This document shows, piece after piece, positions 1 to 64,000 of a DNA stretch of 64,000 nt. The notes beneath the pieces were generated by a model. That model was not told the DNA's origin, ran no database searches, and saw only the letters and a list, made by a program, of their open reading frames with translations. The stretch spans positions 15,934,001 to 15,998,000 of the forward strand of contig OZ231126.1 of NCBI GenBank assembly GCA_965153355.1. Direction: 5' to 3'. Source of the DNA: Flaccisagitta enflata (taxonomy: Eukaryota). Position numbers and translations under genes: made by a program. How positions within the stretch are numbered: the first letter of the stretch is position 1; the number at the start of each line of letters is the position of its first letter.

Positions 1-505
1 GGATGATTGATTAAATGGATGATTGATTAAATGGATGATTGATTAAATGGTTGATTGATTAAATGGTTGATTGATTAAATGGTTGATTGATTAAATGGTT
101 GATTGATTAAATGGTTGATTGATTAAATGGTTGATTGATTAAATGGTTGATTGATTAAATGGTTGATTGATTAAATGGTTGATTGATTAAATGGTCGATT
201 GATTAAATGGTCGATTGATTAAATGGTCGATTGATTGAATGGTCGATTGATTGAATGGTCGATTGATTGAATGGTTGATTGATTGAATGGTTGATTGATT
301 GAATGGTTGATTGATTGAATGGTTGATTGATTGAATGGTTGATTGATTGAATGGTTGATTGATTGAATGGTTGATTGATTGAATGGTTGATTGATTGAAT
401 GGTTGATTGATTGAATGGTTGATTGATTGAATGGTTGATTGATTGAATGGTTTTGTGGTTGATTGTGTTTGTGTGGTTGGTTGATTGATTGAATGGTTGA
501 TTGAG
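1..505. repeat. 16-bp tandem minisatellite (GATTGATT[A/G]AATGGTT)n, runs off the window edge
   Basis: Directly visible array; it produces the spurious [12 protein letters not shown] repeat tail of ORF 187..876. Confidence 0.95.
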
Positions 506-575
506 TAGCAGAACGCTTGACTGATTGAATGGTGGGCTCTTCGCTCGCGACGCAGAAACTGTTGCTTTCGTTTAC

Positions 576-3500
576 CTATGAGCTCGTCTGTGATTTTAGG
601 CATCGTAACCAGGAGATGTCCCGTGACCTGCGACCGTTTGGCGGTGCTACTATCCGGCTTGACTTCCGTGTGAAGACGAAGTTGAAGAATTTTGCCCTTC
701 AAAGTGACGCGAACGTAGAAAGGTTGCACGTCCACATCCACCAGTGACGTATCCATGTGCTGGCAATGGAAAGTTGTACGTAGTCGTGTGCACACGACTC
801 TATAACCCGCTATGTCCGTCGGTCCGTCGGACCGTACACTTTGCTTTTTTTGGGGCATTTTTAACGTTTTTTGCATTACCGCTCCTGCCCAAACTCTTGG
901 TTAGGCTTTTTTATTACTGCCCCTGCTCACCCGTTCGCGACTTCGGTATTTGGCCTTGTTTGGTTTCTACCACGAATTATGATGAGTTTTAATTGTGGTG
1001 ATTTTTCCGAGCCAATTGATACAATCTTCAGGGGTGTATAAAGTGAATTGGCATTTGATTTTTACCCTCGCTGCGCCCCCCCCCCCCATGGTCTTTGATT
1101 TCCTTCTCCGGCCAGTCGAGGAATGGCTTGATATTACCTAATACTACCCATTTCTACCCCATAAAGCGTGAATATGGTAAAATTTGAGTCAATATAGTAT
1201 TAAATTGTAATATGGTAATCAAATATCACCTTTTTGAAATACCAAAAGTGTCAGATCCGCAATTTTTTTTTTCTTTTCAAGCCTTTGATTTTTTCTCCCA
1301 TCTCCCAGCCCTCTGATTTTATTCTCCTTCCCCTCACGGGAGGGGGGAAGAGGGAAGGAATGTTCAACTACATACACGCCTGACAATCTTTGATCCATCT
1401 AGTCCCGTCTCTTAAAGGAATAAAAGAAAAGAACTCGGCGTTTTTGGGGCAAAGCGTGAAAATTTGCAAACAGGGTCAGTTTTTCGTGCTGAACAAGACT
1501 AGATGGGGTACACGTCTGATTTTTTAGTGTACCCCATTCAAAAACGCGTTTTTTCTTCAAAAAAATACTTTGAAGAGGCGCTGACGCCAAACCCATCGAC
1601 AGATGACTATAAAATTTTAGGTGAAGAAAAATATGCCTTTTTTCTACTTGCATGCAAAATTTCAGCAAAATCGTTTCAGTAGAAGCGAAGATATTGCCGT
1701 ATAAAGTCTAGGCCTATTTTCAAAAAAAGGGCTATGTTTCAATTTTGGGGTAAAATTGTGTTTTTTTGAGCTGGAAGTCTGAAATTGGTTTCACTCATTT
1801 ATATTACCCTCATTTACCCTAAATACAAAAAAAATTGAAAAAAATCCATGTTTTTTTCATTTTTTGGGCCAAAAAAAAAAACAAAAAATCAACCTTCAAA
1901 ATTTAGGCCTGATTTTCAGAAAGGGCTAGTGCAAGGAAAATATGAAAATCATTGACGCCCACTAAGGGAATCTATTGTCATAAAGTGTACCAACTTATTC
2001 CCAAACTTTCAGAGGGGTACATTAACCCAAAAGGACAAAATTTAATTTCAAAGAATTAAAAAAAAAACGACCCAAAATTTCGCATTTTTAGACCCCCAGA
2101 GACATTTGGTAACACTACGGCCAAACGCTTCAACCGATTTGCCTAAAATTTTGCATACAAGTCCTAATATGTTAGGGGCATATCTGAGCAAAATTTCAGC
2201 TTACTAATCAAACATCTAATTTTTCCATATATCAAAAAGGGTAAAAAAATGCTGAATTTTGGTATTTTTGCTGTAGACTTTGAAATGATTTTTTGTCTTT
2301 TTGGGTTAATGTACCCCTCTGAAAGTTTGGGAATAAGTTGGTACACTTTATGACAATAGATTCCCTGAGTGGGCGCCAATGATTTTGATATTTTTCTTGC
2401 ACTAGCCCTTTTTGAAAATCAGGCCAAAATTTTGAGACCCAATTTTGTGGTTTTTTGGCCATAAAATGGAAAAAACATGGGATTTTTTCAAATTTTTTTG
2501 TTTTTAGAGTAAATTAGGGTAATATACGCAAGTGAAATCAATTTCAGACTTCCAGCTCAAAAAAACACAATTTTACCCCAAAATTGAAACATAGCCCTTT
2601 TTTTGAAAATAGGCCTAAACTTTAAACGACAATATCTTCGCTTCTACTGAACCGATTTTGCTGAAATTTTGCATGCAAGTAGAAAAAAGAAATATTTTTC
2701 TTCACCTAAAATTTTATAGTCATCCGCCAATTGGTTTGGCGTCAGCGCCATTTCAAAGTGTTTTTTGGGCAAAAAAACGCGTTTTTGAAAGGGGTACACT
2801 AAAAAATCAGACGTGTACCCCTTCTAGTCTTGTTCAGCACAAAAAACTGACCCTGTATGCAAATTTTCACGCTTTGCCCCAAAAACGCCGAGTCCTTTTC
2901 CTTAAATCCTAGACTAATCGTGTTAAAGCTCTCACTTTAAAGACGTGAACGTCCAGTTGGAATGCTTCTCCATCGACATCCTCAAAAAGATTAAATTCAA
3001 CTTTGGCTTCGTTACAGTTGATGGCGCTGCCGTCGTCTTTGAAGTAGTTCCTCGGGGCTTTTGGTTCTTTCTTCTTCTTCCCTTTGTTTTCATCCTTTTC
3101 TTTTTGCGCTTTGATGTGATGGTGTGTTTCGATACGCGACTCCGGGGTGTAAGGCAATCTGTTTACGCCCCAGGGAAGACCCCAGAATGATCATTGTTTT
3201 AACAACGATTCTCATATGTTGTCAAGTTCAAAAACGAATTTTCTCTCTTCTGTTTGGCCTAAGGATGTGACTTTCTCTCAAAGACAAAAGATTACAGATG
3301 TCCAATAGATGCGTCCTCTTAAGAGGGAAGATATGCAAAGAAATTCTTAAAAATCTCATTTAGCAAAATCAACGGATCGATATAACTACAGATGGACTAC
3401 TTATGTTACAGAGATGCGATGACGCATCAAGACCACAAATTACCTTTCTTCTTGGTATTCCTTCTCCTTGGCCTCTCGAAATTTTTCCAGCGTCTCTTCA

Positions 3501-4472
3501 TCCCCTCTTTTTCCCAACTCCTCTTCGATCTCTTCGATTTTCCGTTTTCCTTCTTCTCTTTTGGCGAAAAAGTCCTTTTCCTCGTTCCGCTTTTCCTTCC
3601 ATTTCCGCTCCGAGTTTTGAAGGCGTTTGGCGATGGCGTCTCGTTCTTGACACGCTCGGATTCTCTCGCGTCGGCCGACTTCGCCTCCGTCCAGCTTCTG
3701 CAGTTGCGGCAGCGTAGAAATGACGTAATCGCGGTAGTCGGGGTAATCCACGCATGGGTTACCCGTCAGATACATCTCTTCTAGGAATATGTTGCCCTTT
3801 AGCGACGTTAGCGAAGTCAGTTCTCCGATGAAATTCGCCGTGAGGTCGAGTTTGCGCAGATTTTCGCAGCCCTTTTCAGGAAAGATGACAGAATGTTTGG
3901 CTTCATCTTATATGGATATGAATAGGGGATACATTAAAGAATGAATTTTGACGGATATTAGAGTATTTTGTACTATCAGCAACGATGCAGTGTACTGACA
4001 AAGTGTCGATGAAGATAGCGATGACGATGAGATTGACCGTTAGGAGATCTATAAATAATTAGTCTGAATCAATTACCAAAGCGATGATGATAAGAATTTG
4101 AGAAGAATCAAAGCTAAGCCTCGTCGATTTGCCGGATGAACTTAGGGAATGCATGTATCCAAGGAATCATTGATGTAAACTCATCTCATGACGAGTACAA
4201 ATTCCTTTTCAAATTACCTCTAGGTTTTCTATCCTTTCGACATTGTTGAGAGCCAAGTTGAGGTACTCCAGCTGTTTCATTCGCGATAGGTTTTCGATTT
4301 TGGGAATCAAATTGCTTTGTAAATAGAGAATTTTCAACCCTCGACAAATTTTGTCCAGACACTCAATTTTTTCGATGTCCGATTGATGCAATGATATCTC
4401 TTCTAGCGTGGAAACACAGCCTTCGTTGTGCTCTGCTCTTTTCCTCACCAACTCTTCGGTTATGCGAACCAT
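576..4472 (-). CDS. LRRC6: Dynein axonemal assembly factor 11 / LRRC6 (LRR + LRRcap + CS-like domain); 3' end unresolved
   Basis: Exons 4472-4218, 3871-3444, 3158-2936 and 759-~576, with phase-consistent GT-AG junctions (0,2,0). Translation [136 protein letters not shown] matches recalled LRRC6 motifs. The donor at 575 is tentative. Confidence 0.93.
780..962 (+). mobile_element. Short HINE/Helentron-like non-autonomous repeat in LRRC6 intron
   Basis: TAGTCGTGTGCACACGACT hairpin + CTATAACCC + (GTCC/GTCG)n, ending GGCCTTGTT. Related copies lie at ~6580, ~9520, ~31420, ~31720 and 32993-35130 (-). Confidence 0.6.
1029..1382. mobile_element. hAT-type MITE with 8-bp TSD
   Basis: Imperfect TIRs CAGGGGTGTATA / CATACACGCCTG, flanked by the exact direct repeat ACAATCTT (1021-1028 and 1383-1390). 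An 8-bp TSD and CAG termini are typical of hAT elements. Confidence 0.85.
1402..2914. mobile_element. Foldback/large MITE with ~650-700-bp inverted arms, in LRRC6 intron 3
   Basis: ~1416-2100 is the diverged reverse complement of ~2230-2910 (ORFs 1399..1668- and 2658..2912+ mirror each other). TA flanks the putative ends. Confidence 0.88.
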
Positions 4473-4695
4473 CGTTATGTTTTATGACAGTATCGGGAGC
4501 GATCGACGTTAATTGGGAAAACTAATCAGTCTTTTTAGGTCTTTGTTGCCAGTTTTCTACGAATGATATGTAAAGAAATTTCTTCGAACATATTATCTAT
4601 TTCCAAACTTGTGAATACAACATATGATGGCACATAATCATGGAAATCATTAGCAATCGGCTTTCCCTAAGTCGTATTATTGTTTATCAGATTTT

Positions 4696-5606
4696 TCATC
4701 CGGTGGGCATGTCAACTCTTGGTCCGGCGGTCTTTGGTTTGTTCGGGTTGTTTTCCAGGAGCCAATCTGCCAGCCAGGTAACTGGATCCGAGGGCTTCTT
4801 CTTGCACAATGAGGTGAGGCCTTTCAGGAGGGTTGGGTTGACGTAAGCCTCCAGGTAATCTTTTGCCGCTTGAGCTGAAGGAATAGTGAAAGTTTTGATA
4901 AGTTCAGTTGCCTTTTAACGTGTCATCATAAGGTATCAACAGGTATAAAGAAAAGATTTGCTTTACGTTCAAGTCACCTGCCCAATGCCACTTACCAATC
5001 GGTATTGGTTCCAGAACTGAGTCTGGGAAGAAGAATCTAACTTCCCTCTCCGCACTCGAGAGACTGCTGCTTCCATGAACGGCGTTCTTCTGCTCATCCG
5101 TTCCATAAATCGCCCTCAAGCTGGGATGATATGGGCAAGAAATGGAATTTACAAAAGTAACAAAACTACTATTTGACATGACTTCTAAAAAAATCAGGAG
5201 TGATGTGACATAAGAGGGTCCTGTATGAGCATCTAACCGACTAATCCCATCATGGTCACCTGTCGGGATGCGTGGCTTTGGCTTTGATGCTGTTGGTCGG
5301 TCCAATCAAATCGCGCCAGAAGCTGATGGCCTTTTCTTTGGACAGCACCATGACGATGACCGGCGCCGATGACATGAAGGCGACCAACGCCGGGAAAAAG
5401 AGCTTGCCGTAATGCTCCGCGTAAAAGTCGGAAGCTTGTTCCGGCGTCAGATGCACTCGGCGTCTTTGGAGTATGGTGAAGCCAGTACGTAGGATGATGT
5501 CTTCGATCTCTTCTGCCTTTTCGATGGCATCTGGTTTGACGATCGCCAACGTGCGCTCCACAAAGATCTGCGGAGGCTTCATTAAGTCCATCTCACCATC
5601 GGCCAT
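4696..5606 (-). CDS. NME5: Nucleoside diphosphate kinase homolog 5 (NDK domain + Dpy-30 motif)
   Basis: Exons 5606-5260, 5120-4996 and 4874-4696 (phases 2,1). PPQIFVERTLAIVKPDA..FYAEHYGKLFFPALVAFMSS..HPDSLRAIYGTDEQKNAVHGS..AEREVRFFFP..AKDYLEAYVNPTLLKGLTSLCKKKPSDPVTWLADWLLENNPNKP. Confidence 0.95.
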
Positions 5607-5939
5607 CTTGTAACGTTGATGCTTTGTCTTGGTTTTGACTTTCTTTAATGGTTATTTGTGAAAAACTGAGTGCACGAATAATTCGCGTTTTAAAAGAAGA
5701 AAAAATTACAGATTACAGAATGCTATCACCGCAAATTAAGGCTGTCATTGTAGTGCTGATTATCTTGTGTGTACTCTAAAAAAGTGATTCCTGCTCTGCC
5801 AACGATTGGAGATGGCTCCATCTGAGTCAATCATTTGACGTGGATTTGCATTCTCGTCTAGTGCGAGTTCATTTCCGTCGAGGAACGCCCTAGAGATCTG
5901 ATAAAGACTCAATAGATTAAGTATAAAGCGAGTTATGAT

Positions 5940-5952
5940 GTTGCCAAGCAAC
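5940..5952. promoter_or_regulatory. Candidate RFX X-box upstream of NME5/LRRC6
   Basis: GTTGCCAAGCAAC fits GTNRCC(N0-3)RGYAAC and lies ~335 bp upstream of the NME5 ATG. RFX X-boxes are known regulators of ciliary genes. Confidence 0.5.
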
Positions 5953-7456
5953 CAGCGCAGCTGCCAGCCCTTTCCCTGTTCAAAACTCTTGTTTTAAGTG
6001 TGTAAGGGTATCTCATTTCTCGCCCTATGTCTCTCCTCACTTAGTTCACCCTCTCCCGATGTCCTCAAGTCTATGGTGCAAGAGAATATGCATGTAAAAT
6101 AACTTTTAAATAATTCAAGGCACCCCGCTCGGTCTGCCGCGTCTGCATGTTTCCCTGCGGTTTGTTGCGCAGCTGCTGACTCTCGGAACGCCGCTTCTAT
6201 TTTAGGAAACCCCTTTCCTCGTCCTCCTCCTGCTTCTTGGTTATCCTTCCAATGTCCCAGCGAGCGAAAAGCCAGATGTGGAACCGATACGTGAGACACA
6301 AATTTGTCATTCTGCTGCCATCCTCTTCTTTTCCTCTGTTGCTGCCGTTTGTGGTTGCGTTGTTAAAAAAAAACTGCACGTTTCAAGTGCCCTTTATGAT
6401 TTTTTGCAACTTCAACTATGAAAAGCCTACTTTTTGTTCAACATGATGAAGTTTCATGCCTTTCATGGCTTAACTAGTAGTGTTGCAATTGTGTTGCACA
6501 GTGCGCAGGTGTCAAAAATGTGCAAGATTTGATTATGTTGCACTAAAGTAACTTCCTTAATGCAATTTTCATCGCCTTTTTAGTTGCGTGCACGCGGTTC
6601 AATAACCCTTTGTCCGTCGGTTCCTCTGTGTCTCAGTCTATTAGATGGTCAGATTTTGCTCTTTTGGCATTTATGGGTGGTTATTACATCGCTACTCTTT
6701 TCTAATTATTTGATTACTTTATCATATTTTTGATCCACCTCCTCCATACTATCCTATTTAGAATCTATGGTATCTGACACGTACTAGCTCTTGTGAGATG
6801 GGGCATGGTAAAAAAGATGACTCGATCTAAGGGGAAAAAAAGAAGCGCGTACAAATTGGATCGTGGGAGTTTATTCAAAAAGGGATGTTTTTCTTCATTA
6901 TGCATAATTATGCGTAATTATCGTACAGACTACAGAGATATTCAAATATGCCAGATTAGTTTACTTGGGCAAAAATCACTTCGTACTCCAAGGCTTGCAT
7001 GGACTCAGGACATAGTTTCGGAAGCAAAATGAATAGCTTTAATGAATGCCGAATGATGCCTCTCAGAACTAACAACTTTTTGGCGAACATGCAAATGCGG
7101 ATTAGAATTTGGCGTTTATCTTAAGCAAAAGAAATTTACCAATAAGCACGTCTCGGTGATACTAACTGTAAGTCTCACTTTATCTTCCCCCAGTGCAGTA
7201 TCAACCGAGGTCGACTGTATTCTTTTTTTTTTTCTTTTTTTTTAACTCTTCTTAAATTGACATATCTTCCCTTTCACTTTTTACATGTCCTCGATAGTAA
7301 AACGAATATAATTAGGTGATGACGTTTAAATTGTCGATATTTTACCAACGAAGTCAATGAGTTACTTTTTTTAATCGCTTGCTAAGTTACTCTGTGAGTG
7401 TTTCCTCATGTCCGTCCTCAGGTTAGACTGTTACACGATTTTTGGATGTTACGCGA

Positions 7457-8273
7457 TTTTTAGATGCGTCCTCTCATCTCTATAATTGGCCTTGTCCGTC
7501 GGTCGGTCGGTTGGTTGGTCGGTTGGTCGGTTACGCATTTATCATTATCGCGAAATTCATCGTAATGCATCATCATCATCGTAATCAACATCATTGACAT
7601 CGTCATCGTCATCATCGTTATCGTCGTCATCATCGTCGTCATCGTCATTGTCGTTATCATCATCTTTGTTATCATCCTTGTCATCATCGTCATCATCGTC
7701 ATCGTCTTCATCGTCGTAGTGGTCACAATCAATGTCATCATCGTCATAATCATTGTCATCATCAGCGTCGTAATTATTGTCGTCATCATCGTCGTTGTCG
7801 TTATGTAATACCGTATATAGTAGGAACACATAAAGTAAGACCATATAAAGTGAGACCGTGTAGTGAGACCGTGTAGTGAGACCGTATAAAGTGAGACCGT
7901 ATAAAGTGAGACCGTATAAAGTGAGACCGTATAAAGTGAGACCGTATAAAGTGAGACCGTATAAAGTGAGACCGTATAAAGTGAGACCGCTTCATGTTAC
8001 ACCCTATACAGTAAGACCAAATAAAGTTCGACCATATACAGTGAGACCATACAAAGTAAGACCATGTAAAGTAAGACCATGTAAAGTAAGACCATGTAAA
8101 GTAAGACCATGTAAAGTAAGACCATGTAAAGTAAGACCATGTAAAGTAAGACCCTATACTGTAAGACCCTATACTGTAAGACCATTTAAAGTAAGACCAT
8201 ATAAACCAAGACCGTATGAAGAAAGACCATATAAACCAAGACCAGACGCATCGTTGGCCTATTGGGCCTTGTT
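7457..8273 (+). mobile_element. HINE-like element carrying a (TCA/TCG)n microsatellite and a 15-bp tandem array (AGTGAGACCGTATAA)
   Basis: 5' TTTTTAGATGCGTCCTCTCATCT + (GTCG)n; 3' GACGCATCGTTGGCCTATTGGGCCTTGTT. Shorter relatives lie at ~11797-11912 and ~29369-29490. Confidence 0.7.
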
Positions 8274-8625
8274 GGATGATGTAAACTTGGCCTGATTAGT
8301 GATATTGGATCATTGTCGCTCGTGCCCATCATCATTTCTCCTCCTGCTCACCCAAATAACTATCCATATCAACCGACATTACTGCCCCTGCCTCCCGCAA
8401 GCGACTACTTCCATGTCATTGATTTGACCTATGTATTTAGACAGTGTCTAGGTCTCTGCGAGAGGTTATGGAAGGCACAGCATCAGAAGTAGGACCATTA
8501 CATCATACCCCTCAAATTGATAAAAATCATCCGGTGTTTTTGTGCCCTAAGTATTAGTATTGACAGGTCACTAGGAAAAGAGTATTTGTTCATCTCTCAC
8601 CACATGCTTCCAGTATTCCTCTCAC

Positions 8626-9310
8626 TTTTTGGGCAGCGGCCCCCAAAGGAAACGAAGTCCTTTAGAACACAGGGAGAATCTGTCCGTTTGTCTGTATATC
8701 TCTCTGTCCGTCCTTCCAACCCCCTGCCCATCCTCTGGGGTTCATCTTCTTTGGGCCATGGGGCCTATTCCGACCTAAATTCTTTCAAAAACCCTAATTC
8801 TAAGCAATTTGGCCCAAATCTTAGCAATTTGGCCCAAATCTTAGCAAAATGGCCCAAATCCAAGTAAAATGGCCCAAATCCGGCCGGAAAATCTAAATTC
8901 TGGCCTAATGTCCATCATTATGGCCCCAAGAATTATATTCTTCCGATACTTAGATTCTGACCAGATTTGCGCCATTTTGTTTGGATTTAAGCCACTCTAC
9001 TTGGATTTGTGCCATATTGCTTAGATTTGGGCCATATTGCTTGGATTTGGGCCATTTTTCTTAGATTTTGGCCATATTACTTGGATTTGGGCATTTTGGC
9101 AGAATTTGGGTCAGAATAGCCCCAAAAGAAATGAAGCCCTGAGGATGGGGCGGGGGGGAGAGACAAACAGACGGATGTATGTACATGGACAGATGGACAG
9201 AACCCAGTGTTCTACAGGAGTTTGTCTCTTTCGGGGTCGCTGTTCCCCCCTTAGATCACACACTACTGTAGCAAGACACGGGTACCGCTGACCACCTACT
9301 GCCTTTGGGC
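8626..9310 (+). mobile_element. Non-autonomous repeat family GGGCAGCGGCCCC...GGGTACCGCTGACCA, with internal inverted GGCCCAAATC arrays
   Basis: The same termini recur at ~32754 (partial), ~37920-38300 (partial) and 44551-45080. The 5' GGGCAGCGGCCCC is complementary to the subterminal GGGG(C/T)CGCTG. Confidence 0.7.
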
Positions 9311-9948
9311 TGCTATCAATTATGCGTGTGCAACGTTTAAAACCAATAGAAGCCATCTGTTTTCTGTTCTCTCCAATCACAAACCATCGTCATCTCTGCT
9401 TACTCCAGTTTTTTTCCTTCTTCAATGGAAGGCTCAAGGATTCCCATCCGAACAATGTCAACAACGTAGTATTATAACACTGAATTGAGTTGTCTTTGCC
9501 CATTGCTGTGTAATTGTGTAATCGTGCACACGCGTCTCTATCGCTCGTGGTCGTCGGTTAGTCCGTCTATTGCTGGCACTTCCTTTTGTCAAATAGTGCT
9601 TTTACCGTCACTTCCGATGCCGATTATCAACTCGCCCTCACTGACCCTGCCCATAGGCCTCTCTGTTCATTATCGGCTGTATGGACTCTGTGCCAATTTT
9701 CAATGTCGCTTGAGAATCCTCAACCACAAAATGGAAACTTGTTTTTTATCATAGCAGCTAAAATTGAAAAAGATTGCTTATCTAAGCCTCAAGAACTAAC
9801 AGTTTACATTCAATCTTTACAGTCCCTACCCCTGCACGCCACAAAGAGAGTTGCATATCTCTTTGTGCATCTCGCGAAGAACATCTCAGTCACTCTTAAT
9901 GACGTGAGTGACGCCTCCCATGTCACACCATAAAGGGGCCTCTTCAGA

Positions 9949-10066
9949 CACGTGACTTTCTTCTCTCATTTTCTTTCTCTCTCTCTCCGTTTCGGTCTCG
10001 GTCTCTCCATATATATACGCCTTCCAATCACGTGACGTCGTTTTGGATCATGCTTGAGATCACGTG
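9949..10066. promoter_or_regulatory. Promoter-like cluster: three CACGTG E-boxes, CCAAT and a TATA-like run
   Basis: CACGTGA at 9949, 10029 (within CCAATCACGTGACGTC) and 10061; ATATATATA at ~10009-10017. The target transcript was not identified. Confidence 0.4.
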
Positions 10067-11699
10067 ATTTGCGTGCTTCTACGCGTGTGTGGCGTGTTTT
10101 ATATCATGGGTAGGAAATGCGTCGAAGCGAAATAGGGAAAAAAAGGATGGAATGTGTGTGGGAATCGTCGTTGGTCTCCCATTTCCCTCAGCCTTATCTT
10201 TTTCTCTTTTTTTCGAATCCAAAAGCGAAAGTTGGAAACAATTTATGACGACGGTAAAAAAAAAAGGCAGCACTGCGACGTTTTAGTACTGCTGATTCTT
10301 CCTAGTTGATGCGGTTGAGACCGCCCTTGTCTTTACAATTCTCAACGATGTTTAGGCCGTCGGTTAGTTGGTCTGTATAGAAGATTAGGCGCACACTGCA
10401 GGCGTGCACCTCTTTTTGTTGATGCCTCATGTACATAGGAGATAGCTACAACTTAAAGAAGTAATCTCGTTGTGAGTTTTTCAACCATCTTCTGCCTTAA
10501 GTTCTTGTAAAATTGGTTCAATGGTTCATAGTGCATGGTTTCAAAAAGTGTGTTATTCATTGATTATTTTAAATCAACGGACGGAGAGGTCTTTCTTATA
10601 GAGATGTACAACTTTGAAAGGTTAAGATTTGCTCAAATCGCGAAAGGGTGGTGCGAAATTGGCATCATCTTCTTTCATCCGATCCGAGTTGAGAACTGTT
10701 GATTGTTGGATCAGCGTAATCTCAATCGAATTTCTCCTCTCGAACTTCGCAATCGTCTTCGCATTCAATTAGTCAAAATCCGATAAAATGAAGAGAATTT
10801 CCCATTGGCATTGGAACCATTTTCAAGTCTCAGCATCGGCTTCCTCAGCTCTTTTCCGATTTAGGTTGTCAACATTGTCAACATATGGCTTTTGGTGCTT
10901 TTACTGCTTTTGCAAATTGTCTGTCATTCTTGCCTTTCTCTGTCTTTCTCTCTTTCGTTCTCTCTTTCGTTCTCTCTTTCCTTCTTTTCTCTCTTTCCTT
11001 CTTTTCTCTCTCTTTCCTTCTTTTTTTTCTCTCTCTCTTTAAATGCGTCATTTCGTAGTAGGAGTGTTGGACTGTTCGTCCATTGCTACACTAGTCCGGC
11101 TCCTCAGTTTTGTTTCTCGGCTTTGTATTTTTTTTTTTACTTCCCGTTTAGGCTCAGAGGAATCGCTGAGCCCACTCAACTGTTTGCAAATCAACAAAGC
11201 TAACTTTTCTTCGCCATATGGAACGGCTTGATACCATGCCGTGAGATGAATTGAGGTTTTGGCACAGTGACTCAGTTGAAATCTGATGGCCAGTTATAAA
11301 AAAAGATCAACGATAAGTTACTTTCATCATTTCATCATTATGAGACAAAAGAGAAAACATAAGGTTTATTTAATAATCAATTCATGACTGTTAACATGTA
11401 AATACTGAAATGATTTATTTCAAGTTTAATGCCTGACTTTGGAAAAGCTGTTTTAGTTATAAAGAGGCCATCGTATGATTGATCTGTTTTACCTTTATGC
11501 TATTAAGTACTCACTTATTCTATAATTGCCCTTCGTATTTGATGGCTTGTATTTGTCATAGATCTGGCCTAGTTTTGTCCACAATTCATCGTTTTCGAGT
11601 CACTGTGCAAGGAAGGCGAGGGGCGTCATGAGTGATGACGTCACCCCGAGATACAAAGGCTCATGCGAAGGGGGGATTGGTGTGCTTGACGTTTGAAGG

Positions 11700-11741
<42 letters not shown>

Positions 11742-12879
11742 CCACATTGCGTTCTATGCAGGAGAGCAAAGGGAGATGAAACTGCAACAGTTGGCTTTTT
11801 AGATGCGCCATCTCTCTGTCTGTGTCCGTTGGTTGGTTGGTCGGTCGGTCGCAGGTCGGTCAAGCAAACGATTGCCAATCCACAAGGCGCACCTATGGCC
11901 TACTTGGCCTTGTTATCTTTTGCATCGACTGACATCACCTTGCCTATTGATGTGCGTCCGCTTTTAATGTCGCATGATTTTAATGTCGCATGTATGAAGC
12001 TTTAAAATCCGCCCTTTAAGTCAGTTGTTCCATCGGTCAATCCAACATTGAATTCATGAGAATTCATGCCATCATGGTCCATGCCCATGAGTCCAAGCGG
12101 CCTTCCTGATCACTTCTCCGGATCTCCTGCCCTCCCTTATCACCTCTCCTGCCCTCCCACACGCGAGTGGGGAAGTCGTCTATTTGTTTTCTTCATATGT
12201 TGGTCTTTTCGTCTTATGCATAATTGGGATGACCATAGTATGACCACCTCAAAAGGGTTTTCGAATCACCTACGCATTTTAGACACCCTTTCAGCCATGA
12301 CTTTGATCTAGATTCTGACACGAAATTAGACATTGGCAATTGCATGCATTCTCGACCAGACCCGAAGGGAAAGCGATAAAAGGATCCCTGTCGAGTTGTA
12401 AAATTGCCGTTAGTTCGTCATGCTCCCGCTTTTTGACTCGCCGGTTGGGTTGTTTCTCTAAGGATTTTGATTTGAGTTTTAGTTAACTCTGATTCGTCAT
12501 CAGCTTTTATTACCAGTTTACCACTGCATTGCTGCATTCAACTGTTGATGTTTCACGATCTCTCATGCAACAAAAACGTGATTAGTCTAACTTCGACGTA
12601 ATGATTTCCCAAATTGAATGCTCAAAAAAATATTCATATTGTGAATTTAGCTAGGCTAACTTATCTAATCTATTTTAACCAACAATGGAAATATTTCATC
12701 ACAGGACAATGTTAGTGCTCTAATTGAGCAAGTAAATTGATATCAATCATTAGAGTTGTGATTATGATTTTACAACGAATAACTACTGGCTTCGCAAAAA
12801 AAAAACATTTCAATGTGCTTTTATTCATTTGGATGCAACTTATGTCCTAGTCTAAAATCCCGCCATAATCAAAGCTACA

Positions 12880-13208
12880 CAGTCAGTGGACAAAACACTA
12901 TAGGTATATATATCATACCGTTGGCTCTGATTCAAAATACTGCTTATAAACAAAATACTGCTTATAAACAAAATATTATATGCAACAACCAGTTGCTCAA
13001 ATTATAGCCGGCTGTAACAAACATAATGTTGTACGCAACAATTGGTTGTAAGAACTGCAGCCGGCTGTAATGCTCCAATTTTGTAATATTACAGCCGGGT
13101 GTAATTTCGACAGCTAGTTGTTGCATACAACATTTTGTTTATTATCAGTATGTTGTTTCAAAGTCAACTGTATGATATATATACCTATGGTGTTATGTCC
13201 ACTAACTG
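12880..13208. mobile_element. Palindromic Tc1/mariner-like MITE downstream of the kringle-membrane gene
   Basis: CAGTCAGTGGACA...TGTCCACTAACTG|TA with inverted arms over ~140 bp (mirrored ORFs 12813..13007+ and 13114..13410-). Confidence 0.8.
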
Positions 13209-13354
13209 TACATAAAGCCTCGTCAGATGCACTTGCACGCAAGCTGTGCAGATAAAAGAGGTCAATCTCTTTCATCTCGTCAAAATGAAAAAAAAAGAAG
13301 AAATGGAATGGCACCGACGTTTGGAAAAGAAATAGAAGAATCGACTGTGCGGTT

Positions 13355-16300
13355 TTAATACAGAACATCATTTTGTCTGTACGACTCGGCGTATTCTCCT
13401 GCCGATCCATACAAAAGTTTGTTGATCGTTCTTGCCGCCTCGTAGGAATCGGACGACCTCGTGGCCGATTCGTATACCGATGAAGTCGCGAGGCTGTCCA
13501 TCTGCCTCTTATCTTTATTCATTCGGCGCCATTGTACCATCGTCGTTACGGCTTTGGCTATGGTCGTTATGACGATGATGACCAGGAAGGCCGCGGTGAA
13601 TATCATCGCAGCGGAATGCTCTTTCCAGCTTCTGACCATGATGCCCACGAAGCAAATGAAGAGAATAACCTTATAAATGAGATCCACTATGTTACAGTAA
13701 TCAGTACTTTGAAGACCGAATGTTTAAAGCATTGCATTATCCTATATCAAATTCTCAATGCACTTACCTGAGGTGTGAATACATAGCGCATGGCATTGCC
13801 CATCACGATCAGATCAAAAATGACCCAGAGAATGTAGAAATTGAGCAGGATGCTCAACGCGATGACAGCGCCAATTTCGTCATCGAGGACATCTTTCAGC
13901 CTCAGAATGATCGTCATATGGCTCATAGAAAAGAATGTGAGGGTGGTAACCAAAGCAACGAGTCCATTCTGAAATGACGGAAGAAAGAATGAGGTTATTT
14001 TCATGTTTTAGTTGAGAAAATATGCTCGGTTGCTTCGTTGGTCAATGGTCATCACGCGCACATTCAATGTCACTTGTAATATGCGAAAATTCTGTGCTTA
14101 CCTCCAGAAAGCAATGATATGGAACATTTTGCCTGAGTTTTCTATCTTCGATACTCTCGTCTTTGGTCTTTCTGTAATGCCACACTTTGCAAAGGGCGAC
14201 GATAAACGAAGCAAATGCGGCAAACAGTATCATGGCGAACGAGACTTGCTCATACTCTCTATCCCAAAGAAACATCCAGGATATCCATAGGACCAAGGCC
14301 AAAATGAGGGTGAGAGCCAGTTGCCACTGCAAAATATCGGGATGGTAATATCGAAATTCCTTCCACGCCACGACGCTGCGACAACAGGCGACAGAAAATG
14401 TAAACCCAATCCCCAGGAGCAACCAGAGATAAGTAATGGTCCAGATGGAAACCACGGCCCATGGTGCCGGATAAAAAAGTGTCGATTTATCTGACAGCAA
14501 AACGTCAGAGGCTCGATAGAACATGGCACCGGGACCGCATTCATTTTTCGATTCGCTGCAATATTCCCATCGCTTGGCGGTGGTGGTGAAGCACCATGGC
14601 CGATCCCGGATTCCAACTTTTTTAGACCTCGGGTTTCGACAGTAGTTTTTTGCAGCCTCTGTCGATCCATCCCTGATAAGACAAATATGGTTGAACTAGT
14701 TGTTGGAAATGGCATGAAAGGTATTTCGTATGATGCTCATTCTCTTAAGTTATCTTTATCATTTGCAAAGTTGCAAAGCAGGTTTGTGGACGTCAAGGAG
14801 TAAAGGTCAATGGATTTAAAAAACAGATTAAGAGCCGTGTGTATTGGCCAACGCAGTGCGCTTGTCCTGAGCCCCTTGTGCTGATAATATGCAGTATGAT
14901 GGCAAGGATTAAAAAGCATTTGATTTTGACAATGATATAGAGCAAGGCCGCATACACGGCCAATTTCGACGGCATGCGTTTTGGCAGATGCAGAAATGCC
15001 CAAAAAGATTCTTACACTTGAACATGACGGACGGACGAACATTTCCTCCTTTATGGAGGAAGAGGCAGTTAATGTAGCCTGTTGCAGTGATGGTAAAGGT
15101 AAACTCAAGCTTAACAAAACAATTGAGGTTTGATGAAGATACTGGCAATAGCCAATCAAACATTTGTGATTATAAGGATCACAGGTTTCCTTTGTGGGGG
15201 CAATTCAAGATCAGAAAATTACAAAGACTTATCACAAGACGCAACCACATGCGAAACGCGTCCAAAACGGAGAAATGAGTTGTAGCTTCGTAGATAAAAA
15301 AGAAACATGCCATACGAACCCGAATCTTATTTTGTTGAAAAGAAAGGGAGGAAGAGTTAAAACTTTATTTGCTACAGTTTTTGAATCTTCTTTATGAATG
15401 AAGAACTGGTTCGGAAGCAATTATCTTACCTAAATGAGACATCTTCGCCAAAATACTCATGTTTGTGGGGCACTTGTTTTACCCATTCCTGAGTTAGAAA
15501 GATCGAATTTGATATTTTGATAATGCAATTTAGCCTCAGGCCTTTAACGATATGTACTGAAGAATGAGTCTGCCACCTTTTTAACTTTACCGTAGATGTT
15601 GTCTACACTTGAAAATCCGAGATAAGTCAAAGCTTGGAGATATATGAAAAATATATATGAAAAAATATATATTAATTTATAAGATTTATTGATTTAAATA
15701 TTTGAATAATGTAAAATAATCATAAAGAATTGAATAAAATGATAGCAAAGATTTTTTCTTGTCTGAATAACTCCAATTGCAAAACTAGCTTTAGATTTAT
15801 ACTTGTGATCCGTGACCCTTACTGAGACCATTGCAAAAGCTTTTAAAGGGGCAGTGCCTTGAAAAATTTGAATTTGAATTTGAATTAAAAAAAAATTTGA
15901 ATTTGAATTAAAAAAAAAAATTTTAAGTAAAAAAAACTAAAATGAAAGATTTATTTCTCGTTGGCGTTTTGTTTTGTCTTTCCGATTTTTTGCATTGTCA
16001 ATGACAACTATCAATAGTTCTTTTAATAATAAATAGAATATTGTTTTGGTGGAGAAATGGGTCTTAAGTGCACCAATTTTAATGATCTCCATTGTCTGGC
16101 TTCAGTTCATAACTGATAAGTTCTACTAAATAAAACCAAAATTTTGATTCAATAGCCTACCATATTTTTTGTCCAAAAGCATTGCATACTCAGTTTTATT
16201 TCATATTTAGAATTGGTATCTTAGTTCTGAGTTCCCCCTATATTTCCAAGTCTAGTCGGCATCTACTGTATGTATCGTGGCTTATCGTACCTGACATGGC

Positions 16301-16557
16301 AGCCCTGTCCTGGTAATCGTCTGATAACCTCCATAGTCTTCACCATTAGTAGCTACATAGCAATCAGTGAAAGCGTTAAGGATGTTTTCGCGTCCGAATT
16401 TGGAGGAAAGCAAATGTAGCATTGCGGTTGTTCCCAAAACTAAAATGGTCAAGGCGTACAAGATGCAGTGTAAAATTTTGCTTCTTGAACCACATGCGCA
16501 GCAGTTTTTCGATTTGGTTTTGAAATCATCGTTGGATACTCCTTGCTGGTGCCACAT
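13355..16557 (-). CDS. ~470-aa multi-pass membrane protein (TspO-like uncharacterised animal family) with an inserted kringle domain
   Basis: Exons 16557-16291, 15488-15430, 14672-14102, 13968-13768 and 13669-13355, all GT-AG and phase-consistent (0,2,0,0). Spliced protein: TM1, then DCYVATNGEDYGGYQTITRTGLPCQ|EWVKQVPHKHEYFGEDVSFR|DGSTEAAKNYCRNPRSKKVGIRDRPWCFTTTAKRWEYCSESKNEC (6-Cys kringle), then FYPAPWAVVSIWTITYLW..WMFLWDRE..FLE|NGLVALVTT..RYVFTPQ|VILFICFVG, with about 7 further hydrophobic segments. Confidence 0.85.
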
Positions 16558-18371
16558 GTTGTCGAGTTGCTTGAGCTAGTTTACTTGTTTATTGGTCGAT
16601 TTGACGATTTGTGATATTGGTTTATTGGTTTTTCTGTCTGCAATGTGTGTCATGCAAATTGATTGATGAAGCGGTTGAAAAAAATCCTATATTTTTTCTT
16701 CGCTAAATGGCCATTATAAAGTGCCTACAAATTTTGTTTTTAATTGGAGCAAAAAGTTTTATCCGCTTCAGGTAGTATCGAAGTATCCATTTCTAGTTTT
16801 GGTGGAGTGGAATTGGGATAAGTGGGAGTCAAGGCTTTTTATGAAAAAAAAAACGTTTTAGCGGATTTCTTTCGCTTTTGTAATTCATCGATAGGAAAGG
16901 GCGTCTTCAAGTAAGATAGTCCGAATTCCTGCCTAGGTAGATTTACTTTGGAATAGGTAATGATAGGGATTCTAAACGATGACAATTTTTTGGTTCTTTT
17001 GCATAATTTAAGGCGTTGAAAGTTGTGTTGATGTTGTGAGGAATGATCATGAAAGTGTTCGAATAATATAGATCATATTGTCATGGATGATGTAGAGCTT
17101 TACCCTCGTGAGAGTCACCGACGAATATGTGCTGGTGAGTTAATCGCTTGCGGGTTGTCATAAAGTTTTCCATCACCCATATATATGCATATTTCGTCTG
17201 TGAAAAACTGGAAATCCGCTGTATGGCAAAGATGGATTTGATTGCGTGCGCCTGGCTAATGAAGTTGAAAAAAAAACTGAGTCGCGGATTATTGCGAGCG
17301 TGATGATAAAAAAAGTGCCCACGGCATTCCTCTCTCTATTGAATTGTGTAGATAAAATAATTCTTTCTAGATGTCTTAGATCTGAATTCTGATGGTCGAC
17401 TGAGCCTGGAACAAAAATGAGAGCAGAAAAAGAAAAATGCAGTCACGGCTGAGCGAAACCGTATTTGCAGGGATTCGAATCCATTCTGTACTTTCCAGAG
17501 CAAATAGACGTGGAAGTTCATCTTAAACCTCACCTCTTTTCTATGCCTTTTCGTTTTCCTATCTTTGGTAGAAAAAAAAAAGAAAGACGCTGGTGAGAAA
17601 GGAAGTTATAGATGTAAAATGAGTGGTTTGCAAATTTTAAAGGCTAACTTTCTCAGTATTTATCACTTTCATTAAGAAATTTTTTACTTTTTCTCTGTGG
17701 GAGGCTTGTAAAGATAAGGGATGCATCGGAGAAAAACTATCGTAAATTCTTGGAAACGACAATAACAAAGAAGTGGTACCCAGTTACGAGGCTCAAATTT
17801 CATCAGTCATTAAAAATTCAGCTTCCCTAGCCTTGAGAAAAGTATAAATATTTGCGCAAATTAATGCTGAGATATTTTCTACATTCCTGTTCCAAAATAC
17901 AAGCTAGAAGAGAAAAGGATCTGACCTCAGAAATGAGGCTAAATTCAGCTAAAAACGTACGTCTGAAAAAGCGAGATGGAATACATGGGAACTGGCGTGT
18001 GATACTCCTAATATGTCTCACAAAGGTTCACTTATCTCAAAATTGACCAGTAATACTGAATTACTAATACCTCAAGATTTCATCCTCTTTTCAGATTCCA
18101 CTTCACCATCCGTCGCGTCGATGTGGTAATTCTAGTTTTCATCGTCTCACAATTATTCGCCCAGACATCCATCCATCCATGCAGTCCATCCATCCATCCA
18201 TCCATGCAGTCCTTCCATCCAGCCATCCGCCCCTCCTTCTAGCCATCTATGAGCCCTTCCATCCAGCCATCCGCCCATCCTGCCTCCTTTATACCCATGT
18301 GCCTAACGCGAATGTGATTCCACGGCAAAAACCTCTCCGCCTGCCGATTTTCACACAAAACACTCATTCAT

Positions 18372-18637
<266 letters not shown>

Positions 18638-19339
18638 TACAATATGAATATACATCTGTGACACTAAAAAGCCTTCGAGCTGACGTCATGGGGGTTACAT
18701 CCTCTGGGTGATCTTTCATGATCCGTTTTGCCTCTCAATCCCTCGGAAGAAAATCGAAAAATCCTTGGAAAAGGAGTGTAATCCTCATCGTCATCTCCCT
18801 TTTTCAACTCGGCCATTCTCGTTTACATCTTGCCTTTGACTCCACCTGCTAAGTCCTCAAGAGAACGGGAGAAAAAGAGAGAATAGTAATAGATAGAACA
18901 AAAGGAGAAAAAAAGAAAAAAGGGAAAAAAAGAAGTCGGCCTTGTAGGATTGATAAAAACGTTTTTTTCGAGAGAACTCTCATTAAAAAAAAAAAAAGAA
19001 AAACAAAGAACCAGAAAACACGGAAGAAATTGGCTTTGACGGTGCCTTTTTTTAGTAATCACACCTATTTTAGGCAGAGGCGTGAAACCCAAAAAACCGA
19101 ATCGCCTTTTTTAGACATTCGAACGTTTCCAAGGCCAGGAACAAACATTATATGCGCCAGTTAACTTCATTTCACGTCTATTTTTAGAGGATCACAAGTC
19201 CTGAAAACGCCGAAAAGTCATTTAAAGTTGAAGATCGTGCGCCTCGCTAATTACAATCGTCGATGACTTCTTACGACTTTCGTCATCGTCGTTTATCGTC
19301 CTCAGCGTCGTCATCGTCGTCTTCATCAGCGATATCCTT

Positions 19340-22249
19340 ATGGCGTTCTTTTGTCCGGCTCGCGCGCGCCATCACCCGAAAAAGGCCCGCGAGAACGGAG
19401 ATGGCGTGGAAGTCGCTTCCACCTCCGGAGGCGGCTTTGGTGGCGGACGCGGCGCCTTGACCCGCTCGTGGACTAAACGCAAAATCACCGGAAGTACAAG
19501 CATCGAGACGCTCGTGCTAGTGGGCTTGGAGTCATCGGCCACTTCCGAAGCCACGGGCGCTCAGGCTGGTGGCGGTGGTATGATTCCTGGTGGCGCCTAC
19601 GCGGACGCCATGCGGACCGTCACGCGCGCCCACGTGGGAGAAATGGAAGACGAAGTGAGCGTCAGCGTCGGACAAACGGTGGTCGTCATTTTTCGCGATG
19701 ACGATTGGCTGTTTGTCGTGACGGATAAAGGGACGGAGGGATTTATCCCTCGCGAGAATTGCGTTAGATCGAAGAAAATGCGCGGGAGCGGCGTAAGTGG
19801 CGGCGCCACGCGATCGGACGATAACGGAAATGATAACGCCGGTGCCGGCGTCATTTCCCCACCTGGAGATCAAAATGGAAATAAAAACAATAAAAGACTT
19901 CCCACGGCTAAAACCAAGGACAATGACGTAAACCAAAGACTGAAAGCCATTCAAGAAGATCTGAAAAAACATTCCAAATCTGAGTCTGCTACTGACATAA
20001 CAACGACGACTACAACAACAACCGCCGTTTTGCATGAGAGAACTTCCTCTTCCTCTTCCAGCGGTCAACGAACCGAACCGCGACTCAATGAGCGTGACCA
20101 TGACCACACCCAACATGCGACGGAAAAAGAAAATACTCGCGACAAGAATTCTTGTCAAACCAATTCTTCTTCATCATCCTGTGATAATTGTCAACATCCG
20201 TCGAATCCTTCCTTACCTAGTTCCCAGTTTGACACCGCCCCCTCTTCCAAGACCCACCCCAACCGGCCACAGCAAACAAATCCCAATCCTCGCGTCGATT
20301 CTCATGTCTTTCAAAATTCATCGGGAAAGATTGAATTGTCTGACACGCTCGCCAAACATATCGGTTCCAATACGAGGAAAAGTCCGAAGTTAAAACATCA
20401 ACAACAGCAGCAGTATCATCAACAACAACAACAGCAGCAACAACGAATGACAGATTCCGCAAAATTAAAGAATCGTAGACCATCGGGCGGCACTCGATCG
20501 CCATCTTTTGTCTCTCCACTACAACAGTGCATCAAAGAAGGCCGTTTAAAAGAACAAGACTCTCAAAGACTAACCACTTCCATGACATTAAATCGCCGAG
20601 CGGGCCACGACGATCCCTCCACTCCATCACGGCCGCAACACCACGCCAGTCATCAAGTTTTGTTTGATAGAGACGCCGATGGGGGACGCGGGCGAGGAGG
20701 CGCTTCCGCCGTCTTTCACACGCCGCAACATCGACCTACATCTACCGGTGGTAAACCCGACTCGCGAGTTGTGGGCGTGGTTCCGCCCCACGTCGCTCCC
20801 TCATCTTTGACAACCCCTCAAAATGCTCAACATCCACTTCAGTTACAGCGCGGCTCCGACGGCAGTTTCCGGCCGGCGCCTTTATCCCACGTTACCACCG
20901 ATTCTTCCAGCGGATGCCATGTTGACACCTCCTCCTCATCCATGCCATCGCCGCCTCAACTGGCGTCGACGACGCCGGATATGTGGGCCGGTGTTGGTGG
21001 CGTTGACAGTGGCACTGGCGCTGACTGCTCCGATTCTGAGGCAGCTTCTACATCATCGTCCTCTACGCGAGAAGTGCGTCAAACCTGGCGTCAGCGGAAG
21101 ATGGAAATTCGCAGCGGCGGAAAAGACGTGAGGGACGCCAGTTCTTTGGAAGATCGCACCGACGTGGAGACGCCCCACGTGGATCCTGGATGCATGACGT
21201 TGCCGGCTTCATTCCGAGGTGGAAAATCCGGTTCTTCCGCATTTTCTAAACCACCCATCAACAGCGATCAATTGGCCCGACGTCAACGCCCTCGGGAAGG
21301 CGATCCGAAGTTTAGTCAACAACATCAAACGCACAATATCCCTTCTTCCTCATCCACAAACATCCATAATCCCATCAGTTCACATCCTCAGGTCGTCGAT
21401 GATATTCAAAGAGCGACCAGAGAGTTGAAGGAAAAACTCGTTCTTTCTGAGACCAACGGCGACAAAAGGAAAACAAAAGTCATCCAGGAAAATATTCCTG
21501 TCGTGAGTGGGGGAGTCGGCGGTGGGGGTGGCAGGTCAGGCGTCAATGGAGTTGGGGTGGTTAGCGCTGGTGGTGGGAAACATGGGAAAAAGACCGTAGC
21601 CATGACTAGAAAATATTGGCTCATACCGGAAAACCTCAACATATCCGAGATTAAGATTTTTTCGCGCGTGCAGCATGGTGACGCGGATGCGCTGTGGGAC
21701 TTTTTCGCCGCGGAGGAGAACGACGTTAGTCTCGTCGCCGGCGAGTCAGTGACGGTTTTGAACGACGAGGATCCAGATTGGACTTGGGTATTGAAGAGAG
21801 ACGGAGACGAAGGTTTTGTGCCCGCCAATCATCTCGGCCCTAGACGTCAAACGCCTCAAGATGACGACGAAGACGAGGAGCATTACCTTCACCCGTCGCC
21901 GTCCAAAAGAACCCCTCCAGCTGGCAAAGTCAGCGTTATCGTCCATAGTCACGAAGGAGACGTACCGGCGATGGATATCGTTAAAGAGGACCCGACATCT
22001 CCTTCGGGAGTTCTCACGCGTCTCGACGACACGTTTCTTCACGATCACTTCGGCGTCGTCAGACTCATCGCCGAGTTTGACTTTCAGGATCCACGAGTGC
22101 CGGATTTCGTCGTCAATAAAGACGAATTTTTACTCGCCGATATGGTCGGCCAGAGCGACGAAGAATGGTTGTGGGTTACCGCTTGCTCCTCCGGCCAACA
22201 AGGATGGATTCCTAAAAATTTCGTCAAGCAGATTTCCTACGTCGATTGA
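19340..22249 (+). CDS. Dlish: Triple-SH3 adaptor, Dlish/Vamana (Dachs ligand with SH3s) orthologue, intronless, 969 aa
   Basis: N-terminus MAFFCP and the motif KITGSTSIETLVLVGLE resemble recalled Dlish MAFLCP../RITGSASIETLVRVGIE. Three SH3 domains: ..DDDWLFVVTDKGTEGFIP.., ..ENDVSLVAGESVTVLNDEDPDWTWVLKRDGDEGFVP.. and ..EEWLWVTACSSGQQGWIPKNFV. A long S/Q/T-rich linker separates SH3-1 from SH3-2. Confidence 0.85.
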   Translation: MAFFCPARARHHPKKARENGDGVEVASTSGGGFGGGRGALTRSWTKRKITGSTSIETLVLVGLESSATSEATGAQAGGGGMIPGGAYADAMRTVTRAHVGEMEDEVSVSVGQTVVVIFRDDDWLFVVTDKGTEGFIPRENCVRSKKMRGSGVSGGATRSDDNGNDNAGAGVISPPGDQNGNKNNKRLPTAKTKDNDVNQRLKAIQEDLKKHSKSESATDITTTTTTTTAVLHERTSSSSSSGQRTEPRLNERDHDHTQHATEKENTRDKNSCQTNSSSSSCDNCQHPSNPSLPSSQFDTAPSSKTHPNRPQQTNPNPRVDSHVFQNSSGKIELSDTLAKHIGSNTRKSPKLKHQQQQQYHQQQQQQQQRMTDSAKLKNRRPSGGTRSPSFVSPLQQCIKEGRLKEQDSQRLTTSMTLNRRAGHDDPSTPSRPQHHASHQVLFDRDADGGRGRGGASAVFHTPQHRPTSTGGKPDSRVVGVVPPHVAPSSLTTPQNAQHPLQLQRGSDGSFRPAPLSHVTTDSSSGCHVDTSSSSMPSPPQLASTTPDMWAGVGGVDSGTGADCSDSEAASTSSSSTREVRQTWRQRKMEIRSGGKDVRDASSLEDRTDVETPHVDPGCMTLPASFRGGKSGSSAFSKPPINSDQLARRQRPREGDPKFSQQHQTHNIPSSSSTNIHNPISSHPQVVDDIQRATRELKEKLVLSETNGDKRKTKVIQENIPVVSGGVGGGGGRSGVNGVGVVSAGGGKHGKKTVAMTRKYWLIPENLNISEIKIFSRVQHGDADALWDFFAAEENDVSLVAGESVTVLNDEDPDWTWVLKRDGDEGFVPANHLGPRRQTPQDDDEDEEHYLHPSPSKRTPPAGKVSVIVHSHEGDVPAMDIVKEDPTSPSGVLTRLDDTFLHDHFGVVRLIAEFDFQDPRVPDFVVNKDEFLLADMVGQSDEEWLWVTACSSGQQGWIPKNFVKQISYVD

Positions 22250-23494
22250 GATACGGATATACATGAGAGAGGCAGTGAGAGGTGAAGTCGAAAACGACCT
22301 TACCTAGTGTTTAATTACTTTTTGACAACTTGCTCAATATCATACAGTGATTCAATATCAAATTGATTATCTCCGTCATCAATTTTTTTTTCTTCATTCC
22401 GACTGTATTTTTCTACATTCTTCAACATTTTACATGATTGTGCCATTTTCAAAGCTCAACTAAGCAGAAAACAACCTAGCCTTTGAATGTGTGGCGACTG
22501 TGGCGTTTCTCCTTGACGCGGGTTTAGTGTTTATCCTGTTTGCGACAGAAAGTAGCACGGTGCAATATTTTGTGTCGGCCTCATGCGATTTTTTTTATCA
22601 CGACCATTACTCCCCGGAAGAATTACCCAGTTTTACTGTTTAGAAAATCTTTTTTTTTTCGCTTCAGAGATTTAGTAATGATCGCCATAAAATCAGAGAT
22701 TCATATATAGGCGAGGCTTTTTATTTCATGCTGGATTAATAAATGACAAATCTATTTTCGCCGGCTACCGTCAAGTTAGTAATGAAAAGTTCCTCACATT
22801 CCGTCCTATCATGCAAACAAGTACTTAACTGGCCTAAATGTTTCTCGAGTCGCTTTCCAAAACAAATTTCTGTGAACGGGGCACTTGTTATTTTCTGACA
22901 AACATTCCATCCAGTATTTTCATACCAAGGTTTTTTTGTGGCACGATTTTTTTTAATCCTCGGTTCTTCGTTCGTCTTGTTAAAACAAAAAAACATATAT
23001 CTAAATGAACTAATCGTCTGTTATAAATTTGTCGTCTTGAAATTCATATCAATATGCAAATGTGGTAGTTTTTTTTAGTTTGAACTTTATATATAAATCT
23101 TTTGTTATACAATTTCAGTTCATGTTGATATTCTAAAAACTCGTTTCCTGAAGCGAAGCGCAACAAGTCACGCGGTTCCGGATAAAACAAATTGAAACTC
23201 TCCTCAGTTTTCTCTTCTTGCGACTAACACAGTGGGCGAAAGGTCGAAAGAATCTCTCCGGGGAAAAAAGTAAGTCGACCTAACTCCCTCTCCCTGCTCT
23301 CTATATTTCTTTCTCTCATTCTCCCCGGTCCCCACTGATTTTTTTCTGTCTGTTTGCCTGCCTACCCGTCTCTGTCTGCCTTCTTTCTATCTGTATGCCT
23401 ATCTGCCACCTGTCTGCCTCTCTGTCTGTATATCTGATTGCCTGCGGCTGTGTCTCGTTTTATCTTGGAAAATGGTGTCTGGTTAACTGTCAGT

Positions 23495-23689
23495 CTCTGT
23501 GTGTCTCTCTGTGTTACTGTCTCTCTCTCTGTTACTGTCTCTCTCTCTCTCTGCCTGTCTCTCGATCTGCCTGCCTGTGTCTCTCTCTCTCTCGATCTGC
23601 CTGCCTGTGTCTCTCTCTCTCTATCTGCCTGCCTGTCTCTCTCTCTCTCTCGATCTGCCTGCCTGTCTCTCTCTCTCTATCTGCCTGTC

Positions 23690-23765
<76 letters not shown>

Positions 23766-23821
23766 TCTCTCTATCTATCTATCTGCCTGCCTGCCTGTCT
23801 CTCTCTCTCTCTGCCTGCCTG

Positions 23822-23865
<44 letters not shown>

Positions 23866-23914
23866 CCTGCCTGCCTGTCTCTCTCTCTCTCTCTCTATCT
23901 GCCTGCCTGCCTGC

Positions 23915-23945
<31 letters not shown>

Positions 23946-23985
23946 CCTGCCTGTCTCTCTCTCTATCTGCCTGCCTGCCTGCCTG

Positions 23986-24072
<87 letters not shown>

Positions 24073-24129
24073 GCCTGCCTGCCTCTCTCTCTTTATCTGC
24101 CTGCCTGCCTCTCTCTCTTTATCTGCCTG

Positions 24130-24218
<89 letters not shown>
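23495..24218. repeat. Compound (TC)n/(CTGC)n microsatellite
   Basis: Directly visible. Confidence 0.95.
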
Positions 24219-24221
<3 letters not shown>

Positions 24222-24793
24222 CTCGGCTAAAACTTCGAAAAGAAAAATTATTGAAGAAAAAAAAATATGACAAGATAGCTTTTATCCTCCCTCACTGACG
24301 TCGGCTTATCAAGTCAAACTGAAGCTGATCTTCCTGTGCAACAATTCTGTAGGCGAGGGCCAGTTGGACCGTTGGTGTTCTTCTTCAATCTGTCATCTGC
24401 CGTCATCATCTTCAATTTCGATTTCGTGGTAGGCCTACACCTAGGCCGTATGGCGTTCACCTTTCCCATTAAATCTGTGCGTTTAACCCCCTACCGCTGA
24501 TCAACCACCCCCAAATCTCAGCCAGCTTGCTTTGTGTTTGATATAACTCCTTATTCTCTCCTCGACTCTCTCTTTATAGCCGCCAATTGAGCGATGCCAT
24601 CTTGAGTATATATAGCTTTTTTGAGCAGTGAAGATTTTTTTGGCACAGGGTGATTGAATTCGTGGCTTTTCTCTGCTCCAAAAGCCGCCTCTCTCCGAGT
24701 CTTAGTAATAGATATTTCTCCTCGGCAGTCCGTCCTCCCTCTGTGTCTCTCTGTCATCATAGCTGTCTTTTTTTTTTCTTTTTGTCTTCGTTT

Positions 24794-25085
<292 letters not shown>

Positions 25086-25442
25086 CTCACTGTCGTGGTT
25101 CTTGCTATTTTTTTGTCATTCGTCGAATTTTTCCTCTCAAAAAAGAGGCGTTGAATTAAAAGCGGTCGATTGATTCCACACCTGATCTTTGGGCCAGGTG
25201 AGTTTGGAACAATTCAGCTAGTCCAAACTCGGCGACAAAAACACGACCACAACTCTCAAGGACCGATTATCGACCTTGTGTTAGAATTACATACAAAACA
25301 AGAGGGGGCATTAGTACCATTGCAGATGTAAATTTAATTTGTGCCATGAAAGAGTGACTTGACTTCACCAAACATAAAAAGAATTATATGTGTTAGAAGA
25401 GATTACCAATTTTTCAAAAGAAGTTGTTAAATGTATTTTTGT

Positions 25443-26190
25443 TGTCCCCGACGAACAGTTTTCGTCGGGTGACTATGAGGTAGCCTTGATCGTGTAAGTC
25501 TGTTCGTGGGTGGGTGAGTGAGTGGGTTTAAGACCTTCTCATATCTTTGGATCCAGACTTCAGATTTTTATGAAACTTTGCTGGTGTTGTTTATAGGTCA
25601 ATAGGAGCTTGTGTACCAATTTTCAAAAAAATTCATAAACTTTTACTACCCTTTGCCTATTATTTTTGTAGTAATATTTAGCTGGGACTTAAGTGGTTTA
25701 CATAGGTAGAGGGTAGTAAAAGTTTATGAATTTTTTTTTAATTTGGTATACAAGTAGAGGGTAGTAAATAAACAACCCCTGCAAAATTCGAATTAAATCT
25801 GAAGTCTGGTTTAGGAGATATTAGCTTATTTATGTAGTAATATATTACTAGGACTTAGGCAGTTTACATAGGCAAAGGGTAGTAAAAGTTTAGGAATTTT
25901 TTTCTAATTTGGTATACAAGTAAAGGGTAGTAAATAAACAACCCCTGCAAAATTCGAATTAAATCTGAAGCCTGGTTTATGAGATATTAGCTTATTTATG
26001 TAGTAATATGTTACTAGGACTTAAGCAGTTTTCATAGGCAAAGGGTAGTAAAAGTTTATGAATTTTTTTAAAACTTAGTAAACAGGTAAATAATGTCAAT
26101 TAAACAGCTCCTGCAAAATTCGATTTAAATCTGAAGTCTGGTTTATGAGATATAAACTTATTTATGTAGTAATATATTACTGTTGTGGGA

Positions 26191-26244
<54 letters not shown>

Positions 26245-26850
26245 AGTGAGTGTGTGTTTTTTCCCGTGGACTGTTTTAAAAACAGATATTGCTAATATTG
26301 CATAAAATAACCCATGCCATTCCTCTAAAAAAGGTTTGCCGTCAAGGACTCCAAGGACCAAGGTTTGCCTTCTTGGACTTCAGTGTTTAATGTTCAAGGT
26401 ATGCCGTCATGGACTTTAAGGTATGCCGTCATGGACTTTAAGGTATGCCGTCATGGACTTTAAAGTAAGCATGCCATCATGGACATCAATCATTTTTTCA
26501 AAAAAATTTTCTAAATTTTTTTTCTGAATTTTTTTAGAAATTTTTGAAAAATTTTTTAATTTTTTTTTTTTGAAATTTTTTTAGAAATTTTTTTTGAAAA
26601 AAATTTTTTTTTAAATTTTTTTTTTTGAAATTTTTTTTTTTTTGAAATTCTTATTTTTTTTTTTTTTATTTTTTTTTTTTTTTTTTGAAATTTTTTTTTT
26701 TTTGAAATTTTTTTTGAAATTTTTTTTTGAAATTTTTTTTTTTTTTTTTTTTTGAAATTTTTGTAGTGTATCTTCTCGAGTCGCGTTTACGCGACGAGAA
26801 AGCTTCAAAAATTACAGTCCCCAGTCGGGGACTGTAATTTTGAAGCTTTT
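25443..26850 (+). mobile_element. ~1.4-kb HINE/Helentron-like element, copy A
   Basis: 5' GTCCCCGAC (25444) with nearby inverted GTCGGGTGAC; (GTG[G/A])n; ~120-bp internal tandem units; (CA)n; 22-bp repeats; A/T tract; 3' long hairpin containing GTCGGGGAC (26824). T-rich flanks, no TSD. Confidence 0.8.
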
Positions 26851-27824
26851 TTCTTTTTTTTTTCCTTTTTTTTGATGGATGGAATAATTCAAACAGGCCA
26901 ACCTAACAACGCGCTGTAGGAACGATCATATTTGTAACAGCGTTACAATGTCGTTGCGGACGGGCATACAACCCCCATCTATACCCTCCCTCACCCTATG
27001 TTCACTCACACACCGACAAACATAACTGCAGCAACATACATACGCGTCCTCACACTTTACGACTTAATCTTCAGGGACGGACTGACGGATGTACAAAGTC
27101 TCTTATAGAGTTGCGTGATTGCAACTACAATCGTTGCTGGTAAAAGCGCGCTTTAGTGGTGAATGTGTGTCGGATGGACAAAGAACAGATGTTTAAAAAA
27201 TTGAGTTTTTTTCATACGCATTTCTGTACCTGCTGTTTACAATAAGCTAAACTGATAGAATATTTTGGTTTCCTGTTAAATTTGATAATCTAAAAATCAA
27301 GTATGGAAATGAATGAGTAAATATAGACTTCCTCATCATCTCAGTCCACATCTCCTTGTCGCTTCGGAATTTAGTATGTCTCGTGTCTGTTCTCCGACTC
27401 GATCATTTTTTTCCGCCCTGAATCCCTCTTTTCAAAATTGAAAAACTCGGTGCTTTGCTTACACTCGATTCGGCTGCCAAAATTCAATTTTCCCGGCCTT
27501 CACGTTTTCAACTCAAAATTCTATTTTCGAAAGCGCTCCAATATATGTTTTTTGATACGGCGTTTTTTGGCGAATTGCTGGATATTTCATGCCCGATATT
27601 AATTTTTTATTAACCCTGCCTGTTCTTTTTTTCACACGGTTGTTTTGTCAGCTCTGAGAACCGATTCTCGTTGTCATCCGTTCCCTGGTATTGGTCACAT
27701 CTTTCTTTGGTATTGGTCACATCTTTCCTTGGTGTCGGTCACATATTGCCTTGTTAACAGATCTTTTTTTGCTGTCGGACAAACTTTAGCCCAAATTTTT
27801 CCTATTTGCTGGGACAGGGGACCT

Positions 27825-28812
27825 TTCTCCTTGGTGTTGGACAAATGATATCATGATGTTGGATAAATCGCTCCTTGGTGTCGGACAAATCTCTCCTTGG
27901 TGTCGGACAAATCACTCCTTGGTGTCGGACAAATCGCTTCTTGGTGTCGGACAAATCGCTTCTTGGTGTCGGAAAAATCGATCCTTGGTGTCGGAAAAAT
28001 CGCTCCTTGGTGTGGGACAAATCTATCCTTGGTGTAGGACAAATCTCTCCTTGGTGTCGGACAAATCTCTCTTTGGTGTCGGACAAATCTCTCCTTGGTG
28101 TCGGACAAATCTCTCCTTGGTGTTGAACAAATCGCTCCTTGGTGTCGGAAAAATCGCTCCTTGGTGTCGGAAAAATCGCTCCTTGGTGTCGGAAAAATCG
28201 CTCCTTGGTGTCGGACAAATCTCTCTTTGGTGTCGGACAAATCTCTTTGGTGTCGGACAAATCTCTCTTTGTTGTCGGACAAATCTCTCCTTGGTGTTGA
28301 ATAAATCTCTCCTTGGTGTAAGACAAATCTCTCCTTGGTGTCGAACAAATCTCTCCTTGGTGTTGAACAAATCTCTCCTTGGTGTCGGACAAATCTCTCC
28401 TTGTTGTCGGACAAATCTCTACTTGTTGTCGGACAAATCTAGCCTTGGTGTCGGACAAATCTCTCCTTGGTGTCAGACAAATCTCTCCTTGGTGTCGGAC
28501 AAATCTCTCCTTGGTGTTGGACAAACAGCTCCTCGGTGTCAGACAAACTGCTCCTCGGTGTCAGGTAAATCTCTCCTTTGTGTTGGACAAATCTCTCCTT
28601 GGTGTTGGTGTCGAACAAATCTCTCCTTGGTGTCGAACAAATCTCTCCTTGGTGTCGGACAAATCTCTCCTTGGTGTCGGACAAATCTCTTCTTGGTGTC
28701 GGACAAATCTCTTCTTGGTGTCGGACAAATCTCTCCTTGGTGTTGGACAAATCTATCCTTGGTGTTGAACAAATCTATTGATGGTGTTGAACAAATCTAT
28801 TGATGGTGTCGG
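27825..28812. repeat. 22-bp tandem minisatellite (TTGGTGTCGGACAAATCTCTCC)n, roughly 44 units
   Basis: Directly visible; gives ORFs with 22-aa periodicity in most frames. Confidence 0.95.
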
Positions 28813-29116
28813 GCAATCTTTCTTCTTTTGGCGAAGACTTCCTTGTTCTACTCCTCCCCTGATAGGAATGATCGAAGAGAAATTCCAGTTGCAGAGTTAC
28901 GCTTTCGAGGCAAAGTTTCCTGTTTTTCACCCAACAAACGGAAGGCGAAAGTAAATGAGATTGAGTTTATTCACGCTCAGGGTGTTAACCTTCGTTAATT
29001 TTTCTTTCTTTTTGTTTTCTTTTTCTCTCTTTTTTTTTGCTTCTTTCTCTCTTTCTCTGTTTCTCTGTGACTTCTCTGTTCGCCTGTTCGTCAGCTTTTC
29101 ATTCTTTCTCTTTCTC

Positions 29117-29164
<48 letters not shown>

Positions 29165-29896
29165 TTTCTTTTTTTCTTTCTTTCTTTCTTTCTCTTTTTT
29201 GCTCGCCTGCTCGCTAGCTTACCGTCTTTCTTTCTGCCTCTTTCGCTCTTTCTTACTTCCTATCAGTGTTTCTTTCTTTCTTTCTATGTCTCTCTCTAGC
29301 TTTCTTTCTCTCTCTCTAACTTTCTTTTCACTTTGTCTCTTTCTTGCGCTTTCTTACACTAAGAGACTTTTTAGGTGCGCCAACGCACCTCTATAACTGG
29401 CTTTGTCCGTTGGTCTGTCTGTCGGTTGGTCGGTAACGCATTCGTTCGACGATCCACACGGCGCACCTTATTGGCCTACTTGGCCTTGTTATAAGAGACG
29501 TGAGCCTGAGATTTGCCAAAATTTTAAGAACAGATTAAGAGAATGCTTAGGCTGAGATTCAGTTTTGGAAATTTTTAAAGAAATTAATTAAAGTATCATA
29601 TTTAAATAAACGAAAATTTTTCTCATTTTTTTTGGAAAATTGGTATTTTTTTTAAAAACACTGCTTTTTTAATGGTTTTGCTTGTCAAATTAGGTAAAAC
29701 ATTCTATGTTCTACAGGAATGAACAGGTTTCTTTACTAAGAATACATGAAATATCATTACAATATGTATTTACACACTTTTTGGTTTTTTTTACGCATCA
29801 AAAAAAGTAAGATCAATTTAAGAGACATTGAGCCTTAAAATGGCAAAAAATTTAAGAGAACCCAGGCTGAGTTCAAAATAGGTTCTCTTATTAAAA

Positions 29897-30468
29897 AAAA
29901 GCTTCAAAATTACAGTCCCCGACTGGGGACTGTAATTTTTGAAGCTTTCTCGTCGCGTAAACGCGACTCGAGAAGATACACTACAAAAATTTCAAAAAAA
30001 AAAAAAAAAAAAAAATTTCAAAAAAATTTAAAAAAATTTCAAAAAAAAAAAAAAAAAAATAAAAATTTCAAAAAAAAAAAAATTTCAAAAAAAAATTTCA
30101 AAAAAAAAAAATTTTTAAAAAAATTTTTTTTTCAAAAAATTTCTAAAAAAAAAAATTCAGAAAAAAAAAAATTTAGAAAATTTTTTTTTGAAAAAATGAT
30201 TGATGTCCATGATGGCATGCTTACTTTAAAGTCCATGACGGCATACCTTAAAGTCCATGACGGCATACCTTAAAGTCCATGACGGCATACCTTAAAGTCC
30301 ATGACGGCATACCTTGAACATTAAACACTGAAGTCCAAGAAGGCAAACCTTGGTCCTTGGAGTCCTTGACGGCAAACCTTTTTTTAGAGGAATGGCATGG
30401 GTTATTTTATGCAATATTAGCAATATCTGTTTTAAAACAGTCCACGGGAAGAAAAAAACACACTCTGT

Positions 30469-30555
<87 letters not shown>

Positions 30556-31302
30556 CTCCCACAACAGTAATATATTACTTCATAAATAAGTTTATATCTC
30601 ATAAACCAGACTTCAGATTTAAATCGAATTTTACAGGAGCTGTTTAATTGACATTATTTACCTGTTTACTAAGTTTTAAAAAAATTCATAAACTTTTACT
30701 ACCCTTTGCCTATGAAAACTGCTTAAGTCCTAGTAACATATTACTACATAAATAAGCTAATATCTCATAAACCAGGCTTCAGATTTAATTCGAATTTTGC
30801 AGGGGTTGTTTATTTACTACCCTTTACTTGTATACCAAATTAGAAAAATTCATAAACTTTTACTACCCTTTGCCTATGTAAACTGCCTAAGTCCTAGTAA
30901 TATATTACTACATAAATAAGCTAATATCTCCTAAACCAGACTTCAGATTTAATTCGAATTTTGCAGGGGTTGTTTATTTACTACCCTCTACTTGTATACC
31001 AAATTAAAAAAAAATTCATAAACTTTTACTACCCTCTACCTATGTAAACCACTTAAGTCCCAGCTAAATATTACTACAAAAATAATAGGCAAAGGGTAGT
31101 AAAAGTTTATGAATTTTTTTGAAAATTGGTACACAAGCTCCTATTGACCTATAAACAACACCAGCAAAGTTTCATAAAAATCTGAAGTCTGGATCCAAAG
31201 ATATGAGAAGGTCTTAAACCCACTCACTCACCCACCCACGAACAGACTTACACGATCAAGGCTACCTCATAGTCACCCGACGAAAACTGTTCGTCGGGGA
31301 CA
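29897..31302 (-). mobile_element. ~1.4-kb HINE/Helentron-like element, copy B (inverted relative to copy A)
   Basis: Near-identical reverse complement of 25443-26850, differing mainly in microsatellite, A-tract and 22-mer copy number. Sits in an A-run (..CTCTTATTAAAAAAAA | AAAAAGTGTA). Confidence 0.85.
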
Positions 31303-31955
31303 AAAAAGTGTATTTCACCCTTTTCTTTCTATCCTTTTCTCTCTGTCTCTTCTCAGTCTTTTGCTTTTTTTTTTTCTTTCTATTGCTCTTAGTTTTCTTT
31401 CTTTCGTTTTCCTCTTTTTTAGTTGCGGACACGCAACTCTATAAGAAGCTTTGTCCGTCCGTCCGTCCGTCCGTTGGTCCGTAACCATCGAGTCGAAAAG
31501 TGGAAAAACGCGCATATCCGCCCCTGCCCACCCGTCCGCAACTGATGGCCGTGTATCCGGCCTTGTTTTCTTTTTGTCCCTTAAGCCTTTCCTTTGCTTC
31601 TTTCCCTTCTATCTTTTCTCTTTCCTCTCTTCCTTTCCATTTCTATACTTAAATTCTCTTCCGTTTTATTGTTCTATTCAACTTCTTTTGTTCAGTGTCT
31701 GGTTATTTTCAATTTAAGTTTTTAGTTGCGGGTACGTAACTCTATGAAAGGCTCTGTCCGTCCGTCGGTCCATCCGTCGGTCTGTGAGCTTAGTGGAAAA
31801 ACTAGCGTTTTAAAGGCGTTTTAAAGGGTTGTGTGTGTGCGGCGGGTGGTTGTATGGGGATGGACGCCTCCACCCACCCGTCCGCAACGATATTGTAACC
31901 CCGTTTCATTGTCGTCTATTATATTTTCATTTGCATCATCAAATTTTGATTTTTT

Positions 31956-32062
<107 letters not shown>

Positions 32063-32442
32063 ATGCGTTTTGCTAAATTGCTCTTCGGTATTGCTCCTCA
32101 GCTCCGATAAGGAAGTCCACTTGGCCGTGTCCGAGCTAGCTCCGACGAAATTCTAGTGCAGCTGGAGGAATTCAATTAGCGGAGGAATTATCCGCGATTT
32201 CTTGTACAGAGCTTTCGCAAATTCGTGTTAAACAAGATCTTTTCCTCTTATAAAGTTTAAAAAAAAAAATGATATCCTTTCCTCTCCAATAAAACGGATT
32301 ATCGCCCATGATATGAACGACCATTTCATACGAATTTTCGTTCTTTTTCTTTCAGAACATCCCTCTGGCCTCCTGACACAGTTCGTCCAGAATGATCACT
32401 CGCTTCCAATAATCAATCGCATGCGTGCTTTTTGTCGGAACC

Positions 32443-35400
32443 ATGGACGTATACCGCGCAATTGCTAACTTCACTGCGCCGCAGTTCAATTCGCAAGGGC
32501 GACCCATTCATACCTGCCTGTCTTTCAAGAAAGGCGATCTATTCGAGGTGATCTGGCGCTGGATGTTACGTTTTGCTTTCATTTTTGAAGCAAATTGCAA
32601 GTAACCTGAAGATTTCTGTTCTCTCTTTTTCATCAATCTTTCACTTCTAATGCTCTTTTTCTCCTTCCTCCTCCTTTCCCCCTTGTTCTTCTCCTTTCTT
32701 TTACTGTTGCTCATTTCATCCACTTCTCCTTTCTTCTGCTTTTCTCTTTTTCCTTTTTGGGCAGCGGCCCCGAAGAGGTCGGTGACATATGCTTTCACAC
32801 AGGGGAATTTTCTCCTTCTCCTCCTCCTCCTTCTCTGTACCCCCCCCCCCAGAGGTGTCGATTCCGTCTAGCTGCCGCGCAGCATAAAAATTCAGCAAAA
32901 AGCTGCCACACTTTTGCTAAATTCATAGGCTATGGACCAAAAGAAGGCTTTGTCCCTCCTTAAACTTTCTTCCCCTTATCTGTCTACAATGAAACAAGGC
33001 CAACACCTATAAGTCGCGTGCAGGACAAAAATAACTGAACTGAACTGACTCCTTATTGTATCTTTTTATCGAAAATCAAACTTAAAAGCAACCCAAAACA
33101 GACCCAAACCAGACCCAAACCAGACTCAAACCAGACTCAAACCAGACTCAAACCAGACTCAAACCGGAATTAAACCAGACCTAAATCAGACATAAACCAG
33201 ACATAAACCAGATTTAAGCCAGACTCAAACCAGACTCAAACCAGACTCAAACCAGACTCAAACCAGACTCAAACCAGACTCAAACCAGACTCAAACCAGA
33301 CTCAAACCAGACTCAAACCAGACTCAAACCAGACTCAAACCAGACTCAAACCAGACTCAAACCAGATTCAAACCAGACTTAAACCAGACCGAAACCAGGC
33401 TCAAACCAGGCTCAAACTAGAATCAAACTAGACTCAAACCAGACTCAAACCAGACTCAAACCAGACTCAAACCAGACTCAAACCAGACTCAAACAAGAAT
33501 TAAACCAGACCAAAACCAGACCAAAACCAGACCAAAACCAGACCTAAATCAGACCTAAATCAGATCTAAATCAGATCTAAATCAAACAAAAACCAGACAC
33601 AAACCAGACATACACCAGACCTAACCCAGACCTAAACCAGACATAAATCAGACATGAACCAGTCTTAAACCAGACTTAAACCAGACTTAAACCAGACTTA
33701 AACCAGAGTTAAACCAGACTTAATCCAGACTTAAACCAGACTTAAACCAGACTTAAACCATACTTATCTTCAATATCATTTTAACCAGCAGACTTAAACC
33801 AGCAGACTTAAACCATTAGACCTGCAGACTTAAACCATTAGATTTAAACCAGCAGACTTCAACCAGCAGACTTTAACCAGCAGACTTTAACCAGCAGACT
33901 TTAACCAAAATGACCAAAAATGACCAAAAATGACCAAAATGACCAAAATGACCAAAATGACCAAAATGACCAAAGATGACCAAAGATGACCATAAATGAC
34001 CAAGAATGACCAATTTGGCCAAAATAACCAAAAATGACCAAAAATGACCAAACATGACCAAAATGACCAAAAACGAACAAAAATGTCCAAAAAAGACCAA
34101 AAATGACCAAAATTAACAAAAATGGACCAAAAATGACCAAAAACGACCAAAAATGACCAAAATGACCAAAAACGACCCAAAAATGACCAAAAATGACCAA
34201 AGATGACCAAAAATGACCAAATATGACCAAAAATTATCAAAGTGACCTAAAATGACCTAAAATGACCTCAAATGACCTGAAAAGTCCAAAAATGACCAAA
34301 AATGACCAAAAATGACCAAAAATGACATAAAATGACACAAAATGACCCAAGATGACCCAAGATGACCAAAATGACCAAAATGATCAAAAATGACCATTGA
34401 TCAAAATGACCAAAATGACCAACATGACCAAAATGCCCAAAAATGATAAAAAAGACCAAAAATGACAAAAATGATCAAAAATAGCCAGAAATGTCCAAAA
34501 TGACACAAAATGACCCAAAACAACCCAAAATGACCCAAAATGACCAAAAATGACCAAAATGATCAATACCAAAATTGATCAAAAATGACCAAAATGACCA
34601 AAATGACCAAAATGACCAAAAATGACCAAAAATGACCAAAAATGACAAAAAAATGATCAAAAATAACCAGAAATGACCCAAAATGATCAAAAATGATCAA
34701 AAATGATCAAAAATGATCAAAAATGATCAAAAATGACCAAAAATGACCAAAATGGCCAAAATGACAAAAATGATCAAAATGACCAAAAATGACCAAAAAT
34801 GATCAAAAATGATTAAAAATGATTAGAAATGATTAGAAATGATTAAAAATGATTATGAATGATCAAAAACGACCAAAAATGACCAAAAATGACCAAAAAT
34901 GACCAAAAATGACCAAAATGACCAAAATGACCAAAATGACCAAAAATGACCAAAAATGACCAAAAATGACTAAAAGCAACCAAAAATGACCAAAAATGAC
35001 TAAAAGCAACCAAAAATGACCAAAAATGACACAAAAAAGCAAAGTGTTACCGACCGACCGACCGACCGACCGACGGACCGACCGACCGACCGACAGAGCG
35101 GGTTGTAGAGTCGCGTGCACGCGACTAAAAAGTTCTGTTCACATTCGCATTCCCCTCCACATTCACCTAGCCTGACTCTAGAAATGAGGCTGTTATGTAA
35201 AAGGCCACACATGCACCTGAACAGGAGTGGTGAATACTTTACTCGTACAGAAGTTAGGCGAGAGCCATAACTAGTTCAAGGAAAAAGCCAGGCCAGGGGT
35301 CTTCACCCAGTAGGTGGACCAGGCTTCAGGGCTGCTATCTCACACCCTCTACGTCAAAGACGGCCTCAGTGGCCAATACTGAATTTGGCCAAGTTACCAG

Positions 35401-38400
35401 ATTACCTCCCCAGGTTACCAGATAGTTACCAGATTTTTCTTGCAAGTTACCAAATTAGTTACTAGATTTTACTAGTAATATCAAGCTACTGCAAATCAAA
35501 AAAAGTGAACAAATGAATGAGTATAAGGCCCGGATCTATTTTTGATATTAGAACGTGATCTTTCATCTTTGTTTGTTTTTACCTATTCTTATTCAAAGCA
35601 ATGGATTTCCTCAATGGTTGCTTTTTAAATGTGTGTTTTTTTAAAGGAACTACTTTATTTCAGTAAAAACAGAAGTGTCTTTTAACAAATTGAGATTCTA
35701 AAAAAATAAGCTAAAATGACTAATTTCCATATCTTAAGCTGTTTTCAGGGATTATGTTTAAATATGACTTTTCTTGGAATTTGGTATTCATTATTGCCAA
35801 GGCTCAGTCTTTCATGTTACGGTGTTAAGTGGATAATGGGTCAGGGTTATGACTAGGGTCAGGGCAAGGGAAAGGAATGGGGTAAAGGATAGCTGGTTAG
35901 GGGCGGTAATAAAAAAAGTTTTTATAGCAGGAGCAGTAATGCGTGAAAAAAAGCTAAGCATTATCAACTGATGAACCAACAGATAGACCAATGGACACAG
36001 CGGGGTTTAGTGTCGCGTGCATGTGACAGAAAAAGTTAAGTGTTACCTACTGACTGACCAAGAAACGGACATAGTGGGTTATTGAATATCAAGTACAAAT
36101 CACCTCTGATTTTAATAGCTCTGCAATTGCATTAGGTCAAAAAGAAATGGGATTGAAAATTGAAGCAGTAATAGATTGAAATCAAGAGAAGGACTGAAAG
36201 TGAAACAGAAATAGGAGAGAGAGAGCGAGAGAGCAAGAGAGCGAGAGAGCGAGAGAGCGAAAGAGAGAGCGAGAGAAAAAGAGAGAAAGAGAAAGAAAGA
36301 AAGAAAGAAAGAAAAAGAGGGGGAGAAAACAATTTAAGCGTTTCTTGTGAAAATCTTGTTAATTTACCAGATTTTCACCTCAGATTACCAAAGTTACCAG
36401 ATTTTTGCCCTTAGTTACTAAAGTTACTAGATGATTTCCTCAAAAGTTACCAGACAAGTTACTAGTGGGGAGGGTCGGTCATTCAGAACTATCATGATTG
36501 CTAGGGTTTTATGGAGTCTTAGGACTCAATGGGCTTGATATGAATCACATTACATGAGAAAATTCGAACTCGAGTTATCCCTGATCTGAAAACATCTGTT
36601 TTCTCACCTCTTGGAAAAGTAACAACATTTCAGCTGCTCTTGAGGAAAAGTTGATAAATTTTAGAGTTTAGTCACTTACGTAAATTTCTTGTACTGATGC
36701 TAATTCCCTGATTAGCTGCTTAAACATTCTAAGCTATGCCATTGGTTGCCACGATTTTCCCCAACGTAACGTAAAATTATGACTCTTAACAACATATGAT
36801 GCACCAACCAATGAGCGTTCATGACATGACCCAACAACCAATCACAGCTCAGCCTGAATGTGGCGCTAGTAGTCGTCTTAGTTGGGCCACACTCAGGCTT
36901 GAGAACAACCAGCTTCATAGAAAGTGAGGACCTAATAAGTTGTACAAAACCTCCTAAGAAGGATCGCGAATCATAGCATTGGAGTGAATTCGACAATCAA
37001 TAAACAGTGGAGAATAGAAAAAACATGCCAGCTTCTTCATGGTCTTACTACCAGCCATGCGGTTCTCCCAATGCTCCCCTGTCATGTTATTGAGGAATGA
37101 AGGCAGAGATTGCTGGTGTTCAGAAAAAAAAACATAAGGCTAATTACGGTCTCCCTATTACTAGGTTACCAGGTGCTTTTCCAGGTTACCAGAGGACCCT
37201 TCAAAGTTACCAGATCTGGTAACCTAGTTACCGACTTGGCCACTGAGAAGACGCTAAAGAACGAAGATTCATTCCGGCTCTTACTGTGAAATTTTGTTTA
37301 TAATTAACCCTTCTAACAAAACAAAACTGCGCTAAGCAATTGAATGATTCTGAAATATATTCATTCATACTTGCTTATTTGCAAGATTAATACAGTATTT
37401 CTTTAGTCGTCAGAATAATAAAGTACTAGACGCCGAGAAAGGTTCGTTTCTTGTTTAAAGAAGTTTTTGGCGTGAACGATTAAAGAAAACTGCAATATGC
37501 AAATGAGGTTTTGATCCGCCAAGACTAGAAATGAAATAGTAGCGATTCGGGAAATGTGAAGTTTTCTGCACAAGTCTTACCACACACACTTACTTTGTTT
37601 AATTGTAAATCGCGAAGTAGCATTTCTTTGGAATGAAAATCCTTGAGTTGAAATCTATCGATTTTAGCTTTTAAGTTGCTTGTCGCTATGACTAATTCTT
37701 ATATGTAAGCTCTAAATCAAGGGATATCCATTTAAGGATGGATTTAAGCCTAGGATTTCACTTCGCGAATCAGTCGAGTGTGCACAGGATTCTTTCTAAG
37801 TTCAGCTCTTCCTTCCTTTCTGGCCCTTTTTCCTCCAGTATTCCCCCACCCCCATCTGGCCGCAACTGCCGCACTGCCTGCAGCGTAGCATTGCTAACAG
37901 CTACACAGAATCGGCACCTCTGCCCCCCCCACCTCGAGGCCCATATCTCAGCTTCGAAGCCCATATCCCAGTCTTGGGGCCCAAATCCTAGTCTTGCGGT
38001 CCAAATCCCAACCTCAAGGTCCAAATCCCATCTTACAGCCAAAATCCTATCTTTGAGGCCCGAATTACAGCCTCAAGGGATTTGGGCCTCGAGACTGGGA
38101 TATATGGGCTTTGAGGCTGAGTTATGGGCCTGGAGGTGGGGGGAGGAGGCGGAGGAGGAGGAGGAGAAAAATCCCCTGTGTGAAAGCATAGGTCATCGGC
38201 TCCTTCGGGGCCGCTGCCCTGCTCCCCCCTCAACTTAAACCACAACCTACTAAGGCAGGGCACGGGTACCGCTGACCATCTAACGCTTTTGCGACTATTA
38301 TCCTTTCTTCTTTCTCTTCTGAATAGTACGTATTCAAGGATATCCACAAGTACGATAAAACTTATGACTGCGTCTTTCCATCTTCAGGTTTTAGAAAGCG

Positions 38401-40068
38401 ATAATGAGCGTTCCAAGTCCAAAGTGTGGTGGGCTTGTCGCACTACGACCGAAGATCACAAGATCGGCTACGTACCTTCAAAGTAAGTCGAAGAAAATTT
38501 TGGTTTTTAAGTGTTCATCATCTTTTTAAATCTCTACGATGTTTTCGATAATGTTTACTTCCTTATTGCCCGCAATAAGCCCGCTTACTGAATTTTTTTC
38601 ACATTCCCCCCTCCCTTTTCCTCCTCCTCCACTTCCTAGATATTTAAAATTTCACGAGAAACGATCTGGCAAGTTGAAAGAGTGTCCTTCGTCTCCCGTC
38701 ACGTCTCATCATCCCTTTCTGAAACACGGCGGAGGCGTGGATCAAATACGGATGCCGCGCGGTCCTTCCTCGCCCTGCGACGCGCGGGAGATCCATGGCA
38801 AGGCGTTGGCCGACTTGAGGCAGCACGCGGGCGAGGCCCCGCCTAGCGACGTCAAAGTCAAGGACCCGGTGCTAAGTCCGACCAGCCCGACTGCCCCGAA
38901 TCCGGCCATCGCCAGTTCCAAGACGCAGTCATCTCAACAACAATATCATCATCATCAGAAACCGTCTCATCCTTCGTCCTCTCCGTTAATGTCGACGCGT
39001 TCTTCACACGCGCCTCCTAGTAAGCTCAGTCCCAACGCCATCCGCGTCCCTTTTATGGTGCCGGGGTTTCCATTGCCCGGTGGTGGCGTGGTCACGTCGT
39101 CTAACGCCAGTCCGCCCGGTTCACCATCGGCGCGGGAGCGGTTCGTCACTCACGAGCGATCACGTGGCGAGGAGGAACCTTGTAATCAATGCGCTTCCTC
39201 GACGTCATCCTCCAAATTGACGGCGCGTTCCGACGTCATCGATTTATCCACGGCTTTTCCGGCTTGGAATTCGTCGCATCAGAAAGCCGTCGCTCCGGTA
39301 CCGGGAGGAGGAGGAGGAGGTGGAGGAGGATCAGGATCTTGCACCCACAATCAACATAATCAACAATACCGCCCACCGTCGGCGTCACCATCGTCGTCGA
39401 CATCCAAGGCATCCGCCAGTCAGTATCAACAACAAGTCTCGACCAAAACTAATAACAATATATCTAACGCTCAACAACGTACCGGCCCCGCTCCTTCGTC
39501 TCCGGTCGTCGGTAGCCCCTCCAAGAGGCAACAGTCTACATCTCATCAACAACAACAACAGCCGAATCCGGCGGCTTATCCACCGGGCAGTCCCGAGTTG
39601 AGGCGCAATCGCGATGGTCTCATCGAGCCGAAAAGGCTCGTCAACCCTTGTTTAGAGTCGAAAGAACGTCAAGTCCTTCATCGCGAGTTGCTGCAGATCT
39701 CGTCGACTACCCAGGGTGAGATGGCGGCCATGTTGCCCAAAAAGAGCGAATTACGTCAAGTTTTCGAAAAGCGCCAGGAGAAGCAGAGGGAAAAGGACAA
39801 AGTGGATTACAAGTCTAAAGCCAAGCCGGACTTTGAGAAAGAGTTGGAGGAACAAGTGGAAAAGCTGCAGAAGCATTTTCACGTTAGCGAGGAGAACTTG
39901 TATCATCAAGTCAATGAAGTTGATAATAACGGTGGAGGCGAAGCGATCAAGGCGCATTCTAGTCCGCGACACGCTATCAAAGATCACGTGCCAACGGCGC
40001 AATCCAATCCACCCCAGCCGGAGTTTGTCAGAATGCGAGCGAAACTTACGGAAAAGACGAAAAGCTGA
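32443..40068 (+). CDS. ~542-aa protein: N-terminal SH3 domain, disordered S/P/Q linker, C-terminal FAM107-like (DUF1151) domain
   Basis: Exons 32443-32547, 38388-38482 and 38640-40068 (phases 0,2). Spliced N-terminus MDVYRAIANFTAPQFNSQGRPIHTCLSFKKGDLFE|VLESDNERSKSKVWWACRTTTEDHKIGYVPSK|YLKF is an SH3 domain. C-terminus LIEPKRLVNPCLESKERQVLHRELL..KKSELRQVFEKRQ..DFEKELEEQVEKL..PEFVRMRAKL resembles FAM107. Confidence 0.8.
32993..35130 (-). mobile_element. HINE-like element expanded to ~2.1 kb by an 11-bp (AAACCAGACTC) array and a 9-10-bp (AAAATGACC) array
   Basis: The 5' end at 35130 (rc TTTTTAGTCGCGTGCACGCGACTCTACAACCC + (GTCG)n) and the 3' end at ~32993 (AACAAGGCCAA..AAGTCGCG) match the short element at 780-962. 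Arrays span ~33090-33900 and ~33900-35035. Confidence 0.7.
35367..37245. mobile_element. Degenerate non-autonomous DNA transposon (hAT-like TIR CAGTGGCCAA) with clustered GTTACCAGA motifs
   Basis: CAGTGGCCAA (35367) and TTGGCCACTG (37236-37245). GTTAC(C/T)AGA motifs cluster at ~35390-35470, ~36360-36465 and ~37160-37232. No TSD found. Confidence 0.6.
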
Positions 40069-40923
40069 AAGAAAGGGAATAACCGTTTTAAATTGAAAGA
40101 CTTTTCTCGCACTGACGATGAGGAGGCGAACCATCTCTGTTTATCTAAGAACGTCATAATCTTCCTTCGTGTTCAATAGTTACAAAGCTCAAATTTTACT
40201 ACCATTTGTAGCGTGTGTTTCATGTTTCTCGCTGTACACACCCGTAGTTTTTTCTCAAGTCTTAAAAAAAACTACTTTCGTGTCTTTTTGAAAACCAGAT
40301 TGTACGCCTTAGTTTTAGTCATAATTTTGGATTTTTTTTTTTCGTTCATCCACTCTTTTCGTTTGCTGATGTATTGGCACTTTTACGTCTCGCTTTAATT
40401 AATGATGTAAGTCGTAACGGGATCGAATTCGGGTTGTTTTTTTCAACTTCTATGTAACTTTTCCATATAGTACGAAGAAACAACCAATTCAGCCGCTCAT
40501 ATCCGATTCTTGTCTTGGCTCACCGTGAGGTAAAATTTACGCGCTCTGGGCTTATGCTTTCATACCTTTTTCGAGAGATTACAATCACAAACGTTGAAAG
40601 TTCTTAACATAACTAGATTTGTATATAGAAAGGATTTTAGGGATACTGAGACATGCAAGTAGGTTCGTATTGGGTTTCCAAAAGTGCATAAAATTACGTA
40701 GAAAAGAAGTGATTTGGAACCTTCAAGGGATATAGCTAGTAAAATAGTGATTCAATTCAATGTCATTTTGATCAGTTCGAAGTCCGGACACACTTTATTG
40801 TACTCAAATGTTTTCAGCTAGATAATTGTCTTTGACGTAAATTATGGAAAATTCTAGCTAATGGGATTCCGTTACACAACACAGGTGAAGACTGAAGAGG
40901 AAATGTAATTATTTAAATCATTA

Positions 40924-42555
40924 CAGAGAAAGGAGAAATATAAGATGTGAACCCCCTATAACTGTAGGGGCCCTTACAGATCAAACTACAGCAATAAATA
41001 GCTTGTGCTGGGTTTTAAATCATAGCTTAAGACTATACAAGTCGCGCCACAGGGCGATTTTGAAATTTCCACTCTAGTTTGAAGTTATAGCATAAAAACT
41101 TTAATTATAAAAATGATTGAAAATAGTTTATTTTGATATATTTATAAGTTATATTTTGAGTTATAGGTCAAAATTTAAAAATCGTTCTGGTGGCGCCACT
41201 TTTATTGATACAACTATTCTTTCTTTACTCCATAATAGACGGACCAGAATAACTCATTTTTCTGAAAATTACTCATCGTTGCGGCTTTTCTGGAAGATAA
41301 AACACTAAAGATTATGAATTGAGCTAAAAAAAAAATTTTTTGAAATTTTTTTATGGCGGAAGTATAAGATCAAAGTAGATATGACGCACTGAAATTAAAG
41401 TAAAAGGAATTTACCCAGAGAATAAAGTTACCATTCACTTTATTATTTTTGCTCAGGTCAATGCTTGTGCTTATTTTTTTGTACTTAGATATGTAAACTT
41501 ACATGAGAAAACCAATCTGTCACTGTCAAATGACAAACATGCTAAAAGATTGAAGGAAATTCGATTCTGATGAGACTAAAAAGTGAAAAAAATAGTGACA
41601 ATCATTTCAGTAACTGCTCACTGAAAATTTTAAATTTGCATAAAAAATCCAAATATCATTAAAATAAGAACATGGCGCCCTCAGTTTATGTTTTAGGAAT
41701 CGCGCTATGTTCTTGTTTTGTTGATATTTTGATTTTCTATGCAAATTTAAAATTTTCAATGAGCTATGGTAGATTGACAATAGAAGTTTTCTATTGTATT
41801 TCGCATATTTTTTCAGCTGTAAAATAAAGGATTGGAGTTTAAAACTGGCATACGCAAGTCAATTCATGCAAAATATGGCTGTTGACAGTTTAATTGAAAA
41901 CATAAAAGCAAAAATGGTCATTAAATTTCATTTTACAAATTTCATGACTTATCTAGCTCGGGTAGCAAATTCTATGGTAATTTTCAGTGCGTCATATTAG
42001 GTCAAAATTTCAAAATGAGAATTTTGTAAATCTGACTACAGATTCAGAATCCTCACAAAAAAACTGTGTGAAGAAAGTACTCTCCTTTTTTTGATATTCC
42101 TTCAGGAAGATGGTCAAAATTGAGGTCAAAAACCCAAATAAGGCCAATTTCAAACAAAAGAGCAATTTCGACCCGATCAAGATTTTCAATTTAAATTTTG
42201 ACAAACTTCCTGATGGAATATCAAAAAAAGAAAAGCACTTTGTTCACACAGTTTTTTGCAAGGATTCTGAATCTGCAATCAGATTTACAAAATTTTCATT
42301 TTGAAATTTTGACCTAATATCTACTTTGACCTAATACTTCCGCCATAGAAAAATTTTTAAAAAATTTTTTTTGGGTCAATTCATCATCTTTAGTGTTTTA
42401 TCTTCCAGAAAAGCCGCAAGGATGAGTACTTTTCAGAAAAATGAGTTATTCTGGTCCGTCTACTCCATAAGTCTCTGTAATATAATTAATTAGAGCTGTA
42501 GGTGGGGGTGCTACAGTTTTTAGGGGGTTCACACCTTATATTTAGCACTTCTCTG
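40924..42555. mobile_element. Tc1/mariner-type non-autonomous element with TA TSD and nested internal inverted repeats
   Basis: TA|CAGAGAAAGGAGAAATATAAGATGTGAACCCCCTA ... TAGGGGGTTCACACCTTATATTTAGCACTTCTCTG|TA. Internal inverted repeats: ~41237-41385 vs ~42318-42462, ~41620-41680 vs ~41710-41760, and ~41995-42100 vs ~42210-42320. Confidence 0.85.
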
Positions 42556-43260
42556 TAGATGTTGTGATCGTAGTCAATCAACAACAAATTCATCATGATT
42601 TGATACGATGTAAGATTCTAATTTCTGCGACGTTGAAATTATAGGCCTGTGTATACGTTTGTGATTGTTAAATTATGCAACCTGATAATACGAATCATCT
42701 AGGGTGCCTACATTATCTCTACATTATCTCTACAATTACAGGCTCAGATGGATAGGAGGATGTCATTTCCTGTTTTCAACCCACCCTCACCGACTGCCTA
42801 GTTACTACTTGAATTTGGCGTGGTATGGCGCGCGGGTCAGGCAATTTCATCGGTCTTTTGTTTAAAATGATGTGCTCGTCTTGGCCGGAGACGTCGAGGG
42901 GCATGAATATTGGAGCTCGACTTAACAAATGGCCCTTCGTTGGGACATGCTCGCGTCGTACCCATCTCCGGTGACACGCTGGACATGCCCAGGACCCGCC
43001 TTAGTGAGAACGTCCTACAGAAACAGACAAAAATGACGCAAATGGCTCAAGGCTGTAATGAACAACGTATGCACTGCGCAAAGATGTAGTTTCGTGTTGT
43101 AGGAATGTGATTTCTCCCATGTATCACGCTGAACGGCATTGTGGCATGAGCATGATGATGCATGGTTTTGGATGAGGACAACACCGCCGTCGCGTCATTG
43201 CCGGGATTAAGGAAGACGCTGTTTCGACCTTAGTTATTGTCGAATACTTATACGCGCGCC

Positions 43261-62583
<19,323 letters not shown>

Positions 62584-63437
62584 AAGGAGACTGGAAAAAA
62601 AACTGTCACCTGCAACTCCTTATTGCCTTTCTCGATGACGACGAACGATTTCGCGAACAATCATAGTCAGCTCGGTCCCATGACTGGTTAGAACCGGATT
62701 AGGATCAACCATTGTGAACAAAGGAATATCATTGCCAACTAAATCTGGCGTAGATTTCCTCTTTCTTGGCATGTTCATTTCAGAAATTGGTATTTTATAA
62801 TCACGATGGTTGGCGTTGACGAAGATTTCTACAGAAGTTTATAGAGATTACACACAAAATTGAGATATATATTTACGCCATTTTCCATTTCTTCCTCCAT
62901 TTCGATCAAACCATATTAAGAGCTTCTTCCGCTTCGGTCCATTGTTCTTGAGTAGCTCGTTCCACTTATTTTTTGCTCATTTTCTCGAGAATTTTTGAAC
63001 AAGATTTTCCCAACGATAACCGAGAGTCGCGTTTTTGCAACTTGGAACTCGAGTTCTTGAAGGCCGTCATTTAAACCGTTTCAGGCCTCTTGTTTTATTT
63101 CCATGACAAATATTTCTAGATTCTTCAACTTGTGCCACATGTGTAGTTTTACCGATACAAACATAATCTTTTTATTTTTTTTTATTTCTATGGAATCGTC
63201 CACTTTGTGATTATCATCTTGATCGTTTAACTTTTAACAGCAATAACGAAGATAAAGCAGGTTTTCAGCTTAAATTTAAACTTTTCTCTTTGCAGAAATT
63301 TCTGGTACTTAATAAGAAGCATGGTAATGCGACCATGAACTTAGCGAGATGAAGAGCTTTTTCTTCAAATTCTTTTGTTGAACGTGAGAGTCGTATCGTG
63401 TGCTCTTTTAAGTTCCGTTACACTGGTAGTATCTCTC

Positions 63438-64000
63438 ATGGAACCCGCCGACACAACCGAGCCCACTTACGCGTCGTCCCTCGTCGACGCTTTAAAGACG
63501 GTGGTTCTTGACACTTCATGGCAGCGCGTTGGAGTCGCGTCCGATTTACGAACTAAAAAATGCCGCAAAATCTACGCCGAAGATGGCGAACATTTGGCGC
63601 TGATTTACGTCCAAGCTCGAGACACTTTTTACGCCATGGAGGCCGCTTGCTCTCACGAAGGTGGCCCTTTGGACATGGGCGATATCGAAGACGTCGGGAA
63701 CGGCAGTTGGGTCGTCGTCTGTCCCTGGCATCATTTCGAATTTGACGTGGCTACAGGTTTTGATGCGAGCACTGTGGGCCTTTGAGTGAATATGAGTGCA
63801 TTAGAGCCAGTTCTGTCCTCAGTTTAGCTGGACTTAATCTGGGTTTTTGTCAAATGTAATAATTTAACTCGACAGCGTTACCATAACTGTGTATTTTAGG
63901 CGAGAACTCATACGGTCTATCTCAAAAGACATTTCCAGTGAAGATCGAGGATGGCTTTGTCTATGTCAATTCTCCGGAAATGCTCTCTCTGACTCCGTTT
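63438..64000 (+). CDS. RFESD: Rieske [2Fe-2S] domain protein, RFESD-like (runs off the window)
   Basis: Exons 63438-63756 and 63900-end (phase 1). FYAMEAACSHEGGPLDMGDIED..VVCPWHHFEFDVATG|ENSYGLSQKTFPVKIEDGFVYV carries the CxH...CxxH Rieske ligands. Confidence 0.85.

Follow-up and report, generated by a model that had tools for sequence, protein, structure and literature searches.

A gene of a marine invertebrate, on the minus strand of the window, as we call the whole 64-kb stretch of DNA that was analysed, codes for a predicted eight-helix membrane protein carrying a kringle in the loop between its first two helices. The gene, its splicing and this domain architecture are very probably real. 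Both building blocks are known, and their combination, a kringle on a member of a TspO-related family, appears to be new among the annotated proteins found. With support from RNA, it is a clean example of a globular module rich in disulfides that a polytopic membrane protein holds within a loop and not at an end. The gene further points to an orphan TspO-related family of eight-helix proteins, whose range extends from rotifers and molluscs to birds and fish.

Five exons (Table 1) join into a frame that stays open for 470 codons, from an ATG at 16557-16555 to a stop at 13357-13355, giving a spliced product of 470 aa. The four introns are all of the GT..AG type, with acceptors rich in pyrimidine, and E2 is entered in phase 0 and left in phase 2. 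The 31-residue N-terminus encoded by E1 is predicted to be cytosolic and has a cluster of cysteines (C19, C20, C22); the hydrophobic helix 1 follows at about residues 32-50. E3 is a single unbroken reading frame that joins the carboxyl-terminal part of the kringle to helices 2-4, which carry the motifs PAPW..SIW..Y and W.FLWDRE. At the last joint the donor CAG/GTAAGT and the acceptor AAG/GTT at 13669 keep the frame and give a profile alignment without a gap, and seven of eight overhanging letters of an RNA contig fit. An alternative E5 acceptor at 13687 (atag/TGG), combined with a shifted donor, was rejected because it needs a weak donor. The tail, residues 405-470 (about 66 aa, six of them tyrosines), exceeds the end of the family consensus by about 40-45 residues as read from the printed alignment. 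There is no second copy of the gene within the window, and Rfam gives no match at gathering level over 13000-17000.

Table 1. Exons of the kringle-bearing gene and coding span of its kringle (positions in the window)
Feature	Positions	Strand	Size	Content	Basis
E1	16557-16291	minus	267 nt, 89 codons	31-aa N-terminus, helix 1, linker, first 24 kringle residues (C66 to C88-Q89)	translation, hydropathy, RNA contig
E2	15488-15430	minus	59 nt	middle of the kringle including W..Q.PH.H	translation, AG/GT borders, RNA joints, HGF kringle alignment
E3	14672-14102	minus	571 nt	carboxyl-terminal part of the kringle (NYCRNP, PWCF, WEYC, last Cys 154), conserved loop stretch, helices 2-4, basic predicted-cytosolic loop	translation, Pfam Kringle match, phmmer matches to family members, hhalign, same fusion in P0008 and P0017
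E4	13968-13768	minus	201 nt, 67 codons	helices 5 and 6 (NGL...; ...RY.FTPQ)	RNA joint, family profile alignment
E5	13669-13355	minus	315 nt including stop, 104 codons + stop	helices 7 and 8, then predicted cytoplasmic tail	profile alignment, contig overhang, contigs over 13349-13623
Kringle, first to last Cys codon	14537..16362	minus	residues 66-154	introns 1 and 2 lie inside	codon arithmetic from exon map

The original prediction that three exons build a complete six-cysteine kringle is confirmed by the open frame, the alignment to kringles of HGF, the cysteine count and an RNA contig. The loop of 130 residues that holds the domain has exactly six cysteines (66, 88, 120, 136, 147 and 154) and no N-glycosylation sequon. 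E3 alone, scanned as a contiguous translation, hits positions 47-75 of the 79 of the Pfam Kringle profile PF00051 with an E value of 1.2e-5 and 26 bits, which is below the gathering cut-off of 34.3 bits because this exon holds just the carboxyl-terminal part of the domain. Spliced residues 63-150 align over their whole length with all four kringles of each of three shark HGFs, with the six cysteines in register and 30.1-42.8 bits per kringle for two of the three proteins. Judged from the canonical cysteine spacing over its full length, the predicted domain is a complete six-Cys kringle. The exon positions proposed for it held for 15488-15430, which is exactly E2, and for 14672, where E3 starts, but 14525 is not an exon end: it lies four codons beyond the last kringle cysteine and E3 continues unbroken from there to 14102.

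The lysine-binding site of plasminogen kringles, a feature that only some kringles have, is formed by a pair of acidic residues ahead of PWC. In the window protein the stretch before PWC is, by eye, basic and has an insertion of 4-5 residues relative to the HGF kringles; with the acidic pair replaced in this way, classical lysine binding is doubtful. The idea of a shuffled module needs qualifying, as the kringle is not a cleanly exon-shuffled one. Both of its borders fall inside exons (E1 and E3) and two introns, of phase 0 and phase 2, split the domain internally. The presence of its carboxyl-terminal part and of helices 2-4 in one exon makes the fusion independent of splicing.

Hydropathy reveals eight hydrophobic segments in the 470-aa protein, and the kringle follows the first of them and precedes the other seven, as had been proposed. 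Comparison with kringle-less homologues, a check attached to the prediction, puts the insertion point in the TM1-TM2 loop, just ahead of the short conserved helix of this loop. The topology of the window protein was assigned from hydropathy and the positive-inside rule. Lysines and arginines number five in the N-terminus, seven in the helix 4-5 loop and ten in the tail, and the predicted outer loops are acidic. An NxS/T sequon is found in the TM1-TM2 loop of 58 of 62 kringle-less relatives, indicating that this loop should face outward. Charge distribution and relatives' sequons thus agree with the anticipated outer position of the kringle, which is predicted to face the exoplasm, either at the cell exterior or within the lumen of a secretory organelle, with the N-terminus and the tail in the cytosol.

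The membrane body belongs, as a highly diverged offshoot, to an uncharacterised animal family of about 300 aa represented by zebrafish si:dkey-29d8.3. Its attribution to such a family, already suspected from the sequence, is supported by hmmsearch with a profile built from 62 kringle-less members (120.4 bits; residues 167-422, encoded by E3-E5, against positions 44-293 of the 306 in the profile) and by hhalign, at 98% probability. A phmmer search of 1.84 billion representatives gives seven matches, among them family members that lack a kringle (1.4e-5 to 6.1e-5). Family members among the matches listed come from echinoderms, a hemichordate, amphioxus, lamprey, sharks, bony fish, birds, molluscs, an annelid, a brachiopod and rotifers. 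No Pfam model specific to this family was found, nor did literature searches yield a functional study of it, the one paper found naming a member a single time. The window protein shares with the si:dkey-29d8.3 / si:ch211-161h7.5 family the number and order of its predicted helices and the motifs (T)PAxW..SIW..Y, W.FLWDRE, NG at the start of helix 5 and RY.(F/T)TP. It differs in having an 89-residue kringle in the TM1-TM2 loop and a tail longer by some 40-45 residues (by reading), whereas members of the family are about 280-340 aa long and have a short TM1-TM2 loop with a glycosylation sequon and no kringle. Twenty of the 41 family columns conserved at 90% or more are kept, and those lost include several intramembrane asparagines and the W/A/N triad of helix 5. 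In a tree made by a quick method the window protein sits on a terminal branch of 5.37, without placement. As the profile alignment starts at position 44 of the family profile, helix 1 lies outside it and could represent a signal anchor gained anew, or even a signal that is cleaved off.

The TspO-like features noticed in the body are borne out through relatives. PF03073 (TspO/MBR) matches 16 of the 62 family members at E<=0.1, and all six relatives that were re-tested exceed its 24-bit cut-off with 26.1-32.4 bits. The translations of E1, E3, E4 and E5 of the window give no match to PF03073 at E<=1, so that the link of the window protein to TspO runs through its relatives only. The AF2 model of one relative, P0018, has a pLDDT of 93.9. 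Compared with 48,161 PDB chains, its residues 17-206 have as top structure the Bacillus TSPO BcTSPO (4ryi_A; 149 of 151 residues aligned, rmsd 4.0) with a Z score of 11.4, a value that, by the note supplied with the tool, helical bundles can attain by chance. Foldseek with the same model retrieves TSPO at probabilities of 0.72-0.97 but with weak E values of 0.7-3.2. A PDB sequence search with the family profile returned no TSPO, its two rows (E 0.53 and 1.3) being at chance level. ESM Atlas, queried with helices 2-4, gives scores all below 0.9, led by unnamed rotifer and echinoderm clusters and by a bacterial cluster in which 15% of the members carry TspO_MBR. From the profile matches and the modelled fold, the family is taken as TspO/MBR-related, with helices 1-5 forming a putative TspO/MBR-type bundle to which three further helices are appended. 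The likeness to TSPO itself (PF03073; 4ryi, 4uc1, 8e7x) concerns the fold of helices 1-5 in the P0018 model; TSPO has five helices in about 150-170 aa, while the window protein adds an ectodomain and a tail to its eight predicted helices.

RNA evidence comes from short marine metatranscriptome contigs of at most 309 nt, in data sets that may contain DNA. They are mostly 90-95% alike to the window, so that many derive from relatives or alleles. The proposed check of the four junctions succeeded for three of them. One 289-nt contig, which covers 16290-16421 of E1, spans both the 15487/16290 and the 14671/15429 joints and thereby connects E1, E2 and E3. The E3-E4 joint (13968/14102) is found in two runs, one 185-nt contig having no difference from the window. 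The E4-E5 joint is represented in RNA solely by an 8-letter overhang with one mismatch; further contigs lie over the E5 region. Of 21 positions at which RNA contigs differ from the window, 15 are synonymous, against 22% expected (binomial p 1.8e-6). The gene is transcribed, and it is maintained by purifying selection in several marine organisms.

The same fusion is found in fragments from other organisms. P0008 and P0017, 59% and 71% identical, respectively, have the carboxyl-terminal part of the kringle and helices 2-4 in one ORF with the same exon borders, and the kringle cysteines and motifs are conserved in both. The family profile search, in which the 7,999 candidates of 57-557 aa sharing the most words with the query were scored, gave at least 165 matches. 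Among the 120 of these that are listed, the 126-aa P0008 is the sole one flagged for Kringle, which agrees with the view that a kringle-bearing member is missing from annotated proteins, and no annotated protein among the matches listed unites a kringle with the family or with any TspO-type bundle. A search with E3 for longer fused relatives (334-2000 aa) retrieved only the three shark HGFs, matched through the kringle. Two scans of JGI metagenome contigs for the relatives' loci gave 66 and 34 pattern matches, none of them confirmed. Literature searches on kringle and TspO found nothing relevant and no description of the kringle-TspO-family architecture.

A rival explanation is an artefact, in which the kringle exons would come from a different gene or transcript, the assembly would be chimeric or the locus a decaying pseudogene. 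In its favour, the architecture is absent from the annotated protein sets searched, its matches are exon-sized ORFs of unannotated contigs, and the body is extremely divergent. However, the joining of kringle and helices 2-4 within one exon recurs in the independent contigs of relatives, E1, E2 and E3 are joined in one RNA contig, the frame is open over 470 codons, synonymous differences are in excess, and the kringle cysteines and motifs are conserved in P0008 and P0017. The artefact is largely refuted and we give it hardly any probability.

We infer the function of the kringle-bearing protein from its parts. As elsewhere, the kringle would be a protein-docking ectodomain, here sitting right over the opening of the TspO-like bundle. 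The remodelled bundle and the tail would anchor the protein and relay the binding of the kringle, or sort by it. The product would be a receptor-like or an adhesion/cargo-docking membrane protein and not a classical TSPO-type binder of small molecules. Taken as a whole, a real, transcribed and maintained gene with such a docking or receptor-like role is the reading that we favor, by a little over even chances. An unlikely alternative is that the TspO-like bundle is still the working part, for a sterol, a tetrapyrrole or another lipid, and that the kringle is a lid or regulatory plug which gates access or senses an external protein. The TM1-TM2 loop of TSPO caps the ligand pocket, and it is in this loop, just before its short conserved helix, that the kringle is inserted; helices 1-5 of the relative's model align to the whole of TSPO and the PAxW..SIW..Y and W.FLWDRE motifs are kept. 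Against this stand the loss of half of the most conserved family columns, intramembrane asparagines and helix 5 triad among them, and the lack of a PF03073 match on the window exons scanned. We know of no ligand even for the kringle-less family.

The exoplasmic topology predicted for the kringle includes organelle lumina. The protein might accordingly reside in the secretory or endolysosomal pathway, its kringle facing the lumen and serving in cargo binding, quality control or sorting, and not be a surface receptor. The tyrosine-rich tail could hold sorting signals and the kringle loop is free of sequons, but no retention motif was recognised and the kringles known to us act outside the cell; we consider this residence improbable. 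A bolder proposal, to which we give a small probability, is a new kind of receptor in which an extracellular protein bound to the kringle opens or reshapes a sterol- or tetrapyrrole-type pocket, or the reverse, the tyrosine-rich tail reporting to the cytoplasm. If true, this would be the first protein of the TspO superfamily gated by a protein ligand and would give functional work a way into a whole orphan family of metazoans, vertebrates included.

Among kringle-bearing membrane proteins, Kremen, ROR1/2 and MuSK are single-pass, with the kringle in an N-terminal ectodomain beside WSC/CUB, Ig/Frizzled or kinase domains. The window protein resembles them in that its kringle would be exposed at the outer side of the membrane, presumably to bind protein, and differs in being polytopic and in holding the kringle in an internal loop. 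The Pfam scan of E1, E3, E4 and E5 found none of their companion domains, no GPCR 7TM and no GPS/GAIN domain, Kringle alone being neither weak nor far below cut-off; GPCR-like Foldseek rows of the P0018 model are weak, with probabilities of at most 0.3. The expectation that kringles are confined to extracellular or single-pass contexts is countered by amphioxus adhesion GPCRs, some of which combine kringle and somatomedin B domains (PMC2246102). Kringles also figure among the ectodomain modules of adhesion GPCRs in a further source (PMC12716839). The amphioxus proteins show that kringles were shuffled onto polytopic scaffolds earlier and share with the window protein a kringle joined to a multi-pass protein in an invertebrate (PMC2246102). 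Their kringle is at the N-terminus, in the ectodomain of a 7TM protein, whereas that of the window protein would be set between two helices of a TspO-like bundle.

The joining of a kringle to a multi-pass membrane body in the window protein is real, expressed and conserved. When joined, the five exons of its gene (E1 to E5) give 470 codons with a frame open throughout, starting from the earliest ATG of its stop-to-stop frame, at 16557. The original prediction gave the small second exon and the start of the third to the exact nucleotide and erred in ending the third at 14525. E3 continues unbroken to 14102, so that a single continuous reading frame encodes the end of the kringle together with three membrane helices.

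Exons of the kringle gene, in window positions
Exon	Position	Strand	Splice borders
E1	16557-16291	-	canonical GT..AG, pyrimidine-rich acceptors
E2	15488-15430	-	canonical GT..AG, pyrimidine-rich acceptors
E3	14672-14102	-	canonical GT..AG, pyrimidine-rich acceptors
E4	13968-13768	-	canonical GT..AG, pyrimidine-rich acceptors
E5	13669-13355 (stop included)	-	canonical GT..AG, pyrimidine-rich acceptors

Small shares of the window are present in five marine metatranscriptome runs, three of which were aligned to it. A 289-nt contig of run X4 (record 20) aligns as 16421-16290, 15487-15429 and 14671-14574, joining E1, E2 and E3 at the exact predicted borders. The E3-E4 joint (14102|13968) is found in a 185-nt contig of run X2 with zero differences to the window, and also in X4. 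Three of the junctions proposed originally are thus joined in RNA contigs; for E4-E5 the sole contig support is an 8-letter overhang at 13766, 7 letters of which fit the acceptor at 13669, and the family-profile alignment spans this joint without a gap. Contig depth lies on the exons and is zero across most intron bins. Likeness to the window is mostly 90-95%, indicating that several contigs represent alleles or closely related organisms. DNA can be present in metatranscriptomes, but contigs that are spliced cannot derive from genomic DNA. Within intron 1, positions 16216-16275 have a very high summed depth in all three metatranscriptomes (73-399, bin 16150-16263), made of many short records on both strands with 31-100 letters aligned and 2-5 mismatches. 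This segment has no Rfam match and probably reflects short matching, by chance or through a repeat, to an abundant RNA from other organisms; by eye, we take it to resemble a conserved stretch of small-subunit rRNA.

Directly 3' of the gene, 13016-13143 (+) gives a weak match to the plant miRNA precursor MIR6217 (39.8 bits for a gathering score of 110). The region has inverted repeated units, visible as mirrored ORF translations, and is likely to represent a hairpin-forming repeat or MITE rather than a miRNA gene. About 2.7 kb upstream and divergent to the kringle gene, 19232-22249 (+) is one open frame of 1005 codons with low-complexity Ser/Gly/Gln runs and, by eye, SH3-like ends. Exons of a homologue of RIC1, the RAB6A-GEF partner, occupy 45084-53607 (+) and 61456-62583 (+); the exon 51004-52071 matches best mollusc and brachiopod RIC1 (57-61% identity), and no annotated protein is closely related to it. 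Together with the marine origin of the metatranscriptomes, this makes the source animal probably an invertebrate of spiralian type whose genome lacks annotation. ORFs in 187-5651 (-) resemble an LRR/CS-domain ciliary assembly protein and a nucleoside-diphosphate-kinase domain, which we take from their translations to be tilB/LRRC6-like and NME5-like. The long ORFs 57938-59233 (-) and 59352-60215 (-), of 431 and 287 aa, are gag-like and repeat-rich in appearance and may have been left by a retroelement. At many sites, long microsatellites of (CT/GA)n and related types (e.g., 18068-18734, 23284-24298, 24551-25213, 52281-52892) generate spurious SLSL.../ERER... ORFs on both strands.

The contigs differ from the window at 21 listed positions, and 15 of these changes are synonymous, against a random-change expectation of 22% in this coding sequence (binomial p 1.8e-6); within the kringle, 3 of 4 are synonymous. 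When helices 2-4 were searched with phmmer against 1.84 billion representatives, no more than seven proteins matched. One is this very gene (P0006, 100% identical), three are closely similar fragments (P0007, P0008, P0009), and the other three are kringle-less family members (E 1.4e-5 to 6.1e-5). P0008 and a further fragment, P0017, both from short unannotated contigs, carry the kringle end and the beginning of the membrane part within one ORF, like the window, with the same exon borders (acceptor R|DG, donor FLE|V). At least five distinct sequences of the kringle-bearing sub-lineage overlap in helix 4 and the loop that follows.

The Pfam Kringle profile matches E3 alone with an E-value of 1.2e-5 and 26 bits, over positions 47-75 of 79; the score lies under the 34.3-bit cut-off only because the remaining domain is encoded by E1 and E2. 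The stretch 63-150 of the spliced protein aligns over its full length to all four kringles in three shark HGFs (30.1-42.8 bits per kringle, figures for two of the three), and the 130 residues between the first two hydrophobic segments have exactly six cysteines (66, 88, 120, 136, 147, 154), bearing out the complete six-cysteine kringle read originally from the sequence. It differs from the HGF kringles by 4-5 extra basic residues before the PWC motif, an insertion also conserved in P0008 and P0017. In plasminogen kringles an acidic pair forms the lysine-binding site; this pair is not evident by eye in the window kringle.

The membrane body belongs to a family of eight-helix proteins. A profile search collected 165 proteins, and nearly all of the 120 listed are 280-340 aa long and annotated as 'uncharacterized'. 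Hosts among those listed are echinoderms, a hemichordate, amphioxus, lamprey, sharks, bony fish (zebrafish si:dkey-29d8.3), birds, molluscs, an annelid, a brachiopod and rotifers. The profile of 62 kringle-less members matches residues 167-422 of the window protein with 120 bits, and hhalign gives a 98% probability. Of the 41 columns with 90% conservation or more across the family, the window protein keeps only 20; those lost include several intramembrane Asn and the W/A/N positions in helix 5. A quick tree left it unplaced, with a terminal branch 5.37 substitutions per site long.

The Pfam TspO/MBR model PF03073 matched 16 of the 62 members at E<=0.1, and the six members re-tested all exceeded its 24-bit cut-off (26.1-32.4 bits), from profile start 9-31 to position 144 of 145. 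The AlphaFold2 model of a relative, P0018 (mean pLDDT 93.9), shows eight long helices and one short helix in a loop. Among 48,161 PDB representatives its top match is Bacillus cereus TSPO (4ryi_A, Z 11.4, rmsd 4.0, 149 of 151 residues aligned to model residues 17-206), followed two Z units lower by a designed helical protein. Foldseek returns several TSPO chains with TM-scores of 0.61-0.65 (TSPO length), probabilities of 0.72-0.97 and weak E-values (0.7-3.2). Since chance alone can give helical bundles Z values this high, it is the concordance of Pfam and structure, and neither of them singly, that carries the fold link; together they show that the family is TspO/MBR-related. The TspO-like character attributed earlier to the body thus holds through its family and the model of a relative. 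The Pfam scan gave no PF03073 match on the window's own exons, and we class the window protein in the eight-helix family, not in TspO/MBR itself.

Sequence alignments place the kringle between helix 1 and a conserved loop stretch preceding helix 2 (a short helix, residues 52-58, in the P0018 model), in agreement with the position first proposed. Helix 1 is included in the TSPO structural match, which puts the insertion within the first loop of a TspO-type bundle. In TSPO this loop caps the ligand pocket. The profile alignment does not cover helix 1 of the window protein, which could accordingly be a signal anchor that replaced the original helix, or a signal that is cleaved off; an N-region of 31 residues and a hydrophobic core of 19 favour an anchor. 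The protein has eight hydrophobic segments. Basic residues (K/R) concentrate in the N-terminus (5), the helix 4-5 loop (7) and the tail (10), and the predicted outer loops are acidic. The loop that holds the kringle here has an NxS/T sequon in its counterparts from 58 of the 62 kringle-less members, a sign that the loop is exoplasmic. These features together predict both termini inside and the kringle outside, away from the cytosol, as the original reading calls for. A cluster of cysteines directly ahead of helix 1, a feature of this lineage, could be an acylation site. The tail of 66 residues, likewise particular to this lineage, has six Tyr and extends about 40-45 residues beyond the family consensus, as read from the alignment.

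No kringle border falls at an intron: helix 1 passes into the kringle within E1, and the kringle into the loop within E3. Two introns lie inside the kringle, one in phase 0 and one in phase 2. This is unlike what a symmetrical phase-1 kringle exon would leave after inserting recently; either the introns on its flanks have disappeared or the module came by another route. Of the original reading, the kringle on a polytopic protein stands; the gene structure does not look like that of a cleanly exon-shuffled module.

The components are of known kinds and their combination appears undescribed: in the literature searched, no TspO-type protein is reported to carry a kringle. In the same literature, nothing was found on the function of the kringle-less eight-helix proteins beyond a single mention of one member. 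The best-supported reading of the sequence is that the window protein would be docking or receptor-like, its kringle facing outward from a TspO-like scaffold that has been remodelled. The finding would be of greater interest if the kringle gates a TspO-type cavity. Kremen, ROR and MuSK carry kringles on single-pass receptors. Kringles are also placed at the N-termini of amphioxus adhesion GPCRs in a passage of PMC2246102, and their presence in adhesion GPCRs is noted in a passage of PMC12716839. The nearest relatives of the window protein by descent are the kringle-less eight-helix proteins. Its nearest functional precedents are those single-pass receptors and the amphioxus adhesion GPCRs, none of which, unlike the window protein, has its kringle in a loop between membrane helices.
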